Below are positions 1 through 64,000 of a DNA stretch of 64,000 nt, piece after piece. The notes under the pieces were generated by a model. The model searched no databases. It was not told the origin of the DNA and worked only from the letters and a program-made list of their open reading frames with translations. The position numbers and the translations under genes were made by a program. Position 1 is the first letter of the stretch, and each line of letters begins with the position of its first letter. Source of the stretch: Bythopirellula sp. (GTDB taxonomy: Bacteria > Planctomycetota > Planctomycetia > Pirellulales > Lacipirellulaceae); NCBI GenBank assembly GCA_965216565.1, contig OZ244170.1:832001-896000 (forward strand), written 5' to 3'.

Positions 1-180
1 CTCGAACCGAGTCGGGTGAGTTACCTCGCACTCGCGGCAGGCAAGCTTGGTCCCATCGACGAGCATCTGATCGACCAACGCGGCGAACCCTGGCAACCGC
101 TGACCTCGGCATTCAAAATCCTCGACAAACCCCACCTTCGGCAATTGAGAGCAACCCCCGATGGGCCGCTGGTGACATAA
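1..180 (+). CDS. 3' end of a CDS truncated by the window edge, function unknown
   Basis: Frame 1 is open from base 1 (LEPSRVSYLALAAGKLGP...DGPLVT) to TAA at 178-180; no motif recognised. Confidence 0.45.
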   Translation, partial: LEPSRVSYLALAAGKLGPIDEHLIDQRGEPWQPLTSAFKILDKPHLRQLRATPDGPLVT

Positions 181-224
181 CGATTCTCTTTAGTGACAAT
201 TGGCTTGGCTGTTAGTTTCTTTTT

Positions 225-253
225 TTGAACAGGAGGGAACTGAGGGAACGGAG
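225..253 (+). repeat. Left arm of imperfect inverted repeat flanking the GxxExxY gene (9-bp GAGGGAACN units)
   Basis: TTGAACAGGAGGGAACTGAGGGAACGGAG matches the reverse complement of 752-780 at 25/29 positions, first 16 identical. Confidence 0.85.
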
Positions 254-285
254 CGAAGGCCCAAGATTAATCCTACTTGCACGGA

Positions 286-691
286 CTACTCCAAATTTGC
301 TCCCGGTAACATCAAACGTGATACACCCTCAGTCAACTTTGGAACATTGAAGTTGATGATCAAGCCAAGTGGAATATCAAGTAATTTCATATAGCTGAGC
401 AATTGAGCCTTATGAATTGGATGAACAGCTTCTACCGCTTTGGCCTCCACAAGTAAGCATTGGTCAACCAAAAGATCGAATTTTAGCGGGGCTTCTCGCT
501 GGAACTGCTTATATCGAATTGTCACGCAGTCTTGTCTTTCAACTGCGTGATCTCGTAGTTCTAACTCCATAGTTAAGCACCACTCATAAATCGACTCGAG
601 TAAGCCCGGTCCTTTATCCCTGTGCACCTCGATCGCTGCACCAATAACGTCGTGGGTTTTTTCTGATGCTTGTTGAAATAAAGGGGTGCAT
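286..691 (-). pseudogene. GxxExxY protein (PD-(D/E)XK nuclease-like) with a +1 frameshift just after its probable ATG
   Basis: GPGLLESIYE motif, FDLLV...VEAKA, QLLSY...GLIINF. ATG at 691 has an AAGAGG RBS but is out of frame by one C in a C4 run (683-686); removing it gives MHPLFQQASEKTHDVIGAAIEVHRDKG. An in-frame GTG ORF runs 286-627. Confidence 0.8.
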
Positions 692-751
692 TCAAGAGAC
701 CTCTTATGGCTAGGAGAACAGGGAAACCCGAGTTAACCAGGAAATCCTATC

Positions 752-780
752 CTCTGTTTTCTCCGTTCCCTCCTGTTCAA
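752..780 (-). repeat. Right arm of inverted repeat flanking the GxxExxY gene
   Basis: Reverse complement reads TTGAACAGGAGGGAACGGAGAAAACAGAG. Confidence 0.85.
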
Positions 781-1070
781 TCAACCCTTCGCCAATCAAC
801 GAATAAATGTGAGGCCTTAGTTTGAGACAAATTCTACTCCTGGAGGTACATCAAAGCACTGTTCTTCGCAAAGTACTTCTCAACCCAGTACGATCGTCAC
901 AAGCCGCACATTGCAATCGAACTCGTGGCTTCTAAGAGAGTAGTCGGCGAACTTGCGGCGTCTTTGCAACATGTGAGCTATGTTTACATGACGCAACGGC
1001 GAACGAATAGAGAAAGTCTGCGAGCACTAATTGCTCCATTCCCCCCAGGCACTATGTAGGAATCACGGCG

Positions 1071-2387
1071 ATGACCAAACTAGACGCATCCTTGCCGAAC
1101 GAAAACAAAGAAGCTGAGTTCGAGAAACTCAAGCAAAGCATCCATTCCAAGTTGGTCGATAAGCTCGACCTTTCGCATGTCGGCGAATTGGAAGGTGACG
1201 TTTTGCGACGCGAAATCCGCCTGGTCGTCGAGCATTTGTGCGATACCGAGAATACATTTCTCAATCGCAATGAGCGAGATCGCCTCATCGACGAAGTTCT
1301 CGATGAAACGTTCGGTCTAGGCCCACTCGAAATGCTGCTGAAAGACCCGCAGATCAGCGAAATCATGATCAACGGTCCCAAGAATGTTTTCGTTGAAAAC
1401 AGTGGCCAGCTGGAGAAAACCGGCGTCAAGTTTCGCGACGATAAGCATCTGATGCAAATTATCGACCGCATCGTTTCCAAGGTTGGACGTCGTGTCGATG
1501 AAGTGTGCCCGATGGTTGATGCCCGTCTTCAAGACGGTTCTCGTGTGAATGCAATCATCCCGCCTTTGGCACTCGACGGCCCGAGCGTGACGATTCGTCG
1601 CTTCGGTTCGAATCCGCTCAAGCTGGAAGACTTGCTGAATTACAAGAGTATGACGCCCGAGATGGTCATGCTGCTCGAAGGAGCCATGAAATCTAGGTTG
1701 AACATTATTATTTCTGGCGGTACTGGTTCTGGTAAAACCACGCTGCTCAATACGCTGTCCAGCTTCATCGACAACGAAGATCGTATTGTGACGATCGAAG
1801 ACGCGGCTGAGCTCCAATTGCAGCAAAGCCACATCGTTCGCCTGGAAACCCGACCACCGAATATCGAAGGCAAGGGTAAGATTTCAGCGACCGACCTGGT
1901 TCGCAACTGTTTGCGTATGCGTCCCGACCGGATCATCATCGGCGAATGTCGTGGTCCTGAAACATTGGACATGCTGCAAGCTATGAACACGGGTCATGAC
2001 GGATCATTGACCACTTGCCACGCAAATACGCCTCGCGATGCAATCGCACGACTCGAAACCATGATTATGATGTCTGGTTTTGAGATGCCAGTCCGGGCGA
2101 TGCGAACACAAATCGCCAGTGCCGTCGATCTGATCGTCCAGGTCAACCGACTTTCGGGTGGACCACGTAAAGTCACAGCCATTACCGAAATCATGGGTAT
2201 GGAGCAAGACACCATCGTCATGCAAGACATCTTCACCTTCCAGCAAGAAGGTGTTGGCGAAGATGGCCGAGCTACTGGTTACTTCCACGCGAGTGGAATT
2301 CGACCGAGCTTCATTCCGCGACTGGAAGCCCACGGCGTCCGTTTGCCGGCAAGTGCCTTCCGCGAGCGGATCATGCTTCGCGATTGA
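1071..2387 (+). CDS. tadA: Tad pilus assembly ATPase CpaF/TadA
   Basis: Walker [41 protein letters not shown]; upstream of tadB/tadC. Confidence 0.95.
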
Positions 2388-2460
2388 TCGAAGAGTTTAG
2401 AAACGATAGCCGGTCGGGGAATCAGAGGGGGCCCCGGCTGGTTCTATACATAAGAGGATT

Positions 2461-2530
2461 GTGAATAGGTGAGTAAGTGAGCACAAGCACCGCTTGATCG
2501 GGACACCTGCTCACTTACGAACCTACTCAC
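2461..2530. repeat. Intergenic hairpin made of short tandem units
   Basis: 2461-2483 GTGAATAGGTGAGTAAGTGAGCA pairs with 2508-2530 (20/23). Confidence 0.75.
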
Positions 2531-2566
2531 ACCTGAGATTGCAAACGCAATAGCCATTTTGGCTAA

Positions 2567-2666
2567 GGAATCGAGGAAAAATCACTTTCCCTAAGTCCCT
2601 CGCCCCCTTAGGGGAGAGGTTAGGTGAGGGGAACAATAAATACCGAAGTGAGTTTTCCTCGATTCC
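2567..2666. repeat. 21-bp inverted repeat enclosing a CCCTC..GGGGAGAGG..GGTGAGGGG REP-like motif
   Basis: 2567-2587 GGAATCGAGGAAAAATCACTT vs reverse complement of 2646-2666 (20/21); inner motif at 2597-2631. Confidence 0.8.
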
Positions 2667-2708
2667 CAACTTAGAACCCACCAGCATACTTACTAACGAG
2701 AGTTGATC

Positions 2709-3674
2709 ATGCTACCTAGCGTATTGATCATTGGAGCGGTTTTCTTTGGCGTTGTCGCGCTGATTGTCGGCGTCGCGATGCTATTTCGAGATCAATCGCT
2801 CAATCAAATGGAAGACCGGCTCAATGCCATCACAGGCAAGGGCAAGAACGATCCGGGCAACCTATCGGAAGTCACGCAGCTTTTCTCTTCGCAGGTTGAA
2901 GGGAAGAACGCGTTCGAACGCGCGATGGCCAATTGGTTCAATCTGACCCTGCTGTTTGAGCAAGCCGAAGTCTCGATGTCGATTGCGTCGTTTCTTGGAA
3001 CCTGCTTGGGTTTCGGGCTGTTGTCGACTTTCGTCTGTACTTATTTGGGACTCAGCCTGGTAATCTCACCGATCGTCGGCGTGTGTTTCGGAGCCCTGCC
3101 ATTCTTTTGGGTCTTGTTCCGCCGCCGCAGTCGATTCAAGAAATTTGCCTCACAACTTCCCGAAGCACTCGAGCTTGTCGCCCGCGCTTTGCGTGCGGGG
3201 CACAGTCTGGCAGCTGGATTTCATTTAGTTGCCCAAGAGTCTTCCGATCCTATCGCTACAGAATTTGGCCGTGTGTTTGAAGAACAGAATCTGGGTGTTT
3301 CCATGGAAGAAGCACTTTTGAGTCTGACCGAGCGAATTCCCAACCTCGATCTTAAGTTCTTTGCCACTGCCGTCATCCTCCAACGCCAAACGGGTGGTGA
3401 TCTTGCCGAAATCCTCGATAAGATTGGACATCTGATTCGCGAACGATTCAAGATTTGGGGCCAGGTCCAAGCACTCACCGGCGAAGGCCGACTATCGGGT
3501 ATCGTGCTTTTGGCTCTGCCTCCCGTGCTGTTTGTTACCGTCTATCGAATGAACCCCGATTACTTGATGCTGCTGTTCACAGACGACCTTGGCAAGAAGA
3601 TGCTCATCGGGGGCGTGATCTCGCAGTTGGTCGGTGCACTAGTAATTCGCAAGATCATCAACATACGAGTCTGA
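2709..3674 (+). CDS. tadB: Tad pilus assembly protein TadB (T2SS F family)
   Basis: QLPEALELVARALRAGHS, QRQTGGDLAEILD, LTGEGRLS; several TM helices. Confidence 0.92.
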   Translation: MLPSVLIIGAVFFGVVALIVGVAMLFRDQSLNQMEDRLNAITGKGKNDPGNLSEVTQLFSSQVEGKNAFERAMANWFNLTLLFEQAEVSMSIASFLGTCLGFGLLSTFVCTYLGLSLVISPIVGVCFGALPFFWVLFRRRSRFKKFASQLPEALELVARALRAGHSLAAGFHLVAQESSDPIATEFGRVFEEQNLGVSMEEALLSLTERIPNLDLKFFATAVILQRQTGGDLAEILDKIGHLIRERFKIWGQVQALTGEGRLSGIVLLALPPVLFVTVYRMNPDYLMLLFTDDLGKKMLIGGVISQLVGALVIRKIINIRV

Positions 3675-3675
3675 C

Positions 3676-4659
3676 ATGTATATTCTCCTAGCTGATTTGA
3701 TGACCAACCCGCTGATGATGAAGGTTGCCATTTTTGGCGCGGCTGCCGCCGCTGCCTGGTGGTTACTCGACTTCTTTGCAGGTCAAAAAACCCGTGCTGA
3801 AGAGCGCTTGGACGAAGTGCGCGAACCCAACTCGCGCAAGTTGGACCTAATTCGTGACGGCAAGAGCAAACCAAATGCCATGGCATCGGCCTTGGCCAAG
3901 GCCTCACCGGCATTGTCCAAACCGCTCCAGCCAAAGACAAGCGAAGAGGTCAGCAAGACCCGTGCTTCGCTCAATATGGCCGGCTTTCGCAGCGACAAGG
4001 CTCCCGAAATCTTCTGGTCGACCAAAATGATCGGCTTGGTTGTTGGTTTTGTTATCGGCGGTGGAGCATTGGTGCTTACCAAAGGTATTACGATCGACTC
4101 GCTGACCTACTCGGCGATCATCGGCGGCGTCATGTTCTTCCTCCCAGAAATTGTGGTTCGGCTCATCACCAAGAGCCGCCAAGACAATATGTTCTATGGT
4201 CTGCCGGATGCATTGGACCTGATGGTTGTTTGCGTCGAAGCTGGACTTGGTCTCGATCAAGCGATGCGTAAGGTGGCCGAAGAAATGAAGAAAAGCTACC
4301 GCGTTGTGGCTGAGGAATTCGGACTTTGCAACTTGCAAATCCAGATGGGCCGAGCTCGGAATGATGTGCTTCACGATCTGGGTGCCCGTACGGGTGTCGA
4401 CGACGTGAAAGCCTTAGCCGCGATCCTGATTCAAGCCGACAAGTTCGGTTCTAGCGTTGCCCAGGCACTTCGCGTACAGAGCGACTCCATGCGGACGCGT
4501 CGCCGCCAGTTGGCGGAGGAAAAGGCGGCAAAGACTGCCGTGAAACTTATTTTCCCGCTGGTACTGTTCATCTTTCCTGCAATTTTCGTTGTCCTGGTCG
4601 GCCCTGCTGCCATCACGATGATCAACGAACTGTTCCCATCCATGAATGGCGACCTGTAG
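3676..4659 (+). CDS. tadC: Tad pilus assembly protein TadC
   Basis: LPDALDLMVVCVEAGLGLDQA, QADKFGSSV, AEEKAAKTAVKLIFPLVLFIFP. Confidence 0.93.
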   Translation: MYILLADLMTNPLMMKVAIFGAAAAAAWWLLDFFAGQKTRAEERLDEVREPNSRKLDLIRDGKSKPNAMASALAKASPALSKPLQPKTSEEVSKTRASLNMAGFRSDKAPEIFWSTKMIGLVVGFVIGGGALVLTKGITIDSLTYSAIIGGVMFFLPEIVVRLITKSRQDNMFYGLPDALDLMVVCVEAGLGLDQAMRKVAEEMKKSYRVVAEEFGLCNLQIQMGRARNDVLHDLGARTGVDDVKALAAILIQADKFGSSVAQALRVQSDSMRTRRRQLAEEKAAKTAVKLIFPLVLFIFPAIFVVLVGPAAITMINELFPSMNGDL

Positions 4660-4896
4660 GGTAGATTTGACGTTCTTTGCAATCATTGGCTTCTAGAAGA
4701 GCTGCGCCCAAGGAATGCATCGTCTGATGAGATGCCCGTCAACTCGGTCAAGATGCCCTTCGGATTTTGAGCAATCGAACTGAATTGGGCAGGAAATTCC
4801 ACAGACTTTTTGACGTTTCCCCGATGCGATGGCTGCTTAATCGCCCTATCTCGTCTACCATGCTCCTGATAAGACCTTTCAGTACGGAGCATACAC

Positions 4897-6024
4897 GTGA
4901 ATTTCACAAATGACTTACTCTTCGCAGTCGCGGTGAGCCCATCCACCGAGCTGGAGCCGGGCAGCTACGGCCTGCTGATTTTTTATGCCCTGGTGGCCCT
5001 TGGGTTCTCGTTCCTCTGTTCGATTGCCGAGGCGGTGCTGCTGAGTGTGACTCCCTCTTATATCGCCACGCTCGGCGATGGAGCGGAACTGTCAGCGGCA
5101 CGGCTGAAACGAATGAAAGAGAATGTCGACCGTCCGCTGGCGGCAATTCTGAGCCTGAACACCATTGCCCACACCGTGGGAGCCGCAGGTGTCGGAGCGG
5201 AAGCGGCCGGCATTTGGGGAAACACAGCGGTCGGTTATGCCTCGGCTGTGATGACTCTGTTTATCTTGGTGCTCTCAGAGATCATCCCCAAGACCATCGG
5301 TGCCGTTTACTGGCGTGCACTGGGCCCAACGGTCGCCCGCGTGTTGGAGATCTTGATCTGGGTTCTGTATCCTCTGGTCTGGTTATCCGAGTTGCTGACG
5401 AAAATTATTGCTGGTGACGCGAAGCAAGAGATTGTCACGCGCGAGGAAGTGGCTGCAACTGCGGCGATGAGCACCCAAACGGGTGAGTTAGCGGAGAAAG
5501 AGCATCACATCCTTAACAATCTTCTCCGACTGCACTCGTTAACCGTGGAAGACGTCATGACTCCACGGACGGTCATCCTCAGTGCGCCCGAAACACAAAC
5601 GGTGGGAGAATTTCTCCACGACAATCCGAAGCTCCCTGTCACTCGTATCCCTGTCTATGACAATTCGATCGACGAAGTAACCGGCTTTATCCTCAGGCCC
5701 GAACTGCTCCTCGCTCAGGCTAAAAACGAATCCGACCGGCAGTTGAAATCTCTCCGCCGCCCGATCAAGTCCATCTCTCCCGGGGCATCACTTTCCGATG
5801 CGCTCGAACTTCTGCTGAACGAGCGTGAACACATCGCGCTGGTAGTGGATAGTTACGGGGGCACGGACGGCCTGGTGACGCTGGAAGATATTATCGAAAC
5901 CCTGCTCGGCATGGAAATCGTGGACGAGGCAGACGAGGCGGTCGACATGCAACGGCTCGCCCGCCGGCAATGGAAGCAGCGAATGGAGTCGATCGGCCTC
6001 GATGCGAGCGAGGAAGTCGAATAA
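4897..6024 (+). CDS. CNNM/CorC-HlyC family transporter (DUF21 + CBS pair)
   Basis: SFLCSIAEA, LSEIIPKTIG, VMTPR, RIPVY, VVDSYGGTDGLVTLEDIIE. Confidence 0.9.
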   Translation: MNFTNDLLFAVAVSPSTELEPGSYGLLIFYALVALGFSFLCSIAEAVLLSVTPSYIATLGDGAELSAARLKRMKENVDRPLAAILSLNTIAHTVGAAGVGAEAAGIWGNTAVGYASAVMTLFILVLSEIIPKTIGAVYWRALGPTVARVLEILIWVLYPLVWLSELLTKIIAGDAKQEIVTREEVAATAAMSTQTGELAEKEHHILNNLLRLHSLTVEDVMTPRTVILSAPETQTVGEFLHDNPKLPVTRIPVYDNSIDEVTGFILRPELLLAQAKNESDRQLKSLRRPIKSISPGASLSDALELLLNEREHIALVVDSYGGTDGLVTLEDIIETLLGMEIVDEADEAVDMQRLARRQWKQRMESIGLDASEEVE

Positions 6025-6182
6025 CCTGCCTCGGTGACACCCGGCTAAAGCTCGCACACAGACGTGATTGGGTAGCCTAGGTTGGCGGCAACGCCGCAAG
6101 AGATTCGCTACGTGATATGCGAGAAGCCTCTAGTGACTTTGTCACACCGGTAGACCTATCGGTCAACCGGTGGCACCCGTCT

Positions 6183-6360
6183 GGTGCCATGCCCAAGCTT
6201 GGTAAGCCCTCGCAAGACCATAGCACCTTGAGAGGCATGGCCACGCGGCTTGTCACCTACATGGGGTATGGGCATGTTGGAGAATTGGCAAGTCCGCTGA
6301 AGCTACCAATTGCTTCTGCGTGGCCATGACACCCTCACCTTGAAGAGTGGCCATCGCACC
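6183..6360. repeat. Degenerate REP-like palindromic cluster (GGTGCCATGCCC...GTGGCCATCGCACC)
   Basis: Ends are imperfectly complementary; internal CATGGCCACGC / GCGTGGCCATG and CATGCCC / GGGCATG pairs. Confidence 0.45.
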
Positions 6361-6562
6361 AAGGTAAAGTGGGAGGTATGGGTTGTCTGTGTGGGTTTCT
6401 CCAAAAGTAGCGCAGATCGGGGATCGGGTTGGTCGATAAACCCGTCGGACGTGAATTTTTCGCACTCTGTGCGCCTGGTAGTCCCGCGCTACCCTGGGCC
6501 GGAGGCAATGGAAAGCCGCGTTCTCACGAATCCCCGCGACCTACTTTTTAGGACCCCGAATC

Positions 6563-7198
6563 ATGAAGAGTCTCAGCCTTAGCGCTCTGGTAATGGCCCT
6601 GTGCCTGCTCTGCTTTCAATCTGCCGATGCCCAATGCGATTCATGTGCGGGCACGCAATACAATACAAATGTGGGCGGATGTCAGTCTTGTGGCTGCCAG
6701 CCGGGTTGTGGGTCCTACTCGGCCTGCGACTACTTCAAGGCGGGCTATACTGCCAACGTGGCCTGGCCAAGCCATTTCATTCCACCAGCACGCCGCGGTG
6801 TTTGCGATGCTTTTGCTGTGATGGCCAATAATGGTTGGCGACGTCAGAATCTACTGGGCGATTACCATTTCGAACCAGAGTCGAACAAATTGACTCGTGC
6901 GGGCGAAATGAAAGTCAATTGGATCCTCACCCAAGCTCCGGTTCAAAGACGCACCGTTTACGTTCAACGTGGAGCGGAAGAGTCTCAAACCTCGGCTCGC
7001 CTTGCTTCTGTAGAAAACTACGGTGGCACGATGAGCCCAGCCATTGCGAGTGTCGACGTCATGGACACCCACATTGTGGCTGAGGGCCATCGAGCTAGTT
7101 CAGTCGATAATATTTTCGTGGGCTACCAAGAGAATCGTCCACCACCTGTTCTCCCTGCAGCTAACAGCAGTGCCGGTAATTCCACTGCAGCCAATTAG
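6563..7198 (+). CDS. Secreted hypothetical protein with Cys-rich N-terminus
   Basis: Signal peptide ending ADA-Q; Cys/Gly-rich segment; NGWRRQNLLGDYHF block; co-oriented with the TPR gene. Confidence 0.75.
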   Translation: MKSLSLSALVMALCLLCFQSADAQCDSCAGTQYNTNVGGCQSCGCQPGCGSYSACDYFKAGYTANVAWPSHFIPPARRGVCDAFAVMANNGWRRQNLLGDYHFEPESNKLTRAGEMKVNWILTQAPVQRRTVYVQRGAEESQTSARLASVENYGGTMSPAIASVDVMDTHIVAEGHRASSVDNIFVGYQENRPPPVLPAANSSAGNSTAAN

Positions 7199-7251
7199 TA
7201 GAGCCTGTCCCAAGTTGGACAGGTTATCGAATCACCAAGGAGGGTGAGATC

Positions 7252-8253
7252 GTGCGAAACCAATGCCTAGCAACATGGATGTTGATAGCCGCTTCGGCCG
7301 GTTGTGCCATGCCAAATTTTCCTGGCATGTCGCCCCGCATGGCACAACAAGCCCCGCCCCAGCAACAATTGGCTGCGCGACCTGCACCTCAGGGTCCTAG
7401 CTTCACACAAAAAATCACCGGCATGATTCCGGGAATGCCGAGCCCTGGGGCGAAGCCTTCGTACGATGAGAAGGTGAACTCCAAGACCGATCCCATCGCT
7501 TTGGGCTATCCGCAAAGTCCTCCGACGGCAGAGCTTTATTTGTCGATGGCAGAGTTGAGCGATCAACGGGGCAACACCGATCACGCTCGCACCATGTACC
7601 AGCGTGCTCTCTCCATGCAGCCAAACAATCTCGATGCTCTGTTGGGGTTGGCCCGGATGGAAGACCGTGACGATCGTTTCGAGGTTGCAGTAAACGTCTA
7701 TCAACAGGCGATGAGAATGCACCCACAGAACGCCAAGGTCCTCAACGATTTGGCCCTGTGCCATGCTCGCAAGGGCCAGATGGAGCCTGCCTTTCAATTG
7801 CTCGATCGGGCGACTCGATTGGAACCCGGCAAAGCACGTTACCGCAACAACATTGCCAAAGTGCTGATTGAGATGAACCGTGTGGACGAAGCCGTCTCGC
7901 ATCTTGCCGCCGCCCATCCTCCGGCAATTGCCCAGTACAATATGGGCGTGCTGCTGGCAGAGCGGGGACGCAAAGACGAAGCGATTGGTTTTCTGACCGC
8001 TGCCACGCATATCGACTCGCAATTGCAACCAGCTAGCGCAATGCTTGCTCAGTTGCAAGGCTCCGCAACGCAAGTTGCCAAGGACGATGGGATTCTACCA
8101 ACTCCGATGGCAGCCCCGGTTGCCGCCATGGGAGGCGGAGGCTATCCCTCGACGGGCATGACTTCGCAACGGCCTCTGCCGATGAGTTTCCCAGCAGAAA
8201 CGGCTCAGGTGCCGGTGGGTAATTCGCCGTTGACATTGCCACCTGTACGCTAG
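7252..8253 (+). CDS. TPR-repeat lipoprotein, possibly TadD/pilotin-like
   Basis: Lipobox-like SAGC; several TPR repeats (ARTMYQRAL, NDLALCH, YNMGVLL); GGAGGG RBS. Confidence 0.85.
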   Translation: MRNQCLATWMLIAASAGCAMPNFPGMSPRMAQQAPPQQQLAARPAPQGPSFTQKITGMIPGMPSPGAKPSYDEKVNSKTDPIALGYPQSPPTAELYLSMAELSDQRGNTDHARTMYQRALSMQPNNLDALLGLARMEDRDDRFEVAVNVYQQAMRMHPQNAKVLNDLALCHARKGQMEPAFQLLDRATRLEPGKARYRNNIAKVLIEMNRVDEAVSHLAAAHPPAIAQYNMGVLLAERGRKDEAIGFLTAATHIDSQLQPASAMLAQLQGSATQVAKDDGILPTPMAAPVAAMGGGGYPSTGMTSQRPLPMSFPAETAQVPVGNSPLTLPPVR

Positions 8254-8286
8254 TGCGGTTGCGATCGTGTTGGCGTTCCAGGCAAG

Positions 8287-9171
8287 CTAAGCCTGTTTGC
8301 GCTGGGCAACCCGAAGCTTGGCGCTTCGCGCTCTAGGATTGGCAGCGCACTCATCATCACTGGGTCGCAGCGGTTTTCTGGTAAGCACTTCCAGTCGCTC
8401 GTCCTCTTTGAAGGCGTGTTTAACGAGGCGGTCTTCTAACGAATGAAAGCTGATAATAGCCAGCCGACCGCCGTCGGCGAGGAAGTCAGGGAATCCCGCC
8501 AGTGCTTTTTCCAGCGATTCTAGTTCACGGTTCACAGCAATCCGCAGGGCCTGGAACGTTCGCGTTGCCGGGTCGATCCGGTGGCCTCGACTTCTGGGGA
8601 CGCAGGAGCGAACGATCGCGGCCAATTGATCGGCTGTTCGGATGGGCGCTTGCTTTCGCGCTTCGATGATCCGCCGAGCAATACGTCGGCTATGCCGTTC
8701 TTCGCCGTAGTTGTAGATGAGATCGGCCAAATGCCGTTCGTTGATATAGCTCAAGACTTCCCAAGCCGGTTCCCCTTCGGTGGGATCAAATCGTAGATCC
8801 AACTCTCCCTCGGTCTGGAATCCAAAGCCACGCTCATCGTCTGCTAGTTGATCGCTGGAGAGACCCAGATCGAGCAAAATGCCATTGACCTTAGGGATTT
8901 CAACCTCGGCAAGTAGGGCAGGGAGGTCTGCGAAATTGGCTTGAGCCAGCGTAATCGGCAACTCACCGACGAGTGGCTGGACGCGATCGAGAGCCGCGGA
9001 GTCGAGATCCATCGAGAGGATGCGTCCGTCAGGCACAACCTCCTTGGCCAAGGCAAGCGTGTGCCCACCCCCGCCCATTGTGCCATCGACGATGGTATCG
9101 CCCGGCGTAGGTTGTAGGCAATCTATGACTTCCTCGAGCATGACAGGCACGTGGCAGGTGGGGTTTGGCAT
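8287..9171 (-). CDS. rsmH: 16S rRNA m4C1402 methyltransferase
   Basis: HVPVMLEEV, DGTMGGGGH, DLGLSS, PATRTFQALRIAVN, ISFHSLEDR, NPRARSAKLR. Confidence 0.96.
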   Translation of the reverse strand: MPNPTCHVPVMLEEVIDCLQPTPGDTIVDGTMGGGGHTLALAKEVVPDGRILSMDLDSAALDRVQPLVGELPITLAQANFADLPALLAEVEIPKVNGILLDLGLSSDQLADDERGFGFQTEGELDLRFDPTEGEPAWEVLSYINERHLADLIYNYGEERHSRRIARRIIEARKQAPIRTADQLAAIVRSCVPRSRGHRIDPATRTFQALRIAVNRELESLEKALAGFPDFLADGGRLAIISFHSLEDRLVKHAFKEDERLEVLTRKPLRPSDDECAANPRARSAKLRVAQRKQA

Positions 9172-9250
9172 TCTTTCGATTGTCTACTACCGCTTGGCAT
9201 TTTCAAATAGCCGATAGCCAATTCGGACGTTCATTGGTACGGTTGTTCCC

Positions 9251-10309
9251 ATGGAAGCCTGGATCGATTACGAACTGCCCGCCGAACTCGTTGCTCAAGA
9301 ACCGCTGCAGAATCGTGCAGATGCGCGTTTGATGCTGATTGATCGTGAGCAAAACGCGATCGATCACTACCACATCCGCGACTTGCCCCGCTTGTTGAAG
9401 CCCAGTGATCGCCTGGTCCTCAACGACACCAAAGTGATCCCCGCGCAATTGCGAGGATTGCGTATGGCCACTGGGGGACGCTGGCAGGGGTTGTATCTGG
9501 GAATGCTTGACGGAGGCGATTGGCGGATCGTCTGCAAAACCCGGGGCAAGCTCCAGCCGATGGACAAGATCCAGCTTCTCGATCGCGAAGGGAAGCCGAA
9601 CATGGTTCTGTGGCTGCTAGAGAAGCTGCCCGAGGGTCAGTGGCGGGCTCATCCAGAGAGCGAGGAAGACGCCCTGGCTATCTTGCAGCAACTTGGGCGA
9701 GTGCCGCTGCCGCCCTATATCCGCGGGGGGAATATGGTCGACTCCGATTCGGTCGACTATCAAACCGTCTTCGCACGCCATCCGGGGGCCGTGGCGGCCC
9801 CGACTGCCGGTTTACACTTCACCGAGCGGTTGCTGGAGGCGATTAGTCAGGGGGGTGTGGAATTCAGCTCGGTGACGTTGCACGTAGGCATGGGGACGTT
9901 TCGTCCGATTTCAGCGGACAATCCAGAAGATCATCCGATGCACAGCGAATGGGCAGATCTTACCCAGGTGGCTGTGGATGAAATCTTGGCAACCCGCAAC
10001 GGGGGAGGGCGGAACATTGCCGTGGGGACAACGGTGACTCGTGTGCTGGAGTCCGTCGCAGCCCACCAAGCTGCGGAAGGAGGTGCTCCGCTGGCAACCT
10101 GGCAGGGCGAGACAAATCTGTTCATTCGCCCCCCCTACGAATTCAGAGCGATCGACGGACTCCTCACAAACTTTCACTTCCCACGGACGACCTTGTTGCT
10201 GCTGGTTCAGGCCTTTGGTGGTACAGAACTCATTCGCAAGGCATACGAGACGGCAATCGAGGAGCAATATCGATTCTACAGCTATGGCGATGCAATGCTG
10301 ATCGTCTGA
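9251..10309 (+). CDS. queA: tRNA preQ1(34) SAM ribosyltransferase-isomerase
   Basis: DYELPAELVAQ, NDTKVIPA, PLPPYI, AVAAPTAGLHF, TNFH, YRFYSYGDAM. Confidence 0.97.
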   Translation: MEAWIDYELPAELVAQEPLQNRADARLMLIDREQNAIDHYHIRDLPRLLKPSDRLVLNDTKVIPAQLRGLRMATGGRWQGLYLGMLDGGDWRIVCKTRGKLQPMDKIQLLDREGKPNMVLWLLEKLPEGQWRAHPESEEDALAILQQLGRVPLPPYIRGGNMVDSDSVDYQTVFARHPGAVAAPTAGLHFTERLLEAISQGGVEFSSVTLHVGMGTFRPISADNPEDHPMHSEWADLTQVAVDEILATRNGGGRNIAVGTTVTRVLESVAAHQAAEGGAPLATWQGETNLFIRPPYEFRAIDGLLTNFHFPRTTLLLLVQAFGGTELIRKAYETAIEEQYRFYSYGDAMLIV

Positions 10310-10320
10310 GAAATCGAGCC

Positions 10321-10500
10321 TTAGGAGCCGAGAACACCGTTTAGTTGTGCTGCCGAGTTGTCGAAGCTGGCACCGGTTTGGGTCGACAGCAGTGCGACGC
10401 CGCCTAAACAGATCACGGTAATCATCGCGAGCATCACGGCATACTCAACGGCAGTGGGACCATCTTCCTCGATTGCTAAACGTCGTACAAAATCCATCAT
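10321..10500 (-). CDS. flp: Flp family type IVb pilin (59 aa)
   Basis: MMDFVRRLAIEEDG-PTAVEYAVMLAMI: prepilin cleavage site plus EY Flp motif; start re-called at ATG 10500. Confidence 0.9.
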   Translation of the reverse strand: MMDFVRRLAIEEDGPTAVEYAVMLAMITVICLGGVALLSTQTGASFDNSAAQLNGVLGS

Positions 10501-10693
10501 GATTGCACCAGCAGAAAAGTTATAAGCCCTGTGTCCTTGGGCGAAATTTGGGTAGGCACTAAAGCCTAGCTTTTCTACGGCAAAAAGCCGACTGCGCAGG
10601 CCAAACCGCGTAATGTTTCTGCACATTTGTGCCGCTAGTCTTCGCCCCGTGGCGATCGTAACGGTTAGAGGGGCACCCGCGGTAGAGGCTGGG

Positions 10694-11026
10694 CTAGGCT
10701 TGGAACGAGCTACCGCAACCGCAGCTCTTCACTGCATTGGGATTGTCGAAAGTGAAGCCGCGCTTTTCGATGCCGTCGAAGAAATCGACAGTCGTCCCAT
10801 CCAGATAGAGGGCACTTTTCTTGTCGACCACGACGGGAATTCCGTGGAATTCGAACTTCGCATCGACTTTGTCGTCGAATTTCTTGTCGAAACCTAGAGC
10901 ATAGCTAAAACCACTGCAGCCACCGCCGGTCACGCCCACGCGAAGCACCGTGCCCTCTTCGAGCTTCTGGTCTTCGATAATTCGCTTGACTTCTTTCGCG
11001 GCATTCTCTGTAAGTACGATGCTCAT
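10694..11026 (-). CDS. iscA: A-type Fe-S carrier (IscA/ErpA/HesB family)
   Basis: [24 protein letters not shown]. Confidence 0.93.
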
Positions 11027-11159
11027 GTCTGGTTCCTAAACCCTTTTTGCAATGTTCGAACTATGTGGCGGGGCAGTCTTGTGGCGGATGCACAAGGTCG
11101 CTGCCCGTCTACTGTAAATTATAGCAAATTCTGGACGAGGGAAAGTGGAACTTGAAGTG

Positions 11160-12374
11160 CTATTTTCCGCTGAATTCCCGCAAAGTGGACACGGCCTGGA
11201 CCACCATTTGGGTGGCGGACGTCGTTTCCTCGGCTGTATTGAACCTCCCCAGCCCGAATCGCAGGCTGCTACGGGCGAGGTCTTCGCTCATTCCCAGGGC
11301 TAGCAATACGTGGCTTGGACCCGGGTCACTTGAGGCGCAAGTGGCCCCCGTGCTAATCGCCAGACTATCCATAGACATCAGCAATGCTTCGCCATCGACA
11401 TCGCCAAACGCAAGATTTAGGTTGCCGGGCAGACGCAGTGGATTGCCACCTGCTTTGCTTGCCTCGTCGGTTGCATCCAGCGCTGGTCCGCATATTTGCA
11501 GCCCTTCGATTTGTTCGTTGAGCCGCTGCCAGAGGTCGTCGCGTAAGTGTGCGAGCCGACGCGATTCGTCTTCCAGTTCCTCGGCGCACAGCTCGAGAGC
11601 TTTGGCAAATCCTACGATGCCGGGGACATTGAGTGTGCCGCTGCGGCGACCCTCTTGCTGTCCGCCACCAGTGATCTGTGCCTGCAATCGAACGATTGGG
11701 TCGCGTCGCCGCACATACAGGGCACCGACACCTTTGGGCCCATAGATTTTGTGGGAAGTAAAACTCATCAGGTCGACACCCAGGTCGCCCACGTCGACGG
11801 GCAACTTGCCAACCGCCTGAGTCGCATCGCAGTGCAGGAGCACCCCACACTCGTGGCACAAATTGGCTATTTCCTGCAGCGGCTGAACCACACCGATCTC
11901 GTTGTTGGCCAGCATCACGCTCACCAGCGAAGTGTTGTCGCGCAAGTTGTCAGCCACCTGCTGCGGATCGAGCCAACCTGCGCGGGGACTTTCGTATTGC
12001 TCAACTTCCAGCAGCGAAATGTCGTTGCCCGCCTTGGCTAGGCGTTGGAAAGGATCGAGCACCGCGGCATGCTCGGTCCGCACGGTGACGAAGTGCTGCG
12101 TGGCTCCTTTGTTTCTTTTCGCCTTTTGCTCGGCAACGCCATGGATCGCCAGATTGTTGCTCTCTGTGGCTCCACTGGTGAACACAATCTCGCGCGCGTC
12201 AGCACCAACATTGGCCGCTATGCTGGTGCGCGACTCTTCCACCGCTTCCTCTGCCTGTTGGCCCAGGCTATGGACACTACCCGCATTGCCGAACTCTTCG
12301 GAGAAGTATGGCAACATCGCAGCTACCACCCGCGGATCGACCCGCGTGGTGGAGTGGTTATCCATGTAGATCAT
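11160..12374 (-). CDS. iscS: Cysteine desulfurase (IscS/NifS class)
   Basis: YMDNHSTT, FTSGATESNN, ANNEIG, HKIYGPKG, RSGT, catalytic STGATCAS. Confidence 0.92.
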   Translation of the reverse strand: MIYMDNHSTTRVDPRVVAAMLPYFSEEFGNAGSVHSLGQQAEEAVEESRTSIAANVGADAREIVFTSGATESNNLAIHGVAEQKAKRNKGATQHFVTVRTEHAAVLDPFQRLAKAGNDISLLEVEQYESPRAGWLDPQQVADNLRDNTSLVSVMLANNEIGVVQPLQEIANLCHECGVLLHCDATQAVGKLPVDVGDLGVDLMSFTSHKIYGPKGVGALYVRRRDPIVRLQAQITGGGQQEGRRSGTLNVPGIVGFAKALELCAEELEDESRRLAHLRDDLWQRLNEQIEGLQICGPALDATDEASKAGGNPLRLPGNLNLAFGDVDGEALLMSMDSLAISTGATCASSDPGPSHVLLALGMSEDLARSSLRFGLGRFNTAEETTSATQMVVQAVSTLREFSGK

Positions 12375-12382
12375 ACGGAGGA

Positions 12383-12399
12383 GCTAGGGGCTAGGAGTT
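12383..12399 (+). repeat. 7-mer-based repeat GCTAGGGGCTAGGAGTT, copy 1
   Basis: Identical 17-mer at 13081-13097; related units at 47484-47607. Confidence 0.75.
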
Positions 12400-12447
12400 G
12401 GTGGCTAGGGGCATATGACTCCAGCCTACTGCCTCCCGCCTACCGTC

Positions 12448-13068
12448 TCAAGCGAACAGCGCTGGCACCACGATTTGCGACCACGACTCGTAGCGGTCGA
12501 TTTCAGCGAGGATGTCTGTGATGGGCATGAACCCGGCGTCGAGAATGTCTTCTTCCCGGGGTTTGACCTGCTCGGTTTCTAAATCGAATAGATGCACGAC
12601 ACCCAGGTGGACTTTTCCGACAGGTGTTTCGTCGTCGTTAATCAGACCAACACACTTTTCTGTAAACGGCGAGTCGAGCTGGACTTCCTCGCCCAGTTCC
12701 CGTTGCATGCCGACGCGATAGATGTCGTGTACGGTGCCCGCGGTCGAGTCTTCCGTCGAAATATGCCCACCGATGCCGACGCTTTTTTTGGCGTGTAGCC
12801 GTTGCTCGCCCATGCCACCTCCGCGTGTGTACTGAAACAGTCGCTCGACGCCATTGGCATCGATATGGCGGAAGAGCATGTAGGGGATCAATTGCTTGAA
12901 GCTCGGATCCTCCTCCATTTCGCTCCGCGGCCGATAGCTGAGGTTCTCACTCTCTAGCAGCGCCGGCAGATAGGTATCCAACTCCGCAGAGAATCCTTGA
13001 AAGTGGCCCAGCGCATGAAACTCACTGGTGGGCAAAACTAATACGCGTTCCTCGGCTACAGTAGACAT
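12448..13068 (-). CDS. NUDIX-like phosphoesterase
   Basis: EEDPSFKQLIPY, SVGIGGHI, RELGEEV, GLINDD..VGKVHLG. Confidence 0.85.
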   Translation of the reverse strand: MSTVAEERVLVLPTSEFHALGHFQGFSAELDTYLPALLESENLSYRPRSEMEEDPSFKQLIPYMLFRHIDANGVERLFQYTRGGGMGEQRLHAKKSVGIGGHISTEDSTAGTVHDIYRVGMQRELGEEVQLDSPFTEKCVGLINDDETPVGKVHLGVVHLFDLETEQVKPREEDILDAGFMPITDILAEIDRYESWSQIVVPALFA

Positions 13069-13080
13069 CGTGTCTGGGGG

Positions 13081-13097
13081 GCTAGGGGCTAGGAGTT
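13081..13097 (+). repeat. 7-mer-based repeat GCTAGGGGCTAGGAGTT, copy 2
   Basis: Direct repeat of 12383-12399, extended by AGAGACTAGGG. Confidence 0.75.
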
Positions 13098-13192
13098 AGA
13101 GACTAGGGATCAGGCACAGCCGCGTTGCCACGCAACGCAAGGCATAGCTTAACAAACGCTACCGACGTGCGGCAGGGGGCAACGAAATTAGC

Positions 13193-16100
13193 CTACTCCA
13201 CAATCTCCACCTTCAGCCCATCTGAGTTCGCACGTAGTTCGGGGGCATACATCGCCGAGGCGCGGGTGGGTAGGGCGCTGAAGCGGCCGGGGATTTCGGC
13301 GCGAAGCCGGTAGCTGACGCTGTGCTTGCCGCGGGCCAGGCGGGCCACGAGCAGGCTCACCCGATCGTCGCGCAATTCCATGTAGGCACCCAGTTCGTTT
13401 CCGTTGTAACCGCTGCGGATGGCGACCGGTTCGAAGCCGGCGGCCTTCATGTCTTCCAGCAGTATGTACTCGTAGTCGTTCTTGCTATCGACTTCTAATT
13501 CCACTTCGACCATGTCGCCACTTTCGACGTCGGCATGGTTGACGATTTCGGTGCGCGAGAATTTTTCGACCTTTTGGCTGACCACCTGGCCGTGGCCACC
13601 GGCGATCTCAGTTTCGGCATCAACCGGCGTGAGCTTATAGTATTTGCGAGCGACTTTCAGCTCCAAGCCGGCGGCGGTAATATCGTCTTCGAGTGTGAAG
13701 TTGGTGAGGTAGCCGTTGTAGTAGATCGGTGACGCGCCTGTCTTGCGAATCTCGACGGTATGGCGTCCGGAAGCAAGTTCATCGCCGGAGAGCACAAGTT
13801 TATTGTCGAACGTGAATAGGTTCTCCTTGGTGATTTCAACTTGTTTGCGTTGCTGACCATCGATCCACACTTCCAGCTTGACGTTCGGATCGTCCTCGCC
13901 GGTAGCTTGCAAGTAGTCAGCAAAGGCTTCGATTACCAGGGCCGTATCGCGCGTGCTTTGCCAGTAGGTGCCATGCTTGCGATTGTTCAGCAGATACTTC
14001 ACCAGTCGAGGGGCGAGTTCGCTATCGGGATCGGTGGCGACGAGCAATTTGAGATAATAAGACATTGCTTCGTTGTCGCTGCCGTACCAATACCACCAAT
14101 AACCACCGGGTAGTTCGAGCCAGGCGGTTTGGTTTTCGTCGTCTTCCTTCACGTATTGACGCAAATTGCGGAGGACCATTTGTAGCTTGTCTGTTTCCTG
14201 CTGCAGATGCAGTGCCATGCCGTAGGTGGCCAGACTGTAGACGGCCAGCTTCGTACGCGAGCGATAGAGGTGTTCGGTCATCTGTTGGTGGGCTTCGGTC
14301 GCATTGGGCGTCGATTCAATTTGCGACGCTTCGCTGACGACCATATGTACCAAGGCATCGAGATTATCCGCATGCTGTTTGGCATCTTCGCGCTCGCCCT
14401 GTTGCCAGCGATCGAGGCGTCGTACTTGGTCGGCTTGATAGCGCTCCAGCCATTGGACGCCACGCTCGAGTACGCCGGGAACCAAGGCGACTTCATTTTC
14501 CTTGGCTTTAATGAGTCCGTGAACGACGACGGCCGTGGTGTGGGGGTAACTCCGTTCGCCCCAACCGCTGAACCAGCCCCAACCTCCGTCGGAAAGCTGC
14601 ATGGAGGTAAGCTTCGTGACGCCTTTGGCTACCATGGCTTCCATTTCCGCATCGTCGAAGACGGGGTTGCGGTCGAAACGCTTCCAGCCTTGGGCCCGCT
14701 GGATGTCGTCGCCAATTTCTTGGGCGTTGAGGTTGGTTCGTTTCTGCGAGATCGCGGCCAGATCGAGATCCATCCGTCGCAGTGTCTGTTGCGTAATAAC
14801 CGCGGGCAAAAATCGATTTAGCGTTTGCTCAGTACATCCGTAGGGATAATCGAGTAGGTAGGGCAGGGCGTCGACCATCGCGCCAGCAAGCGTTGGTGTA
14901 TAGCGAACTTCCAACCGCGTTTGTTCGGCGCGTCGCTCAGCAGGCACCGAGATGGTGAATTGGCCGTTCTCTTGTGTGGGACGAATGACGCCCGTGTACG
15001 ATTCGGTTTTCAGCATGCCGTGGACGTGGACGGGAAACTCCATCGCCATGGCGTCGGATTCTTCGTCGGTGAGCGCGCTCATGGTAATTTTGGCGGTGCC
15101 CTCTCCTGTGGCACGTACGCGCCAGTCGATACGAGCTTCCCCATCGGCATCGATCGTGACTGTCTGCTCGAGTGCGCCGTTGCCATCCGCGTCTATCAAC
15201 TCCAAGCAATCACCATCCAGCGCAAGGATGACACGAACCTGTTTTTTCTCAGACAAATAGTTGTGGACGTTTGCGGAAAGGACGACCTCGTCGCGCTCCA
15301 CAAAGAATCGCGGTGCTTGGAGACGAATAATGAGATTCTTGCGAGTGACGATCTCTGCCGAGCCTTCGCCCACGCGCGTGCCATGGCCAACGCCCCAGGC
15401 GCGGACTTTCCAAGTGGTGAGATTCTGCGGCATGTCGAGTTCGACCTCGGCCAAGCCTTCCTCATTGGTTTTTAAGCTTCCAACCCAGAGGGCGGTATCG
15501 GCGAAGTTTTCGCGTACGGTCGGTTCAAGGAGTTCTGTGGCAGGCTCATTGGCGTCACGTTCTTCCTCACTAGAGCCATCGGCGAAGCCTTCTTTCATTT
15601 CTTGTCCACGGACTTGATCGGCTGCCATAGGGGCAGCGAGTGACTTTGCTACTCCTCCACCAAGACCTCCTCGACCGCGATCCATTCTGAATCGTTGCCC
15701 GCTGGAGGAAGACTCTCGATTAGCGACAAGGTCGAGCTCGTCCGCGACCGTTTCACCAAAGACTCCGAGGTTTTGCATGTAAGGCGCGTTCGGTTTCACT
15801 AGAAGTCCAGAGTGTCGTTCCAGGTTGTTCTCTCCTTGAGGGCGATGGTCGCGTCGCCACTTCCAGAAGAACTCGCGAATATCCGCCACATTGGTGCCAC
15901 CCGATATGTACTCGAGGGCTTTGTCGTAGATGGACACCGCTAGTGATCCGATAAAGGGCAGGCCTTGCTGGTCGGTAACCTTCAGTGTCAGCTTCGCCTG
16001 TTGATCGGGAAGGTAGGAATCCGCCGACGGGACTACCTCTAGATTTAAGATGCGCTCAACGGGCGGAACAAAGATCTCCCTGGCGACCGTGTGAACACTA

Positions 16101-19100
16101 CCACTGTGGACGGTGATCGCTTCGACAAAGAAATTGGGGGTATCCTTTTGCGTAACGTCGACCTCGATTTCGGTGCTTTTTCCGTCGAGCTGAACGAGTT
16201 GCGGTTTAAGGTAGACGCCGTTGGACGGACGCAGAAATAACAAAACTGCTGCACCAGTGCGGTTGGTATTGATGCGTAACGCGACCTTGTCGCCCGGCTT
16301 GTAATCGCGGCGATCGGGGATGATTTCTAAATCGTTGAAGCGAAATTCAGAACCGTCAAAGCCTTCGCCGGCGATGGTCACGACTTGGGCGCCTTCCACT
16401 TCGTTGCCAGCTTCGTCGGTAAGCTGGTAAACGAGCCGATACTGGCCCGCTTCGGAGGCTTTGATCTGGAGCGATGCTTGCCCAGTTTGTCCAAGGGCGA
16501 GTTCCCAGCTTCCTGTTTCTGTTTCGACGGGTGTTCCGTCTTCGTAGCGAATTTTCAGCAGCCGCATTGTGCCATTGCCGGTGACGGGTTTGCCATCGAG
16601 AGTGCGTGCGGCGGCGCCGATTTCCATGGTATCGCCCACTCGATAGTGTCCCCGATGCGGCCAAACGAAGACTTTGAACGGCTGGCGGGACACCAGCACG
16701 CGTCCGCTGCCAACAATCGTGCGGCGCGAAGCATCGACCACTTCCGCCTGAATCTGATAACTGTGATCTTGGTTGGGATGAAGCTCTGCCGCGAGTGAGG
16801 TATCGATTTCTACTTCCACGGTGCCATCCGCGCCGATGGGTACCTCCTGTTCGGCAATCACTTCAGGAGGGGTGGGGGATCTCCAGAACCAGGGTGGACT
16901 TGGAGCGAAACATCCCCACCGGGTCCAGCCGGGATACCAAGGGTAGTCGTAACTGAACCACCAGTAGCCCGGGCCATAGAGCCAGTCCCAGGGCATCGGT
17001 GGATACCAATTGTCTGTATAAGCGGTGCGGAGGACTTTGTATTTGACGGTCGCTTCGGTCACCGGCGAACCGAAGTAATAGCGGGCATTGATCTTGGCGG
17101 TGATTGTGTCGCCCAGGGTCAAGGGCTCTTCGGGAGCATCGATCGTTACTTCGAATTCAGGCTTCTTGTATTCTTCAACGCGGAACGACCCGCCGCCGTG
17201 ATTCACGACATGAATACGGTATTGCCCTAACGTAGCACCGGCGGGAACCTGCCAACTTCCTTCCAAACCGCCGTAGGCATCGGACGTGAGTTGTGTGCTA
17301 TATACCTTTTCGTTCTTCGGGTCGCGGATTTCGACCTGAAACGTTTGAGCCGCAAAACGTGATTCATCTTTGAGATCGTATTGGGCATGCCGGACCCAGA
17401 ACTTGAACTGCATTTTTTGTTCGGGCCGATATACGGGGCGGTCGGTGACCGTGAAGACCTTGACCTGTTGGTACTGTTGGTCGTAGTAATCGTTGTCCCA
17501 GACGCTACGAAATCCCAAATAGGAAAAGCGTCCTGCGGGAGTCGTCGCCACGGCGACCCAAGAGTAGCGCTGATTGTCGTCCGGAGGCAACTCGACAAGT
17601 CCCGCAGAGTCGGTGAACTTGGCAAAGTCCTTGGTATGCATTTTGAATTGGTTATCGCCTAGGTGCTCATTGGAGTAGCCAAAAAACTCGACGTTGCACT
17701 TCGAGATTGGCTTGCCTGTGACGGCGTCGGCGACATAGTACAGCGACTTGCCGACCAAGGGTTTCCTGACAATTGCCGTATCGCTGATCCAAATGACAAT
17801 GCTGGTGCTATTTCCATCGGCCATTTTGGAAGTTAGGAGATAGGCCCCAGGCTCTTGCAAAGGCGTGGTCACTGTCGTGCGGCGATCGAAGTGCCCTTCG
17901 CGGGGCTGCAGATCGAGATTCCATTTGGCGACTTGCTTGCCGACGTACTTGTCTTCGCCCTGAGTGACAAGCCGATGCCCCAGCTGTTCGATCTGAAGTT
18001 TCTCCCAGCCAATTCGCTTCCCATCGAAGTCTTTTAGAAGTTGTTTGACGTCGGTCAATAGATCGCGCACCTTCACGCGATGGGCCGTGAAGGTAACTCG
18101 CTTGCCGTTGCGATAGCGGAAGTCGACCGTCGCACCTTTGCCAGCAGGCTGGGTCATGACGGATTCAAAACGTCCCCAGTTTTTCACGATCTGGTCACGT
18201 TGGAGTTTTGCATGAGGCGCGTTTAAGTTCTTGTCGATGGCTTGCTGCCAATACTCGGCGGCACGCGGGAATTGCCGGCGATCGGTAAACAATCCCGCCA
18301 AGCTGTGTACTGCTGGACTCAAATAAGGAGTAGATGAATCTGCATCGGCTGTGGCGATTTGTTGAAGGAGCTTGATGTGGTTGTGGCTATCAGGCAGTTC
18401 AAATCGCTTGATACCTGTGGCCAATCGCGCAATAGTTTCGTTTTCCGAAAGCGTGTGCAAGGCAAACGTGCCAGTCTCTGCGTTGCCATCGTTAGGTGTA
18501 GGTTGGCCAAACCACCTGCCGTAACGTGCCAGGGTGCCCACTCCAAATTGTGATTTGAGAAACTGGGCACGCAGCGTCAGTACTTCGTTCTTGCGCTGTG
18601 GTTGCCACCCGACGAGTTTGGCTAGCAGCCAACGCCAGCGCTCGCCATCATTGGTCGCTTCTTGCCAGGAGTTGGGTTCATCGTAGAAGACAGGTTGGCC
18701 GTCCGCATTGACCGGAGCACCTTGGGTGCCGCCGTGAAACATGTTCCAACCATCGTCGTAGTCGGGCAATTCTTCGAGATCTGTAAGCGACTGCAATCTC
18801 CACGATTGGGTATGGTTATGGTGGTAGTTCATTGTGCGGGCGAACCCACGGAGCATGTCGGCCGCTGCTGATTGCGATTGTTCTTCAGTTAATTTATCTA
18901 ATAGCTGCAGTGCCCGGCTGAATAACTGCAATGACCTGACACGGTCCCGGGCTTCGGCATTTATCACTTTCCCCCCGCCGCGGTGATTGCCACGATGGAA
19001 TTCGCCAGCCACCCGGTAGCCCCAGTGTTGCCGCGTGGAATAGCTCTCCGCGATGGCTGAGAGCATTCGCCAATCGTCTGCAAAATCTTTGGTCAGTGGC

Positions 19101-19372
19101 TCGCGGAACTCGTCGATTTCATGGAGCCGATTGAGCTGCTGATAGCAATCGAGGCTTCCATGGAATGCCTGAGCTAATTGCTCCGAGGGCAAAGACTTGC
19201 TTGACAATAGGTTTGCATAAGACTGGAGTGCCTCGGCATAGTTACCGTCCGATTGCAGCTTCTTTGCCGCAGCCAGTTCGGAACTCTGCGCCGCATCGCA
19301 CTGTGTGTGAAAAGAGCAGGTACAGATTGCGAGTGTTATGAGTCCACTGAACCACAATTTGGGCCTAACCAT
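13193..19372 (-). CDS. Bacterial alpha-2-macroglobulin family protein (2059 aa)
   Basis: TDRPVYRP (MG2), FRVEEYKKPEFEV, VRENFADTALW, thioester YPYGCTEQT, DGGWGW, WQSTRDTA, AMYAPE. Confidence 0.93.
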   Translation of the reverse strand: MVRPKLWFSGLITLAICTCSFHTQCDAAQSSELAAAKKLQSDGNYAEALQSYANLLSSKSLPSEQLAQAFHGSLDCYQQLNRLHEIDEFREPLTKDFADDWRMLSAIAESYSTRQHWGYRVAGEFHRGNHRGGGKVINAEARDRVRSLQLFSRALQLLDKLTEEQSQSAAADMLRGFARTMNYHHNHTQSWRLQSLTDLEELPDYDDGWNMFHGGTQGAPVNADGQPVFYDEPNSWQEATNDGERWRWLLAKLVGWQPQRKNEVLTLRAQFLKSQFGVGTLARYGRWFGQPTPNDGNAETGTFALHTLSENETIARLATGIKRFELPDSHNHIKLLQQIATADADSSTPYLSPAVHSLAGLFTDRRQFPRAAEYWQQAIDKNLNAPHAKLQRDQIVKNWGRFESVMTQPAGKGATVDFRYRNGKRVTFTAHRVKVRDLLTDVKQLLKDFDGKRIGWEKLQIEQLGHRLVTQGEDKYVGKQVAKWNLDLQPREGHFDRRTTVTTPLQEPGAYLLTSKMADGNSTSIVIWISDTAIVRKPLVGKSLYYVADAVTGKPISKCNVEFFGYSNEHLGDNQFKMHTKDFAKFTDSAGLVELPPDDNQRYSWVAVATTPAGRFSYLGFRSVWDNDYYDQQYQQVKVFTVTDRPVYRPEQKMQFKFWVRHAQYDLKDESRFAAQTFQVEIRDPKNEKVYSTQLTSDAYGGLEGSWQVPAGATLGQYRIHVVNHGGGSFRVEEYKKPEFEVTIDAPEEPLTLGDTITAKINARYYFGSPVTEATVKYKVLRTAYTDNWYPPMPWDWLYGPGYWWFSYDYPWYPGWTRWGCFAPSPPWFWRSPTPPEVIAEQEVPIGADGTVEVEIDTSLAAELHPNQDHSYQIQAEVVDASRRTIVGSGRVLVSRQPFKVFVWPHRGHYRVGDTMEIGAAARTLDGKPVTGNGTMRLLKIRYEDGTPVETETGSWELALGQTGQASLQIKASEAGQYRLVYQLTDEAGNEVEGAQVVTIAGEGFDGSEFRFNDLEIIPDRRDYKPGDKVALRINTNRTGAAVLLFLRPSNGVYLKPQLVQLDGKSTEIEVDVTQKDTPNFFVEAITVHSGSVHTVAREIFVPPVERILNLEVVPSADSYLPDQQAKLTLKVTDQQGLPFIGSLAVSIYDKALEYISGGTNVADIREFFWKWRRDHRPQGENNLERHSGLLVKPNAPYMQNLGVFGETVADELDLVANRESSSSGQRFRMDRGRGGLGGGVAKSLAAPMAADQVRGQEMKEGFADGSSEEERDANEPATELLEPTVRENFADTALWVGSLKTNEEGLAEVELDMPQNLTTWKVRAWGVGHGTRVGEGSAEIVTRKNLIIRLQAPRFFVERDEVVLSANVHNYLSEKKQVRVILALDGDCLELIDADGNGALEQTVTIDADGEARIDWRVRATGEGTAKITMSALTDEESDAMAMEFPVHVHGMLKTESYTGVIRPTQENGQFTISVPAERRAEQTRLEVRYTPTLAGAMVDALPYLLDYPYGCTEQTLNRFLPAVITQQTLRRMDLDLAAISQKRTNLNAQEIGDDIQRAQGWKRFDRNPVFDDAEMEAMVAKGVTKLTSMQLSDGGWGWFSGWGERSYPHTTAVVVHGLIKAKENEVALVPGVLERGVQWLERYQADQVRRLDRWQQGEREDAKQHADNLDALVHMVVSEASQIESTPNATEAHQQMTEHLYRSRTKLAVYSLATYGMALHLQQETDKLQMVLRNLRQYVKEDDENQTAWLELPGGYWWYWYGSDNEAMSYYLKLLVATDPDSELAPRLVKYLLNNRKHGTYWQSTRDTALVIEAFADYLQATGEDDPNVKLEVWIDGQQRKQVEITKENLFTFDNKLVLSGDELASGRHTVEIRKTGASPIYYNGYLTNFTLEDDITAAGLELKVARKYYKLTPVDAETEIAGGHGQVVSQKVEKFSRTEIVNHADVESGDMVEVELEVDSKNDYEYILLEDMKAAGFEPVAIRSGYNGNELGAYMELRDDRVSLLVARLARGKHSVSYRLRAEIPGRFSALPTRASAMYAPELRANSDGLKVEIVE

Positions 19373-19780
19373 CGAATCGCCTTTTTTTCGCTGTTCCGGT
19401 TGCGGGGCATCGCGGGGGCAGTTGCCAGTGCTGCCTGTTCTACGTCAATAGTGCCGGGAGCGTCCACCCAGGTCTCAACTTCCTCGGAAATCACAGTGAG
19501 TTTCCAGGCTAAGACGTATCGACAGCGACAGAAGTTCCCACCTGGTAACAAGTTGCGTTTCGGCAACGTTCCCCGTCGGTCGTTGTTTTTTTGAAACCCC
19601 CAGCGGTCGCTCTGGCTCTGGAGAACCCTTCGATTGGTCAGAAAAAGACGGGCGTAGGGCGGTTGTCTGAAGTACGTTTTCCTTGGCATGCAGTATGCAG
19701 CAAAGTACGCAGGTGAGTGCCCCCAGCCAACCCTCCCCCGTCGCCTGCAGCCAGTCGCCTATTCTCCAGAGGTAATTTTA

Positions 19781-21193
19781 GTGGTAGCACCAACCGACTT
19801 TCGGGTTCGCACACATCGTTCACTGGTGGACGTCGCCTATCGGCTCATTGATGCAGCGTCCATCTTGGCGGCAGCCCTCGTGGCGACTCGTTACACCGAT
19901 AACGAGCATCTAGAGAATCTGGCATTTGTCGGTGCCACTACGCTCGTCGTTCATGCGTTAATGATCGAAATCAGTGGCTTGTACCGTAGCTGGCGTGGCT
20001 CGCGGTTGGGAACGGAACTGTGGTGCGTATTGATCAACTGGCTCTACACGGCTCCGGCTGTGTTGGGCATCGGTCTGCTCACCCAAGTCAATGCGGGGTT
20101 CAGTTACCGAACAAAGGTAGTCTGGCTCATCGTCACGCCGCTCGCCATGATGAGCGGTCGCGTCCTACTCCGCGGGTTGTTGCGCAGTCTCAGACGTCGG
20201 GGACTCAACACACGTTCGTTTGCCATTTGCGGTTCGAACAAGCTCGGCCAGCAGTTGGCGCAAAACGTGAAGAACTCACCGGAACTCGGTTTAGAATTTG
20301 CCGGCTTTTACGACGACCGTCTCGAAGGCCGCACACCAGAAGATGTCCGCCAGCAAAGCCCTAGTGCCGGAAATCTTGATGAACTGGTCGAAATGGCGCG
20401 GACCGGCGCTGTCGACATGGTGTTCATCACTTTTCCGATGAGAGCCGAAGAGCGAATCCAAAAAGTGCTGGATCGGCTGGGCGATTCCACCGCGTCGGTC
20501 TACATAGTGCCCGACTTCTTTGTGTTTCAGATGTTGCATGCCCGTTGGAATCAAATCGACGGCCTGCCTGTTGTCAGCGTATTTGAAACTCCGATTGCCG
20601 GAATCGATGGTGCTCTTAAGCGAGGGTTCGATGTGGTCGTGTCTTCGCTGTTGCTACTGATACTTGCGCTGCCGATGGCCCTGCTTGCCTTGCTGGTTAA
20701 GCTAACTTCGCCGGGGCCAGTTTTGTTTCGTCAGAAACGCTATGGGCTGTCGGGTGAAGAAATTGGCGTCTGGAAGTTTCGTTCGATGCGCTGCTGTGAC
20801 AACGGGAGCCAAGTTCGCCAAGCGACCAAGAACGACAGCCGCATCACGCCGCTGGGTGGAATATTGCGAAAGACTTCGCTCGACGAATTGCCTCAGTTAT
20901 TCAATGTGCTTGCCGGCGATATGTCGCTCGTTGGACCGCGACCTCACGCCTCGGCCCACAACGAAGAATATCGTCAATTGATCGATGGCTACATGCTCCG
21001 CCACAAGGTGAAACCAGGCATCACGGGACTTGCCCAGGTGAACGGTTGGCGGGGCGAGACCGAGACGCTCGAAAAAATGCAACGTCGCGTCGAGTACGAT
21101 CACCGCTACATTCGCGAATGGTCGCTATGGATGGACGTGAAGATATTGCTAAAGACGGCAACCGTAGTGTTCCAACAGGAGAATGCCTACTAG
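19781..21193 (+). CDS. wcaJ: Undecaprenyl-phosphate glucose phosphotransferase
   Basis: 4-5 N-terminal TMs, Rossmann-like central domain, KFRSM, RKTSLDELPQ, DMSLVGPRP, VKPGITGLAQV; start at GTG 19781 (GAGG RBS) is uncertain, ORF open from 19688. Confidence 0.9.
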   Translation: MVAPTDFRVRTHRSLVDVAYRLIDAASILAAALVATRYTDNEHLENLAFVGATTLVVHALMIEISGLYRSWRGSRLGTELWCVLINWLYTAPAVLGIGLLTQVNAGFSYRTKVVWLIVTPLAMMSGRVLLRGLLRSLRRRGLNTRSFAICGSNKLGQQLAQNVKNSPELGLEFAGFYDDRLEGRTPEDVRQQSPSAGNLDELVEMARTGAVDMVFITFPMRAEERIQKVLDRLGDSTASVYIVPDFFVFQMLHARWNQIDGLPVVSVFETPIAGIDGALKRGFDVVVSSLLLLILALPMALLALLVKLTSPGPVLFRQKRYGLSGEEIGVWKFRSMRCCDNGSQVRQATKNDSRITPLGGILRKTSLDELPQLFNVLAGDMSLVGPRPHASAHNEEYRQLIDGYMLRHKVKPGITGLAQVNGWRGETETLEKMQRRVEYDHRYIREWSLWMDVKILLKTATVVFQQENAY

Positions 21194-21321
21194 GCACAGG
21201 AGCACAGAGGTCGTGGCGAGCCGAGTCGTCCCCGACCACGGCTCTCTTGCAGTTCTTATCTTAATCTCTCAGCAAGCAAATTCAAACTGTTGCGTCCGGC
21301 AGGGTCGTAACAGGGAGAGGC

Positions 21322-21357
21322 ACCGGAGGTTCCGGCAGGGGAACCTCCGGTTTTTTT
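21322..21357 (+). terminator. Rho-independent terminator downstream of wcaJ
   Basis: ACCGGAGGTTCC-loop-GGAACCTCCGGT followed by a T run. Confidence 0.8.
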
Positions 21358-21478
21358 GTGCGCAGTCTGGAGAGTATCGGAGTCGCCAAGATATTCCGGT
21401 ACATGCTACTAATGAGAATCGGTACAATTCCCTAGCTTAAGTTGGCACTTTAGATAAGACCCAAAGGCAGGAGACTCG

Positions 21479-21907
21479 ATGACTCCGACGAAAACTATTG
21501 CCACCAGCAATACGATTATGCCACGCCACCTGGCAGCAATCTTCGACAACATGCTTGCCGCCATAGTAGGTCTACTTGCCGCGCAATATCTCATTGACAA
21601 GGATCACTACCAAATTCAACTGGTTTTTTTCGTTGTTGCTTATTTGGCTTACTTTTTCCTATTCGAGTTGTCTATTTCGCGAACGCCGGGAAAAATGCTG
21701 ACAGGTCTGGTTATCGTGCGCAAGGATGGCAGTCGGATTTCGACCTTTGATGTGGTGTTGCGAACAGTACTTCGGCTAATTGAAGTAAATCCAGCTTTCT
21801 TGGGTTATGCGCCTGCTGCACTCAGCATCATTTTTTCTAAGCACCACCAGCGCTTCGGCGATCGACTTGCGGGCACGATCGTGGTTCCCCCGAACCGAAT
21901 CGCGTAA
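21479..21907 (+). CDS. RDD family membrane protein
   Basis: RHLAAIFD, TPGKMLTGL, QRFGDRLAGTIVV; AGGAG RBS. Confidence 0.88.
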   Translation: MTPTKTIATSNTIMPRHLAAIFDNMLAAIVGLLAAQYLIDKDHYQIQLVFFVVAYLAYFFLFELSISRTPGKMLTGLVIVRKDGSRISTFDVVLRTVLRLIEVNPAFLGYAPAALSIIFSKHHQRFGDRLAGTIVVPPNRIA

Positions 21908-21946
21908 GCAGCGAAGGGCTTCTGTTTTTTGCGTTAGCAGAGTAGC

Positions 21947-22486
21947 ATGGCATTCATGCCCACGTTCAATCCCACCGACTACGGCCCCGCGTTCGAGCAG
22001 ATTTTGGACGGCGATCGGCTGCGCTCATTGGGCGAAGGCAGCCCGGATGACGACAGGGGGGAGATTCTCGCCACGCTTTCTCTCGACGTGGCCTTTGGTC
22101 ATGCCAAGGTGTCGGACGAATCGCACGCCGAATGTTGTCTGGCTGGGGCGTGGCTGCTGGGCGACTTTCTCGACAAGTCCCACGACATTAGCCAGGGCAT
22201 CCACAACCCGTCGGGCAGCTTCTGGCATGGCATTATGCATCGCCGCGAGGGTGATTTCTCGAATGCCAAATATTGGTTCCGCAAGGTGGGCGACCATCCG
22301 ATCTTCGATCAACTCGGCCTCGAAGCGGGGCAAAACGAGTGGGATCCGTTCGAATTCGTCGACAACTGCAAACATGCTGAGCGCAATGGCGGAGCCGAGC
22401 AGAGGCGCTATATGGAACTGCAGCAACTGGAATGGGAACTGTTGTTCGACTATTGCTATGCCCAGGCCATCGGACGCGATGCGTGA
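21947..22486 (+). CDS. Conserved hypothetical protein
   Basis: SH.ISQ, WHGIMHRREGDFSNAKYWF, WDPFEFVD, EWELLFDYC conserved-looking blocks. Confidence 0.8.
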   Translation: MAFMPTFNPTDYGPAFEQILDGDRLRSLGEGSPDDDRGEILATLSLDVAFGHAKVSDESHAECCLAGAWLLGDFLDKSHDISQGIHNPSGSFWHGIMHRREGDFSNAKYWFRKVGDHPIFDQLGLEAGQNEWDPFEFVDNCKHAERNGGAEQRRYMELQQLEWELLFDYCYAQAIGRDA

Positions 22487-22668
22487 CCACTTGAAAGTGC
22501 CATGCAAAAGCCGATACTAGGAGCTTACCTGCTGCTTAACCCTCCTCCGAATGCACGAGCGTTCGGTATTTCGAATTCGGATTCAGGATTCCCGAAGAGT
22601 GGAATCCCTAGGTTTTGATCCGCAAGTCGAGTCCCACATTCTCAATGTTATTGAAAGGATACCCCCCC

Positions 22669-23187
22669 ATGTCCCGTTCCGGAGCCGTTACTTTTAAGGG
22701 CAACCCTATGGACCTCGCTGGCGAGGCAGTGACTGTCGGCCAGGATGCTCCTGACTTCAAGCTGAACTACTTTAAGGATGGCATGCAGGAACTGACGCTT
22801 GCCGATCTCAAGGGTAAGCCCACCATCTTGAGCGTGGTTCCCTCGCTCGATACGCCCGTTTGTGCGACACAGACGAAAAAGTTCAATGAAAGTCTGGCCG
22901 AGCATGGCGAGAAAATTAATGCCGTCACCGTGAGCCTTGATTTGCCATTTGCGATGAACCGCTTTTGCGGGGCTGAGAATATCACCAACATTCAACCAGC
23001 CAGCGATTATCAAGATCGTCAATTTGGCGAGAGCTACGGCACGCTGCTGGAAGGTTTGAAGATTCATGCTCGCGCGATCTTCGTACTCGATTCGGCCGGC
23101 AAAGTGACTTACGTCGAGTACGTGCCCGAGGTGACGGATGAGCCCAATTACGATGCAGCTCTAGATGCACTGAAGTCTCAGCTTTAG
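22669..23187 (+). CDS. tpx: Thiol peroxidase (atypical 2-Cys peroxiredoxin)
   Basis: VTFKGNP, PSLDTPVC, SLDLPFA..RFC, EPNYDAAL; GAAAGGA RBS. Confidence 0.95.
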   Translation: MSRSGAVTFKGNPMDLAGEAVTVGQDAPDFKLNYFKDGMQELTLADLKGKPTILSVVPSLDTPVCATQTKKFNESLAEHGEKINAVTVSLDLPFAMNRFCGAENITNIQPASDYQDRQFGESYGTLLEGLKIHARAIFVLDSAGKVTYVEYVPEVTDEPNYDAALDALKSQL

Positions 23188-23268
23188 TCCGAGTGGGACA
23201 TACCCCGATTAGGCCTCGCCCCCATGGGGCGAGTCACTAGTTGCTACGTCTATATTGAAAGGTTTTTG

Positions 23269-24003
23269 ATGAAAGTTTCTCAGTGCCTATTGGCGGAGGC
23301 GATTGGTACTTTCTTCCTTTGCTTCGCTGGTATTGCATCGATCCTCAGTATGCAGGCCCCCATTAACAATGGGGCGGGCATCGTGGGTGTTGCGTTGGCC
23401 CACGGGCTAGCGCTGGCGGTTGGGGTCAATGCTTTCGGCGGAATTAGCGGTGCGCATTTCAATCCAGCCGTGACGCTGGGCATGTTGGTCACCAACAGGA
23501 TCAAACCCGATCTTGCAGTGCAATACATCCTGACGCAATTACTTAGTGCGAGTGTGGCCGCCTACGCGTGTGCCCAGTTTTTTCCACCTGAAGCTGTAGA
23601 GGCTGCTAAACTTGGCATCCCGTTGCCGAGTACCATCAATATGCCAGGTACAGAAGGTGCCTGGCTGACGACGCCCGTCCTGTTGGCCGTGGAGTTTGTG
23701 CTGTCGTTTATGCTGATGATTGCAATCTATGGCACTGCGATTGATCCGAGAGGCGCGGGCGTAAAGATCGGTGGATTTGGGATCGGTTTTGCGGTTAGTT
23801 TCGACATCTTGGCCGGTGGAGCCATCACAGGAGCTTCGATGAATCCGGCCCGCTCGTTTGGTCCGGCTTTGGTGTATCAGTTCACCGGTGGCGAAGGCGC
23901 CTTCGATTTGCACTGGTGCTATTGGGTGGCACCCATTGCCGGGGTCATTACTGCGGCACTAGTTTATGAACACTTGATTCTTGAGAGTAATGAAAATGGG
24001 TAG
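23269..24003 (+). CDS. Aquaporin / MIP channel
   Basis: AEAIGTF, SGAHFNPAVT, GASMNPARSFGPA, WCYWVAP. Confidence 0.95.
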   Translation: MKVSQCLLAEAIGTFFLCFAGIASILSMQAPINNGAGIVGVALAHGLALAVGVNAFGGISGAHFNPAVTLGMLVTNRIKPDLAVQYILTQLLSASVAAYACAQFFPPEAVEAAKLGIPLPSTINMPGTEGAWLTTPVLLAVEFVLSFMLMIAIYGTAIDPRGAGVKIGGFGIGFAVSFDILAGGAITGASMNPARSFGPALVYQFTGGEGAFDLHWCYWVAPIAGVITAALVYEHLILESNENG

Positions 24004-25420
24004 GTTGATTGTTATTGTGATTGTTTTGGTTGGCATTGCGCTATTCATTAACAATATGAAGCCACGCGAAGGTGGCCCTGCTGCCGAGGAAGAACCGAAG
24101 CAGGCCGAATCTGCTGAGCAGGCCGACGATAGTTCCAAGGAAGCAGCTCCCACTAAAGAAGAGGCGGAGACGCCGACTTCGGAGGATACGACAACCGAGA
24201 AGCCCCTTGCTGAGGAACCCATTGCTGAGGAACCCGCTGAGGAGCCCGCTGAGGAAGTTGTGAACCTTGGCGAGGTCGACTTGATAACGGGGATTTCTGG
24301 CACAGGGGATCTATCTGGCGATGAGATCGACAAGTGGCTCGACAATAAGCAGAACCACGCGGTTCTGAAACCTGAATTGCCGCTAGGCCTCGCTGCCGGG
24401 GCGGCGATGATTACCGGGATCGAAGCCAATCCAATGACCCGGGCAAAGATTGAATTGGGGCGTCAGCTGTATTTTGATAAACGTCTCTCGCACGACGAAA
24501 CCATCAGTTGCGCCACTTGCCATGATCCCGAGGCAGGTTATGCCAAGGAAACCCAGTTCGGTGAGGGCATCGGAGGTCAGAAGGGCAATCGGAATTCGCC
24601 GGTGGCCTATAACCGAATTCTAAGTGACGCCCAGTTTTGGGATGGCCGGGCAAAGACGCTTGAAGAGCAAGCGGTGGGCCCCATCGCCAATCCCATCGAA
24701 ATGGGCAATACCCACGAGGCATGTGTGGCATCGATCAAGGACATCGATGGCTACGTCAAGCAATTTGACAGAATCTTCAACGACGGCGTGACGATTGACA
24801 ACATCGGCAAAGCCTTGGCCACCTTTGAACGGACCTTGGTAACTGGTCCTGCACCATGGGACTATTTCGAGCAGCTCGATCGGTTTGAAAAGGCCTACGC
24901 TGACGATATTGAAGATCTAGACTACCTCAAGGAAGATGATCCCGAACTGTACGATGAATACATGGCTCTTAAGGAAGCAAGTGAAGCCCATCCGATTAGC
25001 GAGAGTGCCATTCGCGGCGGTAAGCTGTTTTTCAGCGACAAATCGGGCTGCACCGCTTGCCATCTGGGCGCCAACTTTACGGATGAAAAGTATCACAACT
25101 TGGGCGTGGGCATGGAAGTTGACGAACCAGACCTGGGGCGCTATGTCGTGACGGAAGTCGATGCCGACCGTGGAGCGTTTAAGACGCCGACCGTCAGGAA
25201 TGTTTCCCTCACCGCACCCTACATGCACGACGGTTCGCAGAAATCGTTGCTGGAGGTCGTCGAGTGGTATGTCAAAGGGGGCCATCCCAACGAGCACCTC
25301 GACAAGAACGTAAAGAAACTGGATCTGACCGATCAAGAGAAGGAAGATCTAGTAGCGTTCATGGCGGAGGGTCTGCTGAGTGAGTTTCCCGAAGTGGAAA
25401 CAGGTCGGCTCCCGAAGTAG
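23996..25420 (+). CDS. Di-heme cytochrome c peroxidase / MauG family with N-terminal anchor and acidic linker
   Basis: LGRQLYFDKRLS, CATCH, QFWDGRA, CTACH, FKTPTVRNV...PYMHDG; start overlaps the aquaporin stop. Confidence 0.92.
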   Translation: MGRLIVIVIVLVGIALFINNMKPREGGPAAEEEPKQAESAEQADDSSKEAAPTKEEAETPTSEDTTTEKPLAEEPIAEEPAEEPAEEVVNLGEVDLITGISGTGDLSGDEIDKWLDNKQNHAVLKPELPLGLAAGAAMITGIEANPMTRAKIELGRQLYFDKRLSHDETISCATCHDPEAGYAKETQFGEGIGGQKGNRNSPVAYNRILSDAQFWDGRAKTLEEQAVGPIANPIEMGNTHEACVASIKDIDGYVKQFDRIFNDGVTIDNIGKALATFERTLVTGPAPWDYFEQLDRFEKAYADDIEDLDYLKEDDPELYDEYMALKEASEAHPISESAIRGGKLFFSDKSGCTACHLGANFTDEKYHNLGVGMEVDEPDLGRYVVTEVDADRGAFKTPTVRNVSLTAPYMHDGSQKSLLEVVEWYVKGGHPNEHLDKNVKKLDLTDQEKEDLVAFMAEGLLSEFPEVETGRLPK

Positions 25421-25485
25421 CTCCAGAGATCTCGCGGAAGCGCACCGGGTCTGACTGGCGTCCTTTGTTGGTTGCCTGGCGTCTC

Positions 25486-25959
25486 TTATTCGCTATCGAC
25501 CACGTGGGCGTCGATTACCTTGGCATCGATAACCTTCGCATCAATGATCGTCGATTTGCCCGGGGGTGGGGCGTCTGATTGCGTGGTGTGCGTTCGCACG
25601 ACAAATTTCTTGGCGAGCCAATACTTCAAGGCTTTCGTCACGATCATGCGAATTGGCGGGATCAGCAACGACAAACCCACAATATCGGTCAACACACCGG
25701 GGGTGATCAGCAGCATTCCCGCGGCAAAGATGAGAAAGCCATCGCCAATGGCACCGGCGGGAATCATTCCCTGCCGCATCTCGCGTTGCACGCGCTGTAT
25801 CGCCTGAAAGCCCTGCCAGCGTGCAAGGGCCGCTCCGACAATGCCCGTGCCTAGCACGAGTACGATGGTGTTCATGATCCCCAACTTCCCACTGAGCTGC
25901 GCCAGCAGCCAGATTTCCACAACGGGAATCACAGTGAATAGGAATAAGAGCTGGAACAT
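25486..25959 (-). CDS. fxsA: FxsA family membrane protein
   Basis: IPVVEIWLL, GAALARWQG, LLITPGVLTDIVG. Confidence 0.9.
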   Translation of the reverse strand: MFQLLFLFTVIPVVEIWLLAQLSGKLGIMNTIVLVLGTGIVGAALARWQGFQAIQRVQREMRQGMIPAGAIGDGFLIFAAGMLLITPGVLTDIVGLSLLIPPIRMIVTKALKYWLAKKFVVRTHTTQSDAPPPGKSTIIDAKVIDAKVIDAHVVDSE

Positions 25960-26165
25960 GAATGAACTCTATCGGGAATTCTAATAAACGTTCCCAAACG
26001 CGGAGCGTAATGACGGCTACTACTGTAGCTGAGCAAGTTCACTGCATTTCCCGTTGAAGTCACCTAGGACATGTGCCCCGGAAAACGCAATGACCCGAAA
26101 AACGCAATGAAATGTTGCTTCAATCCTAGAGGCAGAGTGCCAGAAAACAATAGCGATTCGACTTG

Positions 26166-26193
26166 TTGAGAAATGTGTACAGATGTATAGTAT
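26166..26193 (+). promoter_or_regulatory. sigma70-like promoter overlapped by a CTGT-N8-ACAG-like palindrome (candidate SOS box)
   Basis: TTGAGA (26166-71), 16-bp spacer, TAGTAT (26188-93); GTGTACAGATGTATAG at 26175-26190. Confidence 0.5.
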
Positions 26194-26197
26194 TTCC

Positions 26198-27289
26198 ATG
26201 GAGTCTTCAAATCACCACCCCAGGACGGCCAAAGGTCGTGGTGCGAACGGCCAACCAGCGAATCGTTTTCTCGCTGTTCGCCAGGAACTTGATCTGGAAC
26301 AAGTTGCCGACGACGAAGAATTCCTGGCCCACTTAGGCAAACCGGCGACTACTTATCTCCCTGACGAGTCGCAAACGATAGTTACCACAAACAACAGTCC
26401 TGACATCACGTTCCGCTATAGCATCAATCCCTACCGTGGCTGTGCCCATGGATGCAGTTATTGCTACGCGAGGCCGACCCACGAATACTTGGGATTGAGT
26501 GCGGGCCTCGATTTTGAAACTAAGGTAATGGTCAAGTACCGTGCCGCTGAGCTATTTGCCGATTGGCTTGCCCGACCGGCTTGGAAGCCTGAGCAGATTG
26601 TATTTTCGGGCGTGACCGACTGTTATCAGCCGGTGGAGCGAGAGTTAAAACTCACGCGAGGTTGTTTGCAGATTGCCGCGGAGTGCCGCCAGCCCGTTGG
26701 GATGATAACCAAGAATGCTCTGGTAACACGCGACCTCGATTTGCTTTCCGACCTGGCCAGAAACAATTGCGTACGAGTCGCTATGAGCATTACCTCGCTC
26801 GACGCAAGTTTAGCCCGCGTGCTAGAACCGCAAACGAGTTCCCCCCGGGCCAGATTGCGAGCATTGGAAGAGTTGAACGCTGCCGGGGTACCCACGCTAG
26901 TCATGGTCGCCCCCGTGATCCCGGGACTCAACGATAGCGAGATCCCCGCGATTCTCGAAGCGGTGGCTGAGGCCGGCGCAGGTGGAGCTGCATTTACGTT
27001 GTTGCGATTGCCCTGGTCCGTCCGTGAGGTGTTCTTTCATTGGCTAGAACGATGGGTGCCTGACAAGGCCGACAAAGTGAAGACGCTAATTCGTTCGACA
27101 CGCAATGGCCGCGACAACGACCCCGAGTTTGGCAACCGCATGCGAGGCCAGGGGCCGTTTGCGGAGCAATTGGCAGCGACATTCAAGGTCTTCTCCCGAA
27201 AGTACGGGCTCGACAAGCAGCAATCCCCGCTCGACGGCTCACAATTCCGCCCGCCCCGACGATCGGGTCAGCAGCTAGACTTGTTCTGA
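26198..27289 (+). CDS. PA0069-family radical SAM protein (SplB-like, DNA-repair associated)
   Basis: KGRGA, SINPYRGCAHGCSYCYARPTHEYLG, SGVTDCYQP, C-terminal QLDLF clamp-binding-like motif. Confidence 0.93.
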   Translation: MESSNHHPRTAKGRGANGQPANRFLAVRQELDLEQVADDEEFLAHLGKPATTYLPDESQTIVTTNNSPDITFRYSINPYRGCAHGCSYCYARPTHEYLGLSAGLDFETKVMVKYRAAELFADWLARPAWKPEQIVFSGVTDCYQPVERELKLTRGCLQIAAECRQPVGMITKNALVTRDLDLLSDLARNNCVRVAMSITSLDASLARVLEPQTSSPRARLRALEELNAAGVPTLVMVAPVIPGLNDSEIPAILEAVAEAGAGGAAFTLLRLPWSVREVFFHWLERWVPDKADKVKTLIRSTRNGRDNDPEFGNRMRGQGPFAEQLAATFKVFSRKYGLDKQQSPLDGSQFRPPRRSGQQLDLF

Positions 27290-27319
27290 ACTCAGGAATG
27301 TCTAGCCGATGAAAGCAAC

Positions 27320-27352
27320 AAAAAAAGCCCGAGGCACGAAGCCTCGGGCTTT
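27320..27352 (-). terminator. Intrinsic terminator between convergent genes
   Basis: A-run, AAAGCCCGAGGC-ACGAA-GCCTCGGGCTTT. Confidence 0.85.
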
Positions 27353-27379
27353 GATGTTTGCTAGTGCGAACGACCAATC

Positions 27380-28300
27380 CTAGTTCTTGAAATACTTAGG
27401 ATTGTTTTGATCGAAGTCCTCGTTGGTGAAGCCGTTGTTCACCTTGATATTCAAGTAGGTGTAGGCTTCTTCCAGCGGTGGTGCTTCACCCGCTTTTTCT
27501 GGCCACAGGTAGGCGGCGTAGCGGATGGGCAGCTTCAACTCGTTGTCGATGAACACTTCGGCCTTGTGAAAGCGGAAGTTTTGCCGGGGCACAGGATGTA
27601 CAACTTCGATCAACGTGACATCGCGGCCATTGATCTTGCTCGGAGAAGTTCGCACTTCGCATTCTCCGTACTGTGCGTCGTTGGTAGCGACATCGACCAA
27701 CTCGGCAGTCAGGTTGCGAACGCCCAACTTCATGATGGGATACTTCTGATCCTTCATGGCTAGGCGACCTTCGGGATCGAGTTCGAACTTACCAAAGCGT
27801 CGCTTGAACCCGCAGTCCATGGCGACCAACTTGCCATTGGTGCCGTCCATGGGATCGTTATACAGACATTCGCGGCCCTTGTTGGGCGACAAGAAAAACA
27901 TGTAAACCGCAAACGGCTTATGGCGTACTTTGATATAGGCAACTTCCTGCCCCTTCAGCGAACCGTCGATGCGTTCTTGCTTGTAGAGCATCGCGCTGTA
28001 GTCTTGGATATTCGAGTCGATGCTTCTCAGACCTTCCTGAGCAACACGCAAGGCGGGCATCAAGGGATGTTCGCCGGGGCGTTGGGCCAAGTCAAAAGGC
28101 GCTTGTGCCGCTGGGGGCGTGATGCGGGATGCCATTTGAGGAGCCTTCTCGACGGGTTCCTCATGAGCGACTCGATAGATGGGCTGTTGAAATTGGCTCT
28201 GCTGTTGCGCTCGCGCGGAGGAACAGGCAGCGGCAATGCACGTAGCTCCGACCAGCAACAACGTTGCGGGGACTCGACTGGTTGGGAGACTATAGGGCAT
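27380..28300 (-). CDS. DUF1571-like secreted protein
   Basis: Signal peptide; DYSAMLYKQERIDG, KVRHKPFAVYM, YPIMKLG, LEEAYTY; AGGAG RBS before ATG 28300. Confidence 0.82.
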   Translation of the reverse strand: MPYSLPTSRVPATLLLVGATCIAAACSSARAQQQSQFQQPIYRVAHEEPVEKAPQMASRITPPAAQAPFDLAQRPGEHPLMPALRVAQEGLRSIDSNIQDYSAMLYKQERIDGSLKGQEVAYIKVRHKPFAVYMFFLSPNKGRECLYNDPMDGTNGKLVAMDCGFKRRFGKFELDPEGRLAMKDQKYPIMKLGVRNLTAELVDVATNDAQYGECEVRTSPSKINGRDVTLIEVVHPVPRQNFRFHKAEVFIDNELKLPIRYAAYLWPEKAGEAPPLEEAYTYLNIKVNNGFTNEDFDQNNPKYFKN

Positions 28301-28757
28301 GGAAAATTCTCCTGCGGACTGGCCTGAATTACGTATTGTTGTTGCGGGGCAAATGAGCCCCAATTCTTCTAACTAATGTGCTTAGTTCAATTTCACTGCG
28401 GCGAACTTGGCACCCTTGGGTCGACGTCTATCCTCAAACGTCTTGCGTCCGGCAGCAAGTTTGCTAGCTGCGGGATAGGACATGCCTCACAAATCTAGGT
28501 GTGCAAAATGCATTCCGTCTTAGCCAGGTAAGGCAATCGGGAGAGAAACCTGTTGCGGGGCAGTGTCCAGGCGTAGTTAGAGAGATCTAGGGGGATCGGA
28601 CTATTAGTAACTATCGCCTGTCGTGGGCGAAACAATTACAATCGTTCCTACAGGATGCTTGCACGACCCAACCCTTTTATCTTCCAACTAGTCGCAAGTC
28701 TGTTGGGGGCGGAATGCTACAAGTAACACTACCTAAGGGGAAGAGGAAATTACGCAG

Positions 28758-29429
28758 ATGGATCAAACTCGCCCAAATGTGCTATCAGTACTATCGTTGC
28801 CTTTCGAAGAAAACTCATACATTGCCCACCTTGAAGGGAGCAATCAAGCGATTGTTGTCGATCCCGGGCTGGAACCCGACAAGATCCTCGCCGAACTGGA
28901 CTCTAGAGATTTGGAACTCGCCGCGATTCTTTGTACCCACGGCCATTCCGATCACATCGCTGGCAATGCTGCCATGAAAGAAAGGCAGCCCGACTGCCCG
29001 CTGGTGATCGGTGCCGGGGATGCATACAAGCTGACGGATCCGGTGGCAAATCTGTCGGCCGGGTTTGGGGTCGATCTTATTAGCCCCGAGGCAGACAGGA
29101 CCGTCGAAGAGGGGGAAGTCCTCAATTATGCGGGCATCGAACTGGAAGTGCTCAACACACCGGGCCATTCCGCGGGGCATGTGGTTTTTGTGGCACGCGT
29201 TTGGCAGCCGATCCAAGTGTTTGGCGGCGACGTGCTTTTTTCAGGAAGCATCGGCCGCACGGACTTTCCCGATGGCAGTTTTGCCGACCTTAAGAAATCG
29301 ATTCACGAGAAACTGTTCCCCCTACCCGACGATACGATCGTGTTGCCCGGGCACGGACCGCCCACCACCGTGGGCGCGGAAAAAAGCAGCAATCCCTACG
29401 TGGGATTGAATGCGAATTTCAACGGGTAG
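28758..29429 (+). CDS. MBL-fold metallo-hydrolase (glyoxalase II-like)
   Basis: VDPG, THGHSDHIAG, TPGHSAGH, GDVLF.GSIGRTD, PGHG. Confidence 0.93.
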   Translation: MDQTRPNVLSVLSLPFEENSYIAHLEGSNQAIVVDPGLEPDKILAELDSRDLELAAILCTHGHSDHIAGNAAMKERQPDCPLVIGAGDAYKLTDPVANLSAGFGVDLISPEADRTVEEGEVLNYAGIELEVLNTPGHSAGHVVFVARVWQPIQVFGGDVLFSGSIGRTDFPDGSFADLKKSIHEKLFPLPDDTIVLPGHGPPTTVGAEKSSNPYVGLNANFNG

Positions 29430-29498
29430 GGGAACGAAGCAGCATACTCTTGGCGCTCGTTAAGACCCAACCTGCCTCGGCGTGCTACGCTTCGGAAT

Positions 29499-29696
29499 TC
29501 CCCGAAGGGGATAGAAACCTTAGCCCAGGGTTGATCGCGTAGCGATCTACCCTGGGTACAAGGATATGATCAGATCTACCCTGAAGGGGTTGAACGATGT
29601 GTACAACCCTTTCAGGGTAGGAATGGTATCGAGTTTACCCAGGGTAGATCGTTTCACGATCAACCCTGGGCTAAGGAGTTCAACGCCTTCGGCGTA
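29499..29696. repeat. ~200-bp inverted-repeat element (REPIN/MITE-like), each arm with three hairpins
   Basis: CCTTAGCCCAGGGTTGATCG....CGATCTACCCTGGGTA occurs in both orientations, with CCCCGAAGGGG/CGCCGAAGGCG and ACCCTGAA(G/A)GGGT hairpins. Confidence 0.9.
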
Positions 29697-29737
29697 ACGT
29701 TAGATTGAACGTTGGTTTGGCGCGTTTAGCGTAGTAC

Positions 29738-29824
29738 GTAGGGTGTGCCATAGCAACGCGGCGGCACACCGAGGGGGATGATGTCAAAATCTCACTCTCG
29801 GTGGGCCTGACGGCACCACCCTAC
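29738..29824. repeat. GTAG-type REP doublet
   Basis: GTAGGGTGTGCC...GGCACACC and inverted GGTGGGCC..GGCACCACCCTAC. Confidence 0.7.
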
Positions 29825-29897
29825 TTCAGGTAATCTGACTTTGCCTCAGCTCCAACTTCCAAGGCAGCTTGCCGTGCCTCGGATGAACCAATGGCTG

Positions 29898-31703
29898 CTA
29901 ATTCTCTACTTCCACATTCGCATCTTCTGAAGGTGGCTCCACCACCGGCGAGTCTACCGAGGAGGGAGGCACTTCTGGTTCGTCACCAGGCGAGGCAGGG
30001 CTGCCGGGGAGTTCCAACGTGAAACAACTGCCCTGGCCGGGCTCGCTATCGACGGCGATGTGACCGCCATGTTCTTCCATGATTTTTTTGCTGACGGGTA
30101 GTCCCAGGCCCGTTCCCCGTCCGCCCTTGCGGGAGACAAAGATATTGAAAATCGCCTCTTTATCGTCCGGAGTAATTCCGGGACCGTTATCTGCAATAGA
30201 GAGCCGAGCAACCTGGTCCATGGAATCGTAGGTGGTCGAAATCGTTACCGTTCCTTCTTCCGTTTCGTCACAAGCATCAATCGCATTGGTCATAATGTTG
30301 AGCACAGCACGGTGGAGCGCTTCGGGGTCGAACATCATTTCCGGCATGTCGTCGGTTGGTTCGTAGACCAGGCTTACTTCCATCTCTTCGGCGCGAACTT
30401 GCATCAGTTCCACGACCTCTGCTGCGACATCATTGAGGTTGGCGCATTTCGGCTCTGGCTGGCGTTCCTTGCTGAAGGTCAGCATGTCGAGCACGAGCGA
30501 GGAGATTCGCTCTTGATTTCGTTCGACAATGCCCCAGCCTTTGCGGATCGTGTCGACGGCTTTTTCCGCCTTTTCCTCATCTGTTTCACCAGTATGGGTT
30601 GCTTTGTCGTGATCGCCCAGTCCCAGCTCAATCAGGTAGCTACCCCCACGAACACCTTGCAGAATGTTTTTGATGTGATGAGAAAGCGAAGCAATCGTCT
30701 GCCCTACCGCAGCGAGTCGTTCTGCTTGTACTAAAGCTTTGTAGTAGGAGGTGTCTTCCACAGCCAGGGCCGCTTGATGGGCGATGGCAATCATTAGCCG
30801 CAGATGTTCTTCCGTAAACTGGTCGGTTTTTCCTTTGTTCATTAACATGCGTTGCGGGGTGATTGCCGTATCGATGTAAATCACACCCACTACGTCGTAG
30901 CGACCCTGCATAGGTACACAGATTGCTTCGTTGACGCCGAGCTTTACGATGCTGGCGGTCGGTTCCCAGCGTTCGTCATCGCCGGCATTTGAGGTAAGTA
31001 CCCCTTCGTTGTGTTCGACGACGTAGTCGAGAATCGTCTTGCTAATCGAAATCTTTTCGTCGGTGCGGACCCCACGACGATGTCGGCGGACTTTGGGAAC
31101 AAGCTTTTCACTCTCGATGTCCTTGAGCATGATACAGCCACGGTCGGCATCGACCCATTCAAAGATCATGTCCATGATTCTGGCCAGCAATTGATCGATG
31201 TCCATCGTGTGGCTAATCGCCAGCGCCGTGCGGTACATGATCTGCAGATTGCTGCGGGCTCGCGCTAACCAGGGGTTGGACGAACTGTTGACATCTGCCA
31301 AAGCCCAATCGCTGTTGTCGCTGTGACTGAGCGAGGCAACGATCCGCGAACCATCCTTAGAATTGGATCGCTGTACGATATCGACCTGGTCGGCGATGTC
31401 TTCGTAGGCACTTTCTAAAAAGCCTGTGTAGAGCAACAACGATTTGCCAAATTGCAATTGGTCGCCGCTCACGAGTTCCTGCTCAGTCGCAGGGCGGCCA
31501 TTCACAAAAGTGCCATTACTACTGCCCAAGTCGCGCAGCAAGTACGTATCGCCGCGACGCACAAGCTCAGCGTGCTCTCGCGAGACCTCCGTATCGAGAA
31601 GACGCACCGAATTGTTTTGGGTGCGGCCAACCGAGTGCGAAGACTCTTCTAGCTGATATCGCGTACCTTGATCGCGACCTTGGATGACGAACAACGATGC
31701 CAA
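29898..31703 (-). CDS. FHA-GAF-HisKA-HATPase sensor histidine kinase (soluble)
   Basis: FHA (GR, SREHA, DLGSSNGT), GAF (CVPM..GVIYID), H-box LSHHIKNIL, NAIDA, DNGPG, GTGLGL. Confidence 0.93.
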   Translation of the reverse strand: MASLFVIQGRDQGTRYQLEESSHSVGRTQNNSVRLLDTEVSREHAELVRRGDTYLLRDLGSSNGTFVNGRPATEQELVSGDQLQFGKSLLLYTGFLESAYEDIADQVDIVQRSNSKDGSRIVASLSHSDNSDWALADVNSSSNPWLARARSNLQIMYRTALAISHTMDIDQLLARIMDMIFEWVDADRGCIMLKDIESEKLVPKVRRHRRGVRTDEKISISKTILDYVVEHNEGVLTSNAGDDERWEPTASIVKLGVNEAICVPMQGRYDVVGVIYIDTAITPQRMLMNKGKTDQFTEEHLRLMIAIAHQAALAVEDTSYYKALVQAERLAAVGQTIASLSHHIKNILQGVRGGSYLIELGLGDHDKATHTGETDEEKAEKAVDTIRKGWGIVERNQERISSLVLDMLTFSKERQPEPKCANLNDVAAEVVELMQVRAEEMEVSLVYEPTDDMPEMMFDPEALHRAVLNIMTNAIDACDETEEGTVTISTTYDSMDQVARLSIADNGPGITPDDKEAIFNIFVSRKGGRGTGLGLPVSKKIMEEHGGHIAVDSEPGQGSCFTLELPGSPASPGDEPEVPPSSVDSPVVEPPSEDANVEVEN

Positions 31704-31792
31704 AGTAGAACAACCCCGTAGAAAAGTCGAAGGAACAACGATCCGCCTATCGTTGCCTTCCAGTGCGCTGTATTCGAACCCGGAGACCGAAG

Positions 31793-32176
31793 TCAGACTT
31801 CCAGCCGACGATCCAACAATTCACTAATTCTACGAATCAGGTCCACGTAATGGTAGGGTTTGGAGACGAAAAGTCCTGTCTCCAAAGGGGTTAGGTGCTT
31901 CTTTTTAGTGCCGAGTACAACGATTGGGATGGAACTACGGGTTGCGGCCTGCCCCAGATCCTCGACCTCGGCTGGACTCGGCGACCGATCGGATTCGGCA
32001 TCGAGCACGATCAAATCAGGATTTTCCTGTTCCGAAATCTGATCCGTAAGCAGCGGCGCAGTACTGGGGCGGGGAGATGTAAGCACCTCGGCACCTTGGC
32101 GGCGGAGTAGAGTGCTAAGTAGCTCTCTGTTCTCGCTGGAGGCATCAATGACCAAGACTCGGGCGTTATTTTTCAA
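31793..32176 (-). CDS. Single-domain response regulator (receiver)
   Basis: VLVID, PDLIVLD, IPIVVL, SKPY; adjacent to the kinase; TTG start. Confidence 0.75.
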   Translation of the reverse strand: MKNNARVLVIDASSENRELLSTLLRRQGAEVLTSPRPSTAPLLTDQISEQENPDLIVLDAESDRSPSPAEVEDLGQAATRSSIPIVVLGTKKKHLTPLETGLFVSKPYHYVDLIRRISELLDRRLEV

Positions 32177-32771
32177 GCGAAAGGCTCCGCTAGTGATGGG
32201 TAGGTTTTGTTGGTGGGCGACTCGGGGGGGCGCGAACCATAGAAACTCGATGGGCCCGTGTCAAAGTCAAAGCCTTCGACAAAGTTGAAAGTTAAAGGTG
32301 TAAGTCAGGGTGCTCGGGAATTCGAAAAACACTCTCAGCTACCTCAGTAACTGTCATTCCGAGGTCTGCCGAGGAATCTGGCTGGACCCCTCGGCAGACC
32401 TCGGCGTGACAGAACGCTTTGAGTTTGGGATGTACTATCCGAATTCCCGCGCACCCTCTAGTAGATGTCAGCCAGTGTGTTGGAAGTGACAAGAGAGAAC
32501 TCGTCTTAAAGGCTTCAGAGTTGAATCTCTGGGCGAGATTGGTCCGCTAGCATTCGCGGCTCTCATTTCAAAACACCCTAGAATCAACGATGTTTTCTGA
32601 TGGAAAAGAGAATCGAGAAATGCTCTTTACGCCGCAGGGTGTTCTCGACACAATACGCCCCGCAATTTACCAGCCACCCCCCGGGCGAAATCGTCTGGAG
32701 TGTTTCCGCAACTTGGGTGGTACCTACTTAAGATTGGTCAAGGAAGACCCTATCCAGCAAGGAGTGCTGAC

Positions 32772-33410
32772 GTGAGATCTCTGCTGCTCTCAGCCATCGT
32801 TTCCGGATGTATCCTAGGTTCTGTCAGTGAGGCATTTGCCCAAGGCGCCTCGCCCAGTGCCAACGCAACTCGCTATGGCACGGCCGTTGTCGACGTGAGT
32901 TACATCTTCAAAAACTATTCGCAATTCACCACTGCCATGAAGGGCCTCAAGGCCGAGATGGAACAAATCGATGGGGAACTTAAAAGCGAACGACAAGCCA
33001 TAGCTTCGAAAGAAGAACAACGCAAAACTCTCAATCCAAACACTCCTGATTTCAACAAGCTTGATGAAGAGATCGCGCGGGCAACTGCCGATTTTCAAAT
33101 CAAGGCAGGACGAATTCGTAAGCAGTTTTTGGAGAAAGAAGCCAAGGTGTACTACCAAACTTACCTGCAGGTAAGTAACGCAGTGCAACACTATGCCCAA
33201 AGCCACAATATTGGTTTGGTGCTTCGCTTCAATGGTGACCAAATTGATCCCAACGCTCGGGAGAAAATTCTGCATGCCATTAACAAGCCTGTGGTTTACC
33301 AGAACAACATCGATATTACCCCCGATGTTCTGGCACTGCTGAACCGAGGTGGGGCTCCAGGTGGATTGTCTCCAACCGCAACTCAGCCTCAGAACACTAC
33401 TCGGCGTTAG
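32772..33410 (+). CDS. skp: OmpH/Skp periplasmic chaperone
   Basis: Signal peptide, AVVDVSYIF, coiled coil, IDITPDVL; GGAG RBS before GTG 32772; upstream of lpxC. Confidence 0.85.
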   Translation: MRSLLLSAIVSGCILGSVSEAFAQGASPSANATRYGTAVVDVSYIFKNYSQFTTAMKGLKAEMEQIDGELKSERQAIASKEEQRKTLNPNTPDFNKLDEEIARATADFQIKAGRIRKQFLEKEAKVYYQTYLQVSNAVQHYAQSHNIGLVLRFNGDQIDPNAREKILHAINKPVVYQNNIDITPDVLALLNRGGAPGGLSPTATQPQNTTRR

Positions 33411-33498
33411 CGTAGGCGGGAGGGAGTGTTGTCCCAACGAAACTCTGTTTCTTGCCAGGCAATGCTCTTTCGATGCCGCTTTCATGGGGGCCCATACC

Positions 33499-34374
33499 AT
33501 GTTGCCAAATAGATCGCCACAAACCATCAGCCGCCCGGTCTCCGTCCACGGCAGAGGTTACTGGAGTGGAGAAAAAGTTCGGGTGGAATTCCGCCCGGCT
33601 CCGGTCGGCAGTGGCATCCACTTTGTGCGAGACGATTTGGGCCCAAACGCTCGGATACCAGCCCTGGCGACACATCGAATTGATGTGCCGCGGCGGACGA
33701 ATCTGGCGAACCACTCGGTTAGAGTCGACATGGTCGAGCACATCTTGGCTGCATTGGCCGGTTTGGGTATCGACAATTGCGATGTCGGCGTAAATCAGCA
33801 AGAAATGCCGGGTGGCGATGGATCGTCGAAGGCCTATGTTGAAGCCTTGGACTCCGTTGGCATCGAGCAGCAGAACGGCGAGCTTTCTTGCTTCGAGATA
33901 AGCGAAGTGGTCCGTCAAGAGTGTGGTGAGTCTTGGATTGAGGCACGCCCCGCTACGAATGGCCAGTATTCGGTTCGCTTCGAACTAGATTATTCGCATG
34001 AGCCGGTTGTTGGCCAACAAGTCGCAGAGTCAGTTGTTACACCGGAGCTCTTCCGACGCGAGATTGCCCCCTGCCGAACGTTTGTGCTGGAACGCGAAGC
34101 GCAGGAACTGCGTCGCCGAGGACTTGGCGAAGGTGTCACGAATCAAGATTTGCTAGTCTTTGGCGAATCGGGACCGATCGACAATACCCTACTGTTCGAC
34201 AATGAATGTGCACGGCACAAACTGCTCGATGTTATCGGAGATTTGGCACTGACGGGTCATTCCCTTGTGGGGCAAATCATCGCTCACCGAAGCGGCCATC
34301 GGCTCAATTCGGCGCTGGCCGAAGAACTTATTGCCAAGTTTGCTGATCAACAACCCATCCGAGCCAGTGCCTGA
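33499..34374 (+). CDS. lpxC: UDP-3-O-acyl-GlcNAc deacetylase
   Basis: QTI, VEHILAAL, PGGDGSS, EIAPCRTF, HKLLDVIGDL, GHRLN. Confidence 0.93.
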   Translation: MLPNRSPQTISRPVSVHGRGYWSGEKVRVEFRPAPVGSGIHFVRDDLGPNARIPALATHRIDVPRRTNLANHSVRVDMVEHILAALAGLGIDNCDVGVNQQEMPGGDGSSKAYVEALDSVGIEQQNGELSCFEISEVVRQECGESWIEARPATNGQYSVRFELDYSHEPVVGQQVAESVVTPELFRREIAPCRTFVLEREAQELRRRGLGEGVTNQDLLVFGESGPIDNTLLFDNECARHKLLDVIGDLALTGHSLVGQIIAHRSGHRLNSALAEELIAKFADQQPIRASA

Positions 34375-34397
34375 GGACTCCCCCGAGACCAATTGTT

Positions 34398-35207
34398 ATG
34401 TCTATTAGCATCGCAACCACAGCCTGGATCGATCCCCGAGCGGAAATCGGCGCTGAAGTCGAAATCGGTCCGTTTTGCTCCATAGGTGCAGGCGCAAAGA
34501 TCGGGCGTGGTACGCGACTGATGAACAACGTGACCTTGATGGGCAACGTTACCTTGGGTTCAGAGAACGTCCTCTATCCGAATGTCGTTGTCGGAGCCGA
34601 GCCTCAGGACATTAGCTACGCTGGTGAAGAGACTGCCGTTGTGATTGGCGATCGGAATACCCTGAGAGAAGGTGTTACGATCAATCGCGGTAGCGAAAAA
34701 GAGGATGGTTTGACCCGCTTGGGGAATGACAATTTTTTGATGGCTAATAGCCATGTGGCGCATGATTGTAAGCTGGGCAGTCACATTGTGATTGCCAATG
34801 GCTCGCTCTTGGCAGGGCACGTTCATGTAAACGACCATGCTTCGATCTCGGGTGGATGCGCAGTGCATCACTTCGTGACTGTTGGGAGCTACAGTTTCTT
34901 GGCAGGACTGAGCCGAGCATTGCACGATGTGCCTCCCTATATGCTGGTCGAGGGTATCGCGGCCAAACCACGGTGTATCAACATTGTGGCACTAAAACGA
35001 AGTGGATTTTCCAACGCCGCCATCGATAGCCTGGCAGCCGTGCATCGTTTGCTCTATCGATCGAAGGTCGGTATTGCCCATGCCCAGGAGATTTTGCAAT
35101 CGAAGGATCAGCTCACTCCAGAAGTTGAGAAACTGTTTGCCTTCATCAGCCAACAACAAGAAGGTCGGCATGGGCGCGGTCGCGAAGTAACTCGGAGGGC
35201 CGCATGA
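34398..35207 (+). CDS. lpxA: Acyl-ACP--UDP-GlcNAc O-acyltransferase
   Basis: Hexapeptide repeats, PQDISY, REGVTINRG, HVAHDC, DVPPY. Confidence 0.95.
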   Translation: MSISIATTAWIDPRAEIGAEVEIGPFCSIGAGAKIGRGTRLMNNVTLMGNVTLGSENVLYPNVVVGAEPQDISYAGEETAVVIGDRNTLREGVTINRGSEKEDGLTRLGNDNFLMANSHVAHDCKLGSHIVIANGSLLAGHVHVNDHASISGGCAVHHFVTVGSYSFLAGLSRALHDVPPYMLVEGIAAKPRCINIVALKRSGFSNAAIDSLAAVHRLLYRSKVGIAHAQEILQSKDQLTPEVEKLFAFISQQQEGRHGRGREVTRRAA

Positions 35208-36322
35208 GCCGACTAAGACTTGCCGTTGTTGGTGCCGGGCACCTGGGACGAATTCACGCTCGATTGGCGTCGGAAGCAGAGAACATTCAACTGCAGGCGG
35301 TGGTAGACCCCGTCGCCGAAGCACGCGAACAACTTGCCGAACAACTCCGAACCCAAGCTGTAGGCGATTATCGCGAACTCTTTGGGCAAATCGATGCGGC
35401 AATTGTCGCCAGTCCCACTTCGACGCATTGTGAAGTCGTCAGCGAATTGCTTCGCGGCGGTGTTCATGTGCTCGTTGAGAAACCGATTACCACCACCGTA
35501 GAAGAAGCCGATCAGCTGGTGGCGCTAGCTCGTCAGCAGCAACTAATCTTGCAAGTTGGGCATGTCGAGCGATTCAATCCCGCACTGACCAGTGTGCAGG
35601 GCAAGCTTAACGATCCAAAGTTTATCGAGGCCCGCCGACTCAGCGGCTACACCTTCCGCTCGACGGATGTAGGTGTGGTGCTCGACTTGATGATTCACGA
35701 TATTGACGCCGTGCTGAGCCTTGTGCAGTCGCCTGTGGAAGAGGTGGAGGCACTGGGAGTTTCGGTCATGGGCGATCACGAAGATATGGCCAATGCACGA
35801 ATTCGGTTTGCCTCGGGTTGCATTGCCAATCTCACCGCATCACGCGTGAGCTACGAAAACCAAAGGCAAATGCAGGTGTTCACACCGAGTTCCTTCGCGG
35901 CTATTGATTTTGGGAATCGCAATGCGACATTCGTTGATCCTGCAGAATCTATTCTGGAGCGATCGTTCGCAGGCGAATCGCTCTCTGGTCCAGAGCGGGA
36001 GCACATCAAGAACAATCTATTTGAATCGCTCCTCTGTAAGCAAACGAATCCTCCACAAGAAGTCAACGCAATTGTTGAAGAGCAGCAAGACTTTGCACTA
36101 GCGATTGCGAGCGACAGCCAACCACAGGTACCCGGCACCGCGGGACGAGACGCGCTGGCCGTGGCCCACCAAATTCTTGATCAGGTGGCCCAGCACCAAT
36201 GGGATGGCAAGCAAGGACTCCGGCAGGGCCCCTTAGCTCTTCCGGAAACACCTCACGTGCTTTCGGTCGCCGATCACTGGTCCGTCGACGACACAGTGAT
36301 TCTCCGCCGCAAGGCTGGCTAG
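35204..36322 (+). CDS. Gfo/Idh/MocA oxidoreductase, GnnA-like
   Basis: GAGHLGRIH, VLVEKP, QVGHVERFNP, VVLDLMIHDID, TASRVS; ATGA overlap with lpxA. Confidence 0.88.
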   Translation: MSRLRLAVVGAGHLGRIHARLASEAENIQLQAVVDPVAEAREQLAEQLRTQAVGDYRELFGQIDAAIVASPTSTHCEVVSELLRGGVHVLVEKPITTTVEEADQLVALARQQQLILQVGHVERFNPALTSVQGKLNDPKFIEARRLSGYTFRSTDVGVVLDLMIHDIDAVLSLVQSPVEEVEALGVSVMGDHEDMANARIRFASGCIANLTASRVSYENQRQMQVFTPSSFAAIDFGNRNATFVDPAESILERSFAGESLSGPEREHIKNNLFESLLCKQTNPPQEVNAIVEEQQDFALAIASDSQPQVPGTAGRDALAVAHQILDQVAQHQWDGKQGLRQGPLALPETPHVLSVADHWSVDDTVILRRKAG

Positions 36323-36339
36323 CTATTTAGTTGCGACTA

Positions 36340-37815
36340 CTACGCCAAGTCGCGATCTTCGAAGAAGAATAGCGCTAGCAACATTGCAGCTGTGCAGTAC
36401 AGGGCACTGTATAGCAACGTCATCAGCAAATACTCCGGCGGCACGGGCGAGGAGCCCGCGATGGCACCCTCGATTTCATAGTGGTCGAGCACCGGCACCA
36501 GCGCAGCAATGAACTGGCCGATGAATTTCACGAAGACGAGCCGCCCCTCCAAGGCGGCTGATTTCACAATCAAGGGGCCGAGGTGGCCGAGGACGTAAAT
36601 CGATCCGCAGATTACCAGGTTGGGCAGCATCGACATGCGAGTGGAGATGGCGACGCTAATTGCGGCAATGACCACGGCTTCGAAAAACGCCAAAACCAGT
36701 CCTGGGACAATCCGCACGACCTCGGCGTAGCACTCTTGCCATTCGGGGGTCAATTTAGACGATTCGCGGGCGTCGTACACCACCTTGATCGAGACGCAGA
36801 ACAGAAAAATCAGTCCTAGGATGATGAACATCAGCAGGATGGGCCAGATGATTCCCAGGAACTTACCCAGGATAAACTGCCGGCGTCCTACGGGCTTTGA
36901 GAGGACGGTGAGTGCCGTTCGGCCTTCGATTTCATCAGAGACCGAGACGCTCGCGGTCCACAGGGCCACGATGATCGCCAAGATCTTGATTGTGACCATG
37001 CCAGAGGTCATCAGCATCTTTACATCTTCGCCGAAGGTGTTGTATGGAATCACGACAAAGGCGAACAGAGCCACCGCGCCGACTGCCAGCAGCAGCAAGT
37101 ACAACGGTTGGGTAACGGCTTCCTTCGCCGTGGCCGTGGCAATGACAGACACTCTAGGCGCCAGCCAATGCACCAGGAAGTAGATCGCAAAGAGTGAGAC
37201 AACGCTCGTGGCGGTGATCACCAAATCATGCACCTCGGGCATTTCGACGTCAGTAGTAAATGTACCCGTCACGGTCGTTGGCAGGCCACTTTCGTTGGTG
37301 AGATACAGCGTTTGGAAGTCGTCCTCAAACCCTCGTTGCAAATTACTGCCTGGCGACCATTGGTACAGGTCACCACTGCTTCCCTCGACAATTAGCAACG
37401 GTTCGGAAAACCCTTTCTCCGGCTCCGTGTGGATTGCAATGTCTTCGCCACTCTCGAACGAATAGCTTTGGATTTCGTCTACGCGGACCGGGAGGTCCAC
37501 CTCGAAGTCGGATGTCTCAGCCGGGACATCGACCGTGAACACTTTCTCGCCCACGTCAGTCATGCGGCCTAACGAAGCCCACATGCGCTCCAGGGGCATC
37601 AGCGGACTGGCCATCACAGCCAATATGGCCAAGGCAATCAGCGCGTACGAGATGGGCAGCAGGATGCTCTCTTGGACGGTCGTCAGCATCGATCGACCCC
37701 AGCGTCGGTTTATTGCTGTCGCAATTCCCCAGACGACTAGCAGAATGAGAGAGCCGATGGTGGCCCCGCAAGCGATCAGCCACACGGGCGTTAACCAAAC
37801 AGAAAGATTCGACAT
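36340..37815 (-). CDS. ABC-2-type transporter permease
   Basis: EIEGRTALTVLSKPVGRRQFILGKFLG; multiple TMs with an extracytoplasmic loop. Confidence 0.85.
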   Translation of the reverse strand: MSNLSVWLTPVWLIACGATIGSLILLVVWGIATAINRRWGRSMLTTVQESILLPISYALIALAILAVMASPLMPLERMWASLGRMTDVGEKVFTVDVPAETSDFEVDLPVRVDEIQSYSFESGEDIAIHTEPEKGFSEPLLIVEGSSGDLYQWSPGSNLQRGFEDDFQTLYLTNESGLPTTVTGTFTTDVEMPEVHDLVITATSVVSLFAIYFLVHWLAPRVSVIATATAKEAVTQPLYLLLLAVGAVALFAFVVIPYNTFGEDVKMLMTSGMVTIKILAIIVALWTASVSVSDEIEGRTALTVLSKPVGRRQFILGKFLGIIWPILLMFIILGLIFLFCVSIKVVYDARESSKLTPEWQECYAEVVRIVPGLVLAFFEAVVIAAISVAISTRMSMLPNLVICGSIYVLGHLGPLIVKSAALEGRLVFVKFIGQFIAALVPVLDHYEIEGAIAGSSPVPPEYLLMTLLYSALYCTAAMLLALFFFEDRDLA

Positions 37816-37944
37816 AAGGGTACAGACTGTCCGTAGAATTCAGGTAAGAGAATTGGAACGACACGAGTTTCGACAACGAGACTGTGAGACATCGTTAGCG
37901 GTCTGGGCTCGACGCGGAAATACGTTGGCCGCACACGAACAATC

Positions 37945-38235
37945 TTAATAGCGGATGTCGAAGTTGGCAAACTCGTCCGTGGCGGTTCGCCGATCGTGCG
38001 AAACGTGTTCCACGTGCCCAGACATGCGATTTGCTAGTTCCTCGTGGAATTTGTCCAGTTGCTCTCCGGAGCCCTCGGCTAACACTTCAACCGAGCCATT
38101 GGGCAAATTGCGGACATAACCCACCACGTCGAACGAGCGGGAGACGGCCCGCGTGGTATAGCGAAAACCAACGCCCTGAACCTGACCTTCATACAGAGAA
38201 TGCCGGCGCTCCAATACGGTCGTGGTCGCACTCAT
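37945..38235 (-). CDS. acyP: Acylphosphatase
   Basis: GQVQGVGFR, GYVRNLPNGSVEV; AGGAG RBS before ATG 38235. Confidence 0.92.
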   Translation of the reverse strand: MSATTTVLERRHSLYEGQVQGVGFRYTTRAVSRSFDVVGYVRNLPNGSVEVLAEGSGEQLDKFHEELANRMSGHVEHVSHDRRTATDEFANFDIRY

Positions 38236-38559
38236 CTTGTCTTGTCTCCTGTCATCAAAAAAAAGAACCGAGAGAAATCGTTCAAATTTCTGGATTCCGT
38301 TCCTGCGATATCCACCCTCGACTCTGCTCATAGATTCCAGACTGGCTAGTATATCGAGTGGCGATTCGTCCTACTAGAACCCGCGACGATTTCGGGCGAT
38401 TTGAGGCCTTCAATCTTTGGTCCAGCCGGCGGCACGCTCGTCTCCGGGATCTGACGGTTCGCGTGGCGATCTCGCTAATTGGTGGCTGTTGGCAAGCCTA
38501 TTGATGAAGGCCCGATTCGTCTTGACCGTTCGGTCTGGTTTACCTACTCTCCCCCGATC

Positions 38560-39609
38560 ATGGTCCGCCTGTTCCGTACATCCTGCGCCCTTTTTGCACT
38601 TTGTTGCCTGGCTCCTTCCCCCTCTTGGGGTGAGTTTGCTGTAGATTCCAATTCCGAGCAGCAAGAAGATGGTGCCTCGGAAGGGACCGATGGACTCCTC
38701 GTCCTGCGAAATGGCAACTTGCTATCGGGAAAGATACTGCGTCAGCAAGACCGATACCGAGTGGCCACTGCCACGAGCGAATTATTCGTGCGGGCTGACA
38801 AGGTAGAAATGTTCTGCCGTTCGATCGATGAGGTCTACCAACGTCGCCGTTTGCAACGCACAGGTTTGACGGCCGACTCGCACATCGAATTGGCTCGCTG
38901 GTGTATGCGGAATGGACTGCTGGAGTACGCAGCGCGTGAATTGCTTGATGCGCGGACCATTGATCCCGATCACCGTCGGCTACTCATGGTCCAACGGCAA
39001 CTCCAACTAGCGTTGGAAAATCAGCAGAGCACGCCCCAACAGACTACACAGTCTGACGAGCCGCCCGCGAAGATCGAGCAGCAAGACCTGGAAGATGTTC
39101 CTTTATGGGCCAGAAAACTATTTGTGCGTCAGATTCAACCGCTCTTGGTCGATTGTTGTGCCACTTCGGGCTGTCACCAGGTCGGCTCCACCGAATTGCT
39201 GCAGATCAATCGCCTGGCTGTGGAGGGTCCCGGACATCCGGGCACCACATTGCGAAACCTGTCGGCAATTATGAAGCAGGTGAATTTGAGCGAGCCAGAG
39301 GAGAGCCCGCTCCTGGTTCATGCCAAGCTCGCTCATGGAAAACAAGGTACTCGACCGCCACGCGCGTTGGAGCGTCATCAGTATCAGATGCTGCAAACTT
39401 GGATCCAACAAATGGCGGTGGCTCGCAGCAACGCCCCGGTCAACGAAGTCCGGCTCGCAGAATATCAAGAAGCCAGTCCCGACGATGCATTGCCGCTGAT
39501 TCGCCAGGCGCTCCAAGAAGAAGCGCAGGCACAGAATGAAGACGCGGCATCGAGCGATCCGTTCGATCCAGCTCGCTTCAACCAACAGCATCACAGCGGC
39601 GACGAGTAG
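38560..39609 (+). CDS. Secreted hypothetical protein with CxxxxCH motif
   Basis: Signal peptide; LLVLRNG, LARWCMRNGL, IQPLLVDCCATSGCH, DPFDPARFN. Confidence 0.78.
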   Translation: MVRLFRTSCALFALCCLAPSPSWGEFAVDSNSEQQEDGASEGTDGLLVLRNGNLLSGKILRQQDRYRVATATSELFVRADKVEMFCRSIDEVYQRRRLQRTGLTADSHIELARWCMRNGLLEYAARELLDARTIDPDHRRLLMVQRQLQLALENQQSTPQQTTQSDEPPAKIEQQDLEDVPLWARKLFVRQIQPLLVDCCATSGCHQVGSTELLQINRLAVEGPGHPGTTLRNLSAIMKQVNLSEPEESPLLVHAKLAHGKQGTRPPRALERHQYQMLQTWIQQMAVARSNAPVNEVRLAEYQEASPDDALPLIRQALQEEAQAQNEDAASSDPFDPARFNQQHHSGDE

Positions 39610-39681
39610 CGAAGACCAATCGTGGCGACCATGATCAGACTCGCAACAGTCTGATTTGGTGACAAGTCGGCTTGGTGACTT

Positions 39682-39903
39682 TCAGTTTGCCTCTGCCACT
39701 TCTACCGCTGGATCAGGCAGTGAACCTTCGTACTGGCCCGAATTGCTCGCGTAATTGCCAAACGCACTGCCTGCCCGGCCCTCGCAATTGCAATAGGGAC
39801 CATCGGCAACCGGGGGCAGGTAGTCGTAGCGACAACTGCCGCACATGCTGCATCCTGTGGAAACTAACAATAACGTCGCTACGGCCACGAGCTTGCTGCG
39901 CAT
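39682..39903 (-). CDS. Small Cys-rich lipoprotein
   Basis: MRSKLVAVATLLLVSTGC lipobox; CGSCRYDY, RAGS. Confidence 0.7.
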   Translation of the reverse strand: MRSKLVAVATLLLVSTGCSMCGSCRYDYLPPVADGPYCNCEGRAGSAFGNYASNSGQYEGSLPDPAVEVAEAN

Positions 39904-40035
39904 GGTGGGTCTTCTTTCAAACGCGGGAACTCAAGTTAGAAACGCGAAAGTGCGGGAACACTCGCGTACTAATCCCATCGACACTTGCGGAAGTGGCGCT
40001 GAAATAAATCAGCGATGACAGCAGTGCTGGCTGAC

Positions 40036-40725
40036 TCAATCCGCGGGCTTCGAGATTTTTAGTGCTTGGTAGATCCGCCCGTCGCGCAGGGTATTGGCCA
40101 AGAACTGGACGCCGTCGAAATCGTGTACGTGACTACGTCCAGCCGGCACGGCCACTGTGTAGGCACCGGAAGCCACGCCAGCTTGGCACCCGATTTGGCT
40201 ATCTTCAAGAATCATCATCTCTGCCGGTTCGATGCCGTGCTGTCTGGCCGCTTTCTGATAGACATCCGGGGCTGGCTTGCCTCGTTCGATGTCCTCGCAA
40301 GTGAGCACAAAGGAAAATCTGCCGCGGAGGTCAAACTTGTCGAGGGCAGTGTGCGCGAACTGTCGATGACTGCTGGTTGCGATACCCTTAGGAATATCGG
40401 CCGTCTCTAAGCTATCCAATAGAGTCAGCAAACCTGGCATGGTCTCGAGTTTGTCCTGCATCAGCCGAAACATAATCTCACGCGACTCCTGAAACAACTC
40501 GTCCACGGTCTCGGTGAGCCCATGCCAGTCGATCATTAGTTGCAAGGCAACGTCAGCCTTGCGACCCATCATCTGGTCGAGCAGATCCTGCGAAGATATC
40601 TTGCCGCGGCGTTCGAGAAGGACGTGATCGACTTCCTGGTAGAGATGTTCTGTGTTGAACATCAATCCATCTAGATCGAACGTGACGGCGCGAATAGAAC
40701 TTGGTGGACTTGGGAAGTCAGTCAT
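40036..40725 (-). CDS. HAD-family phosphatase
   Basis: FDLDGLMFNTE, IATSS, GKPAPDVY, LEDSQIG. Confidence 0.93.
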   Translation of the reverse strand: MTDFPSPPSSIRAVTFDLDGLMFNTEHLYQEVDHVLLERRGKISSQDLLDQMMGRKADVALQLMIDWHGLTETVDELFQESREIMFRLMQDKLETMPGLLTLLDSLETADIPKGIATSSHRQFAHTALDKFDLRGRFSFVLTCEDIERGKPAPDVYQKAARQHGIEPAEMMILEDSQIGCQAGVASGAYTVAVPAGRSHVHDFDGVQFLANTLRDGRIYQALKISKPAD

Positions 40726-42386
40726 GGCTTCGGTGGGGCTTCTTTGGGTGAGTCATCTGAGGCTGGTGAGACGTCATAAATTGAATACCAAGCATTTCCA
40801 TAAACTTGCGGAAAGTCCAGAGGAGGATATTCGCGAGCAATCACATAATCGATCTTATACTTATTGGCGAGTTCTCGAATTCGCTCGGTTCCCAGTAGGG
40901 CCAGGGTGCCGACGGGTACCATCTGCCCGAATTCATCTTCGACTAAGAACACATCGCTGTAACGGTTGAACCAGTCGATGAGGGAGGCGGCATCCTGGGG
41001 GACATCTTTCCAAGTGACCAGGCTTTTACGCCCCGCATGCCAGGAGAGGGACTGCGAGGTACGCGGGACCAGGAACAAATCGTCAGGCGTGGAATTTTGC
41101 TTGGCCCAATCGCAGGCTTCGTGCCAGGCGACTACACCGGCAAGTTTGGCGTCCGCGGGGGCAGCGGGGAATCGCCAGCGGCTGATGCTGGCGTCGGCTA
41201 AATGCCAGGCAGGCAGCAGTAGAGCGATTCCAAGAGCCGCGGGGGCCAACTTGTTTCGCTGGCGGAATAGCCTGGCAATCCAAAAGCAGACCAGCAAACT
41301 TGCGGCGAGCGCTACGCCCGCATCGGCTAGGCGGAACCAATAGTATTTGAGAAGCGGAGCAACACTTTGTTCATCGTTGTATCTAGCCAATTCCACTAGG
41401 AGCCCAATGACACCAATCAAAAATGTAGCCGCCGAGAACCGGCAAATTCGATCCAGAGCCAAACCTTGACGCTCGCTGACGATGGTCGAGTTCCTGACTT
41501 TCGTGCGGAGCAACCCCCAAAGATACAAAAAGCCCAGCAGTGGTACGGCAAATCGCCGAGCGAGCATGACAATCCGTTCGGGCGTCTGATGCAGAAGTGC
41601 CAAGTGGTGCCTGAGACGCTCGAAGACATAGATGCGAGCCGCTTCGCGGCTTTCCTCCGCAGAAACTTGGGCGGTTAGTGCCAGCGCCGGCAAGATGCCC
41701 GGCAATGCCAATAAGAGACCGAGAATGAGAGAGGGCCCCATGCTGAGGAGAGAAGGACGCGTCTGGCGAGATTCAAGTAACCAAACCAGGCCAGCCGCGA
41801 TTGCCGCCCAGCCACCGACCAGCACGTGGAACGCCCCCCCCAAACCAAACCAAGGCCAAGCACGATTCCAACGCCCCTGAGACAGATTAGCAAGCCCAAG
41901 GAACACGCACGGATAGGCAAAAGTTTTTCCTTCGACACCACCCACAACCCATTCGCCAGCAAAGTTCATGTTGCTGGTAAGCCAAACGAACAAGGCCGCG
42001 GACAGCACCGAGGCAAATCTGGCATCGGTCACGCAGCGACTCAAACGCTGCCAACTCCAGGCGAAGGCCAGCCACGCCGCTAGTCGGCCAATCCAGGCCA
42101 CAGTTGCCAGCGAGAAGAATTGAGTCAGCCAGCCAACCGTCCAGTAAAAGGTGAGATGTGCGTCAGCCGACTCCAAAAAAGGATCGCCTGCACACCAGTC
42201 GGGCTGCCAGTAATGTTTAGCCTTGGGGAGATAGTGCGATTCGTTCACCTGTGGCGGAGGCGCTCCGCCGTGAACAAAGCAGACGACCAAGATCAGCGCA
42301 ATTTCCAAGTAGCGTTGCCAATTGCTTTGCTCGCGGGGAACATCATGTTCTGAAACTGCGGTCGCCATGCACTTAGCGTAGGACAA
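40722..42386 (-). CDS. Polytopic membrane protein (possibly GT-C-like), function unknown
   Basis: About 11 hydrophobic segments; NESHYL, GEWVVGGVEGK, WKDVPQD; 4-bp overlap with the HAD gene. Confidence 0.78.
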   Translation of the reverse strand: MSYAKCMATAVSEHDVPREQSNWQRYLEIALILVVCFVHGGAPPPQVNESHYLPKAKHYWQPDWCAGDPFLESADAHLTFYWTVGWLTQFFSLATVAWIGRLAAWLAFAWSWQRLSRCVTDARFASVLSAALFVWLTSNMNFAGEWVVGGVEGKTFAYPCVFLGLANLSQGRWNRAWPWFGLGGAFHVLVGGWAAIAAGLVWLLESRQTRPSLLSMGPSLILGLLLALPGILPALALTAQVSAEESREAARIYVFERLRHHLALLHQTPERIVMLARRFAVPLLGFLYLWGLLRTKVRNSTIVSERQGLALDRICRFSAATFLIGVIGLLVELARYNDEQSVAPLLKYYWFRLADAGVALAASLLVCFWIARLFRQRNKLAPAALGIALLLPAWHLADASISRWRFPAAPADAKLAGVVAWHEACDWAKQNSTPDDLFLVPRTSQSLSWHAGRKSLVTWKDVPQDAASLIDWFNRYSDVFLVEDEFGQMVPVGTLALLGTERIRELANKYKIDYVIAREYPPLDFPQVYGNAWYSIYDVSPASDDSPKEAPPKP

Positions 42387-42399
42387 TTCCCAAATTGGT

Positions 42400-42459
42400 G
42401 TAGCTGAATTCGCAAGAATTCAGAATTCGGATTGGCTGCGTTCTTGCGAATTCAGCTTC
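42400..42459. repeat. GTAG-type REP doublet (GTAGCTGAATTCGCAAGAATTC), copy 1
   Basis: Inverted partner TTCTTGCGAATTCAGCTTC at 42441-42459; same family as 45526-45585. Confidence 0.85.
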
Positions 42460-42468
42460 CTGCGACCG

Positions 42469-43962
42469 TCAGTCCGCCAGCTTGGGGAACTCGTCCTTGA
42501 GTGCGGCGTATAGATCTTGGTAGGTAGGGAACGCCGCGTCGTAGGCTTTTCGGTTCTTGGCGATCGGTTTGGTGCTAGACGCCGTCTTGACGGTAGCCGT
42601 GCAGGCTTCGCTAATATTCTTAAACCAACCCGCACCCACGGCAGCAAGCAGGGCCACCCCATAGCCTGGCCCCTCATCGGCTTCCATGGCGGTCACCGTT
42701 TTGCCGAAGACGTCGGCCTGCATCTGTCGCCAGAAAGGACTCTTCGATCCTCCGCCCGACGCGCGAATCTGCCGTACCGGGACGTCGAGTTCCTGCATGA
42801 TGGCGAGCGAATCGCGAAGCGAGTACGTGACACCTTCTAGAATCGAGCGGGAAATGTGTCCCCGCGTGTGTTTGAGAGTGAATCCAATCAGGGCTCCTCT
42901 GGCAAGAGGATCAAGGTGGGGAGTACGCTCTCCAGATAGGTAGGGCAAGAAATACAGCCCCTCGGAACCGGGCGGGACACCGTTGGCTTCGCTAGTGATT
43001 TGGTCGAATTTGGTTCCCGGACAGAACGCGTCGCGGTACCAACCCAGTGAGCCACCCGCATTCAGCGTGACACCCATCATGTGCCATTTGCCTTTCACTG
43101 CATGGCAGAAGGTGTGGAGGCGTCCCTGGGGATCGAATTGGGGTTTGTCGCTATGGGCGAACACCACGCCTGAGGTGCCAATCGAGGTGGCTAGCATGCC
43201 CGATTTCACAATGCCATTGCCCACGGCACCAGCGGCACAGTCGCCCGCCCCGCCAACCACCAAGCAATCGGTCGTGAGCCCCAGCTTTTCGGCGGCCTGT
43301 TTGGTAAGAGAGCCGGTGACTTCCTCCGACTCGAAACAGGAGGGCAGCAGGTCAGCATCCAAGTCGAGCTTTTTCAGCAGTCGGCTCGACCACTTCCGTT
43401 TCACGACATCGAACAGCAACGTCCCGCTGGCGTCGCTTACATCGGTGGCATACTCCCCCGTCAAGCGGCGGCGGATTTCGTCTTTTGGGAGCAGCACTTT
43501 CTTTAGCTTTTTGAAGTTGCGAGGCTCGTTATTTCTGAGCCAAAGGATTTTTGGTGCCGTGAAGCCCGTGAGCGCGGGATTGGCAACCATTTTGATCAAT
43601 TGCTTACGACCCCCGGCCGCTGCTTCAATCTCTTCGCATTCGGCGGTGGTGCGTTGATCGTTCCAAAGCAGGGCAGGGCGGATCACCTTGTCTTTGCTGT
43701 CCAGAAACACCGAGCCATGCATCTGCCCGGAGAGCCCAATTGCCTTCACGTCAGAGGGTTTGAGTTTCGCCTTCTTGACGACCGAATGGACAACTTTCAC
43801 TGTGGCCTTCCACCAATCTTCGGGATCTTGCTCGCTCCATAATGGTTTGGGGTGGGCACAGGGATAGCCTGTTGCTGCTTGGGCGACGATCTTGCCTTTG
43901 GCATCGATGGCCAGTGCTTTGGTGCCTGAGGTTCCGACGTCAATTCCGATACAAACATTCAT
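42469..43962 (-). CDS. xylB: Xylulokinase
   Basis: GIDVGTSGTK, SGQMHG, LWNDQRT, GFTAPKILW, LPYLSGERTP, GGGSKS. Confidence 0.93.
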   Translation of the reverse strand: MNVCIGIDVGTSGTKALAIDAKGKIVAQAATGYPCAHPKPLWSEQDPEDWWKATVKVVHSVVKKAKLKPSDVKAIGLSGQMHGSVFLDSKDKVIRPALLWNDQRTTAECEEIEAAAGGRKQLIKMVANPALTGFTAPKILWLRNNEPRNFKKLKKVLLPKDEIRRRLTGEYATDVSDASGTLLFDVVKRKWSSRLLKKLDLDADLLPSCFESEEVTGSLTKQAAEKLGLTTDCLVVGGAGDCAAGAVGNGIVKSGMLATSIGTSGVVFAHSDKPQFDPQGRLHTFCHAVKGKWHMMGVTLNAGGSLGWYRDAFCPGTKFDQITSEANGVPPGSEGLYFLPYLSGERTPHLDPLARGALIGFTLKHTRGHISRSILEGVTYSLRDSLAIMQELDVPVRQIRASGGGSKSPFWRQMQADVFGKTVTAMEADEGPGYGVALLAAVGAGWFKNISEACTATVKTASSTKPIAKNRKAYDAAFPTYQDLYAALKDEFPKLAD

Positions 43963-44169
43963 ACGTTGCCATTCCTTAGATTCGCGAGAGCCACTTGGGC
44001 CTTCGAGCGACTATTGCGATCGAAACATAAACCACGGATAAATTTCTCGCACCGTCTGTAGTCTTTTATGGTGCCGAGCGGGCCGCTGCAGATGGCAGCT
44101 TCAAGCGTTACAATTAATTGTTTCGCTCGCCCCGAGTTTTCACTGTTGTAGCAAGACCATAGGTTACAC

Positions 44170-45495
44170 ATGATTGGCCGTCTATTGCTAGCCGCAATAA
44201 TTTTGAACCTGACAAGTTTGGTCGGCTGCGATCAGGAGTCGCAAAAAACAGCATCCGTTTCTCCAACGGCTCAGACTCGTCGCGCTGCTGTCTCCCTGAA
44301 ATTATTGGTCGTTGGCGATCCCCAGCTAGCGGAGGCCGTGCGATTGCAGCGGGGTGAATGGGCCGAGCGAAGCGGCGGAGAACTGATCGTTCAAGAGGTC
44401 AGCCGAGAAGAGTTCCAAACCGCCGAATTGCCCAACGCCGATGTGATTATCTACCCCACACAGTATCTAGCCGAGTTGGTCGTCGGAAAACAACTGCGAA
44501 CCATTCGGCAATCTGTGCTCGACGATTCTCGGTTTGTGTTTGACGATCTCCTGCCAGTCGTACGCAACGAAGTGATGCGCTACGGTGGTGAATTCTTCGC
44601 GATTTCTTTGGGTGAGGCTCCCTTGATGCTTGCTCGCGTTGCCGGCTCGGATGACGAAACTGAAGCCGAAGCTGCACCAAATCGGGCGCCGACTTGGACT
44701 GAACTCGCGAAGCTCCATCTAGAAGGGCGGCCAGCGGAGGAACTTATCGCTCGAGCGGCAAGTTTTGTCGATCCTCAATTACGCAGCGAGCTGCTCTTCG
44801 ACCCCAAAGACATGAACCCACGCCTGACGGCCCCTCATTTTCGCAGAGCACTGGAGCAAATGGCTTTAGGTGGTGGAAATAGACCAGAGGCAGGCGGCTA
44901 TAAAGTAGCATGCCCTACTGCTAGTGCATTGGGGGATAGTCAAAGGTGGCGACTTTCGAGACTGCCTCAAGCCGAAGAGACGTATAACTCGATTCGCGAA
45001 CGCTGGGAACCACAAACGCTAACTCCCACCTTGGCGGTGATTGGATTTGCTGGTCGAGCCGCGAGCGTGACATCCTCCACTCGAAACGCGACGTCGGCAT
45101 TCAAATTGCTCGGCTGGTTAGGCAGCGGTACGCCAGCTATTCGCATTAGCAGCAGTAGCGAGGAGACAACCTTCTTCCGCAATTCGCAGCGCCGCCAATC
45201 GGAGAAGTGGCTGGGCCGTTCGAATGAGGGGGCTGCAGCACCCATTGCGGCTTTGCTCTCAACCGACGAGCCTTTCTTGATGCCTCGTATTCCAGAAATA
45301 GACCGATATCTCGACGTGCTAGACGAAACCTTGAAACAAGATCGGGCCCTTAAGCAGGAAGATAGAGGCCAGGATATCGCCGAGTTGCTCGAATCTGTAT
45401 CAAAGAGATGGCAAGAGCTCACGGAGAAGTTGGGCCGAGAGCGTCAGTTGCATTGTTACCGGCTCCATTTAGGCCTGGAAAGCTGGTCCGATTGA
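44170..45495 (+). CDS. Divergent extracellular solute-binding-like lipoprotein
   Basis: Lipobox LVGC; DVIIYP, PTWTELA, PRIPEIDRY; no ABC partners adjacent. Confidence 0.7.
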   Translation: MIGRLLLAAIILNLTSLVGCDQESQKTASVSPTAQTRRAAVSLKLLVVGDPQLAEAVRLQRGEWAERSGGELIVQEVSREEFQTAELPNADVIIYPTQYLAELVVGKQLRTIRQSVLDDSRFVFDDLLPVVRNEVMRYGGEFFAISLGEAPLMLARVAGSDDETEAEAAPNRAPTWTELAKLHLEGRPAEELIARAASFVDPQLRSELLFDPKDMNPRLTAPHFRRALEQMALGGGNRPEAGGYKVACPTASALGDSQRWRLSRLPQAEETYNSIRERWEPQTLTPTLAVIGFAGRAASVTSSTRNATSAFKLLGWLGSGTPAIRISSSSEETTFFRNSQRRQSEKWLGRSNEGAAAPIAALLSTDEPFLMPRIPEIDRYLDVLDETLKQDRALKQEDRGQDIAELLESVSKRWQELTEKLGRERQLHCYRLHLGLESWSD

Positions 45496-45525
45496 CTCAG
45501 GCCGAAGAGCTTGCATTGCGCGGCC

Positions 45526-45585
45526 GTAGCTGGATTCGCAAGAATTTCGAAGCCGGAGTAGCTGAATTCTTGCGAATCCAGCTAC
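45526..45585. repeat. GTAG-type REP doublet, copy 2
   Basis: GTAGCTGGATTCGCAAGAATT ... AATTCTTGCGAATCCAGCTAC, 21-bp inverted repeat. Confidence 0.88.
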
Positions 45586-45876
45586 TTCGAATTTGAGCGG
45601 AACGAGCCGAGGCGCCCCGCCCCAGGCCAACCGACGAGGGGGCAATTCGGCCCGCTGGTATTTGTGTCCGTTTGACGACTAGTTTGACGACTAGGAAGAC
45701 ATTTAGTCGTTCCAGAAACGGTGCCTTTACAACCGTCCTACACCTGCTCTACGGGTTGTCAAAGCGGAGGGGAAGCGTTAGCCTCAAGGGTTCCTATTTG
45801 TTCTATCCAGCCCGTCATACGGGACTGTTTTTGCTCCGTCCCAAACTTAGACCCCCGATCTTAGACATCGCTCCCC

Positions 45877-47121
45877 ATGATTCGTAGCGCTCAGGACGAC
45901 CACCGTATCGTGATCACTGGAGTGGGGCTCACTGCGCCTAATGGAAACAACTTGGCCGACTACCGGGCGGCCCTGTTGGCGGGCAAGAGCGGCGTTGATC
46001 GCTACCACATCCGCTACGTGGGCGATACGCTCGCTGGCCAGTGCGACTTCGACGAACTGAAACATCAAAAGCGCAAGGAATTGCGACGCGGAACCCGAGC
46101 CGGCAGCGTCGGCATCTATTGTGCCAACGAGGCGATCGCCGATTCGGGCATCGAATGGTCGGAACTCGATCGCAACCGAGTGGGCGTTTACGTTGGCGTG
46201 ACCGAGCACGGCAATGTTGAGACCGAAAACGAGATTAACGAGATCAAGGCGTTTGATTACGACACCAAGGTTTGGTCGCATCATCACAACCCACGTACCG
46301 TGGCGAACAACCCCGCAGGCGAAATTACGCTGAATCTTGGCATCACGGGACCTCACTACACGATTGGTGCCGCCTGTGCCGCAGGTAATGCCGGTTTGAT
46401 CCAAGGCGCTCAGATGCTGCAACTGGGCGAGTGCGACCTGGCCATTGCCGGTGGACTTTCCGAAAGCATTCACACTTTTGGCATCTTCGCCGGATTTGCG
46501 AGCCAAGGGGCACTTGCTGCCAATGTCGATCCGGCCAGTGCCAGTCGTCCCTTCGATCGCGATCGCAATGGCATCGTGGTTTCGGAAGGGGGGTGCCTGT
46601 TCGTATTAGAGCGTTACAGCAGCGCTGCACTACGCGGCGCAAAAATCTATGGCGAACTGGTTGGCCACGCGATGACCAGCGATGCCAGCGACTTTGTGCT
46701 TCCCAATCCAGAGCAGCAAGCTCGTTGTATGAATTTGGCGCTCGATCGGGCTGAGCTTAATGCCGAGGATATCGACATTGTAAGCACTCATGCCACTGCC
46801 ACGGAAAGTGGCGATATCCAGGAATGTGCCGCATTGCGACGTGTTTTCGGCGATTCACCAGAGGTGTTGATCAACAATACGAAGAGTTTCATCGGTCACG
46901 CAATGGGAGCGGCTGGATCGTTGGAGTTGGTAGGCAATTTGCCGGCTTTCACAGATAATATTTGCCATCATACGATCAACGTCGACCATCTCGATCCGCA
47001 ATGCGAGTTGCCGGGATTGGTGCTCCAAGAGCCAAGAACAAAGAAGAATGTCGAGTATATTCTCAACAATTCCTTTGGAATGTTGGGGATCAATTCGGTG
47101 GTGATCATCAAACGAGTGTAG
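45877..47121 (+). CDS. fabF: Beta-ketoacyl-ACP synthase (FabF-like)
   Basis: IVITGVG, GAACAAG (Cys), SRPFDRDRNG, THATAT, KSFIGHAMGAAG, NNSFG. Confidence 0.92.
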   Translation: MIRSAQDDHRIVITGVGLTAPNGNNLADYRAALLAGKSGVDRYHIRYVGDTLAGQCDFDELKHQKRKELRRGTRAGSVGIYCANEAIADSGIEWSELDRNRVGVYVGVTEHGNVETENEINEIKAFDYDTKVWSHHHNPRTVANNPAGEITLNLGITGPHYTIGAACAAGNAGLIQGAQMLQLGECDLAIAGGLSESIHTFGIFAGFASQGALAANVDPASASRPFDRDRNGIVVSEGGCLFVLERYSSAALRGAKIYGELVGHAMTSDASDFVLPNPEQQARCMNLALDRAELNAEDIDIVSTHATATESGDIQECAALRRVFGDSPEVLINNTKSFIGHAMGAAGSLELVGNLPAFTDNICHHTINVDHLDPQCELPGLVLQEPRTKKNVEYILNNSFGMLGINSVVIIKRV

Positions 47122-47222
47122 TCCCCGGCTTTGCCGCGGGATTGTGAGAACCCTAAACTTAGCCAATCAGATCCTCCGGCAGAGCCGGGGGCTAGCAAAG
47201 AATTATCACAAAGAGAAATAAC

Positions 47223-47483
47223 ATGACTAACGAAGAGATCCGAGAAGAAGTCCTCGACATCCTTGAAGTAATTGCTCCCGATGAAGACTTGAGCAATCTG
47301 GACGATGGGGTGAATTTCCGCGACCAGCTTGAACTCGATAGCATGGACTTCTTGGATATCGTCATGGAACTACGCAAGCGTCACCGCGTTCAGATCCCCG
47401 AAGACGACTATGTCAATCTGGCCAGCATGGACTCGACGGTCACGTATCTCGAACCGATGATGAAAGACATTCAAAAGGTTTGA
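47223..47483 (+). CDS. Acyl carrier protein
   Basis: Acidic 86 aa; LELDSMDFLDIV phosphopantetheine motif. Confidence 0.93.
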   Translation: MTNEEIREEVLDILEVIAPDEDLSNLDDGVNFRDQLELDSMDFLDIVMELRKRHRVQIPEDDYVNLASMDSTVTYLEPMMKDIQKV

Positions 47484-47607
47484 GTGGAGGCAGGAGTTAG
47501 TGACTAAGAGCTAGAGACTAGGGAACTCTAGAAATCCGATCCTTGGTAACTTGGGCCTTGCTCTTTTCTCTCAACTAGCCCCTAGTCCCCAAATCCTAGC
47601 CCCTCCC
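47484..47607. repeat. Facing arrays of degenerate 7-mers (GACTAGG / CCTAGCC)
   Basis: GGAGTTAGTGACTAAGAGCTAGAGACTAGGG and CTAGCCCCTAGTCCCC..CCTAGCCCCT between acp and the next ATG. Confidence 0.65.
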
Positions 47608-48984
47608 ATGTATGACACGATTATTATCGGCGCTGGAATGTCGGGGCTGGCGGCCGGGATTCGTCTGGCGTATTACGATCAGAAGGTCTGCATTCTCGAA
47701 CGGCATTATACGATCGGCGGGCTCAATTCTTTCTACCGCATGCGAGGGCGCGACTACGACGTCGGCCTACACGCGCTCACCAATATCACTCCTAAAGGCA
47801 CCAAGAAGGGCCCGTTGGCGCGACTGTTAAGACAGCTGCGCATGTCTTGGGACGAGCTGGAAATCGCCCCCCAGGTGGGCTCGGCAATCGTTTTTCCGGG
47901 CACGAGTTTAAAATTCACCAACGAGCTCGACCTGTTGCGCGCAGAAGTCGCCCGCGAATTCCCTAACCAGATCGATAACTTCGAAAAGCTGATCGCATCG
48001 GTTGTGGAGTACGACGATCTCGACGAGTCGCACCAGCATATCTCCGCACGCGAGCATCTGGGAACGATTATCACTGAGCCGTTGCTGATCGAGATGTTAT
48101 TTTGCCCACTAATGTTTTATGGTTCGGCTCGCGAGTACGACATGGATTGGGGACAGTTCTCGATCATGTTCCGCAGCATTTTTATGGAAGGCCTGGGGAG
48201 GCCGTTTGCCGGAGTGCGGTTGATCCTCAAGCAGTTGGTGCGGAAGTTTCGAGGGCAGGGCGGCGAGCTAAAGCTCCGTGCGGGCGTCAAACGGCTGATT
48301 GTGGAAGACAGCCAGGTGCGCGGCGTCGAGCTAGAAAGCGGCGAAGTGATCGAGGGTCGCCGTGTGCTTTCCTCTGCTGGTTGGTGCGAGACGATGCGGA
48401 TGTGTGACGATGGAGAGCCCGTGGCCAGTCGGGCACCAGGGAAGCTGAGTTTTTGTGAAACCATCGCCACGCTCGATATCCAACCTCAGCAGCTCGGTTA
48501 CGACCGTACCATCACGTTCTTCAACGATTCGGACAAGTTCGACTGGTCAGCCTCCAACTCGCCCTGTGATGTGCGGAGCGGGGTGATCTGTTCTCCGAAT
48601 AATTTCGAATACGGTCAGTTGCTTGACGAAGGCACGATGCGTATCACCGTGCTGGCCGATTTCGACTATTGGAAAAACTTGGACGAACAAACGTATGCCC
48701 TCGAAAAGCTCCGGTGGTACGACGCGATCACCGAGTCGGCCGTGCGATTTGTTCCCGACTACCGCAATCGGGTGATTGATACCGACATGTTTACGCCCAC
48801 CACCATCGTGCGATTCACGGGGCACGACAATGGGGCCATCTACGGAGCCCCAGAGAAACAAATCGATGGCCGTACGCACCTCAAGAACCTGTTCGTCTGT
48901 GGCACCGACCAAGGCTTCGTCGGTATCATCGGCAGCGTCACCAGCGGCATCGGCATGGCTAACCAGCATTGTTTGCGGGATTGA
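47608..48984 (+). CDS. FAD-dependent oxidoreductase, phytoene-desaturase-like (copy 1)
   Basis: IIIGAGMSGLAAG..ILERH..GG, DVGLHA, TPTT..RFT...GAIYG. Confidence 0.9.
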   Translation: MYDTIIIGAGMSGLAAGIRLAYYDQKVCILERHYTIGGLNSFYRMRGRDYDVGLHALTNITPKGTKKGPLARLLRQLRMSWDELEIAPQVGSAIVFPGTSLKFTNELDLLRAEVAREFPNQIDNFEKLIASVVEYDDLDESHQHISAREHLGTIITEPLLIEMLFCPLMFYGSAREYDMDWGQFSIMFRSIFMEGLGRPFAGVRLILKQLVRKFRGQGGELKLRAGVKRLIVEDSQVRGVELESGEVIEGRRVLSSAGWCETMRMCDDGEPVASRAPGKLSFCETIATLDIQPQQLGYDRTITFFNDSDKFDWSASNSPCDVRSGVICSPNNFEYGQLLDEGTMRITVLADFDYWKNLDEQTYALEKLRWYDAITESAVRFVPDYRNRVIDTDMFTPTTIVRFTGHDNGAIYGAPEKQIDGRTHLKNLFVCGTDQGFVGIIGSVTSGIGMANQHCLRD

Positions 48985-49072
48985 GGTGATTGAACGTGAG
49001 AGTATCTTCACACAGCGTATCCTCTCAAAAGCGAAGTAACTAACTCATTGATAAATCACTCCAACTGGAGCT

Positions 49073-49727
49073 GCCCTGAAAGGGCAAGGTACGACAGCCC
49101 AGGGCGCTAGCCCTGGGTGCGGAGAGAACCCAGTATTTAGCCCTGACGGGGCGTCATAATGGTTTGAAAAACGAGTTATTATGGCTCAATCATTGTCCAA
49201 CGTTCTCTTGCATCTGGTATTCAGCACGAAAAATCGGCGTCCCTGGATTGATGCACAAATCGAGTCTGAAATGCACGCCTATTTGGCTTCTGTATGCAAG
49301 TCGCTGGGATGTCCCGCGCAAAAAGTCGGAGGTGTTGAAGATCACGTGCACGTTTTGTGCTTACTCTCTCGGACGATTGAGATCAGTGATTTATTGGGAA
49401 AAATCAAGGCAAACTCGTCACGTTGGATTAAAACCAAAGGGCCAGGATACAGCGAGTTTTCATGGCAAAACGGATATGGTGCGTTCTCAATTGGGCAGTC
49501 CCAGTTGGAAGCTGCCAAAGAGTACATCGCAAATCAAAGGGAGCATCATCGAGGCCGATCTTTCCAAGAGGAGTATCGAGCATTGCTGGAAAAGTACCGC
49601 GTCGAGTATGATGAGCGTTACGTTTGGGATTGAGTTTTAGGCCGCTCCGTTGGAGGTCTGGGTTGTAAATCGATCCCAAACCCAGGGCTGACGCCCTGGG
49701 CTATCGTAGGTCGGCCTTTCAGGCCTG
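49073..49727 (+). mobile_element. Y1 (HUH) transposase cassette bounded by inverted three-hairpin REP-like arms
   Basis: Left arm 49073-49153, right arm 49638-49727 share CCTGAAAGG and TACGAyAGCCCAGGGCG..AGCCCTGGGT in inverted orientation. Confidence 0.85.
49181..49633 (+). CDS. tnpA: IS200/IS605-family (RAYT-like) tyrosine transposase
   Basis: HLVFSTKNR, HUH motif DHVHVL, KANSSRW, WQNGYGAFS, catalytic YIANQREHH; no tnpB. Confidence 0.93.
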   Translation: MAQSLSNVLLHLVFSTKNRRPWIDAQIESEMHAYLASVCKSLGCPAQKVGGVEDHVHVLCLLSRTIEISDLLGKIKANSSRWIKTKGPGYSEFSWQNGYGAFSIGQSQLEAAKEYIANQREHHRGRSFQEEYRALLEKYRVEYDERYVWD

Positions 49728-49771
49728 AATTCTAAAAACTTGTCCTCGCCCAAGAACCACACCGCTGACCG

Positions 49772-51220
49772 ATGCCGAAAGATTTTCTGAAAGATGCTCG
49801 GGACGAGTACGATGTGGTTGTCATCGGCAGTGGCCTGGGGGGGCTGACTGCGGCCAATATGTTGGCTCGTAACGGATACAGCGTTCTATTGCTTGAGCAG
49901 CATTACAAGCTGGGTGGCATGGCCACGTGGTTCAAACGGCCCGGCGGGCACATTTTTGACATCTCGTTGCATGGCTTTCCCTACGGCATGGTGAAAAGCT
50001 GTCGGCGGTATTGGAACCAAGAAATAGCCGACTCGATTGTGCAGCTCAATCACATTCGGTTCGACAATCCGATGTTCTCGCTAACTACGACGTTCAATCG
50101 CAAGGATTTCACGAAGTTATTGATCGAAGAATTTAAAGTCGACTCGGAGGCGGTGAACGGGTTCTTCGACGCCGCACGACAGATGGACTTCCAAGACGAT
50201 CAGCATTTGACGACACGCGAGCTATTCGATCGCTTTTTCCCTGGACGCGAAGATGTGATTCGCCTGTTGATGGAGCCGATCACTTACGCCAATGGAAGTA
50301 CGCTCGAAGATCCCGCGATCAGCTACGGGATCGTGTTTTCAAACTTTATGAGCAAGGGCGTGTTTACGTTTCAAGGCGGCACCGACCGACTCATTAAGTT
50401 GATGGAACAGGAGATGATCGACAGCGGCGTCGACATCCGCATTAAGTGCGATGTGGAAAAGATTAACTGCGAAGGGGGGCGGGTCCGCTCGGTTGTGGTG
50501 AATGGACGTACGATCAAAACGAAGGCCGTCGTTTCCAATGCAAATCTCAAGCAGACGATTTTCCGCTTGGTGGGAGAAGATAAATTCGATTCCAAGTTTG
50601 TGGAAGATGCTCGGGCGGTACGGTTGAATAATTCGAGTACACAGGTCTACATGGCACTGAAGGAAGACGACGAGATCGACGAGTCGACCGGGGACTTGCT
50701 ATTTAGCTCCACCGCCCCGCTGTTCCGCACCGATCTGCTCCTCAGCCGCGATATTACCAGTCGTACGTATTCGTTCTACTATCCCCGCACACGTCCCCAG
50801 GGGAAACCACGGTGTCTGATCGTTTCCAGCACGAATGCCCGTTACGAAGATTGGGCGGACCTCTCGGAAGAAGAGTACGAGGCGAGCAAGCAGGACCTCG
50901 TGGAAACCACGCTCGACGCTTTGGATAAATACGTGCCCAACGTTCGCGAGCGGATCGACCATGCCGAGGCTTCCACGCCGCTCACGTTCAAGCATTACAC
51001 GCAGCACATTGCGGGCGCGAGTTTCGGGACCAAGTTCGAGGGCTTACGAGTGAGCTTCGATGTGCCTAAGCAAATCGAGGGGCTCTATCACGCTGGTAGC
51101 GTCGGCATTATCATGTCCGGCTGGCTAGGGGCGATGAACTATGGGCGAATGGTTTCCAGCGACGTAGATAACTACCTGGCCACCAACTCGTCCCGTCCCG
51201 CGGCTGAGGTTGGTTCTTAA
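49772..51220 (+). CDS. FAD-dependent oxidoreductase, phytoene-desaturase-like (copy 2)
   Basis: [41 protein letters not shown]. Confidence 0.9.
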
Positions 51221-51230
51221 GTTTTTGTCC

Positions 51231-51453
51231 CTCGCATAGGCGCTAAGGCTCACAGACTAGGATCATGCTCAGGTACGCAAAGCCTTAGTAGACAGGATGA
51301 CTGGATTGGCCGGATTAACAAGATAGGATTTCATCGTTGCAAGCTATTTCAAATTCCATAGCGCGTTTAGTCTCCGGACAATGATTTTTTGTTGAACCGG
51401 TCACACTTTTATCAAGTCAAATCGCTCACTTTGCGGCTTAGCGCCTTTGCGAG
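51231..51453. repeat. Gene-less spacer bounded by a 25-bp imperfect inverted repeat
   Basis: CTCGCATAGGCGCTAAGGCTCACAG (51231-55) vs reverse complement of 51429-53 CTCGCAAAGGCGCTAAGCCGCAAAG, 21/25; internal 9-mer run at 51291-51326. Confidence 0.75.
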
Positions 51454-51467
51454 AGACAATTCAAAAT

Positions 51468-51929
51468 ATGACCCTCGAAACCATCAAAGCGGCTATTCCG
51501 CATCGGGAACCATTTCTTCTTGTTGACGAGATTGTGGAACAGACCGCAGAGCGTATTGTTTGCCGCAAGCAGTTCAGTGGCGACGAATTCTGGTACCAGG
51601 GGCATTATCCGGACTATCCACTGACGCCTGGAGTCCTGCTTTGCGAAGCGGCCATGCAAGCGGGAGCGGTATTGCTTTCGGAGATCACGAAGCAAGCGCA
51701 GGAGAACGAAATCCCTGGCGGTGTGCCGGTGGCGACGCGGCTGAATAACGTGCAGTTTCGCAACATGGTCCATCCCGGACAGAGTATTCAGATCGAAGTC
51801 GATCTCATAGAGCGTCTCTCGAATGCCTATTTCATGAAGGCCAAGGTTACGAACGAATCCACGGGCAAACTGGCCGCGCGGCTGGAGTTTGCCTGCACGG
51901 TCGCACCGCCGGAGGCCAACGCTCCGTAG
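51468..51929 (+). CDS. fabZ: 3-hydroxyacyl-ACP dehydratase (FabZ family)
   Basis: IPHREPFLLVD, GHYPDYPLTPGVLLCEA, FRNMVHPG. Confidence 0.9.
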   Translation: MTLETIKAAIPHREPFLLVDEIVEQTAERIVCRKQFSGDEFWYQGHYPDYPLTPGVLLCEAAMQAGAVLLSEITKQAQENEIPGGVPVATRLNNVQFRNMVHPGQSIQIEVDLIERLSNAYFMKAKVTNESTGKLAARLEFACTVAPPEANAP

Positions 51930-51945
51930 GGAGCGGTAAACGTTC

Positions 51946-52758
51946 ATGCCTGCCGATTTTCTCCAACTCGCTGGGAAGCGCATCGTGGTATTCGGCGTGG
52001 CCAATCGCAAGAGCGTGGCCTACCACGTGGCTCAGGTTCTCCAAGAAGCCGATGCCGAGGTAATTTACGTCGTCAGGAGCGAGGACCGCCGGCAATCGGT
52101 TGGCAAGCTTATCGGGGATCGACCTCTTTACGTTTGCGATGTGGAGCATCAGGACCAAATCGATCATCTGGCCGACGAACTCAAGCAGAGCTACGACGAA
52201 CTTCATGGCATCGTGCATTCCATCGCCTTTGGCGACTACTCAGAGGGGCCCAAGCCCTTCCACGAAACAAGCAAGGATCAAATGCTAAGGGCCTTTGATA
52301 TCTCTTGTTTTTCACTGGTGGCTATATCCAATGCTCTGAAGAATTCGCTCGTTAAGGATGCCTCTGTGGTAACGATCTCGATATCTACCACGCGGATGGC
52401 TAGTGAAAACTATGGCTTTATGGCCCCGGTGAAAGCAGCCCTCGATTCCAGCCTGGCATTTTTGGCGAAATCGTTCAGCCGATTTTCGGAAGTTCGTTTC
52501 AATGCCGTTTCGCCTGGCTTGCTGAAAACTTCCGCTTCGGCGGGTATTCCCGGCTATGTGGATAGCTATCTCTATGCCGAGCGAGCGACGCTTCGGCACC
52601 GCGCCGTGGAGACTGGCGAGGTGGCCAATGCGGTGGCGTTTTTGCTCAGCCCCCGATCGAGTGGGATGACCACGCAGCGGCTGGTGATCGATGCTGGGAT
52701 GGAGGTCAACTACTTCGACGAGGGGCTTATTCAAGCTCAAAGTCCCGAAAAACCGTAA
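51946..52758 (+). CDS. fabI: Enoyl-ACP reductase (FabI-like)
   Basis: [34 protein letters not shown]. Confidence 0.9.
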
Positions 52759-53120
52759 GTTATTCTGATATCAATAAATCAAATGTCCTAACGGGGTCTT
52801 TCGCTCAGAGCTGTTTTTTTACTGGAATCGCGTTATAAAACCTCCTAGAGAGGTAACAGTTCTGGCAGTATCTAAGCCTGAATGATATCCTTGAAGTAGA
52901 GGCGAAGACCAGAACCAAGGGGCGGTTGGTGCACATTTTGGTGCTGACTATTCCGAAAAGGCCTGACTGGCTTCCTATGCAACAGAGAAAACTTATCTTT
53001 ACGGACGGTCGTCCCGATGGTGGTGGCGCATGACGCGTTACAATCATGTAGAATCTACGTGATGATTTAGCCCTGACTCGTTCTGGGTGCAATCGGCTGT
53101 TGGACCGGCTTGGCAACCAA

Positions 53121-54671
53121 ATGTCAAAAGCAGTGGCACAAAGCTTCCTGGATCTTGTGAAACGGAGTCAACTGGTTGAAAAAGACCAGCTGTCGAAGTT
53201 TCTCGACAAGTACCGCAAGGAGCACGACGGAAAGCTCCCCGAGCGCCAAGAGGCGCTAGCTGAGGCAATGGTCGACGCCGATCTCATAACAGATTGGCAA
53301 TCGGAAAAACTTCTGGCCGGAAAGCACAAGGGCTTCATTCTCGGCAAATACAAATTGCTCCGCCACTTGGGCAAAGGGGGCATGAGCCAGGTCTACTTGG
53401 CCGAGCACATCATGATGCGTGTGCGGCGGGCCATCAAAGTCTTGCCTCCCAATCGGGTTGAGGATTCGACTTACCTGGAGCGATTTCGCATTGAAGCCCG
53501 AGCCGCGGCTAAGCTCGATGATCCAAATATTGTCCGGGCTTACGACATCGATCAGGATGGCCGAACTCATTATTTGGTCATGGAGTATGTCGAAGGTAAG
53601 GACCTCCATGTATTAGTCAAAGAGAAGGGCCCGCTCAAGTTTGAAGTGGCCGCCGACTACATTGCCCAAGTCGCACGCGGACTGTCGCACGCCCATGCGA
53701 TGGGGCTCGTGCACCGCGACATCAAACCGGCGAATTGCCTGGTTGATAACAATCAGGTCGTCAAACTGTTGGACATGGGACTGGCCCGGCTTATCGATGA
53801 CGAAGAGTCTCTCACTCTCGACAACAACGAAAACGTCCTGGGCACAGCAGACTATCTGGCTCCCGAGCAGGCAATCAACAGCCATAAAGCCGACAAGCGG
53901 GCAGATATCTATAGCCTGGGCTGCACGTTGTACTTCCTGCTGACGGGGCATCCCCCATTTCCCGAAGGTTCAATCTCCGAACGCCTATTAAAACATCAAA
54001 CCGACAGCCCGCCGAGCATTCTCAAAGATCGGCCGGATGCTCCACCGATGCTTTTGAATATTTGCGAACGGATGATGCTGAAAAACCCTGACGAGCGTTA
54101 TCAGTCTGCGATGGACGTAGCCGATCGGCTTTCCGAGTGGCTGGAAGATCGAGGCCATGTAGTTGGCGATCTGAAAAAGAAATCGGAGTCGGATTCCGGC
54201 TTCGGCAGCGATTCTTTCCGTCGTTTTGCCAATTTATCGAATCCAAGTTCGGCGGATTCGGGCAGCAGGATTCGCGGCAAAAGCTCCACCAAAATCCCCA
54301 AAGTTACCCGACCTGCGGTTGCTCAGGAGCCAGAAGAAGAAATTGGTCTGGCGCCGTTAGAGGAAGAGAAGCCCCAAGAAGACGAGAGCGTCGACGATTT
54401 GGCAGCAGCTACCGATGACCTAACCAGTGCCAAGTTCGAAACGGTTGCCACCGAGCCACGTAAATCGCTGATCGAAGAAACCTTCGAAGCGGAAGCAGCT
54501 CAGGAAGACAAAGCCAAGGAGCGTTTCCAAAAACGCCAGGGAGAGTTCGACCCACTGCGACCTCCTGGCTATAGCGGTCCCAGCTATGGAACGCCAGGTT
54601 GGGTTTACGCCCTCATCGGCGTGGGAGTCTTGGGATTGATCGGATTGGTGAGCTTCTTCGCGTTTACTTAA
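53121..54671 (+). CDS. Hanks-type Ser/Thr protein kinase with C-terminal membrane anchor
   Basis: LGKGGMSQV, AIKVL, HRDIKPAN, DMG, GTADYLAPE, DIYSLG; C-terminal TM. Confidence 0.95.
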   Translation: MSKAVAQSFLDLVKRSQLVEKDQLSKFLDKYRKEHDGKLPERQEALAEAMVDADLITDWQSEKLLAGKHKGFILGKYKLLRHLGKGGMSQVYLAEHIMMRVRRAIKVLPPNRVEDSTYLERFRIEARAAAKLDDPNIVRAYDIDQDGRTHYLVMEYVEGKDLHVLVKEKGPLKFEVAADYIAQVARGLSHAHAMGLVHRDIKPANCLVDNNQVVKLLDMGLARLIDDEESLTLDNNENVLGTADYLAPEQAINSHKADKRADIYSLGCTLYFLLTGHPPFPEGSISERLLKHQTDSPPSILKDRPDAPPMLLNICERMMLKNPDERYQSAMDVADRLSEWLEDRGHVVGDLKKKSESDSGFGSDSFRRFANLSNPSSADSGSRIRGKSSTKIPKVTRPAVAQEPEEEIGLAPLEEEKPQEDESVDDLAAATDDLTSAKFETVATEPRKSLIEETFEAEAAQEDKAKERFQKRQGEFDPLRPPGYSGPSYGTPGWVYALIGVGVLGLIGLVSFFAFT

Positions 54672-54802
54672 GGAACCGAGGAAGAATAACTTTTTCCGAA
54701 GAGGCTAGGTCGTTTTCACCGTTTGGGTTCCGCCGCACCCTGTACTTATCGCGGTGTCTTGGCAGACACCGCTAACTCAGGCGAAAGTGCCAACCGGCCT
54801 CG

Positions 54803-55864
54803 CTACTGGGAACTCTTATTCCCGGCGACCAAACTCTTTTGCCACTCCAGGCCGATCATTTGGCAGTTGATCCCCGAGCCAATTCCGAGCAGAGCGACGC
54901 GATCGTTCTCTGCGATGTGCCCCGACTCTGCTGCTAAGGCTAACGTCAAAGGCAAAGCGGCTGCGCCTGTGTTGCCGAGCCATTCCAGGGTGGCATAGTC
55001 GAGTGTAGGCGTGAGATTGAGAGCTTCGAACAATAGTTTGCGATGTGCCACACCGACTTGATGGCAAATCGTTTTGTCGATATCGCTCCGCTGCCAAGTG
55101 GTATCGGCGAGAAATTGCTTGAAAGTATGCTTGCCCGCCGCCACACCATGGGCCATTAACTGTTCGCTGTCAGTCTGCATAAAAGTTTCCAGGCCTTCAC
55201 TCTTACAAAGCAGGTGATGGTTGGTTTCGGCTCGAACGGTCGACGTGCGAAACCGATTACCAGACCGCGAGAGCGACTCGTCGCACAGCAGCATCGCGAC
55301 GCTTCCCGAGCCGATGGTCAAGGACGCAACCAGCAACTTAATATCCTGACGCGAGAGCGACAGGTCGGTATTCAGCCGCTCGACGGTATTTTCCACGAGC
55401 GTCCGCCCACACTCGGTGCCAACCACCAGCCCTGCACGAATCTGCCCGAGCTCGATCATATTGGCCAACTGGACGGCACCGCTGAGAATACCCAGGCAGG
55501 CGTTCGAAACATCGTAGATTAAGCACTCGCTGGGCAGTCCCAAGGCATGATGCACCGAACAGGCAGTGGCTGGTTCGAGATGATCGCGGCAGACTGAACC
55601 GTGGATAAGAGCACCGACATCTATCGGGTCGATATCGGCTGCTTCCAATGCCCGCCGACCGCTGTCGATACTCACACTTCCCGGCGTCGTGCCAGGAGGG
55701 AAAAATCGTCGCTCCTGAATGCCCGTCATCAATTCCAGCCGACCTTCCGGCAACCGCAGTCGTTCGTAGGCGGGCGCGAGTCGCGATTCGAGTTCCGCAG
55801 AACTAACCGCTTCCTCGGGCAACGTATAGCCGAGCGATTCTAAGCAGACGCGCTGATAGTTCAT
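54803..55864 (-). CDS. oleA: OleA-type condensing enzyme (KAS III/thiolase fold)
   Basis: GSVCRDHLEPATA (OleA Glu), DVSNACLG (Cys), HQVG, GNTG, LGIGSGIN. Confidence 0.85.
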   Translation of the reverse strand: MNYQRVCLESLGYTLPEEAVSSAELESRLAPAYERLRLPEGRLELMTGIQERRFFPPGTTPGSVSIDSGRRALEAADIDPIDVGALIHGSVCRDHLEPATACSVHHALGLPSECLIYDVSNACLGILSGAVQLANMIELGQIRAGLVVGTECGRTLVENTVERLNTDLSLSRQDIKLLVASLTIGSGSVAMLLCDESLSRSGNRFRTSTVRAETNHHLLCKSEGLETFMQTDSEQLMAHGVAAGKHTFKQFLADTTWQRSDIDKTICHQVGVAHRKLLFEALNLTPTLDYATLEWLGNTGAAALPLTLALAAESGHIAENDRVALLGIGSGINCQMIGLEWQKSLVAGNKSSQ

Positions 55865-55974
55865 GGTGGCTCGGTATCAGAGTGGTTGGGGGAGGTCGCT
55901 GTTGGAGATTTGCCGACAATCCACCACAATAGTGTTGAAATCTAAGGACGTAAACGGCCTCAGGGAAAACACAA

Positions 55975-56697
55975 ATGACAGAATCGCCAGCGAACGAGTC
56001 GAATCGAGGTCAGTGGGCGGCTATCGTGTTTGCTCTCGCGCTCCCCAGTTTAGTGACATTGGCGTATTTCGTATGGGCCGAACAATTTGCCGGCATGGTG
56101 CAGCAGGTGGTTTATTCGCTCGCCAAGGTGGTCCAGTTCGGTTTTCCGGTTGTTTGGGTCTGTTGGGTTCTTAAGGAACGCCCTCGGTGGCAACAGCCAA
56201 TCACGCGAGGACTATTTGTCGGTGTGTTGTTTGGATTGGTGGTTGCTGGGGCGATGATGGCTCTTTATTTCGCCTGGCTCCAGTCGGCCGACTTTTTTCA
56301 GCAGGCGGCTACCGAGATACGTGGCAAGATCAATGATCTGCAGGTGGATGCACGGTGGAAATTTGCCCTGCTGGGAGTGTTTTACAGTTTGATTCACTCT
56401 CTCTTGGAAGAGTATTACTGGCGGTGGTTCGTGTTTGGCCAGCTCAAGAAAGTGGTTCCACTGGGCTCTGCCGTTGTGATTTCGTCACTGGGATTCATGG
56501 CTCACCACGTGATTGTATTGGCAGATTTCTTTGGTAGTACCTCGCCTGTGACGTGGCTATTCTCGCTGTCCATCGCGGTGGGCGGTGCTTTTTGGGCATG
56601 GCTCTACCATCGCAGCGGGTCGCTTTTAGGACCGTGGATGGGCCATTTGTTGGTGGATGCAGCGATTTTCGCCATTGGATATCAAATTGCATTCTAG
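55975..56697 (+). CDS. CPBP/CAAX-family intramembrane metalloprotease
   Basis: EEYYWRW, FMAHH, HLLVD; multiple TMs. Confidence 0.9.
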   Translation: MTESPANESNRGQWAAIVFALALPSLVTLAYFVWAEQFAGMVQQVVYSLAKVVQFGFPVVWVCWVLKERPRWQQPITRGLFVGVLFGLVVAGAMMALYFAWLQSADFFQQAATEIRGKINDLQVDARWKFALLGVFYSLIHSLLEEYYWRWFVFGQLKKVVPLGSAVVISSLGFMAHHVIVLADFFGSTSPVTWLFSLSIAVGGAFWAWLYHRSGSLLGPWMGHLLVDAAIFAIGYQIAF

Positions 56698-57210
56698 GTC
56701 TCAAAAAACCACTAATACACTGCGAATATCGGTGTTTAGGCAATCCACAGCATCTTGTGCCAGCAAAAAAACTTTGGCCCAATATGGGCTAACTACTTGC
56801 AACCCGTTCGCAGTGCGTTAAATTCTTGCCCTAATGACTTGCATCTCCTAACGACCGAGTGACACGGTCAACAAAACTTACGAGGAGTTTTTCAGAGCTG
56901 CGATAGGGACATCGATTAGGGCATTCCAAATTCCATTTAGGTGTTGTTTGGAAGAGTCGTCTCGTAGCGGGTTACATTCTAGAACCAACGAATCTTGCAG
57001 GTGCCAAGGAAGGTTGCCATGAGAGCTAAGATTGTACGAAGCCATATTATGCTTCAAGTACGTGATGCACTCGTAGAGCACGATTTTTCGATCTAGAGAT
57101 TTAGACTGCGCGAGAAGCTAACAGGTTCGATTATTGTACCTATCGCATTGAATTACCCTTGCCAAGTCACGCAGGTGCGGCTTGCCGTATCAGAAAGGGA
57201 GTGCGAAGCG

Positions 57211-57954
57211 ATGACCAAGCCATTGATTGGAGTCAATGCCGATTTTCGCCCAGGGAAACAGGATGGACCCGACTACAGCTACGTAGCCTCAGGCTACTAC
57301 GACGCGATTCTACAAGTGGGAGGAGTGCCAGTTCTGCTGCCTCCCTATCAATCTTACGAAGACATCGACGAGGTGCTAAACCGACTCGATGGAGTGATGC
57401 TCGTTGGCGGAGCCGATCTCGATCCGCGTCGCGATGGTTGGATGCTTCATCCTACCGTCCGTCTGCAGGATCCTCGCCGCGAGTCGTTCGATCGCGCTTT
57501 AATCCACAAAGTCGCGGATCGCCGGATGCCTGTGCTAGGCGTTGGAGCTGGTATGCAACTGCTGAATGTGTCGCAGGGCGGCAATTTGATGTTGCACATC
57601 CCCGAGGATATGCCGACCGCTCTGCCGCATCTCGATCCTTTGGACTCGGCTCATCGCCACACGCTGGAGATTGCTCAGGGTTCGATCATGGATCGCGTTT
57701 ACGGCGACGGCGAGTTGCGTGTGAATAGCATGCATCACATGGCTGTCGACGAAGTGGCGCCCGGCTTCGCCATCACGGCCCGCTGCCCAGACGGCATCAC
57801 CGAGGCCATCGAAAGTCAGATGCCAGATTGGTTTGCGTTGGGAACTCAGTTCCACCCCGAAGCGTCTACTGCTTCGGCACTAGACATTCGCATCTTCGAG
57901 GAATTCCTGGCAGGCGTCACGGAGTACCACGGCGCGATGCGACTGGTTGCTTAG
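57211..57954 (+). CDS. Peptidase C26 / PuuD-like class I amidotransferase fold lacking the catalytic Cys
   Basis: GGADLDP, RESFD, LGVGAGMQLLNV, VNSMHH, QFHPE; GGGAG RBS. Confidence 0.88.
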   Translation: MTKPLIGVNADFRPGKQDGPDYSYVASGYYDAILQVGGVPVLLPPYQSYEDIDEVLNRLDGVMLVGGADLDPRRDGWMLHPTVRLQDPRRESFDRALIHKVADRRMPVLGVGAGMQLLNVSQGGNLMLHIPEDMPTALPHLDPLDSAHRHTLEIAQGSIMDRVYGDGELRVNSMHHMAVDEVAPGFAITARCPDGITEAIESQMPDWFALGTQFHPEASTASALDIRIFEEFLAGVTEYHGAMRLVA

Positions 57955-58034
57955 ATAGTGCGTATCCGGCCCCTTCAAGTTTTACCCGTCTGGGGCCGAA
58001 AAAAATGCTCGCAGGAAGCGAGCACGTGACCCAG

Positions 58035-58078
58035 GGCCTGACGTTGACATGGGATGTCAACGCCAGGCCTTATTTTTT
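58035..58078 (+). terminator. Long hairpin terminator between convergent genes
   Basis: GGCCTGACGTTGACAT-GGG-ATGTCAACGCCAGGCC then TTATTTTTT. Confidence 0.75.
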
Positions 58079-58123
58079 GATAGCTGTTTAAACTTAGCTC
58101 GAGTACTTCAGTAGCAGGTGAAG

Positions 58124-58377
58124 CTAGTTCTTCTTAATCATCCGATAACCGGCTAGAAGAATAATCGCACCAACAACCGCGATAAAGAAGCTGCGAATAT
58201 CAAAGCCGGAAACGGTTCCCAATCCCATCAAAGTGCCAACGTAACCGCCGACGAAGGCCCCCACGATTCCGATGATGATGGTGACAATGCATCCACCCGG
58301 ATCGTCGCCCGGCATAATCCACTTTGCCAATGCTCTCCTGCAATCAAGCCAAACAAAATCCAAGACAAGATTCCCAT
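58124..58377 (-). pseudogene. GlsB/YeaQ/YmgE family membrane protein with a 2-bp frameshift
   Basis: ATG 58377 with GGAG RBS gives MGILSWILFGLIAG, then an extra GA shifts away from ALAKWIMPGDDPGGCIVTIIIGIVGAFVGG. Confidence 0.85.
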
Positions 58378-58453
58378 CGATTATTCTCCAGTTTCGTAAA
58401 CATAAACGATCTCGGTCCGCGGCCTTCATCGTAACCCACGGAAATGGCGCTGA

Positions 58454-59026
58454 CTATCCTAGCAAACGGACAAACTGTCGCATCCAGGCCGGGTTTGCAG
58501 GCCAAGCAGGTGCCGTAACTAGGTGCCCGTCCACGCACACACTGTCGAGACCTTCGCTCGGCGTATCCCAGATGGCACCCGCCCGTTCCAATTCTGGTTG
58601 CAAACTTGGATAAGCTTGGCAACGTTTACCGTCCACGATCCCTGCGGCTGTCAAGATATACGGTCCATGGCAAGTGGCGGCGATCGGTTTCTTGGCCGCG
58701 TCGAATTGCTGAACAAGTGAGAGCACTTCTTGGTTCAATTGCAAATACTCGGGCGACCTTCCCCCGGGAATAACTATCGCATCGTAATCGTCGGCCGAGA
58801 CACTGGCCCAATCGATGTTGATGGCAAAGTTGTGCCCTCGTTTTTCGGTGTAGGTTTGGTGCCCTTCAAAATCGTGGATGGCGGTTGCCACGGTATCGCC
58901 TGCCTGTTTGTCGGGACAGGCTACATCGACCTGGTGTTCCAACATCAGCAGAATTTGCAGGGGGACCATCGCTTCGTAGTCTTCGACAAAGTCGCCAACC
59001 AGCATCAGAATCCGTTTTGCGCTCAT
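58454..59026 (-). CDS. DJ-1/PfpI family protein
   Basis: GDFVEDYE, IPGGRSPEY, AATCHG, LVTAPAW. Confidence 0.93.
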   Translation of the reverse strand: MSAKRILMLVGDFVEDYEAMVPLQILLMLEHQVDVACPDKQAGDTVATAIHDFEGHQTYTEKRGHNFAINIDWASVSADDYDAIVIPGGRSPEYLQLNQEVLSLVQQFDAAKKPIAATCHGPYILTAAGIVDGKRCQAYPSLQPELERAGAIWDTPSEGLDSVCVDGHLVTAPAWPANPAWMRQFVRLLG

Positions 59027-59030
59027 CGCC

Positions 59031-59423
59031 TTACTCCGGAAGTTTCAAGTCAAAGATGAATTCGGGAATCCGTTGGATCTCACCCGCCGAGTTGACACAA
59101 GCGATTGTGCTCTTGCCTTCTACCAGCAATTCTTCTTGGCAAAAGATCTGATACGAATGGTCGATTCGGGCCGCTGTGACTCGTTCCACTGTGGTCACCA
59201 CACGCACAGTATCCCCGAATTTAGCAGGTTGAATATACCGGCACGAGACACTGTGGACGACCAGGTAGGCACCTTGCCGTTCGAGCTCCGCATACTCGAA
59301 GCCCATGGCGGCGAGAAAGCGAACTCGGGCTAATTCGAAATAGGTGAAGTAATTGGCATGGTGGACGACACCCTGGGCGTCTGTCTCGGCGTAGCGGACT
59401 TCGATTTCAATTTCGTGTTGCAT
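59031..59423 (-). CDS. YbgC/FadM-family acyl-CoA thioesterase
   Basis: VRYAETDAQGVVHHANY..YFE.AR. Confidence 0.92.
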   Translation of the reverse strand: MQHEIEIEVRYAETDAQGVVHHANYFTYFELARVRFLAAMGFEYAELERQGAYLVVHSVSCRYIQPAKFGDTVRVVTTVERVTAARIDHSYQIFCQEELLVEGKSTIACVNSAGEIQRIPEFIFDLKLPE

Positions 59424-59761
59424 GGCAGGCGCTTGGTTTTAAGTGATGCGTAGCGAAGCATCGTAGTGGGCCAGCGCCCCAGGAGTCTAGTACCCGCAGG
59501 GCCCTCGGCTGGAGTTTAGAGACCGGTCAGACTGCGTATTCGGAATTTATCAGCGTCGCTATGGATGAAAGCGGGTCTGACGAGCCCGAATGCTTAGTGA
59601 ATAGCCTCCCAGTAAGTTGCAATTCGATGCACGGAACTCTATATTGTGCCTAGGTTTGAGTGTATAAACGACGGCTCATAACCAGCGCAGCAAACCACGC
59701 GTTGGATTTGTCGATGGTTTTGACGCCGTTGATTTTGACATAGTCTCGAAGGGAGGAAGCC

Positions 59762-60253
59762 ATGAGCAGCGGTGAAGGTGCCGGCATCGATTTCGCAACC
59801 ATGCGGGGCCGAGACTATCCCTCAATTCGCCAATTTACCGTGTTCCTCGAAAACCGAGTGGGACAGCTCTCCGAAGTAGTGCGACGATTCGAAGGAAGTA
59901 GCGTTAGAATCGTTGCCCTTTCCGTCTCCGATTCGACCGATTGCGCAGTCGTCCGGTTCTTACTCAGCGATCCCGAGCAAGGGCGCGAGGTGTTGGAGCG
60001 TGCCGGGCTGGCCATGGTGGAAACCGACCTGATCGGCATTGAATTACCCGACTCCCCTCAGCCGATGTTGCAGGTTTGCACCGCCTTGCTGCAATCGGAG
60101 GTGAATATCTCTCAGGTTTATCCCCTGCTCGTTCGACCCCGTGGCCGTCCTGCGGTGGCGTTGATGGTCGACAATATCGACATCGCAATCGAGACACTCG
60201 CCGACAAAGGATTCGTGGCGATCAACGAAGACGATCTGAAATCGGAAGACTGA
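59762..60253 (+). CDS. Tandem ACT-domain protein
   Basis: QFTVFLENRVGQL, second ACT-like repeat; GGAGG RBS. Confidence 0.85.
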   Translation: MSSGEGAGIDFATMRGRDYPSIRQFTVFLENRVGQLSEVVRRFEGSSVRIVALSVSDSTDCAVVRFLLSDPEQGREVLERAGLAMVETDLIGIELPDSPQPMLQVCTALLQSEVNISQVYPLLVRPRGRPAVALMVDNIDIAIETLADKGFVAINEDDLKSED

Positions 60254-60347
60254 GGACGGTTTTGAAATTGCCGTCTGGTGGATAGATTTCCAATCGACGA
60301 CAAACGGTCTTTAGTTACAAGTAGCACTTATCTGGAATAGAGCGGCG

Positions 60348-61061
60348 ATGGCAATTCAAGTAACTTGTCCCGGGTGCCATACCCGGTTCAGCGTAGGGGA
60401 CCAACACGCCGGCAAGTCTGGTGCTTGCCCCAAGTGTAAGGGAGAAATTCAGATTCCCGAAAAGGGGGACGAAGTCGTTATCCATGCCCCCGAGTTGGAA
60501 GCGGGAGCGAAAGACGCCAAGGGCCGTTCGGTCCTCAAGCCAATTAAACGCAAGGAAGCCAAGTTTAGCGTGAGCATCACCGCCATTGTCGCGGGGCTTG
60601 TATTGCTTAGCGTAGCGATTGCCTGGCTGATCAAACAGAATGATCTAGGCGACAGCCTGCTTTTTGTGTTGGGCGCTGGGGCTGTCATTCTCGGTCCACC
60701 TCTTGCGTATGCCGCCTATACGTTTCTCCGTGACGATGAAATGGGCTACTACCAAGGCGTTCCGGTGATGGTGCGGTCGCTTGTGTGTGGGCTAGTTTAT
60801 GCATTGCTTTGGGGAGTGTATATTTTTGTTGGCAATCAGGTTTTTGGTAATGATGCCTTCGAAGAAGGGCTGAACATAGTCCAAATTCTTGGCCTTACCG
60901 TACCCATCATGGTTGTCGGTGCAGGAACGGCGTTCGTGAGCTTCGATCTGGAAATACTGACGGGCTTTTTTCATTACGCCTTGTACTTTGTTGTAACGGT
61001 ATTCTTACGTTGGGTGATGGGATTGGCACTGTTGCCAGGGCTCGTGCTGGGAGGCTCCTAG
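60348..61061 (+). CDS. Membrane protein with N-terminal zinc ribbon
   Basis: CPGC...CPKC followed by about 5 TMs. Confidence 0.82.
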   Translation: MAIQVTCPGCHTRFSVGDQHAGKSGACPKCKGEIQIPEKGDEVVIHAPELEAGAKDAKGRSVLKPIKRKEAKFSVSITAIVAGLVLLSVAIAWLIKQNDLGDSLLFVLGAGAVILGPPLAYAAYTFLRDDEMGYYQGVPVMVRSLVCGLVYALLWGVYIFVGNQVFGNDAFEEGLNIVQILGLTVPIMVVGAGTAFVSFDLEILTGFFHYALYFVVTVFLRWVMGLALLPGLVLGGS

Positions 61062-61127
61062 AGCTCAAGCCTTAACGCCAACTTCTTGCAAACGTTACCG
61101 GCACTCACCTAAATTCGTGCCACTGAA

Positions 61128-62468
61128 ATGCCGATGACAAACTCGCTGCGAGATATTCCTGAGTTGGCAGCCTTAGGGAACGGTCGACGCCTAGTAAGGA
61201 TTCCGCCAGAAATCGACGTCCCGCTGACGCCACGCGTCCAGCAACTGATCGATTCGCCCGAGTTCCGGCGCCTACGGGAGATCAGCCAGCTTGGGCTCGT
61301 TAGCTTGGTCTACCCGGCCGCGCACCACACTCGGTTCGAGCATTCGCTGGGCGTCTATCGCATGGCATTGTTGTTTCTGGACCATCTGGCCGAGGACAGT
61401 CGATTTCAATCGGCGGTTGAACCCCGTGACGCTGAGCGGTTTATCGTCGCCTCGCTCTTACACGATTTGGGGCACTGGCCGTTTTGTCACCCGATCGAGG
61501 ATATCAGTCTACCGAAGATTCCTAACCACGAATTATTTGCCAACAGTTATTTGCTCGAGGGTGAAATTGCAGACGCGCTCCGCGATCAGTGGGACATGGC
61601 TCCCCGCGAAGTGATGGCGATGCTCTCCGGAAAGCCGTCTGATCGCAGCACCCGGATTTGCAAGAGCCTGCTCTCAGGTCCCATCGACGTAGACAAAATG
61701 GACTATCTGATGCGGGACAGTCTGCACGCGGGAGTGCCTTACGGACGGAATTTCGATCAGTCGCGGCTGATTAGCAGCTTATGTCTTAACGAAAATGGCG
61801 ATGGGTTGGGTATTACCGAAAAAGGCAAGACCGCGGCAGAGATGATGGTGTTTGCCAGGTACGTGATGTTCAGCGAAGTCTATTGGCATCATACAGTTCG
61901 CGGAGCCACCGCTATGCTGCAGCGAGCTTTTATCATGCTGCACGAAACTCTCGACCTCGACGCCCTATTCCGCATGTCGGAGCGGCAAATGATCGAGACG
62001 ATGACAGCGGCCGCAGGGGATGGCCCGGCCGCGGATCTTTTAGATGGATTATTCGGCCCGTCACGACGGATCTACAAACGAGTCGCCCAGTACAGTTTGT
62101 TCCAGGCTCCTGAGATCTATCAGCTACTAGCCCGTAAACCATACTCTTGGTTGATTCGCTGTGCCGATAATTTTGCTACGGTGGCGAGTACTGCGCTGTC
62201 GCGGGTTGTAGCACCGCATGAAGTGCTGTTCGACGCACCACCGGTCGAACTGGAAGTAGAATTCGAGATGGATGTCTTCTTTGCCAAGGAGAATTGTTAC
62301 CGCAGCTTGGGTTCGATCTCGCCGGTGGTGAAGACATTAGCTCGTGAGCAATTTGACGATTATGTCAAGCGCGTGCGAATATTTGCCCATCCGCGTTTGG
62401 CAGAGGATCTTCGCAATTGCATGGGCCTTCCCGACATGTTGGCAGAAGCGGTAAGCCAGACGGGTTAG
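61128..62468 (+). CDS. HD-domain phosphohydrolase (YdhJ/dNTPase-like)
   Basis: RLREISQLG..YPAAHHTRFEHSLG, LLHDLGH.PFCH, DVDKMDYL.RD, VYWH. Confidence 0.93.
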   Translation: MPMTNSLRDIPELAALGNGRRLVRIPPEIDVPLTPRVQQLIDSPEFRRLREISQLGLVSLVYPAAHHTRFEHSLGVYRMALLFLDHLAEDSRFQSAVEPRDAERFIVASLLHDLGHWPFCHPIEDISLPKIPNHELFANSYLLEGEIADALRDQWDMAPREVMAMLSGKPSDRSTRICKSLLSGPIDVDKMDYLMRDSLHAGVPYGRNFDQSRLISSLCLNENGDGLGITEKGKTAAEMMVFARYVMFSEVYWHHTVRGATAMLQRAFIMLHETLDLDALFRMSERQMIETMTAAAGDGPAADLLDGLFGPSRRIYKRVAQYSLFQAPEIYQLLARKPYSWLIRCADNFATVASTALSRVVAPHEVLFDAPPVELEVEFEMDVFFAKENCYRSLGSISPVVKTLAREQFDDYVKRVRIFAHPRLAEDLRNCMGLPDMLAEAVSQTG

Positions 62469-62613
62469 TTAATTTCACACGATGGGTATCTCAAAAAATA
62501 ACCCGGTATACTGCTTTTTTCATTTGTCTTTAGATCCGCGTATTTTCCTTCGCGGCCTAGAAACCAACGTATACCACAGGAGAATTGCTATTGAAATTCG
62601 GTTCGGATTCTGA

Positions 62614-62637
62614 GAACTTTTTTTAGCCTCCTGCGTC
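62614..62637 (+). promoter_or_regulatory. Candidate ECF sigma promoter
   Basis: GAACTT...CGTC with AAC-N16-CGT spacing, 11 nt upstream of ATG 62649. Confidence 0.4.
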
Positions 62638-62648
62638 CTTAGGGATAG

Positions 62649-62867
62649 ATGGACGCATACTCCTCAAGGAATCAACCGATGAAGTCAACTGAAAAGCTTA
62701 TGCCGGGGACTTCGAATTCTGAAAGTGTTGAGAACGAAATATCGCGTCTTTCCTGGGCAGTTGTCGATGGCCGGGCCACCGCTGAGCAACGCGAGCGCCT
62801 GGCTGAATTGGTGAGTGCCCAACACAGCCGGCGTCATCCACCCACCTCTGGGAATTCCATTCACTAG
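62649..62867 (+). CDS. Small hypothetical protein resembling an anti-sigma N-terminal helix pair
   Basis: EISRLSWAVVDGRATAEQRERLAELV; alternative ATG at 62679 has an AAGGA RBS. Confidence 0.6.
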   Translation: MDAYSSRNQPMKSTEKLMPGTSNSESVENEISRLSWAVVDGRATAEQRERLAELVSAQHSRRHPPTSGNSIH

Positions 62868-63039
62868 TCGGTGCAAAAAACCCTCCGTGATAAACTGGAG
62901 AGTCTGCGTCTGACTTGACGATAGGGTATTTTAGGCAGAGCTGATGCTCTGTTCTGGCCCGCAATGGACGCGTGTCGCCCGCCGCTCCCCGCCCTCCTAG
63001 ACAAAGCGGTCACAAGTTCCTCCGACCGTCACGCCGTCC

Positions 63040-63669
63040 ATGATGCCTCAAAGTCCGCACTTCTTGCTTTTTTCCGAAGCAAGCCAGGATGAGTCTGCCA
63101 CGTTGAAGTGGCGATTCGTACTCCAAAACGTCCGCACTAAGCAGCGGCTCACTGCGACCGATTCGGAGCCGCTTGAGAGCTGCAGCGAGCGATTAGAGCT
63201 GCTTGCCGTCGTCCGAGGCCTAGAGGCGCTCGAATGCCCAGCGCAAGTCACACTGGTCACCAAGAGCCGCTATGTTAGCCGCGGCATTAAGAAGGGTCTG
63301 GCCGAGTGGCGCGAGAACGATTGGAGCTGGGAACGCTTCGGACGAATGGTCGCCGTACGCGATCATGACTTGTGGAAACGTATCGATCGTGCCCTCAGTT
63401 TCCATGAGGTCGACTGTCAGGCGTGGCTGTTCGAAATGCCGGAGCGACATTCCGTGCAGCCCGCCGCCTGTGGGGCTTCGACGGAGACCTCATCTACAGA
63501 ATCTGCCGGGGAGCCCAATTCTCCACGTTCGCATCAGCGTAGCCGCCTGCGGTCGCCTCGCAAGATTAGAAACCGGAAGGCAACGTCCTGGTCGGGCCGT
63601 TGGACAGAGGCGGTCGATGCTCTTTCGCGTCCGATGGGGTTATCGCTGGGGTCCGGATCGGCCGGATAA
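63040..63669 (+). CDS. RNase HI-like protein with degenerate active site
   Basis: RLELLAVVRGLEAL, VTLVTKSRYVSRGI..W...W, VRDHDLWKRID; lacks TDG and TDS. Confidence 0.82.
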   Translation: MMPQSPHFLLFSEASQDESATLKWRFVLQNVRTKQRLTATDSEPLESCSERLELLAVVRGLEALECPAQVTLVTKSRYVSRGIKKGLAEWRENDWSWERFGRMVAVRDHDLWKRIDRALSFHEVDCQAWLFEMPERHSVQPAACGASTETSSTESAGEPNSPRSHQRSRLRSPRKIRNRKATSWSGRWTEAVDALSRPMGLSLGSGSAG

Positions 63670-63753
63670 CCTTCCTATCTCAGCTAGATTTTCATTGTTT
63701 TCAGTGCCATTGACGCCTCATTTGAATTAAAACAGTAGAAGAAGGATCGAATC

Positions 63754-64000
63754 GTGCGTTCCCAAGTTGATGTAAAGCAAATAGCACCAGTAGTTTATGG
63801 TTACCACGAGAATCCGTTTAACGTCTTAGGACCCCATCGGATCGAGGATAATGGCCGCCAGGCGTTGGCGGTGAGGGCATATTTACCAGAATCTCAGCAA
63901 GTGTGGCTCGTCGATCCCCTGAAAGGATCGTCCCAGCCCATGCGACAGATTCACCCGGCTGGGCTGTTCGAAGCAGTCACCAGTCCGGAGATTTTCGATA
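63754..64000 (+). CDS. glgB: 1,4-alpha-glucan branching enzyme, N-terminus (truncated by window edge)
   Basis: GTG after AAGGA RBS; translation GYHENPFNVLGPH...VRAYLPES...MRQIHPAGLFEA matches the GlgB N-terminus. Confidence 0.85.
   Translation, partial: MRSQVDVKQIAPVVYGYHENPFNVLGPHRIEDNGRQALAVRAYLPESQQVWLVDPLKGSSQPMRQIHPAGLFEAVTSPEIFD

Follow-up and report, generated by a model that had tools for sequence, protein, structure and literature searches.

Positions 225-780 of the stretch of DNA analysed here (the window, 64,000 nucleotides in all) are probably one copy of a widespread selfish insertion cassette, in which a nuclease gene lies between inverted arrays of short words. In what we take, with somewhat better than even confidence, to be its general form, the cassette consists of a PD-(D/E)XK gene of approximately 130 codons, belonging to the GxxExxY family, and of arms that repeat the 7-nt word AAC.RAG every 9 nt behind TTGAACAG. 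The copy in the window is one instance of a general and apparently unpublished association: searches of the article literature on GxxExxY/PF13366/TIGR04256, DUF559, IVS/S23p and the hairpins of Planctomycetes yielded no account of the element.

The source genome is a single contig of 5,211,746 bp with 53.6% G+C, in which the window occupies G000:C1:832001-896000. The element is flanked by a DUF362 gene, which ends at 180, and by the gene for a CpaF/TadA-type ATPase at 1071-2387. It comprises the following features:

225-253, no strand: left outer arm, TTGAACAG followed by 9-nt units with the word AAC.GAG (nhmmer arm profile, E 1.4e-5).
752-780, no strand: right outer arm, which repeats the left one in inverted orientation and precedes the gene on the sense strand (nhmmer, E 3.6e-6).
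712-729, minus strand: remnant of an inner arm, GGGTTTCCCTGTTCTCCT on the sense strand (comparison with relatives).
286-663, minus strand: GxxExxY/PF13366 frame of the PD-(D/E)XK nuclease fold, 125 codons plus a stop codon at 286-288 (profile matches and predicted fold).
683-691, minus strand: start codon of the family, ATG at 689-691, and a C run at 683-686 with one surplus base (alignment with 11 relatives).
178-889, no strand: strain-variable block around the element (contig of run X5 compared with the window).

The outer arms, each of 29 nt, are 86% complementary (25/29) and stand 498 nt apart; their first 16 nt (TTGAACAGGAGGGAAC) are exact in both, one on each strand. Read directly, the left arm is TTGAACAG GAGGGAACT GAGGGAACG GAG and the right arm, after reverse complementation, TTGAACAG GAGGGAACG GAGAAAACA GAG, each being TTGAACAG and then 9-nt units of the form GAGnnAACn. 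The arms enclose a single gene, which is on the minus strand and antisense to both of its neighbours. These measurements reproduce the original prediction, which had described 29-nt inverted arms, perfect over their first 16 nt and built of 9-nt units, around one small antisense gene. Its limits of 225 and 780 are indeed those of the arms, but the block that varies between strains is larger (approximately 178-889). In relatives, the inner arm pairs with the outer arm to form a hairpin approximately 20 nt ahead of the ATG.

No recognised transposase family is encoded within the element, and no outer inverted repeat was seen around it in the inverted-repeat list or in the search for outer motifs. 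Rfam, at gathering thresholds, placed no family on the arms of the window or of six further loci, and found no rRNA match in the 64-kb window. Several candidate identities were rejected. The geometry is wrong for an intrinsic terminator, with a T run before the palindrome and an A run after it (direct reading); a coding origin of the 9-nt period is contradicted by the conserved and free positions, which, judging from a reading by hand, do not track the third codon position in any of the frames; and the units, being singletons each with its own arm type, are unlikely to be integron attC cassettes.

The 16-mer at the arm end is present in five copies in the source genome (832225+, 832765-, 2293937+, 2294077-, and 2524268-), where arithmetic gives a chance expectation of approximately 0.002. 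Two of these are the arms of the window element, two are the ends of a gene-less element of 156 bp (2293937-2294092), and the one at 2524268 stands alone. A looser arm regex had 10 matches in the genome and 0 in three 2-Mb shuffles, and a wider word-array pattern had 95, against approximately 12 expected from shuffles. The nhmmer arm profile found 14 arm matches, and with them gene-less palindromes of approximately 75-160 bp at 1184756-1184918, 3712515-3712605, and 4473130. Arms with and without cargo, for which a search had been proposed, therefore both exist in this genome. Viral contigs gave 75 pattern matches, none of which was confirmed, and an exact 24-mer from window 890-930 had 0 matches in metagenome contigs.

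The gene product matches PF13366 (PDDEXK_3; E 1.2e-34, 119.6 bits, cut-off 22) and TIGR04256 (GxxExxY; E 7e-38, 129.6 bits, cut-off 35). PF13366 is the sole Pfam domain on the protein, and there is no HUH/Y1 enzyme. Across 43 aligned sequences, that of the window included, residues G20, E23, Y26, Q44, D63, E73, K75, Y91, L101, and F105 are invariant, such that the window protein possesses both the G-x-x-E-x-x-Y motif (G20, E23, Y26) and the catalytic set D63...E73-x-K75. With an AlphaFold model (mean pLDDT 94.9), the leading structural matches were all PD-(D/E)XK nucleases: Cas4 SSO0001 (Foldseek E 8.7e-3, TMq up to 0.58), the BpuSI nuclease domain (Z 7.5), Hjc (Z 7.1), and R.SwaI (Z 7.0), middling Z values that support the fold of the predicted model and not a subfamily assignment. 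A PDB sequence search with the protein returned no match at E<=1. That GxxExxY proteins belong to the PD-(D/E)XK superfamily and have no assigned function, as had been asserted from the start, agrees with these fold matches and with the 2012 survey of the superfamily, whose entry for the family gives the function as 'Unknown' (PMC3424549). In the passage of PMC8934634 that concerns it, a GxxExxY domain is called beside a reverse transcriptase, which is a stray domain call.

At E<=0.001, a profile of the 43 sequences retrieved 29,292 cluster representatives, of which 11,336 also passed E<=1e-10. By reading of the list, approximately one-sixth of the best 150 profile matches are proteins of 240-315 aa with two matched stretches; in at least one of the three that were read (P0001, P0002, and P0010), the second domain looks degenerate, with catalytic residues lost. 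Such two-domain fusions hint that the working unit of the nuclease may be a dimer. Some C-termini of the fused proteins run on into arm-like SVSS repeats. Elsewhere in the family, several of the matches from the clade called D below occupy part of an open frame of 348-1062 aa, a length that points to in-frame fusion with a larger gene or insertion into one.

The window copy itself is a relic at an inversion breakpoint. Its start ATG is out of frame with the gene body as a result of the surplus base in the C run, which is absent in 11 of 11 relatives aligned as DNA; all of these read ATGCA-YCC..., translated as MHPLF.QA...THDVIG. The next in-frame start is a GTG at 627, whose use would drop the conserved first helix. 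Since the frame downstream is open and every catalytic residue is kept, the frameshift looks recent. The earlier allusion to a repaired protein is borne out by the surplus base. Contigs of runs X1 and X4 are identical to the window over 1-2400, and are from the same sample, probably the source. With a frameshift at codon 3, this copy is probably inactive, and nothing at this locus need be active.

Inverted arms are also found around the relatives of this gene. A search for related loci yielded 80, with proteins 60-84% identical to that of the window, in Planctomycetota and Verrucomicrobiota and in single MAGs with other phylum labels; 74 of them had 250-nt flanks on both sides. The flank score was the best local alignment of the upstream flank with the reverse complement of the downstream flank. 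Its median was 38.5 at these 74 loci, compared with 17 (maximum 22) when the downstream flank was shuffled, and 67 loci scored above 22 and hence above every shuffle, so that the inverted short-unit flanks anticipated for GxxExxY genes are strongly enriched. When the upstream flank of one locus was paired with the downstream flank of another, the median was 24 and the 95th percentile 45, high scores which indicate that the arms of different loci resemble one another. Nearly all arms read (T)TTGAACAG GAGGnAAC nGAGnnAAC nGAG, or an AAG variant that is common in Verrucomicrobiota; the shared grammar, TTGAACAG and then AAC.RAG every 9 nt, spans both of these phyla and the single MAGs of other phyla. 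A gene-anchored alignment of these 74 flanks on the upstream side, with no pattern imposed, has word columns of approximately 90-99% identity, which equals that of the start codon, and columns between words of approximately 30-50%. At many loci, each flank is itself a hairpin of outer and inner arm, giving the order hairpin-gene-hairpin.

To assess covariation, arms were compared in fixed register in 44 short pairs and 38 pairs of gene size. At the G/A 'type' positions, the two arms match in 87-100% of pairs, versus 53-62% of permuted pairs, and the free spacer positions agree no more than in permuted pairs; the pairs came from a word-fixing pattern, and only the free-position result is informative. 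Patterns of this kind underlie the arm regex, the covariation test, and the strict arm counts presented below. The flank-inversion scores, the flank alignments, the DNA alignment of relatives, and the gene-anchored alignment are free of pattern bias. Because the words are conserved while the spacers are free and without covariation, we infer that the arms would be protein-recognition arrays and not a selected stem.

The source genome contains four GxxExxY paralogs (tblastn), each with its own inverted word arms:

Window element: AAC words.
5088301-5088753: CAC words.
3673114/3673546: ATAGCCACAAAAAGCACGAAAAGT.
2254k: G-rich CGC-type words.

In a ranking of 3314 ORF-derived small 'genes' by flank inversion (median 16, 99th percentile 28), these paralogs stand at 13, 18, 28, and 106. 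Also in the top 32 are four Y1_Tnp (IS200/RAYT-like) genes with Pfam support and one similar ORF without it, two DUF559 genes, two 23S_rRNA_IVP genes, and four small proteins without a Pfam family, between CGC-type arms. The DUF559 genes (3709256-3709713 and 1103668-1104108) and the 23S_rRNA_IVP genes (four-helix-bundle, PF05635; 2957020-2957437 and 1089786-1090281) each lie between their own inverted short-word arms, made of G-rich, TTGAAG, and GAGGCT words. The four ORFs without a Pfam family (G000:C1, 1018531-1019281, 5204760-5205315, 3235864-3236263, and 2259707-2260143) have near-identical inverted arms, TTAAACGCAGAG.TCGCGGAGAAGCAGAGGGCCGCGGAG, in the style of those of GxxExxY paralog B, and two of the four have several hydrophobic stretches. 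At locus L163, AAC arms bracket a small gene unrelated to GxxExxY.

The words differ between clades of the protein. Among relatives of paralog D, 45-55% identical and from the same phylum, flanks were usable at 28 of 29 loci; on reading, 22 of the 28 carried inverted CAC.RAG or CGC.RAG arms and 6 had no clear arms. AAC words, which clade A carries, occurred in the flanks of 0 of these 28 clade-D loci. In a poorly resolved tree of 75 clade-A proteins, the G/A type of the arms changes 4 times and the host phylum 9 times, and within one clade, members labelled with five different phyla all have AAC-G arms. This shows that word type tracks protein clade and, as far as alignments and tree can speak, that gene and arms travel together, inherited and transferred as one. 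Physical linkage alone would produce the same match between clade and word, which does not separate linkage from recognition.

Gene-less hairpins of like grammar outnumber the full cassettes. Of 20 regions sampled arm-first from congeners, 4 contained the gene, 10 were gene-less pairs, and 6 were solo arms. Some of the short forms derive from the full cassette by internal deletion: at L025, in a run of four arm-bounded units approximately 12 nt apart, one has a full 135-aa gene and three, of approximately 200 bp, retain the 5' leader together with the final ~110 nt of the gene. The tandem arrays at L002, whose 158- and 174-bp units each contain a small arm hairpin, have the gene within them. 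Copies within one MAG have 616-698 nt in common, arm spacer letters included. The hairpins of genome G020 differ in loops and spacers, and such differences within one genome are unlike simple recent copy-paste. Elements are also nested in one another: at 9 of the 80 loci the whole cassette is inside an outer pair, GGAACGGCTCAAGAATAACTTCC, and at L166 an AAC arm is nested within a CAC hairpin. The outer GGAACGGCTCAAGAATAACTTCC palindrome family encloses AAC-armed cassettes at, for example, L004, L009, L024, L029, L033, L038, and L047; two 'empty' elements of this family, approximately 100 bp long, are present in the source genome (1754523-1754623 and 3008947-3009050), and the loops of both hold a G-rich mini-hairpin of the DUF559 arm type.

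Relative to six congeners, a block of approximately 8.5 kb (G000:C1:823650-832180, ending at window position 180) is inverted in the source genome, and the GxxExxY element is at its right junction; no arm was seen at the left junction (822900-823720). In the six congeners, cpaF adjoins the homologue of source-genome 823660-824890, no element is present at either junction, and their clade-A genes, where present, are at other positions. The proposed comparison of regions upstream of tadA thus found congeners without the gene there, but no clean empty site upstream of cpaF, gene order having been altered by the inversion. In a near-identical strain, represented by a contig of run X5 with 1 difference in 890-1631, window position 253 is joined to 890 by 293 other letters, which replace 254-889; positions 178-219 are diverged and the arm at 220-253 is kept. 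Homology between the window and run X6 likewise starts at 890. With respect to synteny, which the original prediction had put forward as a test, the gene is thus non-syntenic in the six congeners and the locus polymorphic in a near-identical strain. Since neither flank enrichment nor synteny refuted it, the reading of gene plus arms as a selfish element is supported.

A further site, between the genes for PDH E1 and E2, is where the gene-less hairpin 3712515-3712605 of the source genome sits. This spacer has at least five states across congeners:

G007 (41 nt) and G005 (71 nt): no element.
G192 and G022: CGC-type gene-less hairpin.
G011, G017, and G015: CAC-armed GxxExxY cassette.
G006: decayed cassette retaining the 3' end of the gene.
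G016: DUF559 gene between G-rich arms.
G009 and G001: GxxExxY match between E1 and E2 (coordinates only).

The cassette of G015 has a second one next to it, with arms of GCGAAT words. Element ends at this spacer read ACCACAGAGG...CCTCTGTGGT. No target-site duplication was found at the element ends inspected, among which there was no precise high-identity filled/empty pair. Cassettes and hairpins come and go in operon-internal intergenic spacers and in the loops of other palindromes.

Strict arm counts range from 0 to 30 among 41 relatives, with a reversed control pattern at 0 everywhere, and clade-A genes (at least 60% identity) are present in 10 of the 41 genomes, in 4 as fragments. The two co-occur: the gene is present in 7 and absent from 5 of the genomes with at least two arms, and present in 3 and absent from 26 of those with fewer (odds ratio 12, Fisher p 0.003), values that overstate the association since the genomes are kin and not independent. 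The five genomes with at least two strict arms and no clade-A gene are G009, G012, G019, G020, and G029. Of these, G020 has 30 arms, and G019 has 15 and no GxxExxY match at E<=1e-5; both are drafts, approximately 93% complete. The AAC.AAG arms of G019 (L170-L172, L200-L202) are isolated tail-to-head pairs, composed of an R arm, 25-55 nt, and an F arm, with no partner arms within approximately 3 kb. The original prediction had seen in the gene and its arms a selfish element whose nuclease recognises its own repeats; the single selfish, non-syntenic unit stands, but the reading by the nuclease of its own arms is put in question by the 5 of 12 arm-bearing genomes without the gene and by the like arms found around other, unrelated small genes.

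With regard to mechanism, the most likely reader of the arms would be the nuclease that the cassette encodes, in the form of a dimer that engages both inverted arrays. Cleavage at the arms, or in the DNA that separates them, would then lead host recombination or repair to copy, move, or delete the unit. A PD-(D/E)XK hydrolase alone cannot join DNA, and spread to new sites would therefore need another activity. A bolder proposal, which we advance tentatively and regard as possible without favouring it, is that GxxExxY is the engine of a new class of prokaryotic mobile DNA: the dimer would read a clade-specific 'word code' and cut in a structure-specific manner, thereby driving the insertion, conversion, and loss of cassettes in operon spacers and palindrome loops and leaving behind the highly abundant gene-less word hairpins of many phyla, with DUF559 and four-helix-bundle (IVS-type) genes using parallel arms.

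Other explanations can be set against this one. The hairpins may be an independent repeat family, in which the GxxExxY gene is a homing-type parasite that cuts gene-less hairpins of its own word type and is copied into the loop by repair. We consider this rather unlikely, yet it accords with the excess of gene-less over filled hairpins in the arm-first sample, with the abundance of arms in genomes without a cognate gene, with the nesting of elements in the loops of other palindromes (the GGAACGGCTCAAGAATAACTTCC pairs and L166), and with strain X5, which keeps an arm at the window site around other contents. What speaks against it is that paralogous copies within one MAG share not only arm spacer letters but also 45-200 nt past the gene, as expected if the arms travel with the gene; that some short forms (L025, G006) retain the 3' end of the gene and so derive from filled copies; and that filled cassettes occupy spacers that are simply empty in congeners.

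It is improbable, in our view, that the arms instead act as RNA, with hairpins at its 5' and 3' ends, or a long stem like that of 23S rRNA intervening sequences, that stabilise, insulate, or process a transcript while the nuclease has a separate cellular job in defence or repair. In a predicted fold, the sense transcript can pair the outer arms (dG -177.7 kcal/mol, z -2.92; none of 100 shuffles reached so low a value), relatives have the hairpin ahead of the ATG, elements within operons would be transcribed, and the 23S_rRNA_IVP-family genes of the source genome also have inverted flanks. However, variable positions show no compensatory change between arms, the stem is interrupted every few base pairs, conservation falls on the words and not on pairing, and no Rfam family was found on the arms; clade-specific words, gene-less copies that change sites, deletion derivatives, and arrays would all be left unexplained. 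The view that chance placed an inverted repeat around an ordinary gene of vertical descent has nothing but the low copy number in the source genome in its favour and is already refuted, its probability being negligible in the face of the five 16-mers, the 67 of 74 loci above all shuffles, the 10 regex matches against 0, the non-syntenic and strain-polymorphic gene, the high flank ranks of the paralogs, and the arm counts of 0 to 30 in relatives.

For the selfish cassette, the consequences go beyond this locus. GxxExxY/PF13366 is a very large orphan family, and a consistent genomic context, made up of clade-specific inverted arrays, gene-less hairpins, and filled and empty orthologous sites, offers it a testable role. 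A class of intergenic hairpins scattered through the genomes of Planctomycetota, Verrucomicrobiota, and other phyla would find its explanation in the same context, and the arms would represent a natural modular DNA-recognition code if it is the nuclease that reads their words. Because the window copy is at an inversion breakpoint, these elements matter for genome rearrangement, and in annotation, read-through of the arms yields spurious N- and C-terminal extensions.

The cassette resembles several known systems in part. Free-standing homing endonuclease genes include PD-(D/E)XK examples such as I-Ssp6803I, and here too there is a small nuclease gene that could putatively spread by cutting gene-less alleles; its putative targets, however, are dispersed repeats and not one conserved host gene. 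Insertion sequences and MITEs, for example the Correia elements of Neisseria, have terminal inverted repeats, exist in full and internally deleted forms, and insert into intergenic regions. The window cassette shares the terminal inverted repeats, the short deleted forms, and the intergenic sites, but it encodes no recognised transposase family, showed no target-site duplication at the ends inspected, and has copies that conserve the words alone and not the whole length.

The intervening sequence (IVS) of the 23S rRNA of Coxiella, which carries S23p, is an ORF-bearing element (PMC4990558). As the relevant part of that article portrays it, it has in common with the cassette one small ORF between complementary, stem-forming ends and is regarded as selfish; the cassette differs in lying outside rRNA, in the gap between the DUF362 and CpaF-type ATPase genes, and in its ORF family. 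The IVS-type PF05635 genes of the source genome also carry inverted flanks.

The closest layout is that of REPtrons and TIRtrons, in which RAYT or TIRYT genes are flanked by REP or TIR repeats, a REP being a palindrome of 20-40 bp with a GTAG or CGTC tag (Di Nocera et al., 2013; PMC3733652). The window contains a true example of the RAYT type: a 150-aa Y1_Tnp gene at 49181-49633 (Pfam 7.7e-28), between inverted Acido-Lenti-1 motifs (RF01687) at 49072-49117(-) and 49681-49726(+), an arrangement that points to the Rfam 'sRNA' motif as the REP of the RAYT-type gene in the window. The analogy with RAYT/REP drawn in the original prediction captures the layout of the GxxExxY element but does not extend to membership, there being neither an HUH enzyme nor a GTAG/CGTC-tagged REP. 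Measured against what the text of PMC3733652 relates of such systems, the arms are arrays of 7-nt words with free spacers and carry no tag, the enzyme is PD-(D/E)XK and not HUH/Y1, and the gene is multi-copy, patchy, and common to several phyla. What the cassette shares with REPtrons and TIRtrons, as described there, is a small enzyme gene between inverted short repeats that are also dispersed, gene-less, in intergenic regions, and a repeat abundance that varies strongly between related genomes.
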